Source: a virus
Virus record (IMG/VR): IMGVR_UViG_3300042197_001007
Reading direction: 5' to 3' (one strand)
Length of the DNA stretch: 64,000 bases
A model generated the notes under the pieces. The model made no database searches, was not told the origin of the DNA, and saw nothing but the letters and a program-made list of their open reading frames with translations. The translations under genes were made by a program, and so were the position numbers. Positions within the stretch are counted from its first letter, which is position 1. Every line of letters starts with the position of its first letter. Below, in pieces: positions 1 to 64,000 of the stretch.

Positions 1-26
1 AATTCGTAACATTTGTTAACCTATTT

Positions 27-56
27 AGTATACAGCATCACATCAGATGCTGTCAA
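27..56 (-). promoter_or_regulatory. sigma70-type promoter for a gene beyond the left edge; overlaps a late-promoter-like CTAAATA
   Basis: TTGACA(56-51)-18 nt-TATACT(32-27); 8-bp inverted repeat ACAGCATC/GATGCTGT over the spacer. Confidence 0.7.
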
Positions 57-108
57 GCCCAAAAAAGGAGTATAAATACTCAATTGATCCAGTTAAAAAA
101 GTGGCACA

Positions 109-149
109 CAAAAAAGGGACCGTCCTGTTATTTGGCAGGGGTCCCTTTG
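109..149 (-). terminator. intrinsic terminator after the hli genes
   Basis: AAAGGGACC...GGTCCCTTT stem with inner CCTG/CAGG pairing, followed by a U-run on the minus strand. Confidence 0.65.
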
Positions 150-180
150 GCTTGCGCCGACGATATTCAATTACTATTTA

Positions 181-300
181 TCACCAAACACCAGGAATAA
201 TTTGCCCAGTAGTCATGTAAGTGCCAACAGCAATGACGAAACCGAGCATTGCCAGACGAGCATTGAGGATCTCTGCCTCAGGGGTAAAACCAAATTTCAT
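181..300 (-). CDS. hli: high-light-inducible protein (39 aa, not in ORF track)
   Basis: Hand translation MKFGFTPEAEILNARLAMLGFVIAVGTYMTTGQIIPGVW; AExxN-RxAMxGF chlorophyll-binding motif. Confidence 0.92.
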   Translation of the reverse strand: MKFGFTPEAEILNARLAMLGFVIAVGTYMTTGQIIPGVW

Positions 301-311
301 GATTGTTCTCC

Positions 312-398
312 TTAATAAGTTTCAGAAAGATTTTCTATAGCATAACACAGTGTTACTAAAAAAGCAACAGAGGTTACTGTCCAAATAACTTCAGTCAT
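312..398 (-). CDS. 28-aa single-TM peptide between the two hli genes
   Basis: MTEVIWTVTSVAFLVTLCYAIENLSETY; ATG overlaps the upstream hli stop (TGATG coupling); AGGAG SD for the next hli follows its stop. Confidence 0.6.
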   Translation of the reverse strand: MTEVIWTVTSVAFLVTLCYAIENLSETY

Positions 399-592
399 CA
401 GAAGACACCGAAGAAGAGTTTGCCAGTGAGAGCATAAGAAAGAGCCCCAGCAATAATGCCGAGCATAGCCCAGCGTCCATTGTACTTCTCCTTTACTTGA
501 TTGGGGGTATCCATCCCGTAGTTTTCGTAGTACATGGTGGGTTCTTTTGCCCACATATTTTGCTGACCACGATCGTTAGTAGTAACAGTCAT
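398..592 (-). CDS. hli: high-light-inducible protein (64 aa)
   Basis: EKYNGRWAMLG motif plus TM helix; N-terminal TVTTN..GQQNMWAKEP typical of cyanophage Hli. Confidence 0.92.
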   Translation of the reverse strand: MTVTTNDRGQQNMWAKEPTMYYENYGMDTPNQVKEKYNGRWAMLGIIAGALSYALTGKLFFGVF

Positions 593-597
593 TTCAC

Positions 598-647
598 ATT
601 GTAACTTTTTACAACAATATTATATAGCAATTGTAAAGGATTGTCAA
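598..647 (-). promoter_or_regulatory. consensus sigma70 promoter of the hli operon with HLR1-like half-sites
   Basis: TTGACA(647-642)-17 nt-TATAAT(624-619); TTTACAAT at 637-630 and GTTGTAAA-N2-GTTACAAT at 615-598. Confidence 0.8.
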
Positions 648-650
648 GTA

Positions 651-3600
651 TTATGCCTGAGCTTCTGTCCAAGAAATTCTAGCGTCAATGTTTCTAGAAT
701 TTGTATCAATATTAGTTGCTCTAATTACGATAACTTCAGGACCATCTGGAAAGATACCAGTTGGATTCGGAGCAGTGGAAGTAGAATAAGAAGTTCCGCC
801 GCCGCCAAGAATAGAATTTGAAATTTCTTTTACAATTGAAAGATCATAACTGTTGACGCCATTATCAGCATAGAAACCATAAATGACTTCACCACCAGTC
901 AAGGTAGTCGTTGTTGAAAGAATAGCATACTGAGCAAGACTTGTTCCGCCAACATTTACCCAGTTGTTATTAGCACTAGGGACTGGATTGAGTAGAACCT
1001 CAATAAAGAATTTGCCAGTTGCTGAGGTATCAATTGCTCGTAAAACCAACTGCATTCTATTGACTAATTCTCTCGTTCCAAAGTTTCCAATCTGACTATT
1101 ATCTACAGAAGGTGCCACACGAAGAGCAACAATACCAATAGAAGCACCAGAAGCAATAGATCTTTGTGTTTTAGAACCAACGGTATACACATAAGCACGA
1201 TCATCATCATAACGCCCTTCCATAATAACCGACGAACCCCAGTGTGAGATTGTTGGAACAGACGTTGCCCTTAGCAATTCAATACCAATTGGTCTAGTGG
1301 CACTATAAGTAAATGTCTGTGCTGCACCTGCGCCAAGAGTTGAGAAAGTAACACCAGTTGGGTTTGCTGCTGTGACTGCTTTACTAAGAGTGATATTAGT
1401 TCCAGAAATAGAATGAACAAAAGTATCATCTGGAATGTTAGCGGCAACAACAACTTGTCCTTTCTGAATACCAGTTCCAGAACTCACAGTTCCACTAGAT
1501 GAACCAGAAGCAATTGTCAGTGATCTACCAGTAGCACCTGCTTGCTCTCTTGTTACACCAGTAAATGAACCACTCTCAGCAACTGCTAGTGGTGATAGAG
1601 CAGATCCAGTAGCAGTTGTAATGGATGCTGGAGTTGAACTACCAGCAACTGTAGTGATTGTAAATGTGGTTGAGCTTGGAACTGAGGCAACATAATATGT
1701 TTTTTCAGAAACAATATTTGAGAATGGACGATCAAATGTGATTGTCTGTGTACCACCAGGAACTAATCCTGTAGTAGAAGCAACGGTAAGAACATTACCA
1801 GAAGAATTTGCCGATATAATATCTTGTCTAAATGAGGTTGTACCAGTATAGTTTACATATTCAATCACGCCAGTTGTTGATCCAGTTGCTTGTTTGATCT
1901 TCAACGTTCCAGAAGTTGGGAAACTATATGGTGCTTTGTTTACATAGATTGTAGTAGCTCCAGAAGCAATTGAAGTTGTTGCTGTTACAAATGGGGGAAT
2001 AGTATTGACTTCATAACGAGCAGGTAAGTTACCCGATCTCATATAAGCTTCAGTATTGAAGTTGTTGTTTGGAATCTTGTGAGCATAGATTACGTTACCA
2101 TCTGTACCACGGAAACCCCAGCGAATAAATCCAGCACCATACCAAGAATAGTCCATATAGAACATCTGCATCTTGGTAAGGTCTAGATCATAACCAGACT
2201 TGCCAGTACCATCACAACGATCAATATTCCATTCTGCTTGCTTCCATTCTACTTCTGTGGTCTTAGAAACAGGAACGTTGCTAGCAGAAGGACCACGATA
2301 GTCTGGGAAGATTACAATTTGAGTATCAGAAATAACACCATCAACACGGTAAGAAGAACCACGAATAACAATATAATCACCAGGAACCAACTGCCTACCA
2401 AACTTAGTGCCTTGACCGTTTGGTGTGGTGTAGCTAGAGACGAGTGAACTGCCAGCAGTTACAGTTACTTTACCTGATAACTGGAATGTAGATGATCTAC
2501 GAACAACGCTGAGATGTCCATTCGCATAACGGAAGAAGATACCGTTTTGCTGATCCATCATACCAATCTCAAGTTTGGTTCCATAAGAATTGATTGGAGA
2601 AATTGTATAGTTACCAGCACCAGTTGATTCTTGTGGTGCTGTTGTTGCTGTGTATTGGAATGTATATGGATTAGTAACGTTAGTTACTTGGAACTGTCCA
2701 TTATAATTGTTGTCATTTACTCCACGAACGCTAACAATTGTGTCTCTAGTTACGTTATGAGCAACGGCACAGACAACTGTTATCGTGCTTCCAGATGCTG
2801 TGATGCTATCAATATTTTCAATCGCAGGAGCAAGAATAGAACCAGTAGAGAATGCTACGCCTTTACCAGACTGATAGCGGAAGTAACGTTTTGTCTGACG
2901 GATTGCTGCTTGATTAGCAGAAAATGTATTAGTAGAGAACTTTACACCACCATCAAATGCTCTGTGAATTGAGTTACCCTGTGGTCTTGGATAAAGCTTC
3001 TTAGTGCCACTATCAACAGATCCAGATGGTGCTGCGTCTGGGAAGTAGTAGAAACGGACAGGACTTTCAACTCTTGCTACAGTCCAAGAACCATTTACAT
3101 TTGTTCCAGAAGAACCAGTAACAGCGATTTCGTTACCAACTTCTAGTCCGTGAGCATTTGTACAATCAACACGAACAGAACCATTCATAACACCAGAAGC
3201 AATTGCTGTAAGTGTAATTGTTCCGCCAATATCAGAAGCAGTATAGTGTACACCAGCATAGATAGCAGTTCTAGAAGAATCATAGATGCCACCATTACCA
3301 GCAACCCAGGGGAATGATGCTGTGTACTTGAATGTACTTTGTGCTGACTGTACGCTGTCTACGATGAACACACCGTTAGCACCAGGGAAGTCAGTATCCT
3401 GTACAAAGATCGCAGCTCCAGCAGCAGGTAAAGCAGTAACTAATGTGTTGACAGAAACAGTAACTGTTTTGCTGTTGGTTGTTACCTGAACATCAGTTAC
3501 AGCATAAGGAGTTTCACCCTTGTAGGCAAATGGGTTGTTGTTGATTGTAGCGAGACCTTCCCATTTGGTGCTCTGAGTACCATATTCAAAGTCAGTATCC

Positions 3601-3953
3601 ATCTGAGACTGTGGTTGAGAAATTCTCAACTTGTTCACAGCATCGTGGTATGTTTCTGCTGGTGCGAAACTCTCTTCAAATTCATCATAAACAATCTGGA
3701 GTTTGTCAGTTGCTGACATCGTTGTGGTGTCATATGCCAACGTTACTCTCGTTGTAGTAACGTTACGAATATCAGTAGCGATAGTATAAGCAGTAGCAGT
3801 AAGCTCTGGGTCAGAGAAGTTATAGATTACTTTGTTGTCAGTAACGTTCGTAATCAGTACAAGTTTCTCTCTTGTGATACCACCAGGAATAACAACAACT
3901 CTATTCGCTGGATCAAAAATGTAGTAATTGTTTAGAATGGATTTTCTCGCCAT
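651..3953 (-). CDS. large virion structural/fibre-associated protein (1100 aa) with repeated beta modules
   Basis: T/S/G/V-rich ORF; N-terminal LITNVTDNKVIYNF domain; several repeats of a HGL.VG..I.V.G....NG.F.V..V.S...F.Y-like module. Confidence 0.7.
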   Translation of the reverse strand: MARKSILNNYYIFDPANRVVVIPGGITREKLVLITNVTDNKVIYNFSDPELTATAYTIATDIRNVTTTRVTLAYDTTTMSATDKLQIVYDEFEESFAPAETYHDAVNKLRISQPQSQMDTDFEYGTQSTKWEGLATINNNPFAYKGETPYAVTDVQVTTNSKTVTVSVNTLVTALPAAGAAIFVQDTDFPGANGVFIVDSVQSAQSTFKYTASFPWVAGNGGIYDSSRTAIYAGVHYTASDIGGTITLTAIASGVMNGSVRVDCTNAHGLEVGNEIAVTGSSGTNVNGSWTVARVESPVRFYYFPDAAPSGSVDSGTKKLYPRPQGNSIHRAFDGGVKFSTNTFSANQAAIRQTKRYFRYQSGKGVAFSTGSILAPAIENIDSITASGSTITVVCAVAHNVTRDTIVSVRGVNDNNYNGQFQVTNVTNPYTFQYTATTAPQESTGAGNYTISPINSYGTKLEIGMMDQQNGIFFRYANGHLSVVRRSSTFQLSGKVTVTAGSSLVSSYTTPNGQGTKFGRQLVPGDYIVIRGSSYRVDGVISDTQIVIFPDYRGPSASNVPVSKTTEVEWKQAEWNIDRCDGTGKSGYDLDLTKMQMFYMDYSWYGAGFIRWGFRGTDGNVIYAHKIPNNNFNTEAYMRSGNLPARYEVNTIPPFVTATTSIASGATTIYVNKAPYSFPTSGTLKIKQATGSTTGVIEYVNYTGTTSFRQDIISANSSGNVLTVASTTGLVPGGTQTITFDRPFSNIVSEKTYYVASVPSSTTFTITTVAGSSTPASITTATGSALSPLAVAESGSFTGVTREQAGATGRSLTIASGSSSGTVSSGTGIQKGQVVVAANIPDDTFVHSISGTNITLSKAVTAANPTGVTFSTLGAGAAQTFTYSATRPIGIELLRATSVPTISHWGSSVIMEGRYDDDRAYVYTVGSKTQRSIASGASIGIVALRVAPSVDNSQIGNFGTRELVNRMQLVLRAIDTSATGKFFIEVLLNPVPSANNNWVNVGGTSLAQYAILSTTTTLTGGEVIYGFYADNGVNSYDLSIVKEISNSILGGGGTSYSTSTAPNPTGIFPDGPEVIVIRATNIDTNSRNIDARISWTEAQA

Positions 3954-3996
3954 TACTGACTGCCTCTAGATAGATATTCTTTGCTCTATCTATTTA

Positions 3997-6123
3997 TCAG
4001 ACACCATACTTGGCACGGGTAGCGTTGAAGTTCTGGGATACTTCTACCGCTGATAATCCTTTGCTGTATAGTCTGAAGCTCCCTAGTCTAGCATTCAGTT
4101 CATATCCAGCAGTATTGAAACTAGCAATATACAAAGTTCCAGTATTAGTAATATTATATCCAGTAGTTGTTCCAGTCATAGCAACAGCAGCATTATTCAC
4201 ATATACTGTTAGTGCTCCAGCAAGGTATCTGACTACAATATGGACCCAGATATTTGAGTTGATTGGATTTGATGTTCCAGCACTACTACCATGAAAATAA
4301 ATGTTATTAGTAGCACCATTCAAGTAAGCATCAAGAGAAGATGTATTGTTATTGACAGAAAACAACCTTCTATTAGTACCAGGATTGCTTAAGATATATA
4401 CCCACATTTCTACAGTTCCATTTGCCCCGAACCCCCAAGCACCATTTGTTGGAACAGTAATGTATTGGTTTGTTCCATTCAAAGTTAAATACCCACCATT
4501 AGAACTGCTGTAACTAGGTGTATTAAAAATTGATCCAGTATGACCAACACCACTAATATCATAAATCACATTTCTATTTCTAGGACTTGGATAAGATATA
4601 GATGGTTCAAAATATAAAACTAATTGATCTGTTATGATTCCAGAAGATGTAGTAATTTTTGCTACCTGTCCATTAGGAACATAATTCAATCCACTAAAAG
4701 TATTGATTTCATTTACTTGAACTTTCTTGTTAGCAACTTGTGTGGCAAGATCATCAAACAAAATCTTATTGGCACCAAAAGGATATGTAACTAGATCACT
4801 AGTATCTTGTCTCACAGATCCATCAGATAATCTACCGATGTTATCTGTAATATTCAGAATTGTATAGTCATAGTTTGTTCCCCCAGAGGAATATTGGAAA
4901 GCACCAAATCCATTACCAGAAGTACTTACTTTACCGAATGTATAAGTGTCAGGTTCTCCAGTTACTACATTTGTTGCCTCATCTGTAAACAACAAATAGA
5001 AAAATGATGGGTCAGCATCCAACGAAACGTTACCAATTGTTTGATCTAAGCTACTATAAAGAGTTCTAGTCCAAAGCAACGTTCCATCTTGGGAATACTT
5101 GTTTAGTAATACAAAATCGTCGTTGTTATATGTAAATCTTCCAGCAACTATAGTTTGCTGTGTTTCTCCATCAGATTTAACACCATAAAATTCAAAATTT
5201 CTATCTAACTTAGTTTCTTTTTGCCATACAATATTTCCTTCTGGAGAATACTTAATGAGAAATCCTCTTGATTTATTGCCAATAGTATCACGAATTGTTC
5301 CTACAACATAGATCTGATCTTTACTATCAATATAAACATCTGTACATTCTGTTTGCCAGTATGAAGATGACGTTGCCAATCTCGGATCTTCTATAGTTCT
5401 TTCCCACAATAATGTGCCATCGGTAGCATTAACTTTAGCAATATATCCTTTATTTTTTATAGTATCAGATACTTTGCCAACAACTACAACTTGCCCTCTA
5501 GAATTAGTATCACATTTCACAAACGTTACTGGTCCGTAAGTAGATCTACTATCTTTTCCCCAAAAGAAAGCACCACTTATATCAGTAGTGTTTGGTATTC
5601 CGCCAAAACCATCTCCGTGTATTTTTTCAAGATATCCTCTGTTTAAACTAGAACCACAAACGTAGATATTATTACTATTATCAACGGCAATCCCAGTATA
5701 TCCAAGTCCAGCAGTATTAGATGCTACTTGCCACGAAATATCACCACCATTTGAATACTTGGCAACCCAAGCTCTTGTTCCTGTTTTTCCACAAACAATC
5801 AAATTGTTACTGCTATCCAGATCAAGAGCAGTAAGAGTTGTATTAGTGCTGTTTAATGTTGATTCTATTTCTACCTTCCAATCTAATGTTCCATCATCAG
5901 ATCTTTTTTCAAACCACCCCTTTCCTTTGGATGAAGCAGTTTCATTTGATCCTGCTAGCAAGAACTTTTGATCTGGAACATTATATCTAATCTCATCTGG
6001 TAGATAAACACCATCAGTTCCTGCTGACTGATCTATTCTACGAAAGAAGTTTGTAACTACCTGTGCTCCTGTGGATCCCAACAGGAATAAATTTCTGGCA
6101 GGACTATTGAAACCTACTGGCAT
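3997..6123 (-). CDS. structural protein with beta-propeller repeats and a C-terminal LamG/ConA-like domain (708 aa)
   Basis: Repeated D.S.N.YV.G....G.I.K....G...W blades; C-terminal WVHIVV..LYSKGLSAVEVSQNF LamG-like signature. Confidence 0.7.
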   Translation of the reverse strand: MPVGFNSPARNLFLLGSTGAQVVTNFFRRIDQSAGTDGVYLPDEIRYNVPDQKFLLAGSNETASSKGKGWFEKRSDDGTLDWKVEIESTLNSTNTTLTALDLDSSNNLIVCGKTGTRAWVAKYSNGGDISWQVASNTAGLGYTGIAVDNSNNIYVCGSSLNRGYLEKIHGDGFGGIPNTTDISGAFFWGKDSRSTYGPVTFVKCDTNSRGQVVVVGKVSDTIKNKGYIAKVNATDGTLLWERTIEDPRLATSSSYWQTECTDVYIDSKDQIYVVGTIRDTIGNKSRGFLIKYSPEGNIVWQKETKLDRNFEFYGVKSDGETQQTIVAGRFTYNNDDFVLLNKYSQDGTLLWTRTLYSSLDQTIGNVSLDADPSFFYLLFTDEATNVVTGEPDTYTFGKVSTSGNGFGAFQYSSGGTNYDYTILNITDNIGRLSDGSVRQDTSDLVTYPFGANKILFDDLATQVANKKVQVNEINTFSGLNYVPNGQVAKITTSSGIITDQLVLYFEPSISYPSPRNRNVIYDISGVGHTGSIFNTPSYSSSNGGYLTLNGTNQYITVPTNGAWGFGANGTVEMWVYILSNPGTNRRLFSVNNNTSSLDAYLNGATNNIYFHGSSAGTSNPINSNIWVHIVVRYLAGALTVYVNNAAVAMTGTTTGYNITNTGTLYIASFNTAGYELNARLGSFRLYSKGLSAVEVSQNFNATRAKYGV

Positions 6124-6133
6124 TTATCTATCC

Positions 6134-9100
6134 TCAGCTGAAGTTTGTATTGCCTTGACCGAATACTCTAACGGTTCCAGAAGCATCCTGAACGATAATA
6201 AATGTAAGAATATCTGTGTTTGATGTAGCAAGTGGTGGAGAACCACCAGACCAACGAACACCATTTGATACTGCTGTTCCATCAACAGTACAAGCATCTC
6301 CATATGTAGCAGCAGTATTGCCTTCTAGGATCAACGTAATTGTTTTTGATTGACCGTTAGTAAGACCAACACCAGTAAATGCCCAGGTGTTGATAGCAGT
6401 TGTAGTTGGTTTTCCAAGAAGTGTGTTGGCACCAGCAGTACTGATTGTAAGAGTATTGGAAGTTGGTGTAAGTGTTGTTGTAAAGCTGTTGAATACTTTT
6501 TCAGTAACGACACCACCAATCTTTACAAATCCATCAACAGTTAGATTTGTAAGTGTTCCTACAGATGTGAGTGAAGAGTTGACAACTGTGGTTCCAAGTG
6601 TGGTTGTATTGAGAACAAGTTGGTTACCAATTACAAACTTCTTACCAGGCGCAAGTTCAAGGTTCTCTGAAATTACCCAGTACTTATCAGTTCTGCTGTG
6701 GTCGTACAGAATAGTCTTGTTTGTCGCTCCCTTCAGAATAATACCACCACCATCAGCTCCAAGATCAGTTGGACCAGTTGCTTCAAATGTGGCAGTTCCA
6801 GTTGATCCAGAAACAGCAGCAGATAGAACAGCAGTATTGCCAGTAATTGAAACGATATATGTTCCTGCTGGGACCGAGATACCACCAGTCAGGGAAACCA
6901 GCGTCATACCAGGAATTAATCCTGATGTTGGAGTAATCGCCGTGATTGTTGTTTGACCATTTTGAACGTTTGCTGTAAATGTTGTAGTAACTACAGCAGC
7001 AAGTTCAATATTTTTATCATCAACAGTCATTATGTTTGAATTAACTGTTGTTGTCGTTCCATTTACAGTTAGGTTACCATCAATAGTTGTGCTTCCATTT
7101 ACTCGGAAGTCTTTTGGAATGGTAACGTTAAAAGAACTATCTCCACGGATCCATGCTTCAGTTCCAGATGCGATAACTAATTGGTTGCTTCCACTTGCGC
7201 TTGGAGGAAGATACGTTGGGTTAGTAGCATTTTCATCTGGTGCTGGTCCAATTAGAACATTTCCACTGCCAAGCAATCCATATCCAGCAAAATGACCAAT
7301 ACAAACATTATAATTTCCGCCAATATTTGATTCTAAAGAATTTGATCCGATCGCAACATTACCATCTCCGTCCTGGTTAAGAAGTTGCGAATCTCTTCCA
7401 ACTGCTACGTTAGAAAATCCAGTAGAATTTGCTCTCAGTGCTCTGTACCCAACTCCAACATTACTTGCTCCAGATAAATTTGTAAGTAAAGTTTCAAATC
7501 CAACGGAAGTATTCTGTGATCCAGAAGTATTGTTTTCTAAGCAGTTAAATCCAATTCTTGTATTTGTATTGACAGCACCTCCACCTCTACCAATTTTCAT
7601 TGGTGATGATCCACCGCCACGAATAGTAATATCAACATTCGCAAAGTTTGCTGTACCATTTACAGTAAATGTATCTCCAGAAACTGTATTAGCAGTAAAG
7701 TTCTTAGAAACTGTTAGAGAGTTAGCAATCGTTGTTGTTCCAGTAGAAGCAGCAAAATTCAACGATGTAGCAGCACCAAAGGCATTCACAGTTGTTGCCG
7801 ATGTATCAAACATAGAGAAAGTGCTGCTGTTTGTAGTAACACTTGTGTTAAATTGTGGGCTAGAAGAGAAGACAAGAACACCAGTTCCTGTACTATCAGA
7901 AACAACACCTCTCAATTGAGTAGAAGTTGTAGTGGCAAATGAAGCAAGAGTGTTTGAAGAGTATGCTACTTGAGCACCAGCGCCGCCGCCAGTACCAAAG
8001 TTAATTGTAGAACCATCAGTTCCATTAAAAGTTAGTGTATTGTTTAAAGTAATTGTCTTTAAGTTTGCGACAGTAACAGTGGCATTTGCTGTGGTTGTAA
8101 TTGCCAATCCATTGATGGACGTTGCTGTAGCAGCACCAAGAGCAGGAGAAGTTAATGTTGGAGATGTAAGTGTCTTGTTTGTTAATGTTTGCGTTTCATT
8201 TTCAGTAACAAATCTTTTGGCAACAGATCCATCATAGGATCTCCAATATGCTCCAACTTCATACCATTCTAATCTATTAAAACCAGTTACAGTTCCAGAA
8301 GAGTTTGTAGTTCTATTAACTTGGATACCAGCATCAGTTCCAGTAAGACTATTACCTCTTCTTAGTTCAACAATATTATCGGCAACAGATAATGTAGTTG
8401 TTTCAATAACTGTATTTGTTCCAGTTACGTTTAAGTTTCCATTAATTGTTACAGTTGTTCCGTCATCAGTAATAATCGCATTTGCTAATTGTCCATTAGC
8501 ATTATCCCACTTAATAATTCTGTTATCAATTAAGTTAGCAGCATTTTTAATTGAATATTCTGTGCCGCCAGTAAGTGTTAATCCTTCCCCTGCGCTAAAA
8601 GAAGCACCAGTATCAGTATTAACTGAACTAATTTCAATAGTTGTTACTCCAGCAGCACTTGTTTGCGAAATACTAGAAGCACCAGAAGCAATAAATCTAA
8701 AGTTACCAGCAGCAAGAACATTAGATGGACCAGATGCTATTTGAGTAACAGTATTGGTGTCTGTACTATCAATAGAAATCGTATTACCACTTTGAGATAC
8801 TGTTACATTTCCCCCAGATCCACCTTGAATTGTAATATCTCCAGATTGAAATGATCCAGATCCACCACCCTTTAATCTTGTTACTGTATCAGACGAGGTA
8901 ACTGTTATTGTTGGTTTGCTATCAACATCAACCCCTTGTGTAAGACTTACAGCAGTTCCAGCTAAAAATGTGAAATCTCCAGGCGCAAATGCTTGTCCAG
9001 TTCCAGCACGTAGACGAGTAATTGTATCGTTATCTACTGTATTAATTGTAATTGTTCTTGTTCCAGCATCTTGTGATACCGTAGATGCTCCAGTAGCAGC

Positions 9101-9724
9101 AATAGTAATTGCTCCAGATTGAGCAGTACCACCAGTCGCTGATTGAATTGTAGTTACAGTATTATTATCAACAACATGTCCAGAAATCGTGATCGTATCA
9201 TCTGTTCTATCTAAAAATAAAGAAACGGCATTAGATCCAGCTGGAACTGATGCTGGAGTTGTTACAGCAATTGTTACATCATCAGTAACCCCAGCACCAG
9301 AATTTCCACCAGATGTTAAACGAATTCTTTTTTGTGCGGCAGATGTTCCATCAATTGCTGAAATAGCATATGTTGTATTATTATCAGGTGTTGTTACTGA
9401 TCCACCAAGAGCAATTGTAACACCATTGATAGTAATGCCAGAATTAATTAGAGAACTATTTGAAATATTGGTGAGAATATTATTACTTCCAGATATAACG
9501 CACGTCTCAAGAGTTTTATTAGTAATAGTCTGTGCTTGCGTTAGATATACATCACCTGGCGTCCCCCAGAAAACTGTAGATCCATTACTAGTTAAATATT
9601 TTCCATTGCCACCATCCCCACCAATAACGATACCATTACCAGTGAATTCTATTCTATCTCCAGATGCTATTTCTTCAATCTTTCTGGAAACAGCATTAAC
9701 GATTAATGGAAAGCGGTCAGCCAT
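6134..9724 (-). CDS. long tail-fibre-like protein (1196 aa)
   Basis: TLTNKTLTSP motifs, DTVTRL..G repeats, N.AVG..AL..N..G..N repeats, SSLTSVGTLT motif, extreme T/G/S content. Confidence 0.75.
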   Translation of the reverse strand: MADRFPLIVNAVSRKIEEIASGDRIEFTGNGIVIGGDGGNGKYLTSNGSTVFWGTPGDVYLTQAQTITNKTLETCVISGSNNILTNISNSSLINSGITINGVTIALGGSVTTPDNNTTYAISAIDGTSAAQKRIRLTSGGNSGAGVTDDVTIAVTTPASVPAGSNAVSLFLDRTDDTITISGHVVDNNTVTTIQSATGGTAQSGAITIAATGASTVSQDAGTRTITINTVDNDTITRLRAGTGQAFAPGDFTFLAGTAVSLTQGVDVDSKPTITVTSSDTVTRLKGGGSGSFQSGDITIQGGSGGNVTVSQSGNTISIDSTDTNTVTQIASGPSNVLAAGNFRFIASGASSISQTSAAGVTTIEISSVNTDTGASFSAGEGLTLTGGTEYSIKNAANLIDNRIIKWDNANGQLANAIITDDGTTVTINGNLNVTGTNTVIETTTLSVADNIVELRRGNSLTGTDAGIQVNRTTNSSGTVTGFNRLEWYEVGAYWRSYDGSVAKRFVTENETQTLTNKTLTSPTLTSPALGAATATSINGLAITTTANATVTVANLKTITLNNTLTFNGTDGSTINFGTGGGAGAQVAYSSNTLASFATTTSTQLRGVVSDSTGTGVLVFSSSPQFNTSVTTNSSTFSMFDTSATTVNAFGAATSLNFAASTGTTTIANSLTVSKNFTANTVSGDTFTVNGTANFANVDITIRGGGSSPMKIGRGGGAVNTNTRIGFNCLENNTSGSQNTSVGFETLLTNLSGASNVGVGYRALRANSTGFSNVAVGRDSQLLNQDGDGNVAIGSNSLESNIGGNYNVCIGHFAGYGLLGSGNVLIGPAPDENATNPTYLPPSASGSNQLVIASGTEAWIRGDSSFNVTIPKDFRVNGSTTIDGNLTVNGTTTTVNSNIMTVDDKNIELAAVVTTTFTANVQNGQTTITAITPTSGLIPGMTLVSLTGGISVPAGTYIVSITGNTAVLSAAVSGSTGTATFEATGPTDLGADGGGIILKGATNKTILYDHSRTDKYWVISENLELAPGKKFVIGNQLVLNTTTLGTTVVNSSLTSVGTLTNLTVDGFVKIGGVVTEKVFNSFTTTLTPTSNTLTISTAGANTLLGKPTTTAINTWAFTGVGLTNGQSKTITLILEGNTAATYGDACTVDGTAVSNGVRWSGGSPPLATSNTDILTFIIVQDASGTVRVFGQGNTNFS

Positions 9725-9776
9725 TTATACTTACCAACAGATACTAGTTCTCTGGTTTATTTATGTCTGTCAAAAA

Positions 9777-9847
9777 AGCGGACAACGGGGATCGAACCCG
9801 TGATTTCAACTTGGAAGGATGACGTGTTACCGCTACACCATGTCCGC
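9777..9847 (-). tRNA. tRNA-Gly(TCC)
   Basis: Cloverleaf GCGGACA/TGTCCGC, loop CT-TCC-AA, T-loop TTCGATC. Confidence 0.92.
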
Positions 9848-9871
9848 AAGGTGGGGGATGTCAACCCCCCG

Positions 9872-9964
9872 TGCTAGGCTCGCCACCTAGTTTTGACTGA
9901 ACTAGGAAACAGGCGGGAGAGAGTCCCATCCGCACCACCAATTCTTTGAGGAAATTGGAAACCT
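9872..9964 (-). ncRNA. structured RNA with two tandem pseudoknot/hairpin units each followed by UGGYG (resembles the wcaG-type cyanophage motif as recalled; unverified)
   Basis: Stems CCAATT/AATTGG and CCTAGTT/AACTAGG, each preceded by TTT and followed by TGGTG or TGGCG; central GGGA/TCCC hairpin. Confidence 0.6.
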
Positions 9965-10172
9965 ACTTCGGTTCGGAAACGAAGTTGTTAATGATATCTG
10001 CTTGTTTGAGAACTTCATTTAGTGTAGGAAACTCAGGAAGTTTTAGTTCCTGCTTTCCAGTTTTTTCATTCCATTCTCTAGCAGTATCATATTTTACGCA
10101 GAACTCATCGTTCAGCATATGATATGCTTGCTTGAAAATTTCAAAGCGAAGCTCGTAAGGTGTTTTGGACAT
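9963..10172 (-). CDS. conserved phage hypothetical protein (69 aa, MSKTPYELRFEIF)
   Basis: ORF with strong SD CAGGAG after an AC-rich leader. Confidence 0.8.
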   Translation of the reverse strand: MSKTPYELRFEIFKQAYHMLNDEFCVKYDTAREWNEKTGKQELKLPEFPTLNEVLKQADIINNFVSEPK

Positions 10173-10199
10173 TTTGTATCTCCTGTGTGTATGTGTGTG

Positions 10200-10298
10200 T
10201 TATCGAGGGGGTCCCGACCAGGGTTTTTTACGTGTCTCCATCACGGGCATTTACGGGGATGACTCCACCAGGATAAGTTTATAGTCTTTCCAGGACTT
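10200..10298 (-). ncRNA. candidate structured leader RNA with four UGG-loop hairpins
   Basis: AGTC-CTGGAAA-GACT, TCC-TGGT-GGA, CGTG-ATGGAGA-CACG, CCC-TGGTC-GGG in a GC-richer intergenic stretch. Confidence 0.4.
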
Positions 10299-10302
10299 AA
10301 TA

Positions 10303-10626
10303 TCAAAGTTTTAGAATGTCATCTGACATACCACCACGAACATTACTAAAACTGATTACATTATCATATGGTTGTTCATCAAGACCACTAAGGGTATAAT
10401 TTACATAACCATTAGAAAGATAATCCGAGGTCAGTTTGAATTTATAATCGCTGGTATTATCAGTAAAGCGAATAGGATAAGCATTCAAAATACTCTTCAC
10501 TTTACCAAGAGCATCAAACAGTTCAGACAGTTGAACATCTTGCTTTTCAGCGAGAGAATTGATCAGGGCTTGGCGCAGTGCTTCTTCAGCAGTTTCAATA
10601 TGAGAACGAACAGTCATGGTAATCAA
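10303..10626 (-). CDS. hypothetical protein (107 aa)
   Basis: ORF in operon, coupled to upstream gene. Confidence 0.7.
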   Translation of the reverse strand: MITMTVRSHIETAEEALRQALINSLAEKQDVQLSELFDALGKVKSILNAYPIRFTDNTSDYKFKLTSDYLSNGYVNYTLSGLDEQPYDNVISFSNVRGGMSDDILKL

Positions 10627-10862
10627 TCAAATTTACGGTAAGCACCCACTTCTGGGTCGGGATCTAACCACTTGGTATATTCTGGATCTTCCAAGCACAC
10701 ATCAAGTTGCATCTGGTTGTCAAGGAAATACATGTCAGTATAACGCTTGGTCCATTCATTGAACTTTTGGATACGATAGTCAGGTTTGCCGTTGATCTCT
10801 AGGAGACCACACTGGACATAACGATAAGGGGAACGTTCAAGAATTACAGTGGGTTTGGTCAT
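10623..10862 (-). CDS. conserved cyanophage hypothetical protein (79 aa)
   Basis: ORF with ATGA coupling; YRIQK...Y.DMY.LDNQMQLD.CLED.EY.KWLDP pattern. Confidence 0.75.
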   Translation of the reverse strand: MTKPTVILERSPYRYVQCGLLEINGKPDYRIQKFNEWTKRYTDMYFLDNQMQLDVCLEDPEYTKWLDPDPEVGAYRKFD

Positions 10863-11107
10863 GAAGCATCGTCGTGATCAAAGTAATTATCCCACAGTTC
10901 ATCGTCGTTGTCAAGAGGTTGTGCCGCTTTTGAAATTGTCTTGAGGTCAATTCCAGCTTCCTCAACCATAGATGCTGGGATCATGGCAACAGCAGATCCA
11001 TCATCTCTACGAATGATGTATGTTTCTCCCTGTTCTACACGCTCAACGATTTCATCAAAATTTTTTTCAAGTTCAAGTTCAGTGATTTCAATAGTTTCTT
11101 CAGACAT
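10859..11107 (-). CDS. Phd/YefM-like antitoxin-fold protein (82 aa from MSEET)
   Basis: ITELELEKNFDEIVERVEQGETYIIRRDDGSAVAMIP fits the Phd/YefM N-terminal pattern; acidic C-terminal tail. Confidence 0.6.
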   Translation of the reverse strand: MSEETIEITELELEKNFDEIVERVEQGETYIIRRDDGSAVAMIPASMVEEAGIDLKTISKAAQPLDNDDELWDNYFDHDDAS

Positions 11108-11351
11108 TACAGCAGATATCATTTTTTTGTAGATATTTAACAGTTTCTTGGCATCCACCAAGTTGAATACCATCTAAGGTAATTTGTGGGAATGTAGATC
11201 CTTCACCAAATTCAGCATAGAATTCATCAATGGTAAAATCTTTATCTAATTCATAAACAACATGGGTAAAACCTTCATGTTCCATTACAGCAATACATTT
11301 TTCGCAGAATGGACAACCTTGTTTTGAATAGATTGTAAAAGACATTGGCAC
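11100..11351 (-). CDS. glutaredoxin
   Basis: IYSK.GCPFC and TFPQI...IQLGG motifs. Confidence 0.9.
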   Translation of the reverse strand: MPMSFTIYSKQGCPFCEKCIAVMEHEGFTHVVYELDKDFTIDEFYAEFGEGSTFPQITLDGIQLGGCQETVKYLQKNDICCNV

Positions 11352-11373
11352 CTAAAAAATTATATAGTAAAGA

Positions 11374-11447
11374 TCGGGGTGATAGGATTTGAACCTACGG
11401 CATCTCGCTCCCAAAGCGAGTGCTCTACCAAACTGAGCTACACCCCG
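11374..11447 (-). tRNA. tRNA-Pro(TGG), copy 1
   Basis: CGGGGTG/CACCCCG acceptor, loop TT-TGG-GA. Confidence 0.93.
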
Positions 11448-11450
11448 ATG

Positions 11451-11469
11451 AAAGGGAGGTTTCCCTCCC
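11451..11469 (-). terminator. short hairpin terminator or processing site after the SLH protein gene
   Basis: GGGAGG/CCTCCC stem followed by TTT on the minus strand. Confidence 0.5.
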
Positions 11470-11477
11470 AGTATATA

Positions 11478-12359
11478 TCAGAACTTGATACCGAGACCAG
11501 TGGTGAACACAGGCGAATAGGTTCCGTTAGTAGCACCGTAGCTGTTAGCAGCATTGGTGGTGGGGAACTTCAGATCAGCAAAACCAACCAGTGAGTTGGT
11601 GATACGACCTTCAACGCCAAGAGCAAGCACAACCTGTCCACGATTACCAACAGCAGACTGATAGTTAGCATCAGAATTGTTCACGAAAGGAACCTGATAA
11701 CCAACACCAGTATAGAGATTGGCACGGCTCACACCAGACTTAGCACGAGAAATGCTCCAGTCATAAGACACGAGAGCACCACCAGCACTACCGATGTTGC
11801 CAGAAGGACCAGCAACAGCATTCAGGTAAGGGCGAACAGACACAGCATTCTGGTTGCTAAAGGTCTTCACAGCGTAGCGAGCCTGGAGGGTAGCACCACC
11901 AATGGTCTTCTGAGCGGTCTGACCAGCACCAGCAACACCCTGTTGGTTCAGCAGCGCACCAACGCCAACATAGTTGCCAACGCCCTGTGCCTTCTGAGCA
12001 GCAGCAAGTTCAAGAGCACTTACACGCTTGTTGGTAGCAGCGAGCTCACGGGAGAACTCGGCACGAAGAGCAGAGGCAAGACGAGCATCAGCTTCACTGT
12101 AGAAAGTGGTGATGTTGTCAAGGCAAGCGTTGGTGAGAGCAGCAAGTTCAGCACGGGTGGCAGTACGACCAGCCTGGAAAGTGCCATTAGGATAACCAGC
12201 AACACAACCATAACGTGAAACCAGATTTGAGATTGCCTGATAGGACCACTCAGTAGGTTGAACATCTTTCAGTTGTGAAACACTGGTGACTTGTGCCATG
12301 GCAGGAGCTGCGATAGAAGCAGCAGCAATGCCAGCGGCGAGAAATGAACGAATTAGCAT
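11478..12359 (-). CDS. outer-membrane protein: signal peptide, SLH domain, coiled coil, small beta-barrel (293 aa)
   Basis: DVQPTEWSYQAISNLVSRYGCVAGYPNGTF..TRAELAA is the cyanobacterial porin SLH N-terminus; amphipathic strands and terminal GLGIKF. Confidence 0.85.
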   Translation of the reverse strand: MLIRSFLAAGIAAASIAAPAMAQVTSVSQLKDVQPTEWSYQAISNLVSRYGCVAGYPNGTFQAGRTATRAELAALTNACLDNITTFYSEADARLASALRAEFSRELAATNKRVSALELAAAQKAQGVGNYVGVGALLNQQGVAGAGQTAQKTIGGATLQARYAVKTFSNQNAVSVRPYLNAVAGPSGNIGSAGGALVSYDWSISRAKSGVSRANLYTGVGYQVPFVNNSDANYQSAVGNRGQVVLALGVEGRITNSLVGFADLKFPTTNAANSYGATNGTYSPVFTTGLGIKF

Positions 12360-12404
12360 AATTTCCTATAAAAAGAGCGACATGTCATCCCTAAAATTAG
12401 GGAA

Positions 12405-12491
12405 CGGAAGGTGGGAGAGTCGAACTCCCAAGGGCTTTAACACCTCAACTGTTTTCAAGACAGGTTCCGTCGCCAATCGGATTGACCTTCC
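12405..12491 (-). tRNA. tRNA-Ser(TGA)
   Basis: GGAAGGT/ACCTTCC acceptor, CT-TGA-AA loop, long variable arm, G73. Confidence 0.92.
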
Positions 12492-12670
12492 ATATATTGA
12501 AATTGTCCTTCGGTATTATAGAACAATTTGTGGTTTTCTGTCAATACATAGTAACCTGTCAATTCCTTTCCATCATCTGTCCATCCATATGAAATAACTT
12601 TTTCATTCACCCGATCATGTTTTTTGTCCGTGTGAAGATAGTGATTATAACGTTGATGGAGATTGATCAT
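12455..12670 (-). CDS. conserved hypothetical protein (71 aa); 3' end overlaps tRNA-Ser
   Basis: ORF coupled to upstream stop (TAATG). Confidence 0.6.
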   Translation of the reverse strand: MINLHQRYNHYLHTDKKHDRVNEKVISYGWTDDGKELTGYYVLTENHKLFYNTEGQFQYMEGQSDWRRNLS

Positions 12671-12921
12671 TAGCGTACCTCAAAGTCTAGTTTGCGAACT
12701 TTACGTTTGCGTCGTTCTTCTTGGTATTTTAGGTCAGCATTTGATAACATTGGTTGTTTCTTAACATTCTTTTCAGAATTGATTAACACAACTTTGGATA
12801 GGTCAAGAGCAGATATTTGATCTCCTCTAACAGATGTCATGTTTGGACATCCACAACACTTAGTTTTCGTTGGGTGAGCCTCTAACTCCTTCCCGCAGTT
12901 CTTGCATCTGATTGATAACAT
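12670..12921 (-). CDS. Cys-rich putative Zn-binding hypothetical protein (83 aa)
   Basis: CxxC...CCGC and basic C-terminus RRKRKVRKLDFEVR. Confidence 0.75.
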   Translation of the reverse strand: MLSIRCKNCGKELEAHPTKTKCCGCPNMTSVRGDQISALDLSKVVLINSEKNVKKQPMLSNADLKYQEERRKRKVRKLDFEVR

Positions 12922-13021
12922 TTTTCAGCATTCCTTTAATTTCGTCAAGTTCTTCGTGAATATCTTGATGGTGGAACCGCAAAGGTCCCTGAATAAGTTT
13001 GTTAAAAGTTTTCTTTTTCAT
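12860..13021 (-). CDS. small hypothetical protein (53 aa from MKKKTFNK)
   Basis: ATG just downstream of tRNA-Val; the longer ORF-track start lies inside the tRNA. Confidence 0.5.
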   Translation of the reverse strand: MKKKTFNKLIQGPLRFHHQDIHEELDEIKGMLKNVINQMQELREGVRGSPNEN

Positions 13022-13037
13022 AGTTTGAGATGAAAAA

Positions 13038-13109
13038 TGGGCGATACTGGAATCGAACCAGTGACTTACCACTTGTAAGGAGGCCACTCTACCGCTGAGT
13101 TAATCGCCC
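13038..13109 (-). tRNA. tRNA-Val(TAC)
   Basis: GGGCGAT/ATCGCCC acceptor, CT-TAC-AA loop. Confidence 0.93.
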
Positions 13110-13112
13110 ATA

Positions 13113-13195
13113 TGCTCCAGAGAAGATTTGAACTTCCACGCTTTTTAAGGCGGCGGATTCTAAGTCCGCTGTGTCTACCGTTCCACCACTAGAGC
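13113..13195 (-). tRNA. tRNA-Leu(TAG)
   Basis: CT-TAG-AA loop, long variable arm, A73. Confidence 0.92.
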
Positions 13196-13209
13196 ATAGT
13201 TACTGGGTA

Positions 13210-13238
13210 ATTCTACAGTATTTAGATCATCTTGTCAA
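13210..13238 (-). promoter_or_regulatory. sigma70 promoter with embedded late-promoter-like CTAAATA
   Basis: TTGACA(13238-13233)-17 nt-TAGAAT(13215-13210); CTAAATA at 13225-13219. Confidence 0.75.
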
Positions 13239-13251
13239 GGGCATTTGAAAG

Positions 13252-13325
13252 CGTCCTCTGTAGGATTTGAACCTACGACACATCGGTTCGTAGCCGATTG
13301 CTCTATTCCACTGAGCTAAGAGGAC
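13252..13325 (-). tRNA. tRNA-Arg(ACG)
   Basis: GTCCTCT/AGAGGAC acceptor, CT-ACG-AA loop. Confidence 0.92.
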
Positions 13326-13328
13326 AGG

Positions 13329-13400
13329 CGAAGGGTGAGGGATTTGAACCCCCATCGCAAGGTTTTGGAGACCTGCATCTTACCATTAGACCAACCCAAC
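13329..13400 (-). tRNA. tRNA-Trp(CCA) with a mismatched acceptor stem
   Basis: CT-CCA-AA loop, normal D and T arms; acceptor GTTGGGT/ACCCTTC has two T-T oppositions. Confidence 0.75.
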
Positions 13401-13404
13401 AAGG

Positions 13405-13478
13405 TGTCCGTGAGAGGATTTGAACCTCCAACAAATAGATCCTTAGTCTATTGCCTCTTCCAATTGGGCTACACGGAC
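13405..13478 (-). tRNA. tRNA-Leu(AAG), short variable loop
   Basis: GTCCGTG/CACGGAC acceptor, ATAGA-CT-AAG-GA-TCTAT anticodon arm, A73. Confidence 0.8.
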
Positions 13479-13480
13479 AA

Positions 13481-13551
13481 CTGAGAAACTAGGACTCGAA
13501 CCTAGATAAACTCCTTCAAAGGGAGTTGTCCTACCATTAGACGATTTCTCA
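13481..13551 (-). tRNA. tRNA-Gln(TTG)
   Basis: TGAGAAA/TTTCTCA acceptor, CT-TTG-AA loop, G73. Confidence 0.9.
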
Positions 13552-13555
13552 TTAG

Positions 13556-13631
13556 AGTTCAGGGTGGGATTTGAACCCACGGTGATAGAAGTTTTGCAGA
13601 CTTCCGCATTCGACCACTCTGCCACCTGAAC
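13556..13631 (-). tRNA. tRNA-Cys(GCA)
   Basis: GTTCAGG/CCTGAAC acceptor, CT-GCA-AA loop, U73. Confidence 0.92.
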
Positions 13632-13633
13632 GG

Positions 13634-13705
13634 GGTGTCGTATGGGATTTGAACCCATCTACCCAGTTTCACAAACTGGTTCCTTGACCACTAGGATAAC
13701 GACAC
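13634..13705 (-). tRNA. tRNA-His(GTG), no encoded G-1
   Basis: GTGTCGT/ACGACAC acceptor, TT-GTG-AA loop, C73. Confidence 0.88.
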
Positions 13706-13706
13706 A

Positions 13707-13778
13707 TAGCAGTAGGTAGATTTGAACTACCGACCATAGGCATATGAGACCCGTGCTCTACCACTGAGCTATACTGCT
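13707..13778 (-). tRNA. tRNA with CAT anticodon (elongator Met or lysidine-Ile2; not resolvable by eye)
   Basis: AGCAGTA/TACTGCT acceptor, CT-CAT-AT loop, weak anticodon stem. Confidence 0.8.
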
Positions 13779-13782
13779 AAAA

Positions 13783-13864
13783 TGGACGCTGACCTGATGG
13801 ATACTCTTTCTGCGGAGGGAGGCGTCAGTCTTTTATATCCTAGCAAGCACCTTGCTGGAGTCCA
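13783..13864. ncRNA. unassigned 82-nt structured RNA between tRNA-Ser(GCT) and tRNA(CAT)
   Basis: Closing stem TGGAC/GTCCA, stems AGCAAG/CTTGCT and CTGAC/GTCAG, pseudoknot GGATA/TATCC. Confidence 0.6.
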
Positions 13865-13865
13865 A

Positions 13866-13948
13866 CGGAAGATGTTGGGATCGAACCAACGGAGGTTTTA
13901 TCCTCACGGTTTAGCAAACCGCTGCATTAACCACTCTGCCAATCTTCC
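13866..13948 (-). tRNA. tRNA-Ser(GCT)
   Basis: GGAAGAT/ATCTTCC acceptor, TT-GCT-AA loop, long variable arm. Confidence 0.92.
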
Positions 13949-13951
13949 ATA

Positions 13952-14023
13952 TGGAACCGACAAGATTTGAACTTGTGACCGCTCGGTTATCAGCCGAGTG
14001 CTCTACCACTGAGCTACGGTTCC
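13952..14023 (-). tRNA. tRNA-Ile(GAT)
   Basis: GGAACCG/CGGTTCC acceptor, CT-GAT-AA loop. Confidence 0.93.
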
Positions 14024-14027
14024 AAAG

Positions 14028-14100
14028 TGGGAATTGGTGGACTTGAACCACCCACGCAAGGTTCTTCAAACCTTCGCTCTACCAGATGAGCTAAATTCCC
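14028..14100 (-). tRNA. tRNA-Phe(GAA)
   Basis: GGGAATT/AATTCCC acceptor, TT-GAA-GA loop. Confidence 0.9.
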
Positions 14101-14104
14101 AAAG

Positions 14105-14176
14105 TCCAGAAGGTTGGATTTGAACCAACGTCCTCACCGCCCCAAACGGTGCCGTCTACCACTGACTTACTCCTGG
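14105..14176 (-). tRNA. tRNA-Pro(TGG), copy 2 (divergent)
   Basis: CCAGGAG/CTTCTGG acceptor (C1-G72, A73), CACCG-TT-TGG-GG-CGGTG. Confidence 0.82.
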
Positions 14177-14180
14177 ATGA

Positions 14181-14252
14181 TAGTCTCAACGGGACTTGAA
14201 CCCGTGTCTACACTGTGAAAGAGTGTTGTCCTAACCACTAGACGATGAGACC
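14181..14252 (-). tRNA. tRNA-Glu(TTC)
   Basis: GGTCTCA/TGAGACT acceptor, CT-TTC-AC loop. Confidence 0.9.
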
Positions 14253-14256
14253 AAAG

Positions 14257-14329
14257 CGACCCTAACGGGATTTGAACCCGTGATACCACCGTGACAGGGT
14301 GGCGTGATAGACCACTTCACTATAGGGTC
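14257..14329 (-). tRNA. tRNA-Asp(GTC)
   Basis: GACCCTA/TAGGGTC acceptor, CT-GTC-AC loop, G73. Confidence 0.92.
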
Positions 14330-14333
14330 AAGG

Positions 14334-14424
14334 TGAGAGAGGAGGGAATTGAACCCCCGATGGTTCCAATGTAACGGTTTTACAGACCGCAGCCACACGT
14401 ATTGCCAACAGTAGCCACTCTCTC
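14334..14424 (-). tRNA. tRNA-Tyr(GTA) with enlarged D-arm
   Basis: GAGAGAG/CTCTCTC acceptor, CT-GTA-AA loop, long variable arm. Confidence 0.85.
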
Positions 14425-14427
14425 ATA

Positions 14428-14500
14428 TGGGTTTGGTCGGGGTCGAACCGACGACTTACAGGTTAAAAGCCCGCTACTCTACCAACTGAGTTACAAACCC
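14428..14500 (-). tRNA. tRNA-Lys(TTT)
   Basis: GGGTTTG/CAAACCC acceptor, CT-TTT-AA loop. Confidence 0.93.
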
Positions 14501-14515
14501 AAATAATGTGATAAA

Positions 14516-14564
14516 TATTCAGTTGTCAAGGTGCTGGTGGTCTCTCGACCACTTGATTAGAATA
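14516..14564 (-). promoter_or_regulatory. tRNA-operon leader: extended -10 followed by boxB-like hairpin and boxA-like element
   Basis: TGG-TATTCT (-10 at 14564-14559), GTGGTC-GAGA-GACCAC (14552-14537), GCACCTTGACAA-CTGAATA (14534-14516). Confidence 0.6.
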
Positions 14565-14622
14565 CCACCGTTTGGTCTCTGGGGAGGGACTGGTGGACAC
14601 TTGAAGGACCGTCACAAGCAAC

Positions 14623-14656
14623 AAAAAAGGGGAGGAAACTTTTGGTTTCTCTCCCC
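14623..14656 (-). terminator. intrinsic terminator upstream of the tRNA-operon promoter
   Basis: GGGGAG.GAAAC/GTTTC.CTCCCC-type stem flanked by A and T runs. Confidence 0.7.
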
Positions 14657-14684
14657 GTTCTTTTGCTTTTATGAATTACATATC

Positions 14685-14783
14685 TTACATATGCTTATCC
14701 ATATCCGCAAACAGGGGAGATCCCTCAATATGCCAATAGCGGCAATCGAGAATACTAAACTGTTTGGGCATTGGATAAGACAT
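14685..14783 (-). CDS. 32-aa late-expressed micro-protein MSYPMPKQFSILDCRYWHIEGSPLFADMDKHM
   Basis: Hand translation; perfect TATAAATA late promoter at 14813-14806. Confidence 0.5.
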   Translation of the reverse strand: MSYPMPKQFSILDCRYWHIEGSPLFADMDKHM

Positions 14784-14832
14784 TGTTTTCGACCTTTAAT
14801 GTGTTTATTTATAAGAGTTTTTGAAAACTCAA

Positions 14833-14906
14833 CGCCTCAGGTTGGATTCGAACCAACGGCTAACCGCTTAGAAGGCGGATACTCTAGTCCACTGAGTTAC
14901 TGAGGC
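14833..14906 (-). tRNA. tRNA-Arg(TCT)
   Basis: GCCTCAG/CTGAGGC acceptor, CT-TCT-AA loop. Confidence 0.92.
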
Positions 14907-14920
14907 ATGTAGATAGTATA

Positions 14921-15319
14921 TCAGTGTTTGGGGCAAGTGTCAATCCACGGAGAGCACAACCTGATTTCCCCTCCCAGTGATCGACACTCATCAGTATAGC
15001 ACACAGAGGTGTCCACTGGTTTTTCTGAGTATCTTGGAGATGGCATTTTAACAGTTCCATCGTCTCCTGTCAATCGTTCATAATCTCTGATCGCTTTATC
15101 GACAGTTCTCTTTACTTTGCGTTCTATGATACCAGGATCTTTCTGTAGTTCTGGTATCAAAGGAGAATCTGGTTGATACTTTACTAATGTTTCGTAAATT
15201 ATATCCCAGATATGTTTATCCTCTATCTTGAGGCAAGATGAGAGTGATGCTACAACTAATGTAAGTATTAGTATTGTTTTTATAGATGTTTTCTTTTTAC
15301 CAAAATTAAAATTAAACAT
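14921..15319 (-). CDS. putative lipoprotein (132 aa)
   Basis: Basic N-terminus, hydrophobic stretch, lipobox-like LSSC; Cys-rich C-terminus. Confidence 0.65.
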   Translation of the reverse strand: MFNFNFGKKKTSIKTILILTLVVASLSSCLKIEDKHIWDIIYETLVKYQPDSPLIPELQKDPGIIERKVKRTVDKAIRDYERLTGDDGTVKMPSPRYSEKPVDTSVCYTDECRSLGGEIRLCSPWIDTCPKH

Positions 15320-15320
15320 A

Positions 15321-15353
15321 AAAAAAGGAAGAGCTGCGGCACCACTCTTCCTT
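15321..15353 (-). terminator. hairpin terminator after the RlpA-like gene
   Basis: AAGGAAGAG/CTCTTCCTT stem followed by a U-run. Confidence 0.55.
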
Positions 15354-15376
15354 ATTTATTACGAAAGTAAGATTGA

Positions 15377-15739
15377 TCAGATCCTACTATAGCATACAGT
15401 TGTCACACCTTGCCCTGGGTGAGCAATAGAAGAGAACGCACCATAAGACAGGTCAAGATCCCTATCTCCAACATAGGGTCCGCGATCATTTACACGCACA
15501 ATTACAGATCTACCATTTCGTTGATTCGTAACTCGTAATCTGGTTCCGAATGGAAGCCATCTGTGTGCTACCGATTTACCGTATGCGTTATACTTTTCGC
15601 CATTAGCAGTTGTTTGCCCATGATATCCATCACCAATTCCATAATGTGAAGCGAGGGAACATCCGCTCGCTGCCTTTGCTGTTACGGGTGCCAATCCGAC
15701 GAGACCAAAGGCAAGAATTGAAAGTGTTTTAAGAAGCAT
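15377..15739 (-). CDS. rlpA: RlpA-like (double-psi beta-barrel) lytic transglycosylase with signal peptide
   Basis: ASHYG....HGQTTANGE.YN....AH..LPFGT.LRVTN..NGRSVIVRVNDRGPY...RDLDLSYGAF. Confidence 0.88.
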   Translation of the reverse strand: MLLKTLSILAFGLVGLAPVTAKAASGCSLASHYGIGDGYHGQTTANGEKYNAYGKSVAHRWLPFGTRLRVTNQRNGRSVIVRVNDRGPYVGDRDLDLSYGAFSSIAHPGQGVTTVCYSRI

Positions 15740-15740
15740 T

Positions 15741-15820
15741 AATTTACATTGAACTCTACATCCCAATAGAGAAAGCGCACTTCCCCCCTCTCAAGGGGCA
15801 ATCTCCTGGGCTCTAATTGT
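15741..15820 (-). ncRNA. structured 5' leader (riboswitch-like) of the RlpA-like gene
   Basis: Nested stems GAGC/GTTC, CCCAG/TTGGG, GAGA/TCTC, CCCCTT-GAGA-GGGGGG ending just before the ATG. Confidence 0.55.
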
Positions 15821-15872
15821 CACTCACTCTCTCATTATGAGAAAACCCGCCGAATTTGACGGGTATGAAATC

Positions 15873-15901
15873 ATTATAAGTGATTATTTAGGTTTTGTCA
15901 A
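15873..15901 (-). promoter_or_regulatory. sigma70 promoter with embedded CTAAATA
   Basis: TTGACA(15901-15896)-17 nt-TATAAT(15878-15873); CTAAATA at 15891-15885. Confidence 0.8.
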
Positions 15902-15936
15902 GATTTTCCTAAATACCCCTGGCAACGAGGGCACAG

Positions 15937-16176
15937 ATGAAACTCAATCTAAATAAGCTCATTTTTATCGTATGCGTATCAGCAGTTGGATTTGTTGGTC
16001 TCAACTTTGTTGCCTGTAACTTCATGATACCAGGATCTATCATTAGTGCTAATGTGTTAGGAGGACTAAAAAATCCTCCTCCCCTGGATTGTAAAGAATC
16101 CGAGAGAAGAGGATATGAAACTTTATTGGCAATTCTGACTACTGTAATTGCTCTAAGAACTAAAGTAGAAGATTAA
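15937..16176 (+). CDS. small membrane protein (79 aa), the only clear plus-strand gene
   Basis: Two hydrophobic segments; CTAAATA at 15909-15915 and GAGGG SD upstream; stop overlaps the lysozyme stop. Confidence 0.7.
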   Translation: MKLNLNKLIFIVCVSAVGFVGLNFVACNFMIPGSIISANVLGGLKNPPPLDCKESERRGYETLLAILTTVIALRTKVED

Positions 16177-16667
16177 GAAACCCAGAGTTTACCTTCTGCT
16201 TTTCTTCTTCTAAGTAATCCTGCTTCAACTTTGCTGCCAGGATTACGATACATCTCTAATACTTTTGGTACATCATTCCATTTGTGATCTTTGAGTATTC
16301 TTGAGATCGTGTCAAACCCAGGACTGTTAAAAAAGTTAGCCCCGAGATTGTAAGCAAAAGATAATAATGCTCCACGCTGGTTTTCATTCATCTCTCCCCA
16401 ATACGGTATTTTTGCGAGTGTTGGAATGTATTCTTTTTTAATTTGAGAGATTAGCAGATCATCAGCAACTTTTTGGGAAATCTTTTGACCGAGTTTAAAT
16501 GGTTTTCCATTAAAATCTCTGGTGCTTCCCCATCCTATAGTAATAGGTAATCCGCCAGTACGAGGGTCTGGATAAGCAGTTAATTCACAACCCTCAAATT
16601 CTTTAATGAGTTCTACTCCTTTTGCGGGTAAAGTGTATTTACCTGTAAAAGGAGTAGAACTTGTTAC
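16173..16667 (-). CDS. GH24 phage lysozyme domain, apparently reached only via a -1 frameshift
   Basis: Frame open 16676-16173: LIKEFEGCELTAYPDPRTGGLPITIGWG...QRGALLSFAYNLG...GLLRRRKAEGKLW; no ATG/GTG/TTG before the catalytic Glu. Confidence 0.85.
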   Translation of the reverse strand, partial: VTSSTPFTGKYTLPAKGVELIKEFEGCELTAYPDPRTGGLPITIGWGSTRDFNGKPFKLGQKISQKVADDLLISQIKKEYIPTLAKIPYWGEMNENQRGALLSFAYNLGANFFNSPGFDTISRILKDHKWNDVPKVLEMYRNPGSKVEAGLLRRRKAEGKLWVS

Positions 16668-16690
16668 TTTTTTGCATCAAAAATCCTTCC
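16610..16690 (-). promoter_or_regulatory. -1 programmed ribosomal frameshift signal
   Basis: GGAAGG(16690-16685), A-AAA-AAG(16673-16667), 6-nt spacer, 14-bp stem 16660-16647/16623-16610. Confidence 0.8.
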
Positions 16691-17365
16691 CCATCCATCG
16701 TTACCCTTAGGGCACCATCTACGAACAAGATCAGACTTTTTATATACAGCACCTTTGCCATTGGTTACAGCACCAGTGTATCCATCATTTAGTGAACCAT
16801 ATGGATCATTCACCACATAATCACCAGAAGGTGTCTTACCAATCACTACACACATGTGCCCACCAGTAGGAGCAGATAAAGAACCCCTGTGGAGAATACC
16901 AATAACAACGGGTCTGTTAGCAGCAAGCTCACGATCAAGGTCATTGAAAGTAAGACTATAGCTAAACTGTGACTGAATACCATAAGACGCCAGAGCACGG
17001 GTTTGAACCAAGTGATCTGTTGTATCACCGATTGAGAATACTTTTTGAACATAAGCATCATCACCCTTTGCTCCTTTTAAAGTACCAGGCTTGAAGTATT
17101 CAAGTACCATAGCACAAGCAGAAGAATTACAGGTTCTATCAGCATCTCTATAGTTGTCTGTCTGAGGAAAGAAAGGAACATCAAGAATTGATGTTCTTGG
17201 TTTGTCTGGTTGTGATCTAAAAATCTTCACCCAGTTTGCTGTATCTTCCATTTCTTCTGGTGCTTTTTTGTCAAGCGTCTTTTCCAGTTCTTCTACAGCA
17301 GCGCGATGTTTTGGGTTATTTTCATCGTAGTGTTTAAAAAAATTGTGAAGGTCAATCTTGGGCAT
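16664..17365 (-). CDS. C39-like cysteine peptidase with N-terminal helical domain (cell-wall hydrolase, start MPKIDL)
   Basis: LDVPFFPQTDN....TCNSSACAM, GHMCVVIG, VNDPYG catalytic Q/C/H/D pattern; GGAG SD 6 nt before ATG 17365. Confidence 0.85.
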   Translation of the reverse strand: MPKIDLHNFFKHYDENNPKHRAAVEELEKTLDKKAPEEMEDTANWVKIFRSQPDKPRTSILDVPFFPQTDNYRDADRTCNSSACAMVLEYFKPGTLKGAKGDDAYVQKVFSIGDTTDHLVQTRALASYGIQSQFSYSLTFNDLDRELAANRPVVIGILHRGSLSAPTGGHMCVVIGKTPSGDYVVNDPYGSLNDGYTGAVTNGKGAVYKKSDLVRRWCPKGNDGWGRIFDAKK

Positions 17366-17699
17366 TGGGTTCTCCATAGAGGTTTATAAAATATTCCGCA
17401 TCAACTACAACTAATGGACTTTCTCCATTCTTCTTTATAACCACAATTGGTTCATAATTTCCTTTGTTGGCAACAGCTTGTTTGTATGCCTCCCAGATAT
17501 TTAGTTTCTCCACATTCTTACACTCAATACTGTGAGGAAATTTTGACCTGGCATCCCTTGCCATAATTAGATCCTCACCTCCCGCGCCCATACTACGACT
17601 TTCAATATCTTCGGGATGAATATTAAGACATTCTATTAATTTTTCACGTACCCATTGTTGAAGACGACGACCTTTTGCTTTAGCAGATTGTGGACGCAT
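17352..17699 (-). CDS. PD-(D/E)XK nuclease, Holliday-junction-resolvase-like (115 aa)
   Basis: KAKGRRLQQ...GEDL...SIECKN.EKLNIWEAY.QA. Confidence 0.75.
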   Translation of the reverse strand: MRPQSAKAKGRRLQQWVREKLIECLNIHPEDIESRSMGAGGEDLIMARDARSKFPHSIECKNVEKLNIWEAYKQAVANKGNYEPIVVIKKNGESPLVVVDAEYFINLYGEPNAQD

Positions 17700-17700
17700 A

Positions 17701-17730
17701 ATAAAAAACCTCCTTCACGGAGGTATTTAT
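17701..17730 (-). promoter_or_regulatory. late promoter plus SD-sequestering hairpin
   Basis: ATAAATA then ACCTCC-GTGAA-GGAGGT containing the SD of the nuclease gene. Confidence 0.6.
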
Positions 17731-17868
17731 CTATTCAGTTAAACCAGGGGTCTGGAATTTTTTCAGTAGAATGTCTAATATCCACCTTTGTTGATGGTTT
17801 AGATTTTCTATATTCTGCTGCTGTTGTTCCAGTTTCTCCTGTATCTTTTTTATTTTTTTCTTTCTCAC
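17731..17868 (-). CDS. small ORF after nrdB; reading frame ambiguous (45 aa from GTG, or the 61-aa ORF-track frame)
   Basis: GTGA overlap with the nrdB stop; two frames open. Confidence 0.35.
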   Translation of the reverse strand: MRKKKIKKIQEKLEQQQQNIENLNHQQRWILDILLKKFQTPGLTE

Positions 17869-19043
17869 AGTTTAAAACCAGCGAAAGTATCTTTCTTAAC
17901 ATCTTGTTTAATGCTCCCAATTAAATAGCTCTCAACCTCTGTCTCTTGAGGAGCAACCTGCATTCCCTTAGAAGATAACCAATGCTCTGTCCAAGGAAGA
18001 GGATTGTTAATAATAGGAGTGTCAAAAATTGCTTTGAGACCGATAGACTTCAGACGGCGGTTAGCAGTCCACTCAACATACTTAGCAAGCAGTTTGTCAT
18101 TCAGACCAATAATAGATCCATCCTTGAACAGATATTCTGCCCATTGCTTTTCTTCATCAACACATTCTCTAAACATTTGATACACTTGTTCTTTCTCTTC
18201 TTTGGCAATCTGAACCATATCAGGATCATCACCTTCCTTCCATTTGTTTAGAATGTTCTGGGTGATGGTCATGTGTTGGCTTTCGTCTCTTGCGATAAGT
18301 CCGATGATTTTGGCACTTCCTTCCAAGAGTTTAAGTTCACCAAAAGCGAAAGAGCAGGCAAACGATACGTAGAACCGAATTCCTTCGAGGATATATACGT
18401 TCGCAACCGCTCGATATAGTTTTCTTTTGAGATCATAGAGTGTATCTTTTGCTGATGGTGTTCCTTCCAATTCGTGTTGCCATTGGTTTCCTGCTCCCCA
18501 TTCTGTTGCTGCCTGTAAAAACTCATCATATGAACGAGTTACAGAGCGAGCACGTTGAAGGATCTTATCATCATCAAGGATCGTATCAAACACCTCAGAG
18601 GGGTCAGCATAAACATTCTTGATGATATGGGTGTAGGAGCGACTGTGAACCATCTCCATCGTCTGCCAGATGTTCATAGCACCCTCAAGTTCAGGAAGGG
18701 AACAGTAAGGCATAAATGCCATACCAGGACCTCTACCCTGAACACTGTCAAGAAGAATTTGATACTTCAGATTGGAAGTAAAGATATGCTTTTGTGCGGT
18801 ATTTAAAGTTTGATAATCAGCACGATCTTTCTGAAGGGATACCTCTTCAGGTCTCCAGAAATATCCAAGCTGCTGTTGTGTCAGTTTGTCAAATACAGGA
18901 TACTTGAACTTATCATAACGCTGAACCCCCAGAGGAGGTCCAAAAAACATTTTCTGTTTTGTGGTATCAACTTTATTTGTGTTGAATACAGTCATACCTT
19001 CTACGTTTTGTGGTTCTGTAACTCTAAATTTTACAACTGTCAC
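17865..19043 (-). CDS. nrdB: ribonucleotide reductase class Ia beta subunit
   Basis: FWRPEEV, EMVHSRSY, LEGIRFYVSF, RDESQH di-iron motifs. Confidence 0.97.
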   Translation of the reverse strand: MTVVKFRVTEPQNVEGMTVFNTNKVDTTKQKMFFGPPLGVQRYDKFKYPVFDKLTQQQLGYFWRPEEVSLQKDRADYQTLNTAQKHIFTSNLKYQILLDSVQGRGPGMAFMPYCSLPELEGAMNIWQTMEMVHSRSYTHIIKNVYADPSEVFDTILDDDKILQRARSVTRSYDEFLQAATEWGAGNQWQHELEGTPSAKDTLYDLKRKLYRAVANVYILEGIRFYVSFACSFAFGELKLLEGSAKIIGLIARDESQHMTITQNILNKWKEGDDPDMVQIAKEEKEQVYQMFRECVDEEKQWAEYLFKDGSIIGLNDKLLAKYVEWTANRRLKSIGLKAIFDTPIINNPLPWTEHWLSSKGMQVAPQETEVESYLIGSIKQDVKKDTFAGFKL

Positions 19044-21345
19044 AATCTTCTTCCTCCGTTTTGAAAATGTCGTCTAATAGATCTTTGATTGAATTTTTCT
19101 TTTCTTCTTCTGTTAAGAGAAGTTCATCACTCTTGATGTCATATGTATTCTGATAGTATGAGGTCTTCCAACCATATTTGTAGGTCTTCAGAAGATCGCC
19201 AGCCATTACAGATACTGGAACTTCGTTGTCATCATAGTTTTCTGGATTATAACTCCAGTTACCAGAAATTGCTTGGTCAAAGAATTTCTGCATCGCAGCA
19301 ACGATTTTGATATAACCATCATTATCTTTCATGTCCCAAAGAAGAGTGTAGTTATTTTTGAGAGACCCATACTGCGGAACAATCTGCTTAAGGGGTCCTT
19401 TCTTACTCTTCTTAGTGGACATATAACCTCTTGGTGGTTCAATTCCGTTTGTGGCATTTGACACAACGGAACTGCTTTCTGAAGGCATTTGTGCTGACAG
19501 TGTGCTATGTCGTAATCCAAATGTTTGTATCTCGGAACGTAGAACTTCCCAATCATACTTCAGCGTTGGATCACAGAACTCATCAATGTCGCGCTTGTAT
19601 GTATCAATTGGGAGGATACCGTCAGCATATTTGGTTCTTGAGAAGTACTCACATGCTCCCTTCTCCTTGGCGAGGGTATTGGAAGACTTGAGAAGATAGT
19701 ACTGGAAAGCTTCAGTAAGGTCGTGGACGAGTTGCCATGCTGCTGGATCATCATAGTGTTCTCCTTGTTTTGCGAGATAGTGTGCCAATCCAATGTAACC
19801 AATGCCAAGAGAACGACGAGCTAGCGTAGATCTTCTGGCAGCAGCAACTGGATATCCCTGATAATCAATCAATTCTTCAAGACCGCGAACAGCAAGATCG
19901 CAAAGTTCTTCCAGATCATCAAGAGTTTTTAGTTTACCAACATTGATCGCAGACAAAATACAGAGAGCAATCTCTCCTTCTTTGTCATCAATATGATTAA
20001 TTGGATCTGTTGGCAGGGTAATCTCCTGACAAAGATTTGACATATTAACCTTATCTTTGAAAGAAGAGTGAGAGTTACAATGATCAATATTCATAATGTA
20101 AATGCGACCAGTCTCTGCTCTCTCCTTCAGGAGGTCCAGAATGAGTTCTTGAGCGCCAATAGTTTTTCTTGGAATAGTTGTATCTCGTTCAAAAGATACA
20201 TATAACTCGTCAAATCTATCAGTGCCAAAAGCATCATACAGACCAGGAACATCATGGGGAGAGAAGAGTGAGATTTCTTGATCTTGGATGAAACGTTCAT
20301 AGAACAGTTTTGAGATTTGAATTGAGTAGTCTAACTTACGAACACGATTATCTTCGGTTCCTTTATTGTTTTTTAATACAATAATATCTTCTATTTCTTT
20401 GTGCCAGATTGGAAAGTGGACAGTAGCACTTCCACCGCGAATCCCGTTTTGTGTACAGCATCTAACAGTTGCTTCAAACTTTTTGAGGAATGGGATAACA
20501 CCTGTATGAGTAACTTCTCCCCCTCTGATCTTGCTGTTGATGCCACGGATGCGACCTGCGTTGATACCGATGCCCGCCCTTTGACTAACATAGTAGCCGA
20601 TAGCCATGTCACTGCTAAAAATGCTATCGAGGGTGTCATCAACATCAACAAGAACACAGCTAGCAAATTGTCTGAGTGGTGTCCTAACGCCCGCCATAAT
20701 GGGGGTAGGGATGTTGATCTTGTGCTTTGAGATTGCGTCGTAGTATCTCTTGACATACTCTAACCTGTCCTTGCGATAGTTCTGGAACAAAGTCGCAGCA
20801 ATCATCATATACATGTATTGTGGAGTTTCATAAAGATCCCCACTGCTACGATCTTGAACGAGATACTTATCTACAACCTGACGTAAACCAGCATAGGTAA
20901 ATAAGAAATCTCTTTCATGATCAATAAAGCTGTTGATCTTGTCCCATTCTTCTTTAGTATATTTACCAAGAATTTCTTTGTCGTAAATTCCCTTCACAGC
21001 ACACTTGAAGGCATGATCCAATATGTGAGGATAACCATTCACCCAAGCAGATCCAAATACTTGTTTGCGAAGTCCGAATAAAAGTAGTCTGGCAGCAACA
21101 AATTGATAGTTTGGACTATCAAGGCTGATCAAATCACTGGCAGAACGAACAAGAATTTCTTGAATGTTTTTGGTTTCAATACCATCAAAGAATTGAAGAC
21201 CGGAATTCATTTCCACTTGAGAGGCACTCACACCGCTCCCTAACCCCTCGCAAGCTTCTTCTACCATCTTATGGATCTTATCAAGATTAAGAGGTTCTAC
21301 AGACCCATTACGCTTGCGAACTTGAATGTTGTATCCGTTTGTCAT
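19024..21345 (-). CDS. nrdA: ribonucleotide reductase class Ia alpha subunit
   Basis: N-terminal ATP-cone, ASCVL, SNLCQEI, C-terminal CDSCKI; uninterrupted. Confidence 0.97.
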   Translation of the reverse strand: MTNGYNIQVRKRNGSVEPLNLDKIHKMVEEACEGLGSGVSASQVEMNSGLQFFDGIETKNIQEILVRSASDLISLDSPNYQFVAARLLLFGLRKQVFGSAWVNGYPHILDHAFKCAVKGIYDKEILGKYTKEEWDKINSFIDHERDFLFTYAGLRQVVDKYLVQDRSSGDLYETPQYMYMMIAATLFQNYRKDRLEYVKRYYDAISKHKINIPTPIMAGVRTPLRQFASCVLVDVDDTLDSIFSSDMAIGYYVSQRAGIGINAGRIRGINSKIRGGEVTHTGVIPFLKKFEATVRCCTQNGIRGGSATVHFPIWHKEIEDIIVLKNNKGTEDNRVRKLDYSIQISKLFYERFIQDQEISLFSPHDVPGLYDAFGTDRFDELYVSFERDTTIPRKTIGAQELILDLLKERAETGRIYIMNIDHCNSHSSFKDKVNMSNLCQEITLPTDPINHIDDKEGEIALCILSAINVGKLKTLDDLEELCDLAVRGLEELIDYQGYPVAAARRSTLARRSLGIGYIGLAHYLAKQGEHYDDPAAWQLVHDLTEAFQYYLLKSSNTLAKEKGACEYFSRTKYADGILPIDTYKRDIDEFCDPTLKYDWEVLRSEIQTFGLRHSTLSAQMPSESSSVVSNATNGIEPPRGYMSTKKSKKGPLKQIVPQYGSLKNNYTLLWDMKDNDGYIKIVAAMQKFFDQAISGNWSYNPENYDDNEVPVSVMAGDLLKTYKYGWKTSYYQNTYDIKSDELLLTEEEKKNSIKDLLDDIFKTEEEDCDSCKI

Positions 21346-22340
21346 ACCTTTTTCCAATTGTTTAATTTGAGAGTTGCTTCTAATCCACTGTAGATATTAC
21401 ATTCTACTATATTTTGAACGTCTCGACCAGCAAGGGACATATCGTTCAAATCTTTTTCTACTACACCGTTAGGATAAATCACCACTGAATATCCTGCTTT
21501 AATTACCTTCTCATATTTTGCTACAATCTCTTTGTTACGTGGTTCATTATCAAATACAAATACAGTATCTTTTGAAAATTGAGACAATGAAACATCAGAA
21601 CCCGCCATTGCTAATCCGTTCTTTATGAACATACTATCAAAGGGTCCTTCTGTTACAAATAATCTCTTGTCGTAATTTACTCTGTCCTGTCCGAAAATCT
21701 TTGGTTGCCCTTCGTCCAGCATGATCGTGATGTATCTGAGTTTTGCTTTAGGAGCTAGCGATCTGCCTTGGTATCCAAAAAGGTTACCTTCTTTGTCTCG
21801 GAAAGGAATGATAATTCTGGGACTATCTTGACGAAGAGTTTCAAAGATTTTCTTTTGTTTATTTGTCCACTCTTTAAACTTTGGACAATAATAGAAATAA
21901 TCTAAATCTTTGATACCTCTATTTTCAAGATACTCTCTCGCCGGGTGAGAAATATTTAGGTCCGAAATTTTTTCAAGATCAATTGAATTTTCAGTTTTAG
22001 TGAAAAACTTTGGTTCCTGAAAATTAAAGACTGGGTTTGGAATTGTGGTTCCTTTGCCAGTCTTGCCATCCTTGAATTTTTCCATCACGTATTGATCATG
22101 AAGGAATGTGTCTTGGTCTTTTAGAAAGTTAGAGAGGGTTCTACCTGCTCCACAATTATGACACTTAAACACAAAATCATTCTTGATCTTGAACAAATAT
22201 CCTCTTGCCTTATTTCTACGCTTCTGACTATCTCCACAGTATGGGCACCTGAAATTATACAGGTCTGCTTTTTTGCGTGTAAAGAGAATAAGGCGAGAGG
22301 ATACAAGTTGAATGTATTTTACATCAATAAAAGAACTCAC
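21342..22340 (-). CDS. gp61: DNA primase
   Basis: CPYCGD...CHNC zinc ribbon, TOPRIM TEGPFDS, DNEPRN. Confidence 0.95.
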   Translation of the reverse strand: MSSFIDVKYIQLVSSRLILFTRKKADLYNFRCPYCGDSQKRRNKARGYLFKIKNDFVFKCHNCGAGRTLSNFLKDQDTFLHDQYVMEKFKDGKTGKGTTIPNPVFNFQEPKFFTKTENSIDLEKISDLNISHPAREYLENRGIKDLDYFYYCPKFKEWTNKQKKIFETLRQDSPRIIIPFRDKEGNLFGYQGRSLAPKAKLRYITIMLDEGQPKIFGQDRVNYDKRLFVTEGPFDSMFIKNGLAMAGSDVSLSQFSKDTVFVFDNEPRNKEIVAKYEKVIKAGYSVVIYPNGVVEKDLNDMSLAGRDVQNIVECNIYSGLEATLKLNNWKKV

Positions 22341-22771
22341 TTAACAAGGTCTATACTTTCCTGTATATTAGCATCTCGCTGAGGCATTGTCAATATACTG
22401 CCAAAAAATTCAGCAGATCCAAGAATTATGACCGCAGCCATAGATACTCCAACCACCATCCATCTAAATTTAATGAGTTCAACAACTCTATTTTCTACTT
22501 TTTCAATTCTTTCAATTACAGCAGCATGTTCTTTGCTATTGCTTTCGCGCATTTCTTCGACCATCTTAACGATTAGTTCGTCTGCGCGAATGCCTTGCTC
22601 TATTTTTTCCTCATGCTTTGCGAGGATAAGTGCGACTTTTTGATTACCTTCGCTAATTTTTTCTACCGCTCTTTCAAGTTTGTCAAGCATCTCTTTAGAG
22701 AGATCTTCATAGATCTGAAATTTTCCTTCTAGAACAGCAAGATCTTTTTGCTTGTCTAAACCGAATGGCAT
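22337..22771 (-). CDS. coiled-coil protein with C-terminal TM segment (start MPFGLD)
   Basis: GAGGAG SD; heptad pattern; WMVVGVSMAAVIIL hydrophobic helix. Confidence 0.7.
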   Translation of the reverse strand: MPFGLDKQKDLAVLEGKFQIYEDLSKEMLDKLERAVEKISEGNQKVALILAKHEEKIEQGIRADELIVKMVEEMRESNSKEHAAVIERIEKVENRVVELIKFRWMVVGVSMAAVIILGSAEFFGSILTMPQRDANIQESIDLVK

Positions 22772-22787
22772 TGTAGTAGTCTCCTCT

Positions 22788-23498
22788 TTAAACGTTGCGA
22801 ACAGCAAAGTCAAGAGCAGATTGGAATGTGGAAGCATCCTTATTCAATAGGTAACGGAACTGGTTTTGCTTCTCATCATCTAGCTGAGCATAACAAGCGG
22901 CAATGCGTTTTGCCGAGAAGTTGTCTAAGTTTTGAGTGCTGCCATCGCTAAACTGAATTTTAGCGAAAGAAGCTTCACCGCTTGGGTTCAACTCAGATGT
23001 TGCTACGTCTAAAGCAACCTGTATAACATCTTGATTTTCCATCATCATATTTCCCGTTGGTTCAAATGAGTTTTTTTGTACGCGCTTCTGCTGCTCAGAT
23101 GCTTTCTTTTTAAAATCAGCAAGACGAGCTTTCATGAGAGTATCCATTTCTCTCGTCTTGTTCATCATCTTTTCTTTCGCTTCTTTACGCTTCTTCTGAA
23201 GATCTTTCTGACGGTTCAGCTTCTTCATCTGACCGATTTGCTTTTGTGCTCTCTCTGTTTCAGAGGGAACTGCTTCAGAAATAATTTGTTCTTCTATATG
23301 TTCTTTCATTTTTCTGCGTTGAATACGATTAAAGAGAGCACGAGCACCTTTTGTGCGTCCGTCGATTTTTTCTTGGTTTGCCTTCTTATATCTACGATGT
23401 TGTTTAGGATTGATTAATACAAAAGCAGGTGGTAACTGAAGGGATGAACCATCACCGGCAACCATTTCATTTAGATTAAGTTCAGACTTTTCAGACAT
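22788..23498 (-). CDS. conserved hypothetical (probable structural) protein (236 aa)
   Basis: Full ORF in late-gene block. Confidence 0.7.
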   Translation of the reverse strand: MSEKSELNLNEMVAGDGSSLQLPPAFVLINPKQHRRYKKANQEKIDGRTKGARALFNRIQRRKMKEHIEEQIISEAVPSETERAQKQIGQMKKLNRQKDLQKKRKEAKEKMMNKTREMDTLMKARLADFKKKASEQQKRVQKNSFEPTGNMMMENQDVIQVALDVATSELNPSGEASFAKIQFSDGSTQNLDNFSAKRIAACYAQLDDEKQNQFRYLLNKDASTFQSALDFAVRNV

Positions 23499-23827
23499 TC
23501 CTGGTCAACATCCTCGTTAAGTGAAGGGGGTAATCTATTTAGAAACAACATAAATGCTCTAATTTGTGACCAATATGTTGCTTCAGTTTTATAAAAAAGC
23601 AGCGGTGTTGCTGCGTCATCAAATACATTATACAATACTATCACATGATTTAGAATGAGATGAGTTTTCAATTCACCCGTCGTTTCGTATCTCTTAAGTA
23701 ATCTTTTGATGTATTTGAAGCGTTTTAAGTCTTCTTCAAAATCAGCGTAAGTTACAGACGACGGGTTATGATAATTTTGAATGGCAAAGAACAACCAATT
23801 CTCATGATTTAATTCACTAATATTCAT
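23471..23827 (-). CDS. conserved T4-like phage hypothetical protein (118 aa)
   Basis: EFEEDLKRFKYIKRLL-like and LILNHVIVLYNVF patterns. Confidence 0.8.
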   Translation of the reverse strand: MNISELNHENWLFFAIQNYHNPSSVTYADFEEDLKRFKYIKRLLKRYETTGELKTHLILNHVIVLYNVFDDAATPLLFYKTEATYWSQIRAFMLFLNRLPPSLNEDVDQECLKSLNLI

Positions 23828-23832
23828 TTAGA

Positions 23833-24675
23833 TCATGCTGCGGTAACAGTTAAAGTTGCTGCGTTAGAAACAACTTCTTCGGCACCAGCAGATGATGTAA
23901 TTCTGACACGATACTGATAACCGTTTGCTGTTGTTGTAAGACCGGTGAGAGCAAGTGAAGAACTTGTAGCACCAGAAACGTTTGCCCACTTAGCAGTGCT
24001 GCCTGCTTTACGCTGCCATTGATAAACAAGAGATCCAGTGGTAGCAGAAGCAGTAACAGAGAATGTATGAGCAGCAGTAGCAACAGTAGCAACAGTGATT
24101 GTGAGATCATTGGTTGGTGAAGTTCCACCAAGAGCTGTTCCAAGAACTGTAATGGTATCATTAGCAGCAAATCCGGAACCAGCAGCAGTTTGTGTAACTG
24201 TGTAAGTTCCGCCAGCACGAGAAACATTGAATGTTGCTCCAGTTCCAGAACCACTTGTTGTATAAGCAACGTTGGTGTAGGAAGCAGTTCCAGCAGCAGC
24301 AGTTCCAGCAACAGTTCTGGTTAGAATACCACCAGCTGGTGTGTATGTAGTAGCACTTGCTGGTTGTCCAGAGATAGTGATGGCAGATGCTACGTCTGCT
24401 GCGATGGTGTCATCGGACTGAGTTTCGTTAGCATTGGTATCTGGATTAGCAATGGTAACGAGATGCTCTGCTTTATGGCGAGTGTTGCCTTCACAATCAG
24501 TATATGTAAAATACGACCACCAACCAGGAGCGTTAATTCCACGCTCTTTATTTTCTGATAATGCGGCTTCGGTATTATCTACAAATACAATTGTTTTTGC
24601 TTGTGATGACGCAGCAACGCCTCTTTCAGCTTTTGTTTTATTGGTGTTGCTGTCAGTTCTTCCGTACAGAGACAT
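23833..24675 (-). CDS. virion protein with inserted beta module and C-terminal Ig-like domain (280 aa)
   Basis: TATAAATA late promoter at 24716-24709; YQWQ....W.NVSGAT...L.LTGL....NGYQYRV Ig-like signature. Confidence 0.75.
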   Translation of the reverse strand: MSLYGRTDSNTNKTKAERGVAASSQAKTIVFVDNTEAALSENKERGINAPGWWSYFTYTDCEGNTRHKAEHLVTIANPDTNANETQSDDTIAADVASAITISGQPASATTYTPAGGILTRTVAGTAAAGTASYTNVAYTTSGSGTGATFNVSRAGGTYTVTQTAAGSGFAANDTITVLGTALGGTSPTNDLTITVATVATAAHTFSVTASATTGSLVYQWQRKAGSTAKWANVSGATSSSLALTGLTTTANGYQYRVRITSSAGAEEVVSNAATLTVTAA

Positions 24676-24744
24676 CTAATTTCTCCAATGAGATCTATTT
24701 TCTAATTTTATTTATAAAAAAGGGGGATTGGATCCCCCTTCTTA

Positions 24745-24921
24745 TTACTTACAGTTCTTGAGAAGAGCTGTTCTTACAGTGCCAGCAATCAAGTTATCAA
24801 CGTCATTATCGGTTGATGCTGCGTAGCGATCTAAAAGATCACATACAAGTTTTTTTGTGTGGCAAGAGGCAATAGCAGCAAATAAAAGTGGCTTAACAAG
24901 TTCTACGAGTTGACCGAGCAT
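24745..24921 (-). CDS. small protein (58 aa) MLGQLVELVKPLL...TDNDVDNL
   Basis: Hand translation, followed by the GGGGGAT/ATCCCCC hairpin terminator at about 24715-24740. Confidence 0.7.
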   Translation of the reverse strand: MLGQLVELVKPLLFAAIASCHTKKLVCDLLDRYAASTDNDVDNLIAGTVRTALLKNCK

Positions 24922-24956
24922 GATTAGAGACCAAAATCTACAAAATTATTTATGAT

Positions 24957-25355
24957 TTATTTGCCTCTAACACTCATCATGTAATCGGTAGCTGTCTGAA
25001 CATAGTCTGCTGCCATCGTGATTTTCGATTGAACCCACTCAGGTAGATTGTCAGCAGGTTGTAACATATCATGTAATTCCTGAGCATTACGAATAATTCC
25101 TTTCAATTGGGTCTTTGCCATATCTCCTTCATAATCATATTCACCCCTGTCATAATTTTCTTTCTTGATATCTGGGTGAGGAGAATAAAGTGGTCCTTTG
25201 TAGTTGCCAGCAAATCCTTCGTTTGTAGCTCTGGTGGTCATACCCTTCTGACCATCGTTGATTGTTGGCATCACTTCAACGGTTGCTTTCTTTTTACCTT
25301 TGCTTTCTTTCTTTTCGCAACCGCACTCTTCACAGAATTTCTTAAAGGATTTCAT
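24957..25355 (-). CDS. hypothetical protein with EGDMAKTQL..LPEWVQSKIT domain (132 aa)
   Basis: ORF in late block, motif common in T4-like head-region proteins. Confidence 0.7.
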   Translation of the reverse strand: MKSFKKFCEECGCEKKESKGKKKATVEVMPTINDGQKGMTTRATNEGFAGNYKGPLYSPHPDIKKENYDRGEYDYEGDMAKTQLKGIIRNAQELHDMLQPADNLPEWVQSKITMAADYVQTATDYMMSVRGK

Positions 25356-26065
25356 GACTTCTTCATTGCCATAATTTTACTAATCTTCTTGCGACGAGCA
25401 GCAAGATACTTATCTGACTTATCCTTGTCACCGTCGTTATCAATATCTCCATCTTCCTTGCCGACAGGATCCATACCTTCTTTCTTCATCTTGTTCTTAT
25501 GCTTCCAAGCAGTAGCATAAGCAATTGACTTTTCTTTATCAGTCAATTCACCATCCTTAGAATATGACTTCTTGATGTGCTTGACCATACGCTCTGACTT
25601 AGCACCAGGAGGAGCAACTTCAGCAAGATCTTCTCCACCTTCTGGTTCAAAACCAGCCTTGACACAATCATTAACTTCTTTGCCACCCTTTACTTTGGTG
25701 CCAACTTTCTTGTAACCTTTCCAGCAAGTTTTGAAACCGTTGTCATCTTTACCGTCCATCTTGACTTTCTCAATGACATAGACTTCACCATCAATCTCAT
25801 ACTCTTCTCTTTCAAGAACTTCGTACTCTTCTTTGGTTGCTAACTGTGCCTTTGGACTTTCTTTCTTAGCAGTCTTTTTCTTGGTAGTGGTGCTCTCAAT
25901 CTCTGCTCCATGTGACTGAGGATCCATGCCATCAAATGGTGCTTCACTGATTGTATTTGGAGTTTGGAAACCGTCACCCTCCATCCAACGACCAAATGCT
26001 TCCATCAATCCGGAAGAAAACTCATCATTATTTTGAACTGTATTAACTGGCTTCTGATACTTCAT
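25352..26065 (-). CDS. charged hypothetical protein with CWKGY and DGDIDNDGD motifs (237 aa)
   Basis: ORF coupled to neighbours. Confidence 0.7.
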   Translation of the reverse strand: MKYQKPVNTVQNNDEFSSGLMEAFGRWMEGDGFQTPNTISEAPFDGMDPQSHGAEIESTTTKKKTAKKESPKAQLATKEEYEVLEREEYEIDGEVYVIEKVKMDGKDDNGFKTCWKGYKKVGTKVKGGKEVNDCVKAGFEPEGGEDLAEVAPPGAKSERMVKHIKKSYSKDGELTDKEKSIAYATAWKHKNKMKKEGMDPVGKEDGDIDNDGDKDKSDKYLAARRKKISKIMAMKKS

Positions 26066-26297
26066 TGTTGTAGTGAAAGGTTCTCTTTTGATTATTTATA
26101 GATCTTACATTCCTAATCCACTCACGGAACATTTCACCATCTTCTGTAATGATGATCGCATAATTTCCACCAACTCTATGAATTATTCCCTTCTCTCCGT
26201 TGCGTGAAGACATAACAACATCACCTTCCTTAAAAACTTCCTGCTGCCTTTGTTGTTGGCGCAGTGCTTCTTCTCGTAGTTTTTTAAAATCCTTCAT
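26043..26297 (-). CDS. small SH3/KOW-like hypothetical protein (84 aa)
   Basis: FKEGDVV...G.KGII.RVG.NY pattern. Confidence 0.65.
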   Translation of the reverse strand: MKDFKKLREEALRQQQRQQEVFKEGDVVMSSRNGEKGIIHRVGGNYAIIITEDGEMFREWIRNVRSINNQKRTFHYNNEVSEAS

Positions 26298-26848
26298 TTA
26301 ATCCCCAATCCTTCCCTAACTTCTTTCATTAAATTCATCATTTCTTTGTCGTCTAAAGTAGATGGTATACCTTGTCTAAACACAGCAACATTTGCGTTTG
26401 TTGCTGCCTCTCTCATTTTGCTAGCTGACATTCCAGTTGCTCCATCAGCATCAGGATCTCGTTCGCCAGCAGATTTTGTTTCAAGAGATCTAAATGTATA
26501 CTCAGTTCCGTTATAACGTTGAATCAAAGTGTCCATTTCTGCTACACGATCACTACCAACAACAAGAGTAAGATCTGAGTATTCACCTTGTAGACTTTGA
26601 AGAACTTTAATAATCGTCTTCAAGTCCGTATCTAACATAATATGATCCTTGTGTGTTGGAAACATTTTTTTCATGTATCCCACTTTTTGAGCAGAAGTTA
26701 AAGGATTTTTTTTCTTATCTTGAGTGTGACTGGTATAGATTTTATAGTCATCGGTTCCAGCAATCCTCGCCACGGCATTGATCAATTTTTCATGACCAAT
26801 CGTGGGAGGATTGAAGCGACCGAAAGTAATGACTACTCTCTTAAACAT
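26294..26848 (-). CDS. cytidyltransferase-like nucleotidyltransferase (HxGH family)
   Basis: FGRFNPPTIGH, VGSDR, MSASKMR motifs. Confidence 0.88.
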   Translation of the reverse strand: MFKRVVITFGRFNPPTIGHEKLINAVARIAGTDDYKIYTSHTQDKKKNPLTSAQKVGYMKKMFPTHKDHIMLDTDLKTIIKVLQSLQGEYSDLTLVVGSDRVAEMDTLIQRYNGTEYTFRSLETKSAGERDPDADGATGMSASKMREAATNANVAVFRQGIPSTLDDKEMMNLMKEVREGLGIK

Positions 26849-26860
26849 TTTTATTAGTAT

Positions 26861-28072
26861 TTAGTTTCCTTTCACCCAGTTCTTTTGGAGAGTAAAGTTT
26901 GCCTGACTGAATTCAAGGCGGTCAACTAACTTGGTAGCAGAACCATCCTTGATAGCTACAAATCCTTCTGGAGCAGTAACTTTAAATCCATCATCAGTGC
27001 GAAGGAACGTGCGAGTGCTGTCAGCAGATTCCAATTTCTTCACAAAGAGATTTTTGGCATTCTGAAGAATGACGTAGAGAGTAATCGTTGCCTTGAAACC
27101 AGCGATGTTAGATTCCACGAACTCGATACCATCATAGAGTTTCTTCAATTTAGCAGCCTTGGTTTTCTCCTGCTTCACTTTGTTAACTTCCTTCATCATC
27201 GTTTCATGATAAGCATTCTTAAAGTCATTGATAAATTTGTTGACATTATTGATACGTTTGCCTTCTCTTACATAGGTATTGAAGTAAGTTTTCAAACGAG
27301 TGCCAACGCTAAAGTTATCGTTGGAATTAATTTGGGCAGATACTTCATCCAAGAAAGAACCGGCACTGCGAAGAGCAACAGGAGCAGTTCTCTTCATATT
27401 CTGAAGAGTTTTACGCTCGTTAACAGTCAAGATCATATTGCTGCCTAAAGTATCAACCTCAGCACTAATTACAAATACATCATCACTATTGGTAAAAGTA
27501 TTTACATCGACCCCAAACGTCGCGTAAGAACTGGCAATACTTCCACCAACATAACGAGTATGAAATACAACACCAATCTTAGATCGCTTTGCTTTATTGT
27601 ATGCCGAAGTTTCTTTGGGTATGGCATATGTAATAGTGTTAGGAGTAAAGGTAAGATAATCTACTCCGTCTATCTTCTCTACTTTAGCATCGTCAGTAAA
27701 AAGTAAATCTCCTTGAATAATACCTCTGATATTAAGTTTAGGAAAATACTTTAGAGCAACTTTAAGTTTTTCAACAAGACCAGGAGAATTACCATGATTT
27801 TTTTCAATATCATCATTGGTATAATTTATCTTAGGTTCTGTCTTATTAAAAACAGATTTAGTACCAACAAAAAATTTTTTGTTTTCCGGATCAATGCCGC
27901 AAATTATAGCAGGAGCTCCATCCCACTTCGTCGTGATTTTAAAGTTACTGGTTTGAGTGCCACTAAAAGTTTTGGTGAGGGCGTCAAGAAAAGCAAACGC
28001 ATCCTTAGCACCTTCCTTTCCATCAAAAAGGATACTGTCTTCTAAGTGTTCTAAGTGCGTGTTCTTGCTCAT
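26861..28072 (-). CDS. conserved protein with ligase-type nucleotidyltransferase motifs (403 aa)
   Basis: TKWDG (motif I-like), QGDLLF (III-like), PEGFV (IV-like), KLVDR (V-like). Confidence 0.65.
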   Translation of the reverse strand: MSKNTHLEHLEDSILFDGKEGAKDAFAFLDALTKTFSGTQTSNFKITTKWDGAPAIICGIDPENKKFFVGTKSVFNKTEPKINYTNDDIEKNHGNSPGLVEKLKVALKYFPKLNIRGIIQGDLLFTDDAKVEKIDGVDYLTFTPNTITYAIPKETSAYNKAKRSKIGVVFHTRYVGGSIASSYATFGVDVNTFTNSDDVFVISAEVDTLGSNMILTVNERKTLQNMKRTAPVALRSAGSFLDEVSAQINSNDNFSVGTRLKTYFNTYVREGKRINNVNKFINDFKNAYHETMMKEVNKVKQEKTKAAKLKKLYDGIEFVESNIAGFKATITLYVILQNAKNLFVKKLESADSTRTFLRTDDGFKVTAPEGFVAIKDGSATKLVDRLEFSQANFTLQKNWVKGN

Positions 28073-29352
28073 GCTGGGTTCATTTGATAGTTTCCGTTGC
28101 GATCTTTTGATACGATGAATTTAGCGGAGCGGCTCGCTCTCGGTTGAACCACCACTCTAGCACCTTGGATGCCATACTGTCTTCTGTCGCCTTTGTTAAT
28201 AAGCATTAATACTGGTTCATAATCGCCAGTCATAGGAGTTGGGTTCATAACCAAATGAGCGGACATTTCTAATTTATATTTACTTCCTATTTTTCTTAAT
28301 GATGGTGTTCCTTGTAAAACCCCAGTACAATTAGATATTCCATATGTAGAAGTTCCAAAATTTTTCCCATAAACAGATTCCATTTTTAAAGCATTATCTT
28401 GAATTTCCATCATCGCAGTAAAACCCTTTCCACTAGATTGTTGAAAATCATACTGCATTCCAGAACCGCAAAAATAAGAAAGATATTTTGCGAAAGATCT
28501 AATTTCCGGAAATTTATCCAACGTTTCATCTGCGCCATCCTTATCATTTGCGTAATGACTAACGCCACCCCATTGTTGAAAATGGCTTGCGCGTGATCCT
28601 TGCTTATGAGAAAACCAAGCAACATCTACAAGTTTTCTATTTTCTAAAGCAACAAAAGCAAGATCCGCTTTAACGTTTCCTTCAACTTTATTAACTCCAA
28701 CAATATTAGAAAAAGTTTTATTTCCTATTTGTAAATCTATCATAGGAACACCAAGATCATCAAGTGCTTTATTAAAGGTGTTTATAAAATCTGCTTCTCC
28801 CTGTTCAGTCGCTGATGGGTTATTCAATGAATACGAAGAGTCAATTGTATTCACATAAAATTCTAGTTTACCCCAATATATTCCAGGTTTACTTCCACCA
28901 GAAACTTTTCCCCCAAAACCAACATCTATTCCCATTCCATTATCTTTTAAAATTTTTCCACTATTAACAGAACTAGCAGTTGATTTTGTTGTTGTTGTGT
29001 AAAAGTTTACACGAAAAGGAGCTTTAGCTAGATCATATGGATTATTTTTAATTAACTCTTCTATTTTTTTTAATATACCATTTTTTCCAGAATAAAAATT
29101 TTCAAATGAAGTGAACCTTTTTGGTTCAAATTCTATAAACTCTTTACTTTGTTTCCACCTGCCATTTACTTTTTCTGGTATACTAATACCAACCATTTTG
29201 AAATAAACTTCAACACCGCTATCTTCAGACAATCTATTTCTATCTAACAAAATAAATGGTCTATTATTTTTAATTCTATTGTATATGACCTCAAAACACT
29301 GTTTGTATCTTTTGGTAATTTCTCCCCAAGTTAATCCTTTGCCGCCAGCCAT
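28069..29352 (-). CDS. putative PD-(D/E)XK endonuclease (427 aa), AT-rich
   Basis: KADLA...WFSHKQG...FQQWGG nuclease-like core; visibly more AT-rich than its neighbours. Confidence 0.55.
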   Translation of the reverse strand: MAGGKGLTWGEITKRYKQCFEVIYNRIKNNRPFILLDRNRLSEDSGVEVYFKMVGISIPEKVNGRWKQSKEFIEFEPKRFTSFENFYSGKNGILKKIEELIKNNPYDLAKAPFRVNFYTTTTKSTASSVNSGKILKDNGMGIDVGFGGKVSGGSKPGIYWGKLEFYVNTIDSSYSLNNPSATEQGEADFINTFNKALDDLGVPMIDLQIGNKTFSNIVGVNKVEGNVKADLAFVALENRKLVDVAWFSHKQGSRASHFQQWGGVSHYANDKDGADETLDKFPEIRSFAKYLSYFCGSGMQYDFQQSSGKGFTAMMEIQDNALKMESVYGKNFGTSTYGISNCTGVLQGTPSLRKIGSKYKLEMSAHLVMNPTPMTGDYEPVLMLINKGDRRQYGIQGARVVVQPRASRSAKFIVSKDRNGNYQMNPA

Positions 29353-29360
29353 ATAAAAAT

Positions 29361-29388
29361 ACCTCCCTGCTAGTATTTAGAGGGAGGT
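29361..29388 (-). promoter_or_regulatory. SD-sequestering hairpin with a late promoter in the loop
   Basis: ACCTCCCT-CTAAATACTAGC-AGGGAGGT, 8 nt before the ATG. Confidence 0.7.
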
Positions 29389-29394
29389 TTATAA

Positions 29395-29799
29395 TTACAG
29401 ATCGTCCTCTGCTCGGTTTTCACTGTAGTAGATATCAAACTGACCACCAGGATATCGCTTCTCCAGCTTCTCTACATTACGAGCAAGAACTTCATCAAAG
29501 GAAATATCAAGAGCAAGAGTTGCCTGAGCAACATACCACATAATATCACCCAACTCAATAATCAGATGCTCTCTGTTATCATCATTCCAGGGTTTACCTT
29601 GAAAGATCATCTTCTTAATAATCTCAAGAAACTCACCACCTTCAGCATTAATACCAACACCAGCAGTCAACAGGCGTTCAATATTGGCTCCTTGTCGATC
29701 AAGTTCCACAATGCGATCGGCAAAATCAACAAAGTTTGTTGAGGCATCCGAGGTGACGGCAGCAACAAATTCTTTGTAACGATTAAAATCAATAGTCAT
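29395..29799 (-). CDS. mazG: MazG-like nucleotide pyrophosphohydrolase
   Basis: AEGGEFLEIIKK...ELGDIMWYVAQ...NVEKLEKRYP. Confidence 0.92.
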   Translation of the reverse strand: MTIDFNRYKEFVAAVTSDASTNFVDFADRIVELDRQGANIERLLTAGVGINAEGGEFLEIIKKMIFQGKPWNDDNREHLIIELGDIMWYVAQATLALDISFDEVLARNVEKLEKRYPGGQFDIYYSENRAEDDL

Positions 29800-31178
29800 A
29801 CATTCCACTCAGCAAATTTAGATAAACGGTTTTGTGTTTGGGCAAATTGAGAAAACTCTTCGCCGGGGTCTTCACTATCAATGCTGATAGCGGAAGCATC
29901 ATCTGCTACATCATACAGCTTCATCTTCGCTCTGTCAATTCCCACCATGAATTTTCGTGAGGAAGTTGGGTCATTGTATCGGTTTTTAAGTTGTTTGACC
30001 ATGAGGCGACCTTGTTGTTCAAGTTCCTCAGTAGAGATAAGGGCAAACATAAAGTCAGCAGTGGCAGGAAGACCAAAAGACTCAGAAGTATCGGTAAGGT
30101 CAGGGTCAGAATTACCGTAACCACTACGAGTAGTTTGAGTAGCAGAGACAATTGGTACATTATTCTCCACAGCAAGACCGCGAAGCTCTTCAGCAATCGC
30201 TTTGACATACGTGTAAGAATTAACAATCGCACCCTTATACCTCGCGCTCGCGCAGATGTTAAGATAATCTATGAATATTATATCAGGTTTGAAACTTTTT
30301 TTCAAGGACAAATCTGAAAGTAATGCCTTAAAATGACCAGCATGGGCAGATGCCGTTGGATATTCTTTGATAATAATTTTACCTCTGGTCTTTCTGGCAA
30401 TCTCCTGAACTTTTGAAGTGAAAAGAACTTGAGGAAGTTCAGCAAGATCTTTAACATTGACATTCAGTAGGTTCGCGTCAATTCGCTCAGCAATTTTCTC
30501 CTCTGCCATTTCACATGTAATGTAGAGTACGTTACGCCCCTGTGTGAGGGCGGCAGCAGCCATATGGCACATGAATAGACTTTTCCCGACACCCGTACCA
30601 GCAAGAGCGATGTTGAGAGTTTTATTAGGGAGACCACCTTTGGTAATAAAGTTAAACTTCTCAAGATCAAACGGGATCTTTTCTTCAACACGGTGGTAGA
30701 AATCATAACGGTCTTCTGCTTGTTCAATGTAATCGTGTCCTATGTGTTCGTCAAACGATACTGCCAGGGCCTCTTGTAAGATACTGGGGATCGCATCCTT
30801 TGATAATTTTTTATCACCTCCATCTGCGATCTTGATAGACTGCATGAGAGCGAGGTAGATAGCTCTGTCTTGGCACCATTTTTCTGTGGCATCAAGGAGC
30901 CATCCGTAGTCAACCCATTCGTCTCCAAGGGACTTGAGGGTAGATAACGAACTCTGAAATGTATCTTCTGTAAGATCGTTTCTGGACTGTAGGTTGATTG
31001 AGAGAACTTCTTGAGTAGGTACTTTGTCATACTTACTGGCGAAGTCAGCAACCTCTTCAAATAAGATGCGTTCATGGTATTCGTTGAAATAGTCTGCTTT
31101 TAGAAATGGAACTACCTTGCGGTAATACTCCTCATTGAAGAGAAGATTACGCAAGATAGTTTCTTCAATACGTTCCAT
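29796..31178 (-). CDS. gp41: replicative DNA helicase
   Basis: AGTGVGKS Walker A, IFIDYLN, SATQTTR, DTSESFGLPATAD. Confidence 0.96.
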   Translation of the reverse strand: MERIEETILRNLLFNEEYYRKVVPFLKADYFNEYHERILFEEVADFASKYDKVPTQEVLSINLQSRNDLTEDTFQSSLSTLKSLGDEWVDYGWLLDATEKWCQDRAIYLALMQSIKIADGGDKKLSKDAIPSILQEALAVSFDEHIGHDYIEQAEDRYDFYHRVEEKIPFDLEKFNFITKGGLPNKTLNIALAGTGVGKSLFMCHMAAAALTQGRNVLYITCEMAEEKIAERIDANLLNVNVKDLAELPQVLFTSKVQEIARKTRGKIIIKEYPTASAHAGHFKALLSDLSLKKSFKPDIIFIDYLNICASARYKGAIVNSYTYVKAIAEELRGLAVENNVPIVSATQTTRSGYGNSDPDLTDTSESFGLPATADFMFALISTEELEQQGRLMVKQLKNRYNDPTSSRKFMVGIDRAKMKLYDVADDASAISIDSEDPGEEFSQFAQTQNRLSKFAEWNV

Positions 31179-31182
31179 TTTA

Positions 31183-31692
31183 TTATACTAATAATTGATT
31201 TGTCATCGGATAATAGTTTAGATTTATGACGCATCTATACTTTTCATCTGTACATGTTGTTCCAGAATGCTTTAAGTTACTGGGAAATATTACTATTCTA
31301 TTGAATTTACTATTTACAATATCACCATTTTCAAAATATGTGTATCCATTATTTGTGTTAATGTAATATATCGCTGTCAAAGCATTCGGAAAAGTATGAT
31401 CTGTATGTAAATGATTTTTTTCTATATTTTTTGTTTTTGATTGAAAGTTAGATTTAATTTTTATAAGAGATGCTATTGATAAATTTTTTATAAAACCAAT
31501 ATTAACTAAGTATTCATAAAATGGTGATACAGGTTGTCCCTCTTTATAAAAGAAATGAATAAATTGGTATCTATCATCGCATTGAGATGATACTATATTA
31601 TTACAAAAAAACCACGGAAACTTAGACGATAAAATCGTATTTTGTAAATCTAATGCCAATCGCTCATCTAAAAAATTATCAAGTATTTTCAT
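31183..31692 (-). CDS. 2OG-Fe(II) oxygenase, AT-rich
   Basis: HTD...NGYT.F....V.SK.NR.V.F.S...H.G....RCVIN.NY jelly-roll signature. Confidence 0.85.
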   Translation of the reverse strand: MKILDNFLDERLALDLQNTILSSKFPWFFCNNIVSSQCDDRYQFIHFFYKEGQPVSPFYEYLVNIGFIKNLSIASLIKIKSNFQSKTKNIEKNHLHTDHTFPNALTAIYYINTNNGYTYFENGDIVNSKFNRIVIFPSNLKHSGTTCTDEKYRCVINLNYYPMTNQLLV

Positions 31693-32706
31693 TTATGATC
31701 CATAACCAAATTCTTTCCTTGCTGCTTCTTCTAATTGTGCCATCACTTCTTCCGTGAAATATTTCTCGGGATCGGCAAGAATAACAGAAGGATAAACAGA
31801 GGATTCACCAACAACGATACGATTTCCTTTACGAGTGAATACTCCGTGCTCCTCACCCAGTTCCAATAGTCCGTAATAGCGATCCAATCCACGCTCGTCA
31901 AAGAAAAGTCTTGTGGCAATTTTACTACCCTCCTTGGTTAGTCGTGACTTCTTAGCTTCACACTTAATAATGTTCCCCACCACTTCTGTGCCGTCCTTCT
32001 CTTTCGACTTGGACAAATATATGATAGTCGATGCTGCGTACTTTAGTCCAGTACCACCACCCATTTCTTTTTGTGGCACATACGATCCGATCACATCATA
32101 AGTATGGTTGGTCACGATCATGGGAACATTTGCTTGCCCAAGTTTTAGGGTCAGCACACGGAAAGCACCTTTGATTAGTTGTGATTTAGTCATGTCACGA
32201 ACTTGCTTGTCGTTGGCAACATCTTCCATCTCTTTGGTGGTAGAAAGCATACCAAGACTATCCAGGACAAACATCAACGGTTGACGTTCATCTTTTGGTT
32301 CTTTGAGGTACTTGTCAAGAATACGAACTGCTTGTGTTCTAAACTCTTCAATTGTTCCGACAGGAAAGATTACCATACGCTTACTATCAATCCCACGACT
32401 TTCAATCATATCGCGGGAAATAGCAGACTCACTTTCAAAGTAAATGACGCCACCATCAGGGTTAGCATTAAGAAAACTGCGAACGAGAGACAAAGCAAAA
32501 AATGTTTTTCCAGTGCTTGTTTCCCCAGCCAGTGCGGTGACTTTGTTAGATGGGATCCCACCAAAGATAGATCCACTAACCAGTGCGTTAAAAATGAAAG
32601 AACCCGTATCAACAAAAGTAGTAATGTCACCAGCGGCAACACCATCACTAACCAGAGCAGCATACTCATTGCCACTGTCTTTAATAACTGAATCTAAAAA
32701 TCCCAT
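31693..32706 (-). CDS. uvsX: RecA-like recombinase
   Basis: [28 protein letters not shown]. Confidence 0.96.
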
Positions 32707-32864
32707 TGTTTTGCCTCATCTTCGTACATATTAACATAAGAATAGTTGTTGCTCATCATTTTAGCAAATGCTCTGGCAGTTTCATACTCCTCAAAGCACT
32801 TGATGCTATCTGGACCAATCTGCCCAACAACATGATTGGTCCAACTCACAACCCAGACATTCAT
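32694..32864 (-). CDS. small hypothetical protein (56 aa) [14 protein letters not shown]...
   Basis: Hand translation; ATGA coupling to the gp43 stop. Confidence 0.65.
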
Positions 32865-35362
32865 TCAAAGAAGCTCCCAATCGTAACTACTTTCTCGTGT
32901 TTCCATCCAATACATTCTAACACATTTTTGAGTGGTTCAAGAAAAGACTTTTCAAATTGTGTTTGATAGTCTACATATTTTTCAAGACCAAACTCCTGTG
33001 GTAACTCACCAAAGAAACTAATACAGTTCTCGTGAATTGTATTGGGGGTTTTAAGATACATAAACTTGATCTTTTCTCCCTCTTGAATAAGTTGATGCTT
33101 GTGTTCAATCTTATGTTTTTTGACATAATGATTATAAAGCAGAGCACCTCTTACATGAATGGGGGTTCCTTTTCTGTAAATTTCTGTGGGGTGACGATAC
33201 TTTGCCAAATTGTTAACTCCTCTGGGGAAGGCAACTTCTGAATAGGGTCGCTTTCTGGTTTCATCACGGACAACATTGATGAAATTGATGAGTTCATCAT
33301 TTGTCTTGCCGATAATAATCTTGAAGGCTTCATACAATTTGTCTCTGAAATATGCCGGAGTTGAAGATCTGGCAGTTTCAAGACCCATGATTTTCATCTT
33401 TGGGTCGGCATATCTAACACCTTCACTATCCCATACATTGAGAATGTAACGCTTCTTTGCTGTCCAGATGCCACGGTCGGCAATGTTCTCCCGTTTCATC
33501 TGCATCTTCTGATCATACGCATTCATATAATCAGCTAGTTCTTGATAGGACTTTTCAATGAAAGGTTCAATCTGTGTCTGACATGCCTTGTCAAGAAAAG
33601 AAACGATCTTTGCTTTCTCTGGCAATTTGTCGCCAAAGACATTTTGAACAAGAGCATCAAGACACAGATAAATGCTATCAGTATCAGAAGCAATCACATA
33701 ATCAACGTCACCAGTCTTCAACACCTTATTTAGATATTGGTTCATTTTGTTCTCAATCCAACGAATTGAGAGCTGACCAGATAAGGTGATCGCTTCAGCA
33801 TTTGCTAACTTATAATAACGGAAGTGCTCGTTACCGATAGCACCATAGGCAGAGTTCAGAGAGATCTTCTTTGCCATCTGAATGTTATTGTATCTGGCAA
33901 TATCTTTCATGAGTTCCACGGTGGGTGTCTTCTCATACTGCTGTTTAGCAGCAAGCATTTTCTTCTTGTAGATGACACGACCATCATACATTTTCTGCAT
34001 CATCTGAGGTAGGAACCCGTGAACGTCTTTGCGATACTGTGCTCCATTAGCGGCGACACAATGATCTCCCTCAATCTTTACTTTTTTATTCAAAAGATCA
34101 TCAACGTTTGCTCCAGAGTGTCTCTCGTCTAACAAAGTCTCGGGGGAAATATTGTACTGCATGATCAAGTGCGGATACAGACTATTAAGGTCAAAAGAAA
34201 CAACCCAGTCATAAAAACCAGGAATAGGTTCTTTCACATATGCTCCAGCATACTTGGCATCCTTAACAGCTTCCTTTTTGGGAGGAATAGCAATCTTGCG
34301 CTTCAGTAGTTCAACAAAAATGTAATTGTCCCACATGCGAACTTGTGAGAAGACATCTTCATAATTTACTTTGGCGTCATATGCCATAGTAAACGCCAAA
34401 TCAAGAAGCTTCATCTTGTCATCTAATTGATCTACAAGGCGAACGTCATGAATGTTGTATTCAATAAACTTCTGCCAGTCGTTTTCGTAGAACTCTTTGA
34501 ATGTATCAAATTCACTGTGATCCAGTTTGTTGGCACCAAGTTCTACAAAAGCAATATGATCAAGACGATAACTCTCTTGGTTTGTATAGGTGAATTTTTT
34601 ATACAACTCAAGATAATCCAATGTAGAAATGCCAAGAGTATCCACAGCAAACTGCTTACGACCTTTGATAAAGATCTCTCGTTGAGACACAAGTTTCCAA
34701 GGAGAAAGAAGTTTAACGTATTTGTCTCCAAGCAAACGTTCAATGCGATTACAAATATATGGCATGTCAAACAACTGAACATTCCATCCAGTAATCACGT
34801 CTGGATAGTTTGTTTGCCAATAATCAAGAAAAGCAGATAGCATACTCTCTTCTTGACGAAAATGCATGTAGTCAACCATCGGATCTTTATTATCAAATGG
34901 TCTCGCACCCCATACAGTAATGCGACCAGTGAAGCTATCTTTGATAGAGATTGCGAGGATCTCTTGATCAGCAGATGCTACATCAGGAAATCCATTCTCT
35001 GCTGAAGTCTCAATGTCAATCGTGAATACACGGATCTTGCTACTATCAAACTTAATCTCATCCTCTGGATGTTCTTCGGCAATGTATTGATATAGAAATC
35101 TGGTGTTGCCGTGAATTTGAAAATCTTCTACTTGATCATACTTTTTTACAAAGTCTCTCGCCTCAGAAATAGATCCAAACTTATGTGGTTCTACGCAATG
35201 ACCCTCAAGAGTTCTCCACTCAGAATAATTTTTTGTAGGGAGGTATAACGTAGGATTAAAAGGAACCCTAACGCTATACCTCGCTTCTGTACTTTTACCA
35301 CATTCATAACCACGCACCAGCAATCGGTTGCCAGCTTGTTCAACATTAGTGTAAAACTTCAT
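32861..35362 (-). CDS. gp43: family B DNA polymerase
   Basis: DIET exonuclease, SFDLNSLYP, KISLNSAYG, DTDS motifs; no intein. Confidence 0.97.
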   Translation of the reverse strand: MKFYTNVEQAGNRLLVRGYECGKSTEARYSVRVPFNPTLYLPTKNYSEWRTLEGHCVEPHKFGSISEARDFVKKYDQVEDFQIHGNTRFLYQYIAEEHPEDEIKFDSSKIRVFTIDIETSAENGFPDVASADQEILAISIKDSFTGRITVWGARPFDNKDPMVDYMHFRQEESMLSAFLDYWQTNYPDVITGWNVQLFDMPYICNRIERLLGDKYVKLLSPWKLVSQREIFIKGRKQFAVDTLGISTLDYLELYKKFTYTNQESYRLDHIAFVELGANKLDHSEFDTFKEFYENDWQKFIEYNIHDVRLVDQLDDKMKLLDLAFTMAYDAKVNYEDVFSQVRMWDNYIFVELLKRKIAIPPKKEAVKDAKYAGAYVKEPIPGFYDWVVSFDLNSLYPHLIMQYNISPETLLDERHSGANVDDLLNKKVKIEGDHCVAANGAQYRKDVHGFLPQMMQKMYDGRVIYKKKMLAAKQQYEKTPTVELMKDIARYNNIQMAKKISLNSAYGAIGNEHFRYYKLANAEAITLSGQLSIRWIENKMNQYLNKVLKTGDVDYVIASDTDSIYLCLDALVQNVFGDKLPEKAKIVSFLDKACQTQIEPFIEKSYQELADYMNAYDQKMQMKRENIADRGIWTAKKRYILNVWDSEGVRYADPKMKIMGLETARSSTPAYFRDKLYEAFKIIIGKTNDELINFINVVRDETRKRPYSEVAFPRGVNNLAKYRHPTEIYRKGTPIHVRGALLYNHYVKKHKIEHKHQLIQEGEKIKFMYLKTPNTIHENCISFFGELPQEFGLEKYVDYQTQFEKSFLEPLKNVLECIGWKHEKVVTIGSFFE

Positions 35363-35631
35363 TCAGACTTTGGCGGATCAACTTTGAGCAGATAGACAGC
35401 AAGTAGTTTGCTGTTTGGATTGACAAGTGTGGTGATGTCAGAAGACCTGACAATCACCTCACGATCATTTGAATGGCGAGGCCATGGATATATCTCTCCA
35501 TCACATTCTACCACATATGGTTCTCGTAGAACACAGTCGGGGTCACCTATTGAAGTGGCACCCTCAACCTCCTCTACTTGAGCGATAATCCACTCATTCG
35601 CCAGCTTCAGTAGGTTCGCTGTTGTCTCCAT
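35359..35631 (-). CDS. small beta-rich protein, paralog 3 (90 aa)
   Basis: L..EWII..VEE...L.EPY.V pattern shared with the two upstream ORFs. Confidence 0.7.
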   Translation of the reverse strand: METTANLLKLANEWIIAQVEEVEGATSIGDPDCVLREPYVVECDGEIYPWPRHSNDREVIVRSSDITTLVNPNSKLLAVYLLKVDPPKSE

Positions 35632-35977
35632 CCTGTTTTACCTCAAAGAAAAGTTGTTCATCCGTAAGTCCATACTCTTTTAACTTGAGTACATAATTAT
35701 CAAGAATATTGTTGTCAGGATAAACAACACTAATGATATGTTCACCGCTCAAGCGATGCTCCTCAATTGGACTGTATGGGCACCATCTTTCATATTGAAT
35801 AGGAACAGTTCCATCTTCATTTGGAGATCCAAGACTTAGAGCATATGGATACAACATTCTATATCCAACTACTTTATCATCATCTCCCTTAACTTCACCA
35901 AACATACACAGAACTCTTTCCGCAGTGGTAAGAGTTACAATGCGAATTCCATGATTAGTCTTCAGTTGCTCTGTCAT
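35594..35977 (-). CDS. small beta-rich protein, paralog 2 (127 aa)
   Basis: IVTL.T.ERVL...EV...YPY.L...WCPYS. Confidence 0.75.
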   Translation of the reverse strand: MTEQLKTNHGIRIVTLTTAERVLCMFGEVKGDDDKVVGYRMLYPYALSLGSPNEDGTVPIQYERWCPYSPIEEHRLSGEHIISVVYPDNNILDNYVLKLKEYGLTDEQLFFEVKQDGDNSEPTEAGE

Positions 35978-36302
35978 TTTCTAGTTCCTTCTTCTGGGTG
36001 ATTTTATTTTCATAAGCTTTTTGTAGTCCCGGTTCAGGACTACTGATTGTCATAACACAATCATACGGAATTTTAAACATGGTATCTGGAGAATATGGGT
36101 TCCACTTGCTAAAGCGAACTTGATATTCCATTCCATGTGCTTCTGTTAGATACTGAGGTGTAGTGCCATCCAGACTTAAAACATAAGGTTCGTCCATCAA
36201 AAGACAAATTCCTTTTTTATTATCGTCTTCACCATCAAAGACTTCTTTAAGTTCTGTAATGACACGATCCCCCGTCTTAAGTGTAACGATTGATACTGCC
36301 AT
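35955..36302 (-). CDS. small beta-rich protein, paralog 1 (115 aa)
   Basis: IVTLKTGDRVITELKEV...EPYVL...WNPYS. Confidence 0.75.
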   Translation of the reverse strand: MAVSIVTLKTGDRVITELKEVFDGEDDNKKGICLLMDEPYVLSLDGTTPQYLTEAHGMEYQVRFSKWNPYSPDTMFKIPYDCVMTISSPEPGLQKAYENKITQKKELENDRATED

Positions 36303-36365
36303 AGTTAATAGTTATTTGATATTAGTTTAGCATCAAAAAGGGGCACCGTCAAGTGCCCCGAATAT

Positions 36366-36770
36366 TTAGAACCACTTCTTTCTCTTTTGTTTCTCCGGAA
36401 GTTCTTTTCTCAACACAATTGTTAAAAGACCATCTTTAAAATCTACACTCTCAACTTCTACATCTTCCGCCATTTGCCAATTACGAGTAAATGACCTTTG
36501 AGAAATTCCCTTATGCTGATACTTGCGTTCTTTTTCTTCCTTTGATTTTTGAGCAGATACTGTTAGAACATGTCGTTCAGTTGCGACCTCAATATCTTCT
36601 TTTGTAAATCCTGCCAAAGCGACCTCAAGTATGGTTCTGCCATCATCTCCGTTAACCACGTTGTACAGAGGATAACTATATCCATTTCCCGCAATAGCTT
36701 CAAGTCTTCTGAATGTTTCATCTAATCCAATAGAATGTGGTGTATATGTTTCCCAATTAAATGTTACCAT
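36366..36770 (-). CDS. hsp20: small heat-shock protein
   Basis: YPLYNV...LEVALAGF....HKGISQRSF.R.W...DGLLTI; GGGGCAC/GTGCCCC terminator downstream. Confidence 0.92.
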   Translation of the reverse strand: MVTFNWETYTPHSIGLDETFRRLEAIAGNGYSYPLYNVVNGDDGRTILEVALAGFTKEDIEVATERHVLTVSAQKSKEEKERKYQHKGISQRSFTRNWQMAEDVEVESVDFKDGLLTIVLRKELPEKQKRKKWF

Positions 36771-36877
36771 TGTCCTAAAAAAGCGACGTTTACATGTGAC
36801 CCGTTAGGCATCACATTAATAATTATATACCAAACATAAAAAATGGGGATCGTAAAAACCCCCATGAATACTACGGT

Positions 36878-37312
36878 TTATTCGCCAACTACCTTTTTTC
36901 TGCCAATATTATATTTGCTTTCCAAAGTCCATTCATCCTTTTCCTTGAAAGCAAGCACTTTAATTTGATTAAGAGGAGCTAGATCACTAATTTTTTCTGG
37001 TGTAACCACAGTAACCAATCCCCAATCGCTAAGCAACTGGATAATACGATTACGACGTTGAAGATCATTCAAAGAAAAGTTTGTGTTTTTTCCATCAAGG
37101 GCAAACAACTCTTTAAAATGAACAATATAATACTTACCTTGCTTATGAAGAATATGGCAAGATTGATAAATTTTCTTTTCTTTGCGTGAAGCAACACCAA
37201 TCCTGGTTAAAGTTTCTCGTACCTTTAGAAAATCATCAGGTTCTCCAAGAAGTACTTCAACCATGTCTGATTGTTTCCACTGGATTTCAGTTTCTGCGGT
37301 CATTCTTTCCAC
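36878..37312 (-). CDS. regA: translational repressor RegA
   Basis: DDFLKVRETLTRIGVAS...QSCHILHKQG.YYIVHFKELF. Confidence 0.96.
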   Translation of the reverse strand: MERMTAETEIQWKQSDMVEVLLGEPDDFLKVRETLTRIGVASRKEKKIYQSCHILHKQGKYYIVHFKELFALDGKNTNFSLNDLQRRNRIIQLLSDWGLVTVVTPEKISDLAPLNQIKVLAFKEKDEWTLESKYNIGRKKVVGE

Positions 37313-37685
37313 CTTTATCTAACACTTTTTTAATATGATCTAACTGATCCTTTGTGAGAACCCTAAGTGCCTGTAGAGCTTTATCGTCATTATAACCATA
37401 ATACTCTTTGACTACATCAAGATAATCAATCGAATCTTTTTTTGCCCAGGGAGAAAATCTCTTTCTAGGTTTGAGACTATTTAGTAAGAAATCATACTGA
37501 AGTTTCTTTGGCAGATGAGAGTTCTTATTCATCTCATTCGCAAACAGTATAGTGTCAGTAAAGGAACTAAGGCAGCGATTAATAATATATGGTGGATATG
37601 CTTTCTCAGCATCAATATCATCTTCAAGAATGTTTTTCTTGGATTGATTGATGCTGTAAAGATAATCCTTCAGTTGATATGTCAT
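37287..37685 (-). CDS. gp62: clamp loader small subunit
   Basis: YPPYIINRCLS...LQYDFLLNS.KPRKRF..W.K. Confidence 0.92.
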   Translation of the reverse strand: MTYQLKDYLYSINQSKKNILEDDIDAEKAYPPYIINRCLSSFTDTILFANEMNKNSHLPKKLQYDFLLNSLKPRKRFSPWAKKDSIDYLDVVKEYYGYNDDKALQALRVLTKDQLDHIKKVLDKGGKNDRRN

Positions 37686-37825
37686 TTAAATACGGCAGTT
37701 ACATTCACAACCTTGGCGGTCGGGTTGCGAGCAAGAGCGGTGACACGGGCATCTTGATAGTTTGCCGCCTCAACGACCTCATCGAAAACACGACCATTGA
37801 CGTAGAGTTGAACTTTAATTTTCAT
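37682..37825 (-). CDS. small hypothetical protein (47 aa) MKIKVQLYVNGRVFDEVVEA...
   Basis: Hand translation; ATGA coupling to gp62. Confidence 0.7.
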   Translation of the reverse strand: MKIKVQLYVNGRVFDEVVEAANYQDARVTALARNPTAKVVNVTAVFK

Positions 37826-38699
37826 AGTTGTAAAGGACGAGTTCCTTGCGTTCTGCTTGATCTATTGTATAGGACCCGACCGAGCGCATCGTGTAGGTAT
37901 GTGCAAATTCTCCAACTGTCCACTCCTTGAACCGCTCCCTCACGAGGTTGGAGCTATTGTATGAGACCAGTTGAGAGCAAGCAAACTCATCGCAAGTAGT
38001 AGCAAACTTATCGTGATCAAATCCTTTGTGCATTGATCCTTTATTCCCATAGAGATTATCCTTAATGTCGTAAGGAGGATCAAGATAAACAAATACATCT
38101 TTGTAGTTTGACAACAAACTTTCGTATGAATAGTTAGTAATCTTCCAATCTTTAATTAGATTACCATACTCTGGAATTTTCTCAATGTTATTCATAGAGA
38201 AGTTGCTGACACTTGCTTGTCCAGAAAAAGAAGAACTTTCAGTCAGTCCAGAAAAGCTACACTTATTGATAATATAAAAAGCAACCGCACGATAGAAATC
38301 TTCTGCTTCTGGGTGATTGAGTTGGATCTTCATTTCATTGAAGAGTTCTCTACCTTTTTCATAATATGCTTCCAGTTCTGCTGGAGTAGCATCACTTTTG
38401 TCTGGTACATCTCCAAGATCTTCTTTGTATCTTTTCAGACACTCATAGAGTTCTTTTGGATCATCACGAAGAACAGACCAGAAAGTGTATAGAGGATTAT
38501 ACAGATCGTTCACCCAGATTTGAATTCCAGGATAACGCTTGGTAACTTCAAGTGCTACGGAACCACCACCAAGGAAAGGTTCACGAAACTCTCGGTAACC
38601 TTCCAGATCTGGCATAAACTGAAAAAGTTTTGGAAGTGCTCTACTCTTCCCGCCCGGATAGCGCAATGGTGTTTTCAGGGATTTCAAAGTCTGGGGCAT
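37815..38699 (-). CDS. dam: DNA adenine methyltransferase (Dam/D12 class)
   Basis: LRYPGGKS, EPFLGGGS, YLDPPY. Confidence 0.92.
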   Translation of the reverse strand: MPQTLKSLKTPLRYPGGKSRALPKLFQFMPDLEGYREFREPFLGGGSVALEVTKRYPGIQIWVNDLYNPLYTFWSVLRDDPKELYECLKRYKEDLGDVPDKSDATPAELEAYYEKGRELFNEMKIQLNHPEAEDFYRAVAFYIINKCSFSGLTESSSFSGQASVSNFSMNNIEKIPEYGNLIKDWKITNYSYESLLSNYKDVFVYLDPPYDIKDNLYGNKGSMHKGFDHDKFATTCDEFACSQLVSYNSSNLVRERFKEWTVGEFAHTYTMRSVGSYTIDQAERKELVLYNYEN

Positions 38700-38883
38700 G
38701 ATATTTAAGGTACTCTCTAAAAGTAAGTTTCATTTCTTTCTGCGTCATACCACAATGTTTGGCAGCAGCAGGTAAGGTCATTTTAGCACGAAAGAGAGCT
38801 TCATTTGCTTCTCTCACGTTATCTGGATTTGTTTTTACTGGAACATCATATAGGTCCCATTTACTAATTTTGAATTGGTTCAT
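38641..38883 (-). CDS. conserved hypothetical protein (80 aa, HTH-like)
   Basis: ATGA coupling; AAAKHCGMTQKEMK segment. Confidence 0.65.
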   Translation of the reverse strand: MNQFKISKWDLYDVPVKTNPDNVREANEALFRAKMTLPAAAKHCGMTQKEMKLTFREYLKYHAPDFEIPENTIALSGREE

Positions 38884-39824
38884 TTAAACTCGCAACTCAT
38901 CATAATCTCAGTCAAACAAGCAAGAAGATTAACTTCTTGATCAGGAACAATTGTGATGTCTCGCATGTATTTTGCGATGATCAAAACTGCTTCTGGAATA
39001 GAAGCTGGTTTCAAAACCTCATACAAACTATCATAGACCTTACGCATGATCATACTGGGATCGTTATCCAGATGTTGAACAACCCAGTTCTTCACCGTAG
39101 TAAATTCTTTCTTCTTCAATGAAGTGAGTAGAGTGTCCAGATTGACATCAGCAACATCAACAAGAATAGCGGAACTGATAGCGCCAGTCGCAGCATAACG
39201 CTGGCATTCGTTGATGAGACGGCGCCAGTCTGGGTAATATCTTTTGATGAGTTTGGCAAGGACTTTATCTTCATATTCAACTTGTTCGTGGGTGAGAATA
39301 GTTTTAAGACGAGTAAAAAACTCTCCCTGAAGTTGAATTGCCTGATCTGGTTTGATCCTGAAATCCACGACTGTGCATCGGGAATGGAGAGGTTCAATAA
39401 TCTTGTTGATGAAGTTACAGGTGAAGATGAAGCGACAATTGCCATGGAACTCCTCCACGGCGGTCCTGAGGGACAGTTGAACGTCGTTGGTGGTGTTGTC
39501 TGCCTCATCAATGATAACGACCTTGTGGGACGCCCCAGAGGTCAGAGAGATCGTTGTGGCGAACTGACGGACCCGATTGCGTACCGTATCCAGAAACCGC
39601 CCCTCGTCCGAACCGTTAATGACGATATAGGAAGCCCCGATCTCATGACATAACGCTTTGGCAATTGTGGTCTTTCCGACACCAGCAGTGCCAGTAAGCA
39701 GAAGGTTAGGGATTTCTTCTTGTGCGACAAATCCTTTGAATACATCTTTAATACTTTCAGGAAGAATACAATCCTCAACACACGAAGGACGGTATTTTTC
39801 CACCCACAAAAACTCTTTACTCAT
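38880..39824 (-). CDS. gp44: clamp loader large subunit
   Basis: WVEKYRP, GTAGVGKTT, IIDEAD, SRC. Confidence 0.96.
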   Translation of the reverse strand: MSKEFLWVEKYRPSCVEDCILPESIKDVFKGFVAQEEIPNLLLTGTAGVGKTTIAKALCHEIGASYIVINGSDEGRFLDTVRNRVRQFATTISLTSGASHKVVIIDEADNTTNDVQLSLRTAVEEFHGNCRFIFTCNFINKIIEPLHSRCTVVDFRIKPDQAIQLQGEFFTRLKTILTHEQVEYEDKVLAKLIKRYYPDWRRLINECQRYAATGAISSAILVDVADVNLDTLLTSLKKKEFTTVKNWVVQHLDNDPSMIMRKVYDSLYEVLKPASIPEAVLIIAKYMRDITIVPDQEVNLLACLTEIMMSCEFK

Positions 39825-40156
39825 TCCAATTCTCGCATAACAATTTGTTTTACAATGTCAGTGGCATTCAGTTCTGCCCTCATATATTCTACACCATCTT
39901 CTGGTCTGGTGTGATCTCCGCAAGTAAAGATGTCACAAACTGCTGTGCCATTCTCTGGCCAAGTATGAATACTGATGTGACTTTCAGCAAGCATAGCAAA
40001 AGCGGTAACTCCTTGTGGTTCAAACTTATGTGACTTTAAAACAAGCAAAGTAGATTTACAGTACTTTGCTGCTTGAAAAAGTACATCTCTGATAAAACCT
40101 TCGTCGTCAAGGTCATCAGCAGCACACCCCTTCAGGGTAAAAAGAATGTGTTTCAA
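39821..40156 (-). CDS. speD: S-adenosylmethionine decarboxylase proenzyme family (class 1b)
   Basis: PQGVT...LAESHISIHTWPE....CDIFTCG self-cleavage motif. Confidence 0.9.
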   Translation of the reverse strand: MKHILFTLKGCAADDLDDEGFIRDVLFQAAKYCKSTLLVLKSHKFEPQGVTAFAMLAESHISIHTWPENGTAVCDIFTCGDHTRPEDGVEYMRAELNATDIVKQIVMRELE

Positions 40157-40159
40157 TCG

Positions 40160-40825
40160 TCATGGCTCCAACGCAATATAGTATTTAAGGTCCAAATTCT
40201 GATTTGTCCATTCGGAAATCAAATGTTTGGATATTTTAACAACGTAGTCACCAGGGAACAGACGGATGTTTTCAATCTTAACGTCCAATGAATAATCGCC
40301 AGTACAATCACCAGAAATGGATTGCTCGTAAGTATTGCTGGTATCATTCTCTTTGTCACGAAGGATGAGTTTGATTTGATTGTCTTCGCTCTGGAAAGTC
40401 AGATCAGGAAGACTATAGACAGCAGATGCTTTTTGAAGAGAAAGAAGATCTTCACCAGTAATGTTGAACTGGATATCAGCACCAGGAAACTTTACATTCT
40501 TTTCGGGTGCCGACTTCAGCGTAATCTCTGGATCAGAAAAATAGTAACGAGCAGACTTGCCGCCACCACGAATATTAACAAAGTCGCTGGAAGAGAATTC
40601 CAGTTCAGGATTGTTAAACAGAGAGATGCCAGAAAGAAACTGACTGAGATCATAAATTGCGAAGTCCATCGGAAATACTTCTTCGCTTGAGAACGCTGCC
40701 AGAATGTTTTCCGCATTGCTGATAGTGCGTACTGTGCTTCCTTCTCGGAATACGATGGAGGAATTGATAGTGGAGAAGTTCTTAAGGACATCAAATGTCT
40801 TCTTAGATAGGATTACTTTACTCAT
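40160..40825 (-). CDS. gp45: sliding clamp
   Basis: LKNFSTIN.SI, FAIYDL..FL, YIALEP. Confidence 0.95.
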   Translation of the reverse strand: MSKVILSKKTFDVLKNFSTINSSIVFREGSTVRTISNAENILAAFSSEEVFPMDFAIYDLSQFLSGISLFNNPELEFSSSDFVNIRGGGKSARYYFSDPEITLKSAPEKNVKFPGADIQFNITGEDLLSLQKASAVYSLPDLTFQSEDNQIKLILRDKENDTSNTYEQSISGDCTGDYSLDVKIENIRLFPGDYVVKISKHLISEWTNQNLDLKYYIALEP

Positions 40826-41118
40826 CGGTTGTAGTCTTCACGGGTAGCATTTTTGTCATTGAAGTGTAGAAGGAGCACAGCATAATGTAGCACCTTCATA
40901 ATGTCAAGGCGAGCACTACCTTTCTTGTCATACCGAGAAGCATATTTAAGAATATTGCTACGGCAGAAAGGTTCTCCATCACCACAAGCTGCGATTAGAT
41001 CCAAAGTTTGAATTTGGTCATCACCGGCAGAGTAATGCTGTTTATAAGTGTTCGCAATATAGTCACGCAGTTCTTCAATGATTGCGTCTTCATTGTACTT
41101 AAAGTTCATTCTGTCCAA
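40822..41118 (-). CDS. conserved DUF3310-like protein (98 aa)
   Basis: TY..HY...FCRSNILKYASRY.KKG....D.MK..HY. Confidence 0.7.
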   Translation of the reverse strand: MDRMNFKYNEDAIIEELRDYIANTYKQHYSAGDDQIQTLDLIAACGDGEPFCRSNILKYASRYDKKGSARLDIMKVLHYAVLLLHFNDKNATREDYNR

Positions 41119-41282
41119 ATGTGTTCAATATTATCATGGTAGCATTCTTCAAGGTTCCCGTCAAGGTCCTTGACAAATAATTTCATACCCTCGCCACCAA
41201 GGATACGAACGGTCTTGCCGCTTTTGAGAACGGCAAGACTATTCACATAACCGTGAAATTCATCAGAACGGATCACTGGCAT
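41106..41282 (-). CDS. small hypothetical protein (58 aa from MPVIRS)
   Basis: GAGGAG-like SD inside the cobS 3' end. Confidence 0.6.
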   Translation of the reverse strand: MPVIRSDEFHGYVNSLAVLKSGKTVRILGGEGMKLFVKDLDGNLEECYHDNIEHIWTE

Positions 41283-42378
41283 TCTCTTCCTCCTTGGTTT
41301 CAACCTTAGCATCAATCTTATCATACAGTTCGATGAAAGATTGCTTGGTCTCATCATCAAAACGATTGACACAGACCTTGATGGCTTTGATACGATCCTG
41401 CCAGATGGCATAGGCACGGATGATGTGAACCAAGCGACGAGTGCTGATCACTTCATCAATACCACCATCACGGAAGGTTTTACGGATGATATCTGCCCAG
41501 TTGGCAAGGTTCTCACAGAACTCTTCATCCACGGCATTCAGAGCAGCAGATGCTTTCTTGAGAATGGTGGTCTCTACAGTCACGGTAGGATAGTCTTGCT
41601 CAAAGGTGAGAGCAAAACGCTCAAGGAAAGCTTCGTTGAGAACATTGGTGCCGATGAAGCGTCCATCCTCAGAACCCTTGCCCTTGGTATTGGCAGTGGC
41701 GAAGATGTTGAAACCAGCAGCAGGTTGGATGAACTTGCCAATCTTCTTCAGGAAGACACCCTTGCCTTCAAGAATAGATTGGAGACACAGGATCTTGTTG
41801 GATGCCAGGTCAACCTCATCCAGCAACAGAATAGCACCGCGCTCAAGAGCTTCGATCACAGGACCGTTGTGCCACACAGTCGCACCATTCACCAGACGGA
41901 AACCACCAATCAGGTCATCCTCGTCAGTCTCAATAGTAATATTCACACGGATCAGTTCTCGCTTGAGTTGAGCACATGCTTGCTCAACAGAGAAAGTCTT
42001 ACCGTTACCAGACAGACCAGTGATGAAGGTAGGATAGAACAGACCAGATTGAATGATCTTCTTTACATCAGAGAAGTTCCCGAACGGGACATAATTAGCA
42101 TCTTTGTCAGGAATAAGGTTCTGAACTTCCCGAACGGGAACAGGAATAGCAGGAGCAGCAGCAGGAGCATTATACACTTGCTCAAGCTTCTCCTGAACAG
42201 TCAGGTTCCAAGTGCCACGTTTCACATAGAAGTCACGCAGTCGCTTGGTAGCAGTAGCATAGGTGATGCCAAAGACACCACAAGCATCTTGAACCTGGGC
42301 AGCATTGATATCGTTACCAAAGTTGCTGGACAGGTACGAAGTCAGTTGCTCGGTAGTCACGTCAGATTTGGCAGGCAT
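41263..42378 (-). CDS. cobS: CobS/MoxR-like AAA+ ATPase (start MPAKS)
   Basis: GLSGNGKT, LLLDEVD, ATANTKG, AFLERF. Confidence 0.88.
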   Translation of the reverse strand: MPAKSDVTTEQLTSYLSSNFGNDINAAQVQDACGVFGITYATATKRLRDFYVKRGTWNLTVQEKLEQVYNAPAAAPAIPVPVREVQNLIPDKDANYVPFGNFSDVKKIIQSGLFYPTFITGLSGNGKTFSVEQACAQLKRELIRVNITIETDEDDLIGGFRLVNGATVWHNGPVIEALERGAILLLDEVDLASNKILCLQSILEGKGVFLKKIGKFIQPAAGFNIFATANTKGKGSEDGRFIGTNVLNEAFLERFALTFEQDYPTVTVETTILKKASAALNAVDEEFCENLANWADIIRKTFRDGGIDEVISTRRLVHIIRAYAIWQDRIKAIKVCVNRFDDETKQSFIELYDKIDAKVETKEEENASDPF

Positions 42379-42430
42379 GGAAGTCATTTCGTTGATGAAC
42401 TTAGTATAGGGCATACGGGTCGGTTTGGCG

Positions 42431-42940
42431 TCAGACCCAGGACGGTTTGCGAAGTGGCATACGCAGATAGTTGGATGCCACCCATGGTTTGCTGGCAATA
42501 TACCTTTTGTATGCCGTAAAGGTATCAATGCTACTATCTAATTTATAGAGATCTGGCATAGCTCTGGCAAATGGAGTTACACTGGTGATCTTACCTTTAG
42601 GGAAAAGATAATATGCTTCCAGCAAAGTGTTGTAGCAAGAATGAAACTTGCCATAGCGAACGGAGTATTCATCGCATAAATTCATACCCCATTTGATCAA
42701 CCAGTAGGCATTGTCAATAGTTTCTGCTGCCCATTTAGTACATGGGTGATTACGAAAGGCACCTTTCTCTGTGCGATATGCGATACCATCAGCTTTGTGA
42801 ATTGGTCCGTAATTATGATACCACTTGGATGCCACGATGGATAACATCTGGCAACACTCAAGTGGCATCTTTACGATATGTTTATCTGGCAAACAAATGG
42901 CACTCTCGGCAGGAAATGGCGAGGTGACAAAGATGTTCAT
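42431..42940 (-). CDS. pyrimidine-dimer glycosylase/DenV-like protein (169 aa)
   Basis: MNIF......A...D.HIVKM..E..QML...NHPCT.W...LCDEY..RY.K.H. Confidence 0.7.
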   Translation of the reverse strand: MNIFVTSPFPAESAICLPDKHIVKMPLECCQMLSIVASKWYHNYGPIHKADGIAYRTEKGAFRNHPCTKWAAETIDNAYWLIKWGMNLCDEYSVRYGKFHSCYNTLLEAYYLFPKGKITSVTPFARAMPDLYKLDSSIDTFTAYKRYIASKPWVASNYLRMPLRKPSWV

Positions 42941-45087
42941 GCGACATACTCCACGAAAGAATTAAGAAGTTTTTTGTTGGTGGATTTAGAATTCAGCATC
43001 TTTTTAAATGCTTTCGTAATATCACCTTTCTTGGCACCGTACTCTACATCAAAAGCAGAGGTTTCGTCAAGAGAGTTGTTACTAATGGCATACAAAGCAG
43101 TAAACGATTTGGGATGAGGAATGATGGCAGACTTTTCTTTTTTCCACTGCTTCTGAATTTCACCATAGTAAGCAACGTCGGCATACGAGCAGACAAAGTT
43201 AGAGAGTTGGGAACCAGAAAGAATACGGAAACCCAACACATTCACGCCAGGGTTACGGTCACGCAGTTGCTGAATGAAGGTATTGGTATTACCTTCCCAT
43301 CCTTCAAATGGCATATAAACACGACCGGTCTGACGATCACGAAGGCGAACGCCACTATCAAGACGGCGGGGGCGCACATAAGAACGATCGCGGTATTCAT
43401 CATAGAACTTGCGACCATAGGCAATCTGACAAGCTTCACCATCAGAAAGAATACAGACATTCACTTTCTGAAGATCGTTCTGTTTCTTAAACTGTGGAAT
43501 GATGTAGTTAAGCATGATGATGCCCTCATTCAGAGGAGTGCCAGACAAACCAAGACCGGTGGTAGCACTGTAGTAAGTGTGGTAGGTATAGGTGTATGCT
43601 TCTCGGAAAAGATTACGGCACATACGCTCATAGTCCTTACCGTTAGAACGAGAAGAAACAAAGTTTACCAGATGGAACATACCTTTCTGGAGATAGATTT
43701 TGTTCTCGTGACAACCGGCGGAAGAGAAATATTCATCATTAGAGATGTACGGATCTCTACCTTCCTTGGCACGACGAACACAGAAGTAATCGTTCGTGAA
43801 AGCATACACTTCAAACGGGATCTGAACTTTCTTACAGAAGGCAGTAAGGTTCAGAAGTTGTTTGACAGTAGCAAAGATCTCACGCTGCATGGATCCAGAC
43901 CAGTCAAGCAGAAACAGCAGACCATGGTTCTTACCGTCAGGAAGGATCGTAACCTTCTTGAAGATATCTTCGTTATAAAGATAAGTATGAAGCTTGGTGG
44001 TATCAAGAACACCAGTCTTAGAGACACCAGCACGAGCATAAGCATCAGCAGACTTACGGCATTCAAACTCCTTCACAAGATAATTCACTTCTTTCTGTGA
44101 TTGCTTACGGAAAGAAAGGTAATCTTGATCTACTTCATCAAAAGCAGTAGCAGGCAGATGATCATTAGCTTCGCGCTGTTCATCAATCCAGTCATGAACT
44201 TCGGTCCAGTCAGCAATATAGTCTTCAAGGACTACGCTATCGGGGATCTCAACATATAGAGTGTTGTTGCTACTATACCCAGTCAAACGCTCAGCAGCAC
44301 GATCAAAGGCATCTTGAGTTTGAGAACACTCATCGTCACCTTCATCACCAGCAGCATCGGCATCCTCACCTTTCGGTTGAGTAGCACCACCAGTTTGCTG
44401 ACCCTGCTGATCAGAGTTGCTGGAAGGTTGGTCTTCGTCAGCATCACCCTCGGTTTCATCATCACCCCCAGATTGGGTCATATCACCCCCACCTTGAGTG
44501 GTTTGCTCAACATCAACGTTGGCATCTACTTTCTCTTGTTCTTTCTCTTGCTTGCTGAAGTTATAAACATCAACAGCAATCTGAAGAACTTCATCAAAGC
44601 TCTCTGCTTCTTCGGTACGAGCAACAAACACTTGCTCATCAACAGAGAAAGGAATGAAGGCACCAGCACCAATCTTGAAGTGAAGATTAATACGGTCAAT
44701 CAAGCTATAAGTATTCAGATCATCACCAGCAATATCAAAGAAATCCTGGGCATTCAGTTCTTGATAACCACCAGCAAAAGATTTACGCAGACCAGGATAC
44801 TTACGCTTCATCAGCTTCTCAATACGAGCATCCTCAATCACGTTGATGAAGTCTTTAGGGCATTCTGCCTTGGCAGTCCAATCCTCGTTGGGGGTGAAGA
44901 GAGCGTGTCCCACCTCATGACCCACCAGCATATCATATACGATGCTGGAAGCACGGTCCCAGTTTGGGAGGGTCAGCACACGGGTCTCAACGTTGAAGGA
45001 CGCTGTAGGGCAGTTACGGTGCTCTACAACGAGGTTTTCAGTAGCGAGCAGGCGGGCAAGGTTGCCCTTGATTTCTTGGCGGGTCAT
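42937..45087 (-). CDS. CobT-like protein: HEXXH metallopeptidase-like N-terminus, acidic linker, vWA domain
   Basis: HEVGH; LLDWSGSM MIDAS; GTPLNE; ILSDGEA. Confidence 0.8.
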   Translation of the reverse strand: MTRQEIKGNLARLLATENLVVEHRNCPTASFNVETRVLTLPNWDRASSIVYDMLVGHEVGHALFTPNEDWTAKAECPKDFINVIEDARIEKLMKRKYPGLRKSFAGGYQELNAQDFFDIAGDDLNTYSLIDRINLHFKIGAGAFIPFSVDEQVFVARTEEAESFDEVLQIAVDVYNFSKQEKEQEKVDANVDVEQTTQGGGDMTQSGGDDETEGDADEDQPSSNSDQQGQQTGGATQPKGEDADAAGDEGDDECSQTQDAFDRAAERLTGYSSNNTLYVEIPDSVVLEDYIADWTEVHDWIDEQREANDHLPATAFDEVDQDYLSFRKQSQKEVNYLVKEFECRKSADAYARAGVSKTGVLDTTKLHTYLYNEDIFKKVTILPDGKNHGLLFLLDWSGSMQREIFATVKQLLNLTAFCKKVQIPFEVYAFTNDYFCVRRAKEGRDPYISNDEYFSSAGCHENKIYLQKGMFHLVNFVSSRSNGKDYERMCRNLFREAYTYTYHTYYSATTGLGLSGTPLNEGIIMLNYIIPQFKKQNDLQKVNVCILSDGEACQIAYGRKFYDEYRDRSYVRPRRLDSGVRLRDRQTGRVYMPFEGWEGNTNTFIQQLRDRNPGVNVLGFRILSGSQLSNFVCSYADVAYYGEIQKQWKKEKSAIIPHPKSFTALYAISNNSLDETSAFDVEYGAKKGDITKAFKKMLNSKSTNKKLLNSFVEYVA

Positions 45088-45143
45088 CGGTTTTTTGCTG
45101 ATGTGATAAGCATAGCAAGAGGGGCACCCCCTTGGAGGCACCC

Positions 45144-46874
45144 CTATTCCAGTTCAGAAACTGTCTCTTGGATCACGGAGAAGTTCTTTTCCTTCACCGC
45201 TGTCAGCGTTCTGTCAAACTTTCCTTCCAGTTGTTCTCTGTGAGAAATGACATAAACATTTGTTTTTTCATCAAAGTTACGAAGGATCCATCCAAGATCA
45301 CTGCCACCCTGTTGATCCAAAGAACTATCAAAGATCTCATCTAAGATTAGAAGATTAGTATCCACGCTATTCTTAAGTTTAGCAATAGAACGCCAAGTAA
45401 GCAACAGAGCAATATCAATTCTAGCTTTCTCTCCTTCGCTGAAACTATCATAGGAAAACACATCACGGTATCTGGATTTGATGATCTCTTCAAAGTTTTC
45501 ATTCAGTGTGAAATTCACATAGAAATCCATACGTTGAAGATATTGATTGATCAATTGGTTCATCGCTGGGAGATAGGTTTTGATAATCCTTGTCTTGATC
45601 CCGTTGTCTTTCAACAACTGCGATGCTACCAACAGTGTATCACGTTCTTTCTTGTAGTCAGCAAAAGTCTTGGTCAAATCTTTTTTATTTGTAACAAGTC
45701 CTTCAAGTTTGACAAACTCTGCTTTCTTGTCTGGGTTCGTTTCTTCCAGTTCTTTGATCTCAGTTTCTATATCACTGATTGCTTTTCGTATGGAAGTAAT
45801 CTGATAATTCGCCTGAGTAATAGAAGAGTTGAAGCCAAGTATAATTTTTGATAATCTTGAGAATTCATTTTCTCGTTCCTCTTCTTTTGCGATAGCATCT
45901 AAAAGATCTTGAACACCAGTCTGAAGATTATTTAATTCTCCTTCTCCCTCAGTGATTTTACTCTGTCTAAATTCTTCACTCAGATCTTGAGTACAAGTAG
46001 GACACACATGATTATCAGTGAAGAAGGCATGTTCTTTCTGACAAGATGAAAGTTTTGATTGAATTTTGAAGAGAAAATTGTTTAACTTCTTTAACTTGGA
46101 AGAAGAATTTGATAGGTCTTCCATTTCTTTAGAATGTTTTTCAACTTCAGAAGTCAGACGCGCAATCTCATGATGCTGTGTGTTTTCATCTTCTAACAAT
46201 ACAGCAATCTTATTCTGTTTGCGGTCAATCTCTTCTTTGGTCTTCTTCTCCAGTTCCAGCATATAGTTTTTCTGGAGCTCAATCTTCTCTTCCAGAAGGT
46301 GAAGTTCGTAGTCAAGGTTCTTGATCTCATCATTGTTCTCTCTGACTTTATCCTTGAGAAGAATATTCATGGTAGAGAACACCTGAATGTCAAGAATGTC
46401 TTCAATGATTTCACGACGTTGTGCCAGAGGCAAACGCATAAAGGGAACAAATGTTGAGGATCCAAGCACCACAATCTGGGTGAAAGATTTGTAATTCAGT
46501 TTGAGAACGTTTTGTTCAAAGTTCTTTTGCTGATCGACAACTGTACTTTCTTGGTTCCACAACTGATCATTACAGTAGATCTCGAATTTATTTGGTTTGA
46601 TCCCACGAACCACTTTGTAATCATTCTTGCCGATGCTAAATTCAATTTCGGTAAGACAGTCTTTTTCGTTGATACTATTAACCAGCAGTGGCTTGTTGAT
46701 CTTACGAAATGGTTTGCCAAATAAAGCAAAAGTAAGAGCATCCAAAATGGTACTCTTACCAGCTCCGTTAGAACCGATGATTAGATTTGTTTTTGCTCCA
46801 GTAAGGTCAACTTCACTAAAGACGTTGCCGGTGCTTAAAAAGTTTTTCCAGCGAATTTTTTTAAAGATAATCAT
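45144..46874 (-). CDS. gp46: recombination endonuclease ATPase subunit (SbcC/Rad50-like)
   Basis: GSNGAGKS, CPTC hook, FSEGEK, LDEIFD. Confidence 0.96.
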   Translation of the reverse strand: MIIFKKIRWKNFLSTGNVFSEVDLTGAKTNLIIGSNGAGKSTILDALTFALFGKPFRKINKPLLVNSINEKDCLTEIEFSIGKNDYKVVRGIKPNKFEIYCNDQLWNQESTVVDQQKNFEQNVLKLNYKSFTQIVVLGSSTFVPFMRLPLAQRREIIEDILDIQVFSTMNILLKDKVRENNDEIKNLDYELHLLEEKIELQKNYMLELEKKTKEEIDRKQNKIAVLLEDENTQHHEIARLTSEVEKHSKEMEDLSNSSSKLKKLNNFLFKIQSKLSSCQKEHAFFTDNHVCPTCTQDLSEEFRQSKITEGEGELNNLQTGVQDLLDAIAKEEERENEFSRLSKIILGFNSSITQANYQITSIRKAISDIETEIKELEETNPDKKAEFVKLEGLVTNKKDLTKTFADYKKERDTLLVASQLLKDNGIKTRIIKTYLPAMNQLINQYLQRMDFYVNFTLNENFEEIIKSRYRDVFSYDSFSEGEKARIDIALLLTWRSIAKLKNSVDTNLLILDEIFDSSLDQQGGSDLGWILRNFDEKTNVYVISHREQLEGKFDRTLTAVKEKNFSVIQETVSELE

Positions 46875-47134
46875 TCTAAATCATCAGGTGGGATCAAAAA
46901 ATCATCGGGGGTTATGATAGAGAACTTCTGTCCTCTCTCTTGACATGCCCCTATTATAACATGATCGTCAATCTCTACGATCTGCATCGGGGGGTAATCC
47001 GGATCTTCTTGTAACATTAATAAGTATCTGTCGGCATCATCTTCTTCTTGAAAAATTGGTATGATGCGATCGTCTTCTTCGTCAAAGATAGAATAAACGC
47101 CATCAGGATGATTTTCTAACGTTACAATATACAT
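46871..47134 (-). CDS. DUF3110-like hypothetical protein
   Basis: IPIFQEEDDA.RY...L. Confidence 0.65.
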   Translation of the reverse strand: MYIVTLENHPDGVYSIFDEEDDRIIPIFQEEDDADRYLLMLQEDPDYPPMQIVEIDDHVIIGACQERGQKFSIITPDDFLIPPDDLE

Positions 47135-47135
47135 T

Positions 47136-48176
47136 TCAGACAACGTTACAACTTTCAATATATAGAGATCTCATTAACTTTTTGAGATCTGATTTGCTGA
47201 CTGACATTTCAACCTCATCAATATACTCATTGAGAAGCGTAAGTGTGTCTTTTGTTGAGATATCAAGATCTTCTTGATTGTCCTCACCAACAAGATTTTC
47301 AATGATCTTCACATCATGAACACCTATGTTGTAAAGACGATCAACCAGTGTTTCAAACATTTGGTAGTCTTTCTTTTCGTTGACAATGATCTTGATGTAC
47401 TTGTCTTTATAATCAGACACATCTTGTTTGTTGTAGTCTGTTTGTGTGTCGTCGTAGGTAATCTTTTCAAAGATTTCAAACGGGTTAGGGATAAACTTAA
47501 GTTTATCAGTTTCAGTTTCGTAAATATGAAATCCACGGGTGTCCTTATAATCATTCCAATACATTTGATAAGGATTGCCAAGATATTGGATGTTTCCTTT
47601 TTTGGAGCGGTGATGAAAATGTCCAGACCAGACGCGACTAAAACGATGAAATAGTTTAGGATCCATGCCATGATCCATCTTCATTCCTGGTGTAACTTCA
47701 AATCCATCCAGCTCAAGATGACCGCAACAAATATCAGCATCAACTCGTTCAAGTAACCCCAAGATCAAATCACGGTTCTCTGAGTTGATCCAAGGTAACA
47801 TCAGAAACTTCTTTGATCCAAAACCAACACGCTTTGGTTCAGAGTAGATGTAAATGTTTTTGTAATCCTTCAGCAGAAGTTCTGGTGAGTTAATCTTATT
47901 AGTATTCTTGTAATAAGTACAGTGATTACCAAGAAGCATATGAACATCGTAATTCTTTAGACGTTCAAAGTAATTCTCACGAACACGATGAAACGTATTG
48001 AAATCCATAGACTTGCGATTGTCAAAGGTATCGCCAAGATCAATCACAGCACATACCTTTTCTTTCTCTAAGGTTGGAAAGAATACTTCATCGTAGAACT
48101 TCTGAAAGTAATTCCAAAATGCCAGAGATCCTTTGCGACCATCAAGGTGTTGATCAGTGATTAGTGCTACTTTCAT
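47136..48176 (-). CDS. gp47: recombination endonuclease subunit (SbcD/Mre11-like)
   Basis: TDQH, LGDTFD, GNH, SGHFH. Confidence 0.96.
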   Translation of the reverse strand: MKVALITDQHLDGRKGSLAFWNYFQKFYDEVFFPTLEKEKVCAVIDLGDTFDNRKSMDFNTFHRVRENYFERLKNYDVHMLLGNHCTYYKNTNKINSPELLLKDYKNIYIYSEPKRVGFGSKKFLMLPWINSENRDLILGLLERVDADICCGHLELDGFEVTPGMKMDHGMDPKLFHRFSRVWSGHFHHRSKKGNIQYLGNPYQMYWNDYKDTRGFHIYETETDKLKFIPNPFEIFEKITYDDTQTDYNKQDVSDYKDKYIKIIVNEKKDYQMFETLVDRLYNIGVHDVKIIENLVGEDNQEDLDISTKDTLTLLNEYIDEVEMSVSKSDLKKLMRSLYIESCNVV

Positions 48177-48273
48177 AATGAGTTCTAATAATTTTGAAGA
48201 CCATTCTGATTTTGTTTGGATTTAATTCTCTTAACTTACGGATTGTTGCCAAGTCCAATTCAAAATCTTTCAT
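48154..48273 (-). CDS. 39-aa micro-ORF between gp55 and gp47
   Basis: MKDFELDLATIRKLRELNPNK...; ATGA coupling to gp55. Confidence 0.4.
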   Translation of the reverse strand: MKDFELDLATIRKLRELNPNKIRMVFKIIRTHYESSTNH

Positions 48274-48761
48274 CGGTTCATTCTGGTTTCAATGCTTTCT
48301 TTAATCGTTCCCATATCAGAATAAGATGCGTTCATACCAGTCATTGTACCATCAAATGTATCGGTATGCATGACTTCATCATATCCTGATCTTTCAAGAA
48401 TTTTTCCTTTAATTTCAAGCTGCTTTTTCTCCTTTTGAATACGACGGAGAAAAGCATAGTAGATAATCTGAGTAAAATAAGCAAACGGATTGGCTGATTT
48501 CTCTGGATCAAAATTATCAATGTACTGTAAACAATTTTCAATTCCGTCGCAAATCATATCCTCGCGGAACATGTAATTGACAAAGTTTGGTTTATAAGAT
48601 AAGTGAGTGGCAATCTTAAGAAAGCATTCCCCTAAGTAATTTGTTACTCTGGGGCGAGGTTTCCCTGCTTCCTTGGCAGCAATAACCTTCCGACGATATT
48701 CAGATATCGCGGCAAGAAACTCCTTATTGTTAACGTAGTTCTCTGTTTTTTTCTTGGTCAT
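48270..48761 (-). CDS. gp55: late-transcription sigma factor
   Basis: YVNNKEF, KPNF..Y..REDMI.DG.ENC, NPFAYFTQI. Confidence 0.96.
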   Translation of the reverse strand: MTKKKTENYVNNKEFLAAISEYRRKVIAAKEAGKPRPRVTNYLGECFLKIATHLSYKPNFVNYMFREDMICDGIENCLQYIDNFDPEKSANPFAYFTQIIYYAFLRRIQKEKKQLEIKGKILERSGYDEVMHTDTFDGTMTGMNASYSDMGTIKESIETRMNR

Positions 48762-48800
48762 TACTGCTGTGATCACGGTTTTCTCACATTATCTGTATCA

Positions 48801-48864
48801 AGTATAGCATTACGATGGTCAATTGTAAAGGGGGCTTGACACAACCTCAGAAACCCAGTACAAT
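48801..48864. promoter_or_regulatory. back-to-back sigma70 promoters (minus strand to gp55; plus strand antisense)
   Basis: Minus TTTACA(48829-48824)-17-TATACT(48806-48801); plus TTGACA(48836-48841)-17-TACAAT(48859-48864). Confidence 0.65.
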
Positions 48865-48897
48865 AACTCTGTCAAGGGTTCAAGGGAATTAAAGCTT

Positions 48898-49296
48898 TTA
48901 ACTTTTCTTATAGATATCTTCTAAAGATTTTTTCATTTCCTTTATTGATCCGAGATATCCAGATTTACGGGGGAGTTTGTTAGCTCCGTTAACAAAACTT
49001 TTTCCACTTTCAAATCTGTTTAGGCTCTTTTCGTAAAATTCTAAAATTGTTTCTTCAATTTCAGACATTGTAAGAATGTGATCTCTACGAACCACAAACA
49101 TCTGGTCAAAAGTTGCTGATACCCATTCTTTAAGAACAAATCCAGTAACTTCTAACTGCCCTTTCTTTTGTTTAGCTGTTTCTACTAACAGTGGTCTATC
49201 TAATAAAAGTTTATCTTCTTCTGGCATATAACAAACTTTTGAAATAATTTCTTCGCCAGATACTAATTTAATAGTCGCATAAAATTCTTCTTCCAT
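48898..49296 (-). CDS. conserved hypothetical protein (132 aa, Sm-like beta fold suspected)
   Basis: FYATIKLVSGEEII.KV...LKEW. Confidence 0.75.
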   Translation of the reverse strand: MEEEFYATIKLVSGEEIISKVCYMPEEDKLLLDRPLLVETAKQKKGQLEVTGFVLKEWVSATFDQMFVVRRDHILTMSEIEETILEFYEKSLNRFESGKSFVNGANKLPRKSGYLGSIKEMKKSLEDIYKKS

Positions 49297-49298
49297 AT

Positions 49299-50768
49299 TT
49301 AATTTGCGCGTAGATTTACTTTGATTACCTCATACTTAAAGTTTTCTTCATTGTAAATATTAACTCGTTCGTTGAGGTGTTTAAGAGTATAATTTTGTCC
49401 ACCAATATCATCAGCAATATCATATAATGTTGCCATGTCTTTTCCTTCTCCCTTTCGTAAAACCCTACCAATTGATTGAAGGTTTCTAATTCTTGATTTG
49501 CTTGGAGAAGCAAAAATAATATTGTGTAATCTTTTGATGTTAATACCAGTAGAGAAAGTTCCGTATGAAGCAATAATTACAGCATTATTTTCATTCTCGG
49601 TAATTTGTCTGACTTGCTCTCTATCCTCTACATCTGTTCCGCCGTGGACAAAAAATATTTTTCGTGACGGATCAACTGTCTTATTTATTAAATCAAAAAG
49701 TGGTTCACCGTGTTTCTCAATATAGTTGAATAGCACAAGTGTATTACCTTCAATATCTTTTACAAGATTTTTAATCAGATTATTTCTTCCCTTGTGCGAT
49801 ACAAGATAATCAATTTCATCATGATAGCTTTCAAAGTATTGCGGAGCATGTTTACAAAGCAACACTTTAATCCTAAATTTAGATAGATAACCTGACTTGA
49901 TCAGATCATCAGTCTTTGTCACACGCTCACAATCACCAAACAAACCTTCCAAAACCCACTTGTGTGTTTTACTGCCATCAAGGGTTCCAGTAAAACCAAA
50001 TCTATATTTCGCATTATGAAGTTTTGTCATAATACCAGTGAGTGATTTAGATTTGAATAGATGAGCTTCATCCCCAATCACACAATCAAAATCATCAAAG
50101 TATCTTTTAGGAAACTTATAGATTGATTGCCAAGTTGAAATGATAATGGGTTTATCAGTATTCTTATCTTTACCAGAGTAAATCTTATGAACATAATCAT
50201 CCGCATTCCAACCGTAATCCTTAAAGTCATTGACCATCTGTTCTACGAGGGACGTAGTAGGGACGATGATCAACGTTTGCTTGTCGGTAGCAGTATAGTA
50301 TCTGACGAGGGCATAGATCATCAAAGACTTCCCAGATCCAGTAGGAGAAAGAAGTAATTTACGATTATTCTTAATCGCTTCATAAACAGCAGTGTATTGA
50401 TACTCCCTTGGTTTAATTCCATCTCTGGTAATTTTGTCCATGAAAGTTTTGATGCCAGCAATAGAAACAAAGTCGTTTGTTTCAGTAACATCTCCATACC
50501 AATCATTCTTTTCATACTGTATTGTGTACTGACGTTCTTCTGCCCACACCTGAAGGTGCTTCATCAGTCCACCATACAGTTCACCAGTTCCTGGAGAATA
50601 AAGACGAATAGTTCCATCCCAGTATTTGTAACGTGGATTTTTCTTCAGAAACTTTGCTTCGGGAACTTCAAATGTAAAATAATCCGAGAGCTCCATGTGA
50701 ACATGAGGCTCTGCGGACTGGATAGTAACGTATACTTCGTTCTTCTTCTTTACAGATAGGAGGGTCAT
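49299..50768 (-). CDS. uvsW: SF2 DNA helicase
   Basis: SPTGSGKS, GDEAH, QSIGRVLR. Confidence 0.95.
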   Translation of the reverse strand: MTLLSVKKKNEVYVTIQSAEPHVHMELSDYFTFEVPEAKFLKKNPRYKYWDGTIRLYSPGTGELYGGLMKHLQVWAEERQYTIQYEKNDWYGDVTETNDFVSIAGIKTFMDKITRDGIKPREYQYTAVYEAIKNNRKLLLSPTGSGKSLMIYALVRYYTATDKQTLIIVPTTSLVEQMVNDFKDYGWNADDYVHKIYSGKDKNTDKPIIISTWQSIYKFPKRYFDDFDCVIGDEAHLFKSKSLTGIMTKLHNAKYRFGFTGTLDGSKTHKWVLEGLFGDCERVTKTDDLIKSGYLSKFRIKVLLCKHAPQYFESYHDEIDYLVSHKGRNNLIKNLVKDIEGNTLVLFNYIEKHGEPLFDLINKTVDPSRKIFFVHGGTDVEDREQVRQITENENNAVIIASYGTFSTGINIKRLHNIIFASPSKSRIRNLQSIGRVLRKGEGKDMATLYDIADDIGGQNYTLKHLNERVNIYNEENFKYEVIKVNLRAN

Positions 50769-51241
50769 TATTGTCCATTGATAAACTTTTCCCACTCAAT
50801 GGCACTCTTGATCTGAAAACCTCTATTGGAAATTTGACGCATGACTTGATCTAACCAGTAAAGCATCTGGTCTAAGTATTTGATCTTTGCCTCAAGGTTA
50901 ACAATATCATCGTCTGCCTCAAGATAAGTTTTCATTTTTTCTGAAGTCTTTATGCTTGACCCGAATGGTTTAGAGGCGTAAGTCTTTGCGTCTGCCTCAC
51001 CAGAATAATACTCACGTTTCTCTTTAACCAACTTTCGGATCTCAAACTCTAACGAAGTTTTGATCTGAGAAATGTCAGTGTAATGGTTTAAGTATTTATT
51101 ATGTTGAAAAGGGATGTCTAACGCAAGTTGCCCCAGATCTGTGGTATACTGTTTGTTCTTGAACTGGAAATCTACTGCGCTATCTTCTGCCCATTCTTCT
51201 CTTAATTTTTCAAATTTATTACGAAGATTTTCAAAATTCAT
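50768..51241 (-). CDS. uvsY: recombination mediator
   Basis: H.KYL...K.EYYSG...R.FQIKSAIEW.KF..G. Confidence 0.9.
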   Translation of the reverse strand: MNFENLRNKFEKLREEWAEDSAVDFQFKNKQYTTDLGQLALDIPFQHNKYLNHYTDISQIKTSLEFEIRKLVKEKREYYSGEADAKTYASKPFGSSIKTSEKMKTYLEADDDIVNLEAKIKYLDQMLYWLDQVMRQISNRGFQIKSAIEWEKFINGQ

Positions 51242-51756
51242 AAGGGTTTCATATTTTTGTTCAAGATGAAAAATCGCTGATGCTTGAATGTAACTTCAGC
51301 TGTGATATAATCCACATCTGTCATTGTAGCATTGAATTCAAGACCAGACAATGACACAGGAAAAATATTTTCAAACGATACAATAAATGCTGGATTGTAG
51401 GCAGAAGTTACAATGTGTAATTGAGCATTGCTGTATTCTTCTTCTGGTGGAGTGTCGGCATCATCATCTGCTCTACCGTTCTGACGCATCCACTTGTGAA
51501 TTGAATAGTAATTCTTCAGATCTTCATCAACAATAAATTGTACAGTAAAATCTCCAAAGTTTACACCACCACCAGGAATAATTGGTAGATTGCGAAAGCG
51601 TGTTGAATATTCAATCGTTGGCATATTAATGTCGGGAACGTTTGCTCTTTGACAAAAGAAATCAGTTCCTTCAAATTTTTCCAACTTTAGGAGATAACCA
51701 ATAGGATTTAAAAAATTCCTGTTCGTAGGTTGCTCCTTATACCATTTAGCAGACAT
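51238..51756 (-). CDS. gp3: tail completion/tube terminator protein
   Basis: NFL.P.G..L......FFCQ.AN.P...F.VDED..NY...FP.SLSGLEF. Confidence 0.88.
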   Translation of the reverse strand: MSAKWYKEQPTNRNFLNPIGYLLKLEKFEGTDFFCQRANVPDINMPTIEYSTRFRNLPIIPGGGVNFGDFTVQFIVDEDLKNYYSIHKWMRQNGRADDDADTPPEEEYSNAQLHIVTSAYNPAFIVSFENIFPVSLSGLEFNATMTDVDYITAEVTFKHQRFFILNKNMKPL

Positions 51757-51770
51757 GTCAACTTCCCAAG

Positions 51771-51908
51771 CTATACCATATTTATTCTTTGAAATAAAGG
51801 CATCTCACAAGCATCTTCCCATTCTGGTTCATACAATGGACAAGGTTCTTCCATTAGTACATCGTTTTTGATTTTTATGATTTGTTCGTATAGTTGATCA
51901 AATTCCAT
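51771..51908 (-). CDS. 45-aa acidic micro-protein
   Basis: Hand translation MEFDQLYEQIIKIKNDVLMEEPCPLYEPEW... Confidence 0.55.
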   Translation of the reverse strand: MEFDQLYEQIIKIKNDVLMEEPCPLYEPEWEDACEMPLFQRINMV

Positions 51909-51909
51909 T

Positions 51910-52077
51910 TTAAGAGTGATATTCGTTTATAAAATCTAAGAGTTCATTTAGAACCCATTGTGCTCCTGCTTTTTTATCTTCTGAGCAATTGAAGCATATT
52001 TCATTGTTATGTAGAGATGTTTTTAACTTATAAATTTTGCTTTGAATATCAACCTTAGACAGGCGACCTCTTGACAT
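51910..52077 (-). CDS. 55-aa hypothetical protein
   Basis: Hand translation MSRGRLSKVDIQSKIYKLK...; late-promoter-like TTAAATA upstream. Confidence 0.6.
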   Translation of the reverse strand: MSRGRLSKVDIQSKIYKLKTSLHNNEICFNCSEDKKAGAQWVLNELLDFINEYHS

Positions 52078-52108
52078 TGGAGATTATTGAATGCTAAATC
52101 TATTTAAT

Positions 52109-52135
52109 AAAAAAGGGACCCCTCTCGGGGTCCCC
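52109..52135 (-). terminator. gp23 terminator
   Basis: GGGACCCC-GAGA-GGGGTCCC plus U-run. Confidence 0.85.
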
Positions 52136-52156
52136 AGTATTAATGTGTGAATTAAC

Positions 52157-53602
52157 TCACATTAGGTTAGCAACACGTACTCTTCTGTAGTACTGGTTGC
52201 GGTTTGCGGTTAGAGCTTCAGCATCTGGAGTGCCATTCGACTGAACGACGAATGGGTTAGCAACCATACCGTAACGGGTCTTGAAGCCAATCTTTGGCTG
52301 GAAGGTGTCAGGGTCAATGCTGCGTAGCATCTGGAGGGGAACATATGGGCAGTAGAATAGTCCTGCGTCATATGGAGAAGAACCCTTGTAACCAACAACA
52401 TAGTAGTGAGTGTTGGAAACGTTTGCCGAATAAGGATCAACGTAGACCTTAATTCTGCCGTTCATGGTTCCGACAAGGAGGTTACCGGTGTCATCTACTT
52501 CACCGATCTGAGGACCACCAGCTCCGGATAGACCAGAGGTATAGTCAAGAGTTCCGCTCATTGCGAGAGCAGAAGCAACGTCAGCAGAAGTGATGATGAA
52601 GTTGCCCTTTCCTCTACGAGTTTGCTGAGCAATAGCGTTAGCATCGCGCTCAACTTGGAACATAAGACCCTTGAACTTCTCAACTGACCAACGACCATTG
52701 CTGTCAACGTCAAGGTCAAATACGCCTGCGTTAGCAACATTGTTCTGAGCACCGCTCTTAGCAATGGTGTATACAGTACGTACAACCTCACGGTTGATTT
52801 CAGCAAGGATCTCGCTGGAGAGAAGGTTAGCAAGCTCTTGCTCAGCGTCAAGACCATGGATTGCCTTAAGGTCTTGTGCTAGCTCAAGAGTGTACTCTGC
52901 CTTGAGTGCTCTGGTCTTAGCAGTAACGGCAGTCTTCTCGATGCTGAAGGTCATCTCGTTGAAGAGAGTTGCTCCAGAACCAAGAGTTTCAGCAACGTTA
53001 CGAGCCATAGCAGTTGTGCCACGCTCATAGTTACCAGCAGTTGTACCACCACCAGTTGTATCGTTTAGAAGACCTGGGTTAGCATCGGTAGTACCACCGT
53101 CGCCAAGAGGATATACGTCATCGGTTCCGAGTGGATCGTTGTCGTAATCAGCAGGACCTCTTGAAGAAGCAGAGAAGTTGCTATCTGGCTCGTTGTAGAG
53201 AGCTTCACGACCAGCACGGAGGCTAGCGTCGTTCTCAGCCTGATAGTGTGACTTCATTGCGAAGATTAGTCCAGTAGGACCGGTCATTGGTTGAACACCG
53301 CAGATGTCATAAGCAACGAGGTTAGGCATTGCTCTGCGGATTAGGGAGATCATGACAGGATCGAAACCTGCGAGACCACCAGTTTTGGTGTCGAGACCTG
53401 AACCTGAAAGTGCGTTGGTTCCAATGGCACCAGCACTGTTGATGGTTTCAGTCATCATACCACGCTCTTCGCGTAGTGACTTTTCTGTGTTTTCTAAGAG
53501 AACAGCGGTAACAGCCTTTCTATAGTTGTCTTTGATGGCACCAGCGCCTTCGTGACCTAGAACAGGTGACCACTTTTCTGTTAGAGCTTTAGCGTTAAAC
53601 AT
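52157..53602 (-). CDS. gp23: major capsid protein
   Basis: GVQPMTGPTGLIFAM, LKAEYTLELAQDLKAIHGLDAE, FQPKIGFKTRYG. Confidence 0.98.
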   Translation of the reverse strand: MFNAKALTEKWSPVLGHEGAGAIKDNYRKAVTAVLLENTEKSLREERGMMTETINSAGAIGTNALSGSGLDTKTGGLAGFDPVMISLIRRAMPNLVAYDICGVQPMTGPTGLIFAMKSHYQAENDASLRAGREALYNEPDSNFSASSRGPADYDNDPLGTDDVYPLGDGGTTDANPGLLNDTTGGGTTAGNYERGTTAMARNVAETLGSGATLFNEMTFSIEKTAVTAKTRALKAEYTLELAQDLKAIHGLDAEQELANLLSSEILAEINREVVRTVYTIAKSGAQNNVANAGVFDLDVDSNGRWSVEKFKGLMFQVERDANAIAQQTRRGKGNFIITSADVASALAMSGTLDYTSGLSGAGGPQIGEVDDTGNLLVGTMNGRIKVYVDPYSANVSNTHYYVVGYKGSSPYDAGLFYCPYVPLQMLRSIDPDTFQPKIGFKTRYGMVANPFVVQSNGTPDAEALTANRNQYYRRVRVANLM

Positions 53603-53635
53603 TTGTTTGCTCCGGAAAGAAATTTGGATTTATTA

Positions 53636-54793
53636 TTATGACCAGCGGTTAAGTGCTTGGAGATATGCTGCCATTACTGGAGTTACCTCTTGACCTTCTA
53701 CTGGGGTTTCGTCAGCAGCATCACTAGGAATTGTGATTGTTTCTTTGAAATATGACTCCTTGATAGTCTTCACTTTCTTGGAGAAATCTTCTTCTGAAAC
53801 AAATTCAATGCCCTCAGCAAGTGCGGCGAGTTTTTCCTTCTGAGTGTCTGCGAGACCTTCTGACACAACGGACAGAATATTGATTTTGGCAGCCTCATTC
53901 AGGCGGTTTTGTAATTTCACGTTCGCCTTAACCTGTTCGTCCAGGCGCTCTTCCATCTCACGAATCTGATCAACCATACCTTCTACTACTTCAACTTTTT
54001 CATCAGGAATAGAGATATAGTGCTCTTCAAAGAGATTCTTAAGACCTGCGATGAAGTCTTCAGTAATCTCATTTCTGATACCACGGTCAATGGCGACTTG
54101 GTTCTCTTCCATCCACTGACCAATGGCGTAGTTCACAGTGCCGTTAACTTCTTCAGATAGTTCTGCTTTGGCAGTCTCTACCTGCTTGTCAAGTTCGTTA
54201 GCAAAGTGCTCTACAAGTCTGTCGTACTCTTCAGAAATTTTTGCCTTTACAGCAGCTTCAAAGATTGTCTTTGCTTTATCGGCAAACTCTTCTGAGAGTT
54301 CTGTTCCCTCAAGGAGGGCATTGATATCATCGGAAACATCAAGATCTTCAAATGAAGGCTTGATTGGGTAAGTAACTGCTCCACCCATCTTAGTTCCATA
54401 GGCAACCTCAACACCAACGGTTGGTTGAGTTCCTTGATCACCAGCATCTTTCTTAGAAGAAAGTTGAGGATCACCTGAAATCTGAGAGATAGGCGCTGCT
54501 GCTTTTGCTCCAGGATTTTCTTCACCATCTTCATTATCGCTATGAAGTGGACCAGAAGAAGAACCGCCAAGATCAGTTGCTGCCTTTTGACCAGGAGCTA
54601 CTGATGGTTGAACGGTTGGCATAGGATCCTTTCCGCCAGCTTTAGCAGTCTGTGCGTCAGAAACCTGAGAAGGATCGCTGCCAGCACCAGGGATCACAGA
54701 CGCGGAAACTGTTGGCATTGGATCGCCAGCTTCCAAAATGATATCTTGCTTAGCAACAAACTCCTCAAACTTTTCGTTTAGCATATCTGACAT
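53636..54793 (-). CDS. gp22: prohead core scaffold
   Basis: LSEEF..KA.TIFEAAV, coiled-coil, M..YL..L. Confidence 0.92.
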   Translation of the reverse strand: MSDMLNEKFEEFVAKQDIILEAGDPMPTVSASVIPGAGSDPSQVSDAQTAKAGGKDPMPTVQPSVAPGQKAATDLGGSSSGPLHSDNEDGEENPGAKAAAPISQISGDPQLSSKKDAGDQGTQPTVGVEVAYGTKMGGAVTYPIKPSFEDLDVSDDINALLEGTELSEEFADKAKTIFEAAVKAKISEEYDRLVEHFANELDKQVETAKAELSEEVNGTVNYAIGQWMEENQVAIDRGIRNEITEDFIAGLKNLFEEHYISIPDEKVEVVEGMVDQIREMEERLDEQVKANVKLQNRLNEAAKINILSVVSEGLADTQKEKLAALAEGIEFVSEEDFSKKVKTIKESYFKETITIPSDAADETPVEGQEVTPVMAAYLQALNRWS

Positions 54794-54845
54794 TTGAGTT
54801 TACCCCTTTAATTTCCTTATGATTAATCTAAAATTATTTATTAAT

Positions 54846-55490
54846 TCAAATATTTGAGAGAAAGTCTTCAAACACTTTGAGGACCTTCTCTTCTAATTTG
54901 CGGCTTGATGCCTCATCAATATATTTACGATATTTATCAAGTTTCGCTTCTTTTAAAATACCGTTTTCCCAAATCCATTCTTTTCCTTCCATGATGCCAT
55001 TGACAAAAGCATCTGGTGCTGAAGGATCTGCTACAATATCAGCAGCAGTAGTTAGCATGAAGTCGTCGCGGACAATCGCAATATCTTCTCTCTTATCAAT
55101 GCTTCCCATACCACGAGAAGAAACTCCAAGTTGAACTCCTTCTTCTAAGAGTGATCTTGCGATCCTTCCCATTGGAGTATCAAGAATTTGTGCCTTACCG
55201 TAGAAGTTGTGACCTTCTGCTCTCAATTCTGTAATTCTATGAGATACTCTATCTAAGTTTACAGTTGGTCCATCTGGGTGACCAAGTTCTCCAAGAGCTC
55301 TCTTAGTTTTTACATATTCTTCAGTATATCTTTCAACTTCTCTATTGAGAATGTCAAAAGGATACATACGACCATTACGGTTCTTTAGTTCAGATTGAAG
55401 AAAAACTCCCTCAATATACAGGAGTTTTTTTCCATCTTTCTCTTCTGTGAGAACTTTTACGTCCTCAATCTGTTCCGTTATCAGTTTCAT
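54846..55490 (-). CDS. gp21: prohead protease
   Basis: KNRNGR.Y, GELGHP, GVSSRGMGS, DPSAPDA. Confidence 0.96.
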   Translation of the reverse strand: MKLITEQIEDVKVLTEEKDGKKLLYIEGVFLQSELKNRNGRMYPFDILNREVERYTEEYVKTKRALGELGHPDGPTVNLDRVSHRITELRAEGHNFYGKAQILDTPMGRIARSLLEEGVQLGVSSRGMGSIDKREDIAIVRDDFMLTTAADIVADPSAPDAFVNGIMEGKEWIWENGILKEAKLDKYRKYIDEASSRKLEEKVLKVFEDFLSNI

Positions 55491-55686
55491 CTGTAGTTTC
55501 TTTGGTAGGTTCTTCGGTAGGTTCATCAAAAAATGTATCTGCTACAATCTGCTTATACTGTGCCATCGCATCAGATGCTCTGGCAAAAAGCAAATCGTGA
55601 ATAGCATCAATTGCTGATGCCCTATCACTGTCGTTGATTTTGTTTACAATATCAACCACACCAGTTTCTTGATTATTTTCAGACAT
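55465..55686 (-). CDS. small prohead core protein (gp67/68 position)
   Basis: 73-aa acidic ORF between portal and protease. Confidence 0.65.
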   Translation of the reverse strand: MSENNQETGVVDIVNKINDSDRASAIDAIHDLLFARASDAMAQYKQIVADTFFDEPTEEPTKETTDETDNGTD

Positions 55687-55706
55687 GATATTAAGACAAT
55701 ATATGT

Positions 55707-57410
55707 CTATTTATTGTTTTCTGATGTTTTCGGTTGTGCTTTCGCTCTTTCCATCTCTCTTTCCATATTGGCATCCGCAGCTTCTTGTTCTCTGGCAGCA
55801 CTATCATCTGCTTGAATACCTTGTAATTCTGGACCAAACGCAGTGTTTTGTTGCTGCATTGTATCCATCATATTTGTCTGGACTGGATCAACAGCAAGAC
55901 CAGATGCGATCTCTCCCTTTATCTGCTTATCAATTTCCTTGAATTCTTTTTCAGTTTGATTGAGAATATTCTTACGAATGTATTCAACAGAGAAATACTT
56001 ACCAGCAAAAGGATCCATCTGTGTAACAATAGCAACACGCTGGTTCATCATTTCAATTTGCTTTAGTTCATTGAAATGATTATCAAACAAGAAGTCATAT
56101 TGAATATGCTCCTTCATGTCATCCCAATCTTCTGGTGAGATTACACCTTTAAGAATTAATTGGGTCTTGAGAATATCTTGGAATAGTTCGCTGAAACGCT
56201 TGCGGAGACGACCGATAAACTTAGCAAACTTGAGTTCATCCCTGAGAACCTCTGTGGTCTTACCAAGATTAAACCCCTTGTTGTCATCCGTAAGGCGGGA
56301 AGGTGGTAGGTTGAGTGAGTTGTAAAGTTTCTTTTTGAAATACTCAACATCCTTGAGCTCACCAAGGTTTTGACCGCCAGGGAGTGTAGTGATCTCAGTT
56401 CCTCTGCCACCTTCACGACGAGGTAACCAGAAGTCCTCAAGCATTGACATATGCTTTTTATCATCGCGCATCTCTCCAGTGTTAGCATCATAAACAAGCT
56501 TATTTCTGTAACGAGACATTACATCACGAAGGTATTGCTCTGCTTTTACCTTTGGAAGATTGCCTACATCAATGTAAAAAATTCTACGTTCTGGTGCGCG
56601 TGACAATCTGTAGATTACCAAACTATCTTCAATCATTCTGAGTTGATTGAGAGATTTGATTGCTTTATGAAGGAAGCTCAACACCATTCTTTTGTTAAGA
56701 TCCTGAAGTCCAGATGTAACAAAAGTAATCGCATCAGTTGAGATCTTAACTCCTTGTGAAAGAGACATATCTCCAATTGGTCCAAGAACACCGCCTTGAT
56801 AAAAACCCTTTGGATTGAAGAGATAATAATCAACAAATGTGCCATACTCATATTCAAGTGCTGTTCCTTTTATCGCAGCACGAGTAAGACTATCTTTTGC
56901 TTTGTTGTCTAATTTTTGGCGAACTTTTTTGATCTTCAGTGGATCAATGTAGCGAAGTTCTAAAATTCCTTTTTTAGGATTGTCTAAATCTATAACTTTA
57001 TGATAAAATAAACGACCATCAATATACCAATTACGCACAATCTCATGTGCTCTATTGTCAAAATTTAGAAGTTTTTTGATGTGATCAAATTCATTTCTGA
57101 TCTTATTCTTTACACCAGAACCAACTTCTAAATTATCAAGATTGATTTCTACTGGACTGTCGTGAGCATCACTGACAACAAACTCATTCACAACTTCATC
57201 AACGGCACTATCAACTTCTGGATGAAGAGCCATATCACGATATCTATGAATGAGATCATACTCGTTACGAGCAGAATGATCTGTATCTACATATGTTCCG
57301 AAATAACCACCAGCAGCAACGGCGATGGGTTCGTCAGCAGAAGGAGGCACAGGGGACTGACCCTTCTGTGCCTCCTTGCGATTAATTTGGAAGCCAAATA
57401 GTTGACTCAT
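55707..57410 (-). CDS. gp20: portal protein
   Basis: YRLSRAPERRIFYIDVGNLPK, EDFWLPRREGGRGTEI. Confidence 0.98.
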   Translation of the reverse strand: MSQLFGFQINRKEAQKGQSPVPPSADEPIAVAAGGYFGTYVDTDHSARNEYDLIHRYRDMALHPEVDSAVDEVVNEFVVSDAHDSPVEINLDNLEVGSGVKNKIRNEFDHIKKLLNFDNRAHEIVRNWYIDGRLFYHKVIDLDNPKKGILELRYIDPLKIKKVRQKLDNKAKDSLTRAAIKGTALEYEYGTFVDYYLFNPKGFYQGGVLGPIGDMSLSQGVKISTDAITFVTSGLQDLNKRMVLSFLHKAIKSLNQLRMIEDSLVIYRLSRAPERRIFYIDVGNLPKVKAEQYLRDVMSRYRNKLVYDANTGEMRDDKKHMSMLEDFWLPRREGGRGTEITTLPGGQNLGELKDVEYFKKKLYNSLNLPPSRLTDDNKGFNLGKTTEVLRDELKFAKFIGRLRKRFSELFQDILKTQLILKGVISPEDWDDMKEHIQYDFLFDNHFNELKQIEMMNQRVAIVTQMDPFAGKYFSVEYIRKNILNQTEKEFKEIDKQIKGEIASGLAVDPVQTNMMDTMQQQNTAFGPELQGIQADDSAAREQEAADANMEREMERAKAQPKTSENNK

Positions 57411-57445
57411 AATTACTTATTCAACTCTGTTAGTCAAACTATTTA

Positions 57446-58033
57446 TCAGACTACTGGAAGCGCGGAAACTCCCTGTCTTGTTCCTGGTTGAGCAGTGAAG
57501 TACGAATACTGCCACTCAACGGTGAATTCTTCAATCTGATCATTGCTATCATAAGCAATGTCAATTTGAGAAACGTTGGTTGGGAAGCAATACTTGAGAG
57601 TATATGATCTGAGAATAGCTCCCTCTTCGCTGGCATCTTTTTCCAGTTGCTTGACAGAAAGATCTGCCATGTAACCAGTAGAGTTGTTAGGAACGAAAAG
57701 TGGTGCTGTGTTTGCTTCGTGTGTATTGATGCTGTTTGCCCACTGCTCAAAGAACGAACGGAGTTTGAAATCCTTATCGTTGAAGAATGTGGTAGTCCAA
57801 GTATCAAAGGTGCGATCACCTGCGATCTTAACTGTTCTTCCACGGAAAGGAACTTCGATAACACCCAAGTTTGAACCTGGGAGTGCCGCTGACTTACAAA
57901 GTAGATTTGTAAGATTTTGATCTTCGGTTTGCTTTGAAAGTGTAGCAGGGAACTGAACGTCGATCAGGAACATATTGGGCTTTACGCCCTGACCGATAGT
58001 TTGTAGAAACTGACTTACGTTTGATAATGCCAT
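57446..58033 (-). CDS. gp19: tail tube protein
   Basis: LCKSAALP.S..G.IEVPFRGR..KIAGDRTF..W, EEFTVEW.Y. Confidence 0.95.
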   Translation of the reverse strand: MALSNVSQFLQTIGQGVKPNMFLIDVQFPATLSKQTEDQNLTNLLCKSAALPGSNLGVIEVPFRGRTVKIAGDRTFDTWTTTFFNDKDFKLRSFFEQWANSINTHEANTAPLFVPNNSTGYMADLSVKQLEKDASEEGAILRSYTLKYCFPTNVSQIDIAYDSNDQIEEFTVEWQYSYFTAQPGTRQGVSALPVV

Positions 58034-58071
58034 TAGTGGTTACCTCTGTGATGTTTATGTTCTATTACTAA

Positions 58072-60255
58072 TTATCTACCAATTACTTCCGAGAAGGAAA
58101 CGCCCGTTCTGGTAGCAGTTACTGTCACAGTAACATAATTGATTGAGCGGGTTGGCTTGAGGTAGAGTTCAGCAACAAACTCATTTCTATCAATGACTTC
58201 TGGAGTATTGTTTGTTTCGTCACAAACAACGAGGAAGTCAGTTACACCTCTACGTGCTTGAACTTCTGACAAGTAAGAAGAAATTGAAGCAGTGAAGTTA
58301 CTACGGGTTGTGCTATCGTTTTGCTCAAAGAGTACTCCTTCAGCAAGACCCTTAACTCTCTTCTCAACATTGAGGAATAGACGACGAACGTTAATTCTGT
58401 CAAATGCTGATGGCGAAGCGAGAGCAGTCTTATCTCCAAAGAGAACAGGACCAGAACCAGGAAGTGAAACGATTGGGTTAATTCTATTGCTGTAAAGATC
58501 GTCTCTTTGTGCCTTGTTAGGATTGAAAGCAAGCTTTACAACATTCTGAATTCCACCGCGATTTAGACCAGCTGGTGAATACCAGTCATCTAAAATTGCT
58601 GAAGTTGAAACACAAACACCAGCAACATCGCCATTACAACCGATGTAACGATACTTGTCGTTGAAACGATCGTAGGTATACTTGACGCCACTATCAAAAA
58701 CAACATATGAGCTAGAAGCAATGTTGTCAAAGAATGCGATTGTATTTGAAAGTTGTGTTGCTGGAGTAATCGCAGCACCACCAGAAGTAGCTACCTGATT
58801 ACCAACATATGGCGAGAGGAAAGCAACACAATCCTTTCTGCTATTTGCGATAGCAGCAACTGCTTGTGCCTTAGCAATGGTATCAGTTTCGTTGCTCATT
58901 GAACCACCCATTAGAACAAAGTCAATCTGGGTTTCTTCTGTATCAAGGAAAGCATCGTATGCTGCTTGAATTTCTCCGGAACTGTATGCGTAATCATCAA
59001 GACCACCCGATAGAGTTCCACCAGCAGTTTGAAGAATTCTTGATAGTTCTTTTGGAGCACCAGAAGTTGCTGCGTATGAAGCAGCAGTTCCACCAGGATT
59101 TTCACCAGCAGTTGTGATCTCAGCAGAAGTTAATTCTTGACCAGCATAAATGTAGTTTGAAAACTCATTGATTGCTGACTTCCAGTATGTTGAATTTCCT
59201 TCTGGTGACTTAGCATCAGAGATCTTTGAAAGATATGTGAAACGCTCAACAACTGTGTTGTCTCTCTCATCAATTACAGCAACATGAACTTCGTCATATG
59301 AAATATAACGCTCTGCTGCCCAAGGTGAAGTGCCAGGACGAGGACCGATTGCCTTGAATGCTAAACCTGTAGATCCAATTACTTCAGCATTCCAATCAGA
59401 ATTGGTATATGCTGAAACTGTAGATGCTACGGTAACAACTGTAGCAGCATCAAATGTTAGATCGTTTGCTGGAGAAGCTCCACCCAAAGCGGTTCCAAGA
59501 ATTGTGAAAGTGTCTCCAACAGCATATCCAGATCCACCACCAGATACGGTAACAGTGTATGCTGTAGCAGAACGAGAGATATTAAATGTTGCTCCAGTTC
59601 CAGCAGCACTATCGGTTGTATAAGCAACGTTGGTATAAGAAGCAGATCCAGCAGCAGCAGTTCCATTAACCGAATTGGTTGTTAGAATTTTTCCTGTTGG
59701 AATTGATGTTGGTACTGCGCTTCCTTTTACGATAGTGAAGTTATTAGCATCAACAACATCATAGACTTCGTGAGCAACACCAGCGTTATCTGTAAAAGTG
59801 CCACCAACTGAAAGACCGTGACTTACTTTTGCTACCTTGTAATCGGCACCGCGATCAAGGATAACTACACGATAGTAATTCCCTTCGGTTCCCGCATAGC
59901 GAGCAAGGAATTTTTCTGTTGTAACACCAGCATCAAATGCGTCTTTGTCGGAAACAAGAACACCTGTGCCACTCTTGGTTGCGTTCTTTACGGTTGTTGC
60001 TGCGCGAAGAACAGCAAGCTGTCCTCCATAGCGTAGAAACTCTGCTGCGACCAACCAATCGGAAGCATTAGCCTCGTCTGGTGTTCCGAAAGTATCAATT
60101 AGTTCTCTTTCTGAATTTACGTTAATTACTTTGCCTACTGGTCCAGTGCGGAATGTTGAAGCAAAAGCAGCACGGATAGCGAGTGCTCCTGTAACAACGG
60201 CATTGGATAAATCACGCTCTTTAATAACAACACCAGGCGAGACTTGACTTGCCAT
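58072..60255 (-). CDS. gp18: tail sheath protein with an inserted surface module
   Basis: SPGV...E.D, WYSPAG.NRG, FDRINVRRLF, KPTRSINY. Confidence 0.96.
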   Translation of the reverse strand: MASQVSPGVVIKERDLSNAVVTGALAIRAAFASTFRTGPVGKVINVNSERELIDTFGTPDEANASDWLVAAEFLRYGGQLAVLRAATTVKNATKSGTGVLVSDKDAFDAGVTTEKFLARYAGTEGNYYRVVILDRGADYKVAKVSHGLSVGGTFTDNAGVAHEVYDVVDANNFTIVKGSAVPTSIPTGKILTTNSVNGTAAAGSASYTNVAYTTDSAAGTGATFNISRSATAYTVTVSGGGSGYAVGDTFTILGTALGGASPANDLTFDAATVVTVASTVSAYTNSDWNAEVIGSTGLAFKAIGPRPGTSPWAAERYISYDEVHVAVIDERDNTVVERFTYLSKISDAKSPEGNSTYWKSAINEFSNYIYAGQELTSAEITTAGENPGGTAASYAATSGAPKELSRILQTAGGTLSGGLDDYAYSSGEIQAAYDAFLDTEETQIDFVLMGGSMSNETDTIAKAQAVAAIANSRKDCVAFLSPYVGNQVATSGGAAITPATQLSNTIAFFDNIASSSYVVFDSGVKYTYDRFNDKYRYIGCNGDVAGVCVSTSAILDDWYSPAGLNRGGIQNVVKLAFNPNKAQRDDLYSNRINPIVSLPGSGPVLFGDKTALASPSAFDRINVRRLFLNVEKRVKGLAEGVLFEQNDSTTRSNFTASISSYLSEVQARRGVTDFLVVCDETNNTPEVIDRNEFVAELYLKPTRSINYVTVTVTATRTGVSFSEVIGR

Positions 60256-60334
60256 TTTTTTACCTCTTAGATATCAAATTTATCTAAAAGTATTTAGAAA
60301 TTTGATTACTTCAAATGGGGAAACCGCGCATGAA

Positions 60335-60571
60335 CTACCAGTCAGGATATGCCCACAAAGTTTTCTCAGCTTTTTTAGCATTGGATACCCGTTTTTTGGT
60401 ACATTCCTTACACTCATATGAGTATGCCGATGGGAATATTTTCTTGTGCTTCCTGATCAAATAATACCCATCTATTAAGTCTTTTGTCTGCCCACAAACT
60501 CGGCAAGTTCTTTCTACAAATAATAAGTGTTCTAATGAAAACTGTTCATCTAATTCCATTAGTAATTCCAC
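60335..60571 (-). CDS. small zinc-finger protein (78 aa)
   Basis: CRVC...YSYECKEC. Confidence 0.7.
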   Translation of the reverse strand: MELLMELDEQFSLEHLLFVERTCRVCGQTKDLIDGYYLIRKHKKIFPSAYSYECKECTKKRVSNAKKAEKTLWAYPDW

Positions 60572-62211
60572 ATGTAACTGACTTGTTCTTGAGTATTACC
60601 ATACTCCCATAGAGTTCCATCAGCATCAACGAATGTATTATCTCCCAATCCATCGTCAATAAATCCGAAAGGTGCCATGTCCTGTTCAATTTGATTTCTT
60701 TGTTCTTCATAGATACGACGACGAACATCTTGGTCTGTCATCTCTTTGAAGTATTCCTGCATGACCAACCACGCAAAAAGAACCAGACACATCACAAGGT
60801 CATCATGATATCCTTCGTCTGCTTCCCATGCCATCTTCTTCTGGATGAATGTAGTGAGCTCTTGTAGGATCTCAAAATCACCAAACATTAATTTATCTTC
60901 TTCAATAATTGCTTTGAGATTGGCGCAACCCAATTTCTTAACTGTCACACTCATCTTCACACCAAGTTGAGTTTTGGTTCCAGAGAAACCAGTTCCAACA
61001 ATTTGCCCTGCCCTACCTCTCATGGCACACATCAGAACATTGGGATACTCTAAATCGTAGTTCAATGTAGCAGCAATACTATCACCAATATCGTTAACTT
61101 CTACTAAGATATATGGTAAATTGTATTCCTTCGCTACTTGTAAGATTACCGAGGGAAACAGTACAGGTTTAATCTCATTATTTCTGTACTTTGCCACGAT
61201 CTTATACGGCAATGTGGTGATATCAAACACGACAAAAGCACTGTAGTCGCCACCAATTCCTCTGGCAACATCAACAGTAATAATGTATTCGTGATCTTTT
61301 TGTACTCTTTCGTGAATATCAAGTCCTGCATTGGATGTAATTGGGTCAGAAAATGGTATGTTTTGAAGCTTGGATGGACTGATAAGCGTATCAGCAGAAC
61401 CAAGGAAATCACATTCAAACTCTTGTGCGAACTGTCTGGCAGATGTATTCTTGAGTGTCTCTTCTTTCCATTTAGCATCTCTACCAGGAACTTGAGACCA
61501 ATGAACCTCATTCATTACATAACCATTCTTTCCGTTCTTAGCATCCATCCACATCTTGTAGAAGTGGTTCATGCCATTCGGCGTTGAAATGATTATGACT
61601 TTTGTGCTCTTACCAGAAGTAATAGTAGGATAAACAGAGGCAAAGAATTGCTCCGCAACATGGTTTGGAACGAAAGCGAATTCGTCGAGGAACAAGATAT
61701 TAAAAGACATGCCTCGGACAGCAGACGCAGATGTAGAAGATGCCAGAATTTTTGATCCATTTTCAAGTTCGACATTACCTTTGTTCCAAACAACTACACC
61801 GTGCTGCATCCACTTTGGTAAGTTCTCATAAGCAAGTTGAAGTCTGCTTAAGAGTTCCCTTGATGTGGAAGCCTTGTTAGCCAGAATGCCAATATTAACG
61901 CTATCAAAGAATATTGCGTAATAAAGCAGATAAGCAACAACCGTAGTGGATTTTCCGGTTTGTCTTGGGAGTTTTGCGATGCTAAATCTGTTTTTATGGA
62001 AGTCTCTTAAAATCTTCTTTTGAAAATCATACATCTCAAATGGCACCAAGCCTTCATCAAGAGAGATAATCTTAATATAGTTCTCAGCAAAATAGACTGG
62101 ATCATTTTTACACTTGATCCATTCATTGATTTGTTTCTTGGTGAAGTTAATGGGAGTTCCTACTTTCTTTAAGTTAGGATTACCCAAATAGACATCATTA
62201 CCAGCTGCCAC
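60559..62211 (-). CDS. gp17: terminase large subunit
   Basis: RQTGKST, FLDEFAF, STPNG, DVARG, HDDLVM. Confidence 0.97.
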   Translation of the reverse strand: MAAGNDVYLGNPNLKKVGTPINFTKKQINEWIKCKNDPVYFAENYIKIISLDEGLVPFEMYDFQKKILRDFHKNRFSIAKLPRQTGKSTTVVAYLLYYAIFFDSVNIGILANKASTSRELLSRLQLAYENLPKWMQHGVVVWNKGNVELENGSKILASSTSASAVRGMSFNILFLDEFAFVPNHVAEQFFASVYPTITSGKSTKVIIISTPNGMNHFYKMWMDAKNGKNGYVMNEVHWSQVPGRDAKWKEETLKNTSARQFAQEFECDFLGSADTLISPSKLQNIPFSDPITSNAGLDIHERVQKDHEYIITVDVARGIGGDYSAFVVFDITTLPYKIVAKYRNNEIKPVLFPSVILQVAKEYNLPYILVEVNDIGDSIAATLNYDLEYPNVLMCAMRGRAGQIVGTGFSGTKTQLGVKMSVTVKKLGCANLKAIIEEDKLMFGDFEILQELTTFIQKKMAWEADEGYHDDLVMCLVLFAWLVMQEYFKEMTDQDVRRRIYEEQRNQIEQDMAPFGFIDDGLGDNTFVDADGTLWEYGNTQEQVSYMWNY

Positions 62212-62237
62212 AATAAATCACAGTCACTACTTGATAT

Positions 62238-62450
62238 TTATGGATGGTCTTCGTCAAGTTCCTTCAATCTCTTCTCCCATGTAACGCCACCTTCTTTACC
62301 ACGGCAGGGATTAATACAAGTATCATCACCAAGTTTATTACATACTAACCCCGCCAGGTCAAGTTCGTTGCCTGGCTTGTTTGTTCCCGTCCAGTAGTGC
62401 TGATCATTGATCCAATTAGCACCACACTTAGGGCAGGTCTTCGTGTTCAT
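62238..62450 (-). CDS. Cys-rich hypothetical protein (70 aa)
   Basis: CPKC...W...DLAGLVCN....CINP. Confidence 0.7.
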   Translation of the reverse strand: MNTKTCPKCGANWINDQHYWTGTNKPGNELDLAGLVCNKLGDDTCINPCRGKEGGVTWEKRLKELDEDHP

Positions 62451-62658
62451 TTTCGTAATTTGCGAGGAACTTTTTGAAATCGGTTGTGTCTCTCACAAGT
62501 TGCCTCTTGAGTTTCCAACCCATCCATCTCATCTGAACTCTTACAAACGCATAGCGTAGTTGAAGATCAGCATAAGCAAAGAGTTTCATAGTTTCCTCAA
62601 TCCCAGCATATGCTACCAGGATCGCAAAAAACACAACAATGAAATAAGTCCCGTACAT
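62428..62658 (-). CDS. small membrane-anchored protein (76 aa)
   Basis: N-terminal TM helix; TATAAT at 62685-62680 and GAGAG SD. Confidence 0.7.
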   Translation of the reverse strand: MYGTYFIVVFFAILVAYAGIEETMKLFAYADLQLRYAFVRVQMRWMGWKLKRQLVRDTTDFKKFLANYENEHEDLP

Positions 62659-62754
62659 ATGTAACTCTCTGCTACATTCATTATAAGATATGTAGGAAAA
62701 AATAGTGTTACAATATGTTAAGATTTAATAAGAATAACTTTACACTTGTATAAA

Positions 62755-62877
62755 TTATTCTTCCTCTTTTTTTCTATGGATGTATTGAATACCAAGAATA
62801 GGAACTACGATAACTCCAAATCCGCATAATCCTAACCAGATTTGACTTTCTGCTAAATGTTCAATGAGGGTAAGCAT
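62755..62877 (-). CDS. 40-aa single-TM protein
   Basis: Hand translation MLTLIEHLAESQIWLGLCGFGVIVVPILGIQYIHRKKEEE. Confidence 0.6.
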   Translation of the reverse strand: MLTLIEHLAESQIWLGLCGFGVIVVPILGIQYIHRKKEEE

Positions 62878-62950
62878 TTGTAAGTCCCCAGTAAATGAAA
62901 AATGCTATAGCGGAAAAAAGCACTATAGCATTGAAGATTGTATTATTCAT
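62861..62950 (-). CDS. 29-aa single-TM protein
   Basis: Hand translation MNNTIFNAIVLFSAIAFFIYWGLTNAYPH. Confidence 0.55.
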   Translation of the reverse strand: MNNTIFNAIVLFSAIAFFIYWGLTNAYPH

Positions 62951-63101
62951 CGTTTGTGGAATATTGTTCCAAATATGTTTTGAGTTTCCCTACAAGTTCA
63001 TTGTATTCATCCCAAATATACTCAGATCCTGTACTATCTTTATAAAGTTCGCAGGCAAGAATAAGCCTCACTACATCTTCTTCTTTCAGTCTCATTTTCA
63101 T
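62943..63101 (-). CDS. 52-aa hypothetical protein
   Basis: Hand translation MKMRLKEEDVVRLILACELYKDSTGSEYIWDEY... Confidence 0.65.
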   Translation of the reverse strand: MKMRLKEEDVVRLILACELYKDSTGSEYIWDEYNELVGKLKTYLEQYSTNDE

Positions 63102-63155
63102 TTGAGAGATCTCAAAACTAATTATAATAATTTAAATTTTATCGGCGGGTGTTTG

Positions 63156-63587
63156 TCAGCAATTCCACGCACGAAGCGATTTGTTGATCCTGCTATCTGG
63201 ATCTCTGGCAGTTTTCTTACTGGTGAGCTTTGATTTCATGCCCTTCATTCTGGCACAAAATGACGCCCTGCGGGGATTTCCAACTTTCTTTGAAGGTGCC
63301 TTAAGGTCGCTTCCAGGATTAGCTCTTTCATATGACTTTCTACCTTTCTCGTTGAGACCACCATTCTTGTTTTGACCCTCCTTTCGTGTCCAAGCAGCTT
63401 CGTCTAATTCTACCTCTTCTTTCTTGACTGACTTGATGGGAACAGCAAAACGATCCCATGCTTTCTCTCCATAGGAACATTCACTTCTGGTCTCTGGTTT
63501 TTGACAGAGCTTACAGAAACGCTTTTCTTCTTGCTCTTTTTTCTTTGCTTCTTCAGCAAGATGTTTGATTTCTTTAAAGTTTTTCAT
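63156..63587 (-). CDS. basic conserved phage protein (DUF6321-like)
   Basis: AAWTRKEG....GGLN.KGR....RRASFCARM.G....SRINKSLRAWNC. Confidence 0.75.
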   Translation of the reverse strand: MKNFKEIKHLAEEAKKKEQEEKRFCKLCQKPETRSECSYGEKAWDRFAVPIKSVKKEEVELDEAAWTRKEGQNKNGGLNEKGRKSYERANPGSDLKAPSKKVGNPRRASFCARMKGMKSKLTSKKTARDPDSRINKSLRAWNC

Positions 63588-64000
63588 TAGTAAATCTCCC
63601 TCCATTGGATAGTAGCGGCAGCATTAGCAGTAGCATTACTAGCAGTACTAATAGTTTTTACAGCAATAACAAACACTTCGGAATTTGTCGAGTCTAAATT
63701 CTGAACGATAATATTTTTCTTCGCCGTCGTTAGACCACCAGATGCCACTGGAGTTAGTGAGTTTGGTGATGCTCCAGCAGTTACGATGCCAGCAGCAAAT
63801 ACATCAACACTTCCAGTAATTGCTTCAGCATTTACACAATATTGAACACCACTATCATCATCAGCATCGGTCCAAGTCAAAGTGCCACCATTTAAAGATG
63901 TAGTTAATTGACTGGCATTTGATAGTTTGATTAACTCATAATAGCAATCACCAGATTGAGCAAAAATACCAATCGTGTTTGGTCTTACACTAATTCTATT
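63587..64000 (-). CDS. C-terminal part of a structural protein, truncated by the window edge
   Basis: Frame open to position 64000; ends EVFVIAV...IQWREIY, resembling the C-terminus of the 1100-aa protein. Confidence 0.7.
   Translation of the reverse strand, partial: NRISVRPNTIGIFAQSGDCYYELIKLSNASQLTTSLNGGTLTWTDADDDSGVQYCVNAEAITGSVDVFAAGIVTAGASPNSLTPVASGGLTTAKKNIIVQNLDSTNSEVFVIAVKTISTASNATANAAATIQWREIY

Follow-up and report, generated by a model that had tools for sequence, protein, structure and literature searches.

Why would a lytic cyanophage carry the boxA of its host's rRNA (rrn) operons, copied almost letter for letter, ahead of an array of tRNA genes, and why would relatives from another phage family carry it ahead of their early genes? 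The question arises from a 64-kb stretch of viral DNA (IMG/VR record IMGVR_UViG_3300042197_001007; hereafter, the window), which comes from a T4-like cyanomyovirus whose nearest relative in culture is the Synechococcus phage S-PM2 (~77% identity across the locus). The original prediction was that the phage tRNA operon has an rrn-style boxB/boxA leader, through which it borrows the antitermination machinery of the host.

When the window is read, the whole element proves to share the minus strand with the tRNAs. In this orientation, an extended −10 is followed by a hairpin with a GAGA loop, a boxA-like run, and the tRNA-Lys that heads a series of 17 tRNAs. Every part that had been named (the extended −10, the GNRA hairpin, the boxA run, and tRNA-Lys) is thus present, on the minus strand. 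Upstream, an intrinsic terminator consisting of a G+C stem and T6 (14656-14623, minus strand) was recognized by reading the sequence and is kept in S-PM2 and in other contigs with the leader. It closes the upstream unit, which comprises a tRNA-Arg(tct) and a 32-aa ORF, and therefore marks the 5′ boundary of the unit to which the tRNA array belongs. Some 55 nt (approximately) separate this terminator from the predicted extended −10, TGG-TATTCT (14567-14559, minus strand); almost every type-A relative retains TGGTAT between flanks that have diverged. The boxB-like hairpin, GTGGTC-GAGA-GACCAC, was identified by folding; it has a 6-bp stem (14552-14537, minus strand) and ends 2-3 nt before the boxA. 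The boxA core, GCACCTTGACAACT, preceded by CAG, occupies 14534-14521 (minus strand), the run with its downstream bases, GCACCTTGACAACTGAATA, occupies 14534-14516 (minus strand), and the stretch that matches host copies, flanks included, is 14536-14516. From boxA, an A/U-rich linker of 20 nt (14520-14501, minus strand), which is kept among type-A contigs and is shorter or absent in other lineages, leads to the tRNA-Lys and is presumably cut away by RNase P or RNase E. The tRNA-Lys gene itself is at 14500-14428 based on Rfam (the ARAGORN call is shifted by one base). The earlier count of about 15 tRNAs was close, the array proper having 17 (Lys to Val; 14500-13038, minus strand; ARAGORN, Rfam, and promoter scan), mostly 1-3 nt apart. 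Rfam searches over the leader returned no known RNA family, even with E values of up to 1.

In cyanobacterial 16S-23S spacers, the order of elements is boxB hairpin, boxA, and D4 (Iteman nomenclature). The 13-nt phage core is identical to the boxA of marine picocyanobacterial spacers (13/13), including the C that gives it the appearance of "TTGACA". With flanks, the window matches the host spacer copy at 21/24 positions, the host 16S-leader copy at 19/21 (GCACC at the start and the CTGAA continuation are common to both), and the copy in the host rpsJ 5′ UTR at 17/18, contig L289 being identical over the 18-nt stretch. The cyanobacterial boxA consensus of the original prediction is real: the boxA+D4 19-mer matches almost exclusively cyanobacteria among 185,579 species genomes and, in Prochlorococcus, is located between tRNA-Ala and 23S. 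The box A of the marine picocyanobacterial spacer, as given by a primer, agrees and has the same C as the window (PMC9769826). Of 81 sampled picocyanobacterial genomes (Prochlorococcus/Synechococcus family), 56 have the host core ACCTTGACAACTG, each with one to three copies, and the sampled loci are in the 16S-23S spacer, between tRNA-Ala and 23S. In the form ACCTTGAMAACTG, nearly all of these 56 have the C variant of the window.

The spacer is only one of three places in which the hosts carry this motif. A second copy lies in the 16S leader, where a Synechococcus genome has GCACCT-G-GACAACT followed by GAAAAG. Overall, the leader copies read GCACCT(G/A)GACAA(C/T)T, lie 346-561 nt before 16S with one per rrn operon, and come after between one and three small hairpins whose tetraloops are GAGA or GAAA. 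Six further host copies are outside rrn operons (L329, L336, L339, L341, L342, and L352), 26-100 nt upstream of rpsJ and usually right behind a terminator; the gene downstream from them encodes 106 aa and is assigned to Pfam Ribosomal_S10 (E about 1e-34). In other bacteria, boxA in the suhB and rpsJ 5′ UTRs has been interpreted as a site of Nus autoregulation (Baniulyte et al. 2017, PMC5725501), and the boxA ahead of picocyanobacterial rpsJ suggests candidate feedback control (autoregulation) of NusE in a phylum that lacks Rho. The one variable base, in CCT-N-GAC, is G in host leaders (hexamer TGGACA), T in spacers, and mostly C before rpsJ (hexamer TCGACA), and phages have T, C, or A. On this pattern, the motif behaves as a single functional element in the host, and the phage copy falls within its natural variation.

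The alignment to host rrn leaders and spacers therefore gave a better match than had been claimed, and some of the detail shifts. The core is that of the spacer copy, but the closest copies overall are those of the 16S leader and the rpsJ 5′ UTR rather than that of the spacer. The assignment of a D4 element is weak in the window, given that the bases after boxA vary in the phage family and that a spacer-like GCATA is seen only in podovirus copies. An origin from the spacer alone, with D4, was rejected because the flanks are closer to the 16S-leader and rpsJ copies and the post-boxA bases are variable.

The placement of the motif argues against chance. Across the 64 kb, the degenerate pattern of host type, GMWCCTNGAMAAYT, is matched once, compared with 0.07 matches expected from shuffles, and this sole copy in the window precedes the leading tRNA of the array by 20 nt. 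The 187-kb S-PM2d genome also has one copy, at the homologous tRNA leader, and the podovirus S-CBP1 has one, at an early leader. No further copies of boxA were found elsewhere in the 64-kb window or in the S-PM2 genome.

A survey of cyanophage tRNA leaders, which had been suggested as a check, yielded 42 distinct viral sequences in which a hairpin and boxA are followed by a tRNA within 7-29 nt; in 38 of these, the first tRNA is tRNA-Lys. The set was assembled from three pattern scans of IMG/VR, plus S-PM2 and S-CREM1, and it bears out the expectation of conservation in related phages. When aligned, the 42 leaders hardly vary in the 3′ arm of the hairpin or in AGCACCT.GACAA.T.AA; lineages differ in what lies upstream, in the type of promoter, in the length of the loop, and in the linker. 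The boxA is the most conserved segment, in surroundings that have diverged or been replaced. Among cultured phages, a BLAST search with the 75-nt leader recovered only S-PM2, S-CBP1, and DSL-LC07, and inspection revealed the same module ahead of the tRNA-Lys of S-CREM1. S-SKS1 has no copy of the leader element, and a match in S-H9-2 was set aside as apparently lying within a coding region.

The module is not specific to tRNAs, as it also heads the early genes of cyanopodoviruses. In T7-like members (S-CBP1, DSL-LC07, and several uncultured contigs), the early region is headed by a promoter, a GGTGGG...CCACC hairpin, AG, and boxA. It is some of these early-leader copies that continue with the spacer-like GCATA, and the early operons of these podoviruses are without tRNAs. 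We found no description of boxA or of Nus use by cyanophages in open-access papers and bioRxiv preprints.

Is the hairpin a genuine part of the module? The hairpin at 14552-14537 dominates the predicted structure of the leader (−9.7 kcal/mol for the centroid), and the fold of the 52-nt leader has z = −2.4. Most copies have the same base of the stem, GGTGG/CCACC, so that classical covariation is sparse and rests on a few lineages. These include S-CREM1, in which a T-A pair has become A-T (GGAGG/CCTCC) with pairing kept, S-PM2, in which T-A has become G-C, and the window itself, in which T.G has become C-G. In L376, L405, L393, and L418, unrelated stems that pair are found at the same place (e.g., TGGTTGA-GAGA-TCGACCA). 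Stems of at least 6 bp that end within 4 nt of CACCT were found in 33 of 82 noncoding contexts versus three of 33 chance matches inside open frames, and a hairpin precedes boxA in every copy. Judging from stems that vary between lineages and still pair, the hairpin is real.

A plausible promoter always precedes the hairpin at a distance of 6-9 nt, in three contexts that are unrelated to one another. The S-PM2-like group has TGG-TATTCT (as in the window) or TGG-TATATT (as in S-PM2), often with TTGCCC 17 nt upstream. The S-CREM1-like group has TTGACA-17/18-TATTGT or TTGCAA-17-TATGAT, and the podoviruses have TTGACA-17-TGG-TATGGT. In the window, the conserved extended −10 is 6 nt before the hairpin, and there is no TTGACA-like hexamer at the −35 position upstream of TATTCT. 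With promoters so placed, transcripts would begin at the foot of the hairpin, which puts the predicted start in the window near 14553-14551. Some contigs instead have a promoter after boxA. In L010, L014, and L028, a sigma-70 promoter overlaps boxA, with TATAAATA just upstream of boxA and tRNA-Tyr or tRNA-Asn following, and in the L393 group (L371, L393, L406, and relatives), a good sigma-70 promoter comes directly after hairpin and boxA. In both cases, boxA could be included in RNA only by read-through or from the late-type TATAAATA upstream. A model in which Nus factors load on boxA does not explain these contigs.

For the window phage, we propose the following sequence of events. Host RNA polymerase would start at the −10-type promoter and transcribe the short GAGA hairpin first, and then a single-stranded boxA, the copy of the motif that the host has in its 16S leader, 16S-23S spacer, and rpsJ 5′ UTR. 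Host NusB-S10 would bind this boxA in the nascent RNA and, joined by NusA, NusG, and other proteins of the host, would convert the polymerase to an rrn-type elongation complex. Such a complex may pause less, resist arrest or termination induced by hairpins, and help the nascent RNA to fold, and it could carry on along the 1.5 kb in which tRNA hairpins follow one another without a break, and probably also into the genes that come after them. The presence of a hairpin and a near-exact host boxA at the head of the tRNA operon makes it probable that host Nus factors are recruited for tRNA transcription. Our preferred reading, which we hold to be likely though well short of certain, is that the element forms the 5′ leader of the phage tRNA operon and acts as a host-type NusB/S10 loading site that gives rise to an rrn-type elongation complex. 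A NusB domain was detected in both host genomes searched (G025 and G002), and the hosts have S10 genes; no NusB domain was found in the S-PM2d genome or in the partial nearest record, G001.

What such a complex would do is a separate matter. Cyanobacteria lack Rho (PMC12642595). The promoter/terminator scan and folding revealed no convincing intrinsic terminator inside the tRNA array, and an 85-nt spacer in the array folds no better than shuffles (z = −0.4), so an array-internal terminator was rejected as the object of antitermination. With no Rho in the host and no evident terminator in the array, there would be no classical antitermination target. The leader-trailer helix of rrn architecture is absent as well: no inverted repeat of at least 11 nt links the leader with the last part of the array, and only tRNA stems were seen, which speaks against a full rrn-operon architecture. 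Together, these three absences favor reduced pausing or help with folding over strict antitermination. The term "antitermination", as originally used, may thus be the wrong word for the effect, anti-pausing or RNA chaperoning being likelier. In Escherichia coli, the rrn complex has been described as an RNA-chaperone ring anchored on boxA (PMC8632103).

The phage leader can be placed among known systems by what it shares with each. It has in common with the rrn elements of picocyanobacteria the boxA sequence (13/13 in the spacer core and 19/21 in the leader) and the order of hairpin then boxA, and with their rrn leader hairpins a GAGA-type tetraloop; both are found upstream of structured, untranslated RNA genes. 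However, the hairpin is only 2-3 nt from boxA in the phage compared with 10-30 nt in the hosts, the bases after boxA are unlike D4, and the phage cargo is tRNAs only. The E. coli rrn complex (boxB-boxA-boxC, with NusA/B/E/G, SuhB, and S4) resembles what is proposed here in nucleation by NusB-S10 on boxA, resistance to pausing and termination, and RNA folding (PMC8632103). It differs in that the phage's host lacks Rho and boxC is undefined in the phage leader, and only about 7-8 of the 11 positions of the E. coli-type consensus, GYTCTTTAANA (PMC5725501), are common to the phage boxA. The boxA sites in the suhB and rpsJ 5′ UTRs (PMC5725501) repress the ORF downstream, whereas the phage site precedes untranslated tRNAs, although the host rpsJ 5′ UTR has the phage's motif.

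The use of boxA by a phage has a textbook precedent, that of lambda, where it depends on a phage protein and has been studied as an anti-Rho device. As at nutL and nutR, the phage puts a host-type boxA and a hairpin early in the transcript, where they would modify host RNA polymerase. In lambda, however, boxA comes before boxB and N binds the boxB loop, whereas the window phage has the rrn-like order and a near-exact host rrn motif. A lambda-type nut site is ruled out by this order, with the hairpin before boxA in all copies, and we know of no N-like factor or phage cofactor for the cyanophage element. The phage boxA site here is, on the face of its sequence, of the rrn type and not of the lambda type, and the tRNA operon that it heads is transcribed in a host that has no Rho.

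Other explanations of the same features must be weighed. The one that survives best, and that we nonetheless consider unlikely, is that boxA does bind NusB-S10 but with no pay-off in processivity, serving as a decoy for the Nus factors of rrn operons or as a repressive or feedback site like those in the suhB and rpsJ leaders. The copy in the phage resembles that in the host rpsJ 5′ UTR (17/18, with L289 identical over 18 nt) no less than that in the rrn leader, which leaves a decoy or feedback function some small probability; in addition, boxA can repress (PMC5725501), and no terminator in need of suppression is visible in the array. However, a decoy would profit from many copies or from very high expression, and translation repression is inapplicable to tRNAs. 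A loading site would be expected just where the element is found, once in each phage genome and in front of early operons or long operons of structured RNA.

Slightly less probable again is that the hairpin, with the A/U-rich leader, stabilizes the RNA or directs its processing (protection by a 5′ stem, or entry of RNase E or RNase P), with boxA a non-Nus remnant of a host rrn fragment captured along with tRNA genes. The hairpin would indeed occupy the extreme 5′ end of the predicted transcript, and phage tRNA genes are commonly held to be derived from hosts. Yet homology to the host is confined to about 21-24 nt with unrelated flanks, a remnant would not remain invariant as the most conserved segment of the 42 leaders, and podoviruses have this module in front of early operons from which tRNAs are absent.

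Finally, it is very improbable that the run is a DNA-level element whose TTGACA is the −35 of the array's sigma-70 promoter and whose likeness to boxA is a by-product: although the window phage uses many consensus TTGACA-17-TATAAT promoters on the same strand, and in L010, L014, and L028 the same 16-mer is followed 17 nt on by TGG-TATTAT or TGG-TAACAT (a good promoter), the hexamer 17 nt downstream in the window is TTATTT (2/6 relative to the −10 consensus), a start from this −35 would land inside tRNA-Lys, in S-PM2 and L095 no more than 12 nt separate TTGAAA from the tRNA, relatives with TCGACA or TAGACA have lost the bases that matter most in a −35, the distance to the tRNA ranges over 7-29 nt among relatives, and conservation reaches beyond the hexamer to GCACC and AAYT, tracking the host boxA. 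As both the hexamer and its spacing to the tRNA vary in relatives, TTGACA cannot be a −35 alone, which was the case raised against the original prediction. The sigma-70 −35 reading was rejected given that no fitting −10 lies 16-18 nt downstream in the window and TTG is not conserved.

Returning to Nus loading, its reach may be wider than this one operon. It seems to us evenly balanced whether cyanophages of marine and estuarine waters, T4-like (Kyanoviridae) as well as T7-like (Autographiviridae), generally make use of a portable hairpin-boxA cassette, copied from the rrn leader of the host, by which host RNA polymerase would be turned into an rrn-type Nus complex on chosen operons. If Nus factors do load, this would explain how phages synthesize long runs of structured RNA quickly and completely. 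It would also add a dependency on the host that could shape host range, and it would provide a compact, mutable substrate for studying the cyanobacterial Nus system. To our knowledge, there is no biochemical demonstration of boxA function in cyanobacteria. Because the host phylum is without Rho, the phage leaders and the rpsJ 5′ UTR copy would be a clean system in which to study the role of boxA and Nus in the absence of Rho.

Several minor observations were made in the leaders and around the array. A small hairpin, GGGG-AACGAGA-CCCC (in L001, 3409-3428), recurs ~100 nt upstream of boxA in many type-A contigs, and the same sequence forms the loop of the boxB-like hairpin of S-PM2, as if it were a movable insert. 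In some S-CREM1-like tRNA leaders (L278, L297, L302, L359, and L418), the −35 of the promoter is in the loop of a G6/C6 hairpin, an arrangement that we take to resemble the "promoter-early stem-loop" cassettes of T4-type phages.

Within the array, the promoter scan placed an internal consensus promoter at 13238-13210 (minus strand), ahead of the last two tRNAs. At 14332-14424 (minus strand), ARAGORN called a 93-nt tRNA-Arg(gcg), an unusually long tRNA-like gene for which Rfam gave only a weak tRNA-Sec-like match (30.8 bits, below threshold). Beyond the terminator, the tRNA-Arg(tct) (14832-14943 in the window, minus strand) has directly upstream its own consensus promoter, TTGACA-17-TG-TATACT (14943-14915), placed so that the transcript would carry almost no 5′ leader. 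The 32-codon ORF, also on the minus strand, runs from an ATG at 14783 to a stop that ends at 14685, with a T4-late-like TATAAATA upstream at 14813-14806 and the terminator at 14656-14623 downstream. Based on alignment, both this ORF and its Cys-Arg-Tyr-Trp-His core are kept in S-PM2.

Follow-up and report, generated by a model that had tools for sequence, protein, structure and literature searches.

How a lysozyme that has no start codon could be translated is the question raised by a locus on the minus strand of the 64,000-nt stretch of viral DNA analysed here (the window). A complete lysozyme frame follows a peptidase gene in this T4-like cyanophage, and it contains no ATG, GTG or TTG before the ATG at 16391, which lies 92 codons in and well beyond the catalytic Glu of the EFEG motif. 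From comparative sequence analysis, we consider it highly probable that the peptidase gene of this cyanophage carries, at its 3' end, a dnaX-type cassette for programmed -1 ribosomal frameshifting. The start-less lysozyme of this phage and of dozens of relatives, including S-PM2 and S-CAM7, is very probably made only via -1 slippage.

Anatomy of the peptidase-lysozyme junction

The original prediction described a peptidase ORF ending in GAT GCA AAA AAG TAA, a full GH24 lysozyme in the -1 frame past a TGA, the absence of a lysozyme start codon and a slippery heptamer A_AAA_AAG, and all of these were recovered in the sequence, with the heptamer in register [Table 1]. The peptidase start is preceded by a GGAG located 6 nt 5' of the ATG, and the N-termini of homologues agree with this start. 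Because the TGA shuts the -1 frame just before the slippery site, the lysozyme frame, which is open from there through to its own stop, can be entered only within 10 nt that are essentially the heptamer. The openL-P value is 23 in most junctions and 14 in three, including those of S-PM2 and S-CAM7. Small membrane ORFs and an RlpA-like gene are also found near the locus.

Table 1. Coordinates of the features of the peptidase-lysozyme locus in the window.
Feature	Position	Strand	Remarks
Zero-frame peptidase ORF	16664..17365	-	233 aa from ATG 17365; ends GAT GCA AAA AAG TAA
Alternative peptidase ATG	17377	-	
N-terminal module (N-module)	17210..17365	-	~50 aa, helical in model; IDLHNFFK.YDE..H..A...LE......W..(I/T)(F/Y)R
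Peptidase_C39_2 domain (PF13529)	16799..17185	-	Pfam match
TGA shutting the -1 frame	16677..16679	-	One codon 5' of the slippery site
Slippery heptamer A_AAA_AAG	16667..16673	-	X_XXY_YYZ register of the peptidase frame
Zero-frame stop TAA	16664..16666	-	Adjoins the heptamer
3' stem-loop, putative stimulator	16609..16661	-	15-bp stem and inner 6-bp hairpin, 5-nt spacer
-1 frame, linker and GH24 lysozyme	16173..16667	-	164 aa post-shift; stop 16175-16173
Phage_lysozyme domain (PF00959)	16194..16604	-	Catalytic Glu of EFEG, Asp of PDP, Thr of ITIGWG
AAGGAG (16621-16616), 8 nt, ATT (16607-16605)	16605..16621	-	Within the 3' arm of the stem
Phage-encoded tRNA-Lys(UUU)	14427-14501		

Domain composition of the predicted products

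The upstream ORF matched the Peptidase_C39_2 profile with 48.4 bits (cut-off 24), and its Cys (TCNSS), His (GGH) and Asp (DP) are invariant across 15 homologues. Fold matches, obtained on a model with pLDDT 74, were weak (E 1e-3 to 1e-2) and comprised 3erv, 6mpz, 5xe8 and PeiR; they include C39-like and papain-like proteases, and PeiR is a pseudomurein endoisopeptidase. Going by the profile, the Cys/His residues and the fold, the protein is predicted to be a cysteine peptidase of the Peptidase_C39_2 or papain fold. The -1 frame covered the full Phage_lysozyme profile (positions 1-125) with 79.8 bits (cut-off 22.3), and its sequence matched PDB endolysins and P22 lysozyme, which were likewise the fold matches of the model of L088, a relative that has both domains in a single reading frame. 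With this profile and the catalytic Glu, Asp and Thr in place, it is a predicted GH24 lysozyme. The motif (I/L/V)P..G(V/I).L(I/V)K.FEG is kept in all classes of loci, and the first helix of the lysozyme, which is KAGVELIKQFE according to solved GH24 enzymes and an AlphaFold model, lies 5' of any start-like codon.

The N-module is also carried by separately encoded lysozymes of relatives; the stand-alone lysozyme of phage DSL-LC03, for one, aligned to it over its N-terminus with 50% identity (E 3e-15). The N-terminal extension of the L034-type lysozymes gave no BLASTP match to the N-module of the peptidase, and hhalign returned a probability of 31% for the same pair. Homologues combine the peptidase domain with GH24, GH108, GH19, LysM and gpD-type domains, and the gpD domains found in some of them are of the baseplate type. 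Since a papain-fold peptidase and a muramidase are both cell-wall hydrolase modules, a product containing both would be a bifunctional peptidoglycan hydrolase. Judging from its domains, it is most likely a lysin, and it is from this that we infer the label 'endolysin'; given the gpD-type and other fusions of the peptidase domain, the product may instead have a virion-associated role.

A stem-loop follows the slippery heptamer

The stem of 14 bp and the inner hairpin noted in the original prediction were found intact and could be extended. The arms GTTCTACTCCTTTT (16660-16647) and AAAAGGAGTAGAAC (16623-16610) pair perfectly, an extra A-U pair (16661/16609) brings the stem to 15 bp starting 5 nt past the heptamer, and GGTAAA/TTTACC forms the inner 6-bp hairpin (16643-16638 / 16632-16627). 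RNAfold gave -31.1 kcal/mol for 111 nt with a z score of -4.05, and z reached -9.4 for the 70 nt 3' of the heptamer. The window has 36 AAAAAAG sites, counting both strands, and by far the longest following stem is the one at this site. The next-longest stem (11 bp) is AU-rich and follows an intergenic site at 62772 on the minus strand, which was dropped as a candidate, and the stems of the rest do not exceed 8 bp. A permissive Rfam scan of 16500-16800 returned no known frameshift element, only sub-threshold matches to miRNA-type hairpins.

A stimulatory role had also been proposed for an SD-like GGAAGG. The hexamer is indeed present at 16690-16685, 11 nt upstream, but we dropped it as a stimulator, as frameshift loci showed no advantage in upstream pairing with the anti-SD, their median energy being -6.1 kcal/mol against -8.4 for loci fused in frame and -7.4 for those with the peptidase alone; the hexamer is there because Trp-Gly-Arg codons dictate it. 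The hallmarks of programmed frameshifting found at this locus are an in-register heptamer within a 10-nt frame overlap, a 3' structure, expected at about 5-9 nt downstream, and conservation beyond coding, and the one not found is a 5' SD-like stimulator about 10 nt upstream. This upstream element is optional in bacterial frameshifting, cso2 being an example (PMC5009743).

Comparative analysis of related loci

We assigned 105 related loci and the window to classes, among which class D has no lysozyme after the peptidase, class F has the domains fused in frame and class B has a lysozyme with an ATGA/GTGA overlap start. Wherever a lysozyme lies downstream of the peptidase and is not fused in frame, it is in the -1 frame (53/53, and likewise in all loci added later). 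The alignment of homologues, which had been suggested as a check on the heptamer, the spacer and covariation, bore out the heptamer and the covariation and gave a spacer of 2-8 nt. Across 40 distinct junctions the sequence NNA AAA AAG never varies, and the adjacent third positions are just 30-60% conserved. The codon before AAA AAG varies in amino acid (GCA, GTA, GAA) with its third-position A constant, and Lys codons elsewhere in these genes are split between 270 AAA and 129 AAG. A TAG or TAA adjoins the heptamer in 27 of the 42 distinct junctions of classes A and B; in the others, reading continues for 1-2 codons or there is a class B overlap start. The heptamer is absent from class D, from class F and from lysozymes with their own long N-terminus (L034 type, DSL-LC03). 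Class B keeps it invariant, in contrast to the lysozymes that have their own N-module. As 11 distinct junctions keep the heptamer despite an overlapping lysozyme ATG or GTG, the heptamer alone is no proof of shifting, and in these junctions Lys-Lys coding or recent ancestry could be its cause.

A stem-loop lies 2-8 nt 3' of the heptamer in the 32 distinct start-less junctions, with a median MFE of -17.6 kcal/mol and a median z of -2.9 (z < -2 in 22/32), as against +0.5 in in-frame fusions (z < -2 in 0/7) and -0.8 in overlap-start loci. The predicted structure is weak at some start-less junctions (z ~0 in L101 and L102, -0.6 in L044). At least five unrelated stem sequences are all placed 2-8 nt past the heptamer; it is from the heptamer, and not from the lysozyme domain, that the stem is kept at a set distance. 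When stem types were aligned and folded separately, RNAalifold revealed compensatory double changes in 3/11, 2/14 and 2/10 pairs. No consensus structure emerged when two stem types were put into a single alignment, as their 3' arms are placed differently with respect to the lysozyme domain. For the linker, codon-position analysis showed no clear third-position excess; the linker is fast-evolving and constrained by the RNA stem.

These comparisons also bear on whether the lysozyme could be made alone, either from a non-canonical start or by termination-reinitiation after the TAA, in which case the heptamer would merely code for Lys-Lys and the hairpin would control access to AAGGAG. The only conceivable start of this kind is the ATT preceded by AAGGAG [Table 1], which encodes the Ile of LIKEFEG; the same AAGGAG, 8 nt and ATT occur in S-PM2, and the overlap start of class B shows that the two genes do make use of coupled initiation. 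However, the SD-like sequence is confined to the GGAGTAGAAC stem type and is missing from the TGTGGTGTTGATT, TTAGTTGGC and S-CAM7 types, no ATG, GTG or TTG is conserved, and initiation at the ATT would shorten the 11-residue first helix, a conserved element of solved GH24 enzymes that the model also shows, by 6 residues. Independent initiation would further leave unexplained the constant -1 frame, the invariant third base of the codon before the heptamer, the fixed stem-heptamer distance and the collinearity of the linker with in-frame fusions. We therefore regard it as very improbable, and frameshifting as the better account of these loci.

Sequencing error or gene decay would be another way to obtain a split lysin. 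Relatives with in-frame fusions do exist, and a single added A would turn the two frames into one ORF, so that the locus could be read as a true A7 run or as a formerly fused lysin in decay. The A6 run, the stop and the stem are, however, identical in G001, a close relative from an independent assembly. A6 is found in all three GenBank records of S-PM2, and A6 with the stop is found in more than 40 independent metagenomic assemblies, whose proteins have diverged to 74-84% identity. A homopolymer error is excluded by these assemblies and by S-PM2. The lysozyme ORF and its catalytic residues are intact in all A6 relatives, and a covarying hairpin is not expected of a pseudogene, which leaves artefact or decay with a negligible probability.

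The S-CAM7 lineage and natural in-frame fusions

In the S-CAM7 lineage the heptamer is replaced by T_TTT_TTT, followed after a 5-nt spacer by a GTAGAACC/GGTTCTAC stem, and here too a start-less lysozyme occupies the -1 frame. In a quick tree, whose inner branches are weakly supported, this lineage falls within a clade of in-frame fusions. The predicted trans-frame product can be compared with such fusions. In phage ACG-2014f, a 405-aa in-frame ORF (gp211) aligns with it end to end with 234 identities (58%), the junction reading DAKKVT in the predicted product and QA-KVT in ACG-2014f. The order of peptidase then lysozyme is also seen in the in-frame fusions L087-L095, P0020 and P0030, and the reverse domain order in S-CREM1 and P0004-P0016. 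All of the former C39-like peptidase/GH24 fusions share the domains, their order and a similar linker length with the window. They differ from it in being single ORFs with neither heptamer nor hairpin, and hence make just one product.

The homopolymeric runs raise the possibility that it is RNA polymerase that slips, on A6 or on the T8 of S-CAM7, adding one A in some transcripts whose normal translation would give the fusion. At six bases the A run is short, as polymerase slippage is usually productive on runs of about 8-9 identical bases or longer. The G at position 7 and the codon register are invariant, and a covarying stem-loop lies 2-8 nt downstream, at a ribosome-appropriate distance; these are marks of ribosomal shifting and not of polymerase slippage. 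In favour of transcriptional slippage, the run of S-CAM7 has 8 T, one lineage has an A7 run (GAA AAA AAG), and in Thermus this is a documented alternative route to the two dnaX products (PMC5009743). On balance we give transcriptional slippage a very small probability, marginally below that of independent initiation.

Proposed mechanism and comparison with known systems

The prediction of a -1 frameshift yielding a 233-aa peptidase and a 397-aa fusion is thus backed by the heptamer, the covariation, the -1 frame and the collinear fusions. Ribosomes translating the peptidase would meet A_AAA_AAG with the 15-bp stem-loop at the mRNA entrance, and in a part of them the Lys-tRNA(s) would re-pair one base back. 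These shifted ribosomes would read ...DAKK-VTSSTPFTGKYTLPAKGVELIKEFEG... and then continue through the GH24 lysozyme, and unshifted ribosomes would stop at the TAA adjoining the heptamer. Two products in a ratio fixed by RNA signals would result, N-module-peptidase (233 aa) and N-module-peptidase-lysozyme (397 aa), with the lysozyme produced solely as a fusion. The anatomy, conservation, covariation and collinearity of the junction are what we observed, and from them we infer that shifting occurs, how efficient it may be and that its products could act in lysis.

The closest parallel is dnaX, in which A_AAA_AAG with a 3' stem-loop has been described, and the 'reversed' dnaX of some bacteria, in which a zero-frame stop adjoins the site and it is shifting that yields the long product (PMC5009743). 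The window shares with E. coli dnaX (tau/gamma) the same heptamer, a simple stem-loop spaced about 5-6 nt from it and two products with a common N-terminus, and with the reversed form the zero-frame stop right after the site and a long product that comes from shifted ribosomes. It differs in encoding a phage peptidoglycan hydrolase and not a polymerase subunit, in lacking support for a 5' SD stimulator, in that the shift adds a whole catalytic domain where that of dnaX removes one, and in its cyanobacterial host, to which the phage supplies its own tRNA-Lys(UUU). A dedicated tRNA-Lys(CUU), if the Synechococcus hosts have one, would lower the shiftiness of AAG, as is argued for Thermus (PMC5009743).

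In tailed phages, the familiar -1 frameshift is that of the tail assembly chaperones gpG/gpGT (lambda-like and many others), which is conserved by position and not by sequence (Xu, Hendrix and Duda 2004, via PMC5506516, PMC5009743). The chaperones serve structural assembly, carry no enzymatic domain and mostly lack a strong 3' structure, whereas the shift in the window would add an enzyme domain and is accompanied by a covarying hairpin. Endolysins with two products are also familiar, as enterococcal Lys170 and clostridial CTP1L use internal in-frame starts. As in the window, one lysin locus yields a full-length and a shorter protein that share sequence, in a presumably set ratio. The short form of Lys170 and CTP1L is, however, the C-terminal binding domain made from a second initiation site, while that of the window would be the N-terminal part, made by failure to frameshift.

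Implications for cyanophage lysins

The mechanism is classical and dnaX-like; the gene class, a phage cell-wall hydrolase, is new. No report of a frameshifted lysin of a cyanophage or other phage was found in the literature searched, which comprised sources outside subscription journals, and the 300,000 characters searched of a 2016 recoding review make no mention of endolysin, lysozyme or cyanophage. The locus would add a well-supported natural case of -1 frameshifting in a new gene class and in cyanobacterial translation, in which, to our knowledge, very few recoding events have been documented. In GenBank, the lysins of S-PM2 and S-CAM7 are annotated as truncated fragments of 72 aa and 90 aa, and the present reading corrects the annotation for these model cyanophages and for hundreds of metagenomic cyanomyovirus contigs.

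Tentatively, the frameshift may be a device favoured by selection, by which the muramidase is joined to the ~50-aa N-module at a tuned ratio to free peptidase. Under this proposal, which we hold as a possibility rather than an expectation, it would have arisen at least twice from in-frame fusions (with A_AAA_AAG, and with U_UUU_UUU in the S-CAM7 lineage), would have been kept even where the lysozyme gained its own ATG, and its efficiency would perhaps be set in part by the phage tRNA-Lys(UUU). The many unrelated but equally placed hairpins form a ready series on how stem sequence and spacer affect shift efficiency. In essence, these phages offer a natural experiment in which the same two domains occur in in-frame, reverse-order, separate, overlapping coupled and frameshift forms, and these five arrangements allow a direct test of why short and long lysin should be made in a fixed ratio.

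The Peptidase-Lysozyme Junction

From our re-reading of the window, which belongs to a T4-like cyanophage (Kyanoviridae) whose nearest isolate at this locus is Synechococcus phage S-PM2 (75% nucleotide identity across the locus), the peptidase ORF carries a ~50-aa helical N-terminal module and a Peptidase_C39_2 domain (PF13529, 48.4 bits) and ends in GAT GCA AAA AAG TAA. A TGA shuts the -1 frame one codon 5′ of the A run, after which 167 open codons encode a complete GH24 lysozyme (PF00959, 79.8 bits, whole profile) that has no ATG, GTG or TTG 5′ of the catalytic Glu, the earliest ATG lying 92 codons in. Given the positions of the zero-frame stop and the -1 frame opening, the frame can change only within 10 nt, which is essentially the heptamer A_AAA_AAG in proper X_XXY_YYZ register. 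A perfect 15-bp stem with an inner 6-bp hairpin begins 5 nt past the heptamer; the 111 nt at the junction fold with an MFE of -31.1 kcal/mol (z -4.05), and the 70 nt 3′ of the heptamer have a z of -9.4. AAAAAAG occurs 36 times in the window, and no site besides the lysin junction has comparable downstream structure. The original prediction thus holds for the ORF end, the start-less lysozyme, the heptamer and the stem. The SD-like GGAAGG that it had included upstream is real as sequence; however, it is forced by Trp-Gly-Arg codons, and frameshift loci show no stronger anti-SD pairing than the controls do, for which reason we leave it out of the cassette. A homopolymer error or a pseudogene is excluded by three GenBank records of S-PM2, a near-identical independent assembly (G001), and over 40 diverged assemblies in which the lysozyme is intact.

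The hydrophobic ORF next to the lysozyme gene converges on it with a 4-nt overlap of the lysozyme stop, and the RlpA-like gene is the next on the minus strand. The same surroundings are found in S-PM2 (p158-p160) and S-SZBM1, and may represent a cell-wall or lysis module.

Features of the lysin locus and of related loci (window positions unless another locus is named)
Feature	Position	Strand	Remark
RusA-like gene	17352-17699	-	precedes peptidase ORF
Peptidase ORF, 233 aa	start ATG 17365	-	GGAG 6 nt 5′ of ATG
Alternative peptidase start	17377		237 aa
~50-aa helical module	17210-17365; L111 1783-1932; P0004-P0016	- (window)	IDLHNFFK.YDE..H..A..LE...W..(I/T)(F/Y)R
-1 frame opening	16676
Heptamer A_AAA_AAG	16673-16667	-
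Zero-frame stop	16666-16664
15-bp stem	16661-16647 / 16623-16609
ATT codon	16607		rival start
Hydrophobic ORF, 79 aa	15937-16176	+
RlpA-like (DPBB) lipoprotein gene	15377-15766	-
tRNA array, 21 genes	9777-14907	-	just downstream of lysis-type genes
tRNA-Lys(UUU)	14427-14501	-	phage-encoded
S-PM2p157, 72 aa	L001 2551-2769		truncated lysin
S-CAM7 gp246, 90 aa	L004 2254-2526		truncated lysin
Start-less junction of L083	L083 962-1048

Diversity of the Junction in Related Loci

We then sorted by script the junctions of 80 IMG/VR contigs fetched with the peptidase query, 25 more fetched with the S-CAM7 peptidase, and eight cultured phages, and four arrangements were found. Class A (44 loci, 32 distinct junctions, including the window, S-PM2 and S-CAM7) has the heptamer, a stop, no start nearby and the lysozyme in -1. 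In class B (22 loci, 14 distinct junctions, e.g., S-SRM01), the lysozyme, again in -1, starts at an overlapping ATGA or GTGA, and A_AAA_AAG is kept in 11 of the 14. Class F (9 loci, 7 distinct junctions, e.g., isolate ACG-2014f) is a single in-frame peptidase-lysozyme ORF of ~405 aa, and class D (35 loci) lacks the lysozyme downstream. Every non-fused lysozyme among the classified loci lies in the -1 frame. The heptamer is absent from all class D and class F loci, and also from loci whose lysozyme bears a long N-terminus of its own (L034 type; DSL-LC03, whose peptidase ends GWGRIFD-stop). Across 40 distinct class A and B junctions NNA AAA AAG is invariant, with nearby third positions 30-60% conserved; the codon 5′ of AAA AAG is GCA, GTA or GAA, differing in amino acid with the third base constant. 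In class B loci L002, L029, L058, L064, L066, L070, L073 and L081, the invariant A_AAA_AAG lies two codons 5′ of the overlap start in the same -1 frame, and some class B junctions carry a short hairpin 6-7 nt downstream (e.g., GATTCCAG/CTGGAATC). Class B loci might make both the fusion and a free lysozyme.

The Downstream Hairpin

For the 32 distinct junctions of class A, the 70 nt past the heptamer have a median of -17.6 kcal/mol and a median z of -2.9, with z < -2 in 22; the corresponding z is -0.8 in class B and +0.5 in the in-frame fusions (z < -2 in 0/7). The stems represent at least five types with no sequence relation to one another (GTTCTACTCC/GGAGTAGAAC, GAATCAACACCACA/TGTGGTGTTGATTT, GCCAACTAA/TTAGTTGGC, GGCTCTGCAC/GTGTAGAGCT, and GTAGAACC/GGTTCTAC), every one starting 2-8 nt 3′ of the heptamer. 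As their 3′ arms vary in place relative to the lysozyme domain, it is the spacing between stem and slippery site that is conserved. RNAalifold found compensatory double changes within three stem types (3/11, 2/14 and 2/10 pairs), e.g., a U-A pair in the window vs C-G in S-PM2. In the start-less junction of L083, the strongest helix lies 14 nt past the heptamer and an alternative TAGAAC/GTTCTA pairing begins at the stop codon; its stimulator could be more complex or pseudoknotted.

A rival explanation is that the lysozyme begins at a non-canonical ATT, which in the window and S-PM2 has AAGGAG 8 nt 5′ of it. This AAGGAG, however, is merely the 3′ arm of one stem type and is missing from the others, and an ATT start would take 6 residues off an 11-residue helix that is conserved among solved GH24 enzymes. 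Nor would such a start account for the invariant frame, the heptamer or the collinear linker.

In the S-CAM7 lineage the heptamer is T_TTT_TTT and a stem particular to this lineage follows after a 5-nt spacer, with the lysozyme again in -1. In a quick tree the lineage shares a clade with the in-frame fusions (100% SH-aLRT for the two together), which suggests a second origin of the frameshift cassette, the inner branches being weak. Polymerase slippage as the source of the fusion is conceivable, especially at the T8 run of S-CAM7, but the A6 run is short for it, and slippage leaves the invariant G, the register and the hairpin unexplained.

The Predicted Fusion Protein

The predicted trans-frame product and the ACG-2014f in-frame ORF are collinear (234 identities), and their alignment is unbroken across the junction (GWGRIFDAKKVTSS... 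vs GWGRTFQA-KVTAK...). Same-order in-frame fusions also occur in L087-L095, P0020 and P0030, and reverse-order fusions in S-CREM1 and P0004-P0016. The AlphaFold model of the in-frame fused relative L088 (pLDDT 74) has the N-terminal helical module, a papain-like domain, a linker that is neither helix nor strand, and the lysozyme, whose first helix is KAGVELIKQFE. By Foldseek, the lysozyme part matches phage GH24 endolysins and the peptidase part weakly matches C39-like/papain-like proteases and the pseudomurein endoisopeptidase PeiR. With frame, heptamer, hairpin and collinear in-frame fusions in its support, ribosomal -1 frameshifting is very probably how the lysozyme is reached, and by sequence the cassette has the defining features of -1 PRF save the optional 5′ SD.

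The cassette resembles E. coli dnaX in its heptamer and simple 3′ stem-loop. A closer likeness is the reversed dnaX, with the zero-frame stop right after the site and the long product made by the shift (PMC5009743). The same paper relates the shiftiness of A_AAA_AAG in E. coli to weak tRNA-Lys(UUU) pairing with AAG (PMC5009743). The tRNA-Lys(UUU) of the phage would decode both codons of the heptamer. The gpG/gpGT tail-chaperone frameshift of phages is parallel in logic. The truncated S-PM2 and S-CAM7 lysins in GenBank are annotated from the first internal ATG only, miss the catalytic Glu, and have no ribosomal-slippage join. Neither a frameshifted phage lysin nor this cyanophage case was found described in a literature mostly outside subscription journals. 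What is new is the gene class; the mechanism itself is a classical one.

Among P0003-P0074, the C39-like domain is fused in frame to GH24, GH108 + PG_binding_3, GH19 ('predicted chitinase'), LysM + PG_binding_1, and Phage_GPD baseplate-type domains; these partners mark it as a cell-wall module, and a very promiscuous one, of both cyanophages and cyanobacteria. The ~50-aa N-terminal module, which has no Pfam match, also heads the separately encoded DSL-LC03 lysozyme (50% identity, E 3e-15), and two tandem copies lie between lysozyme and peptidase in the reverse-order fusions. No heptamer precedes the lysozymes that carry a copy themselves, and those without one are reached via the heptamer, which suggests that the shift serves to supply the muramidase with this module. 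The module may act in targeting, wall binding or pairing.
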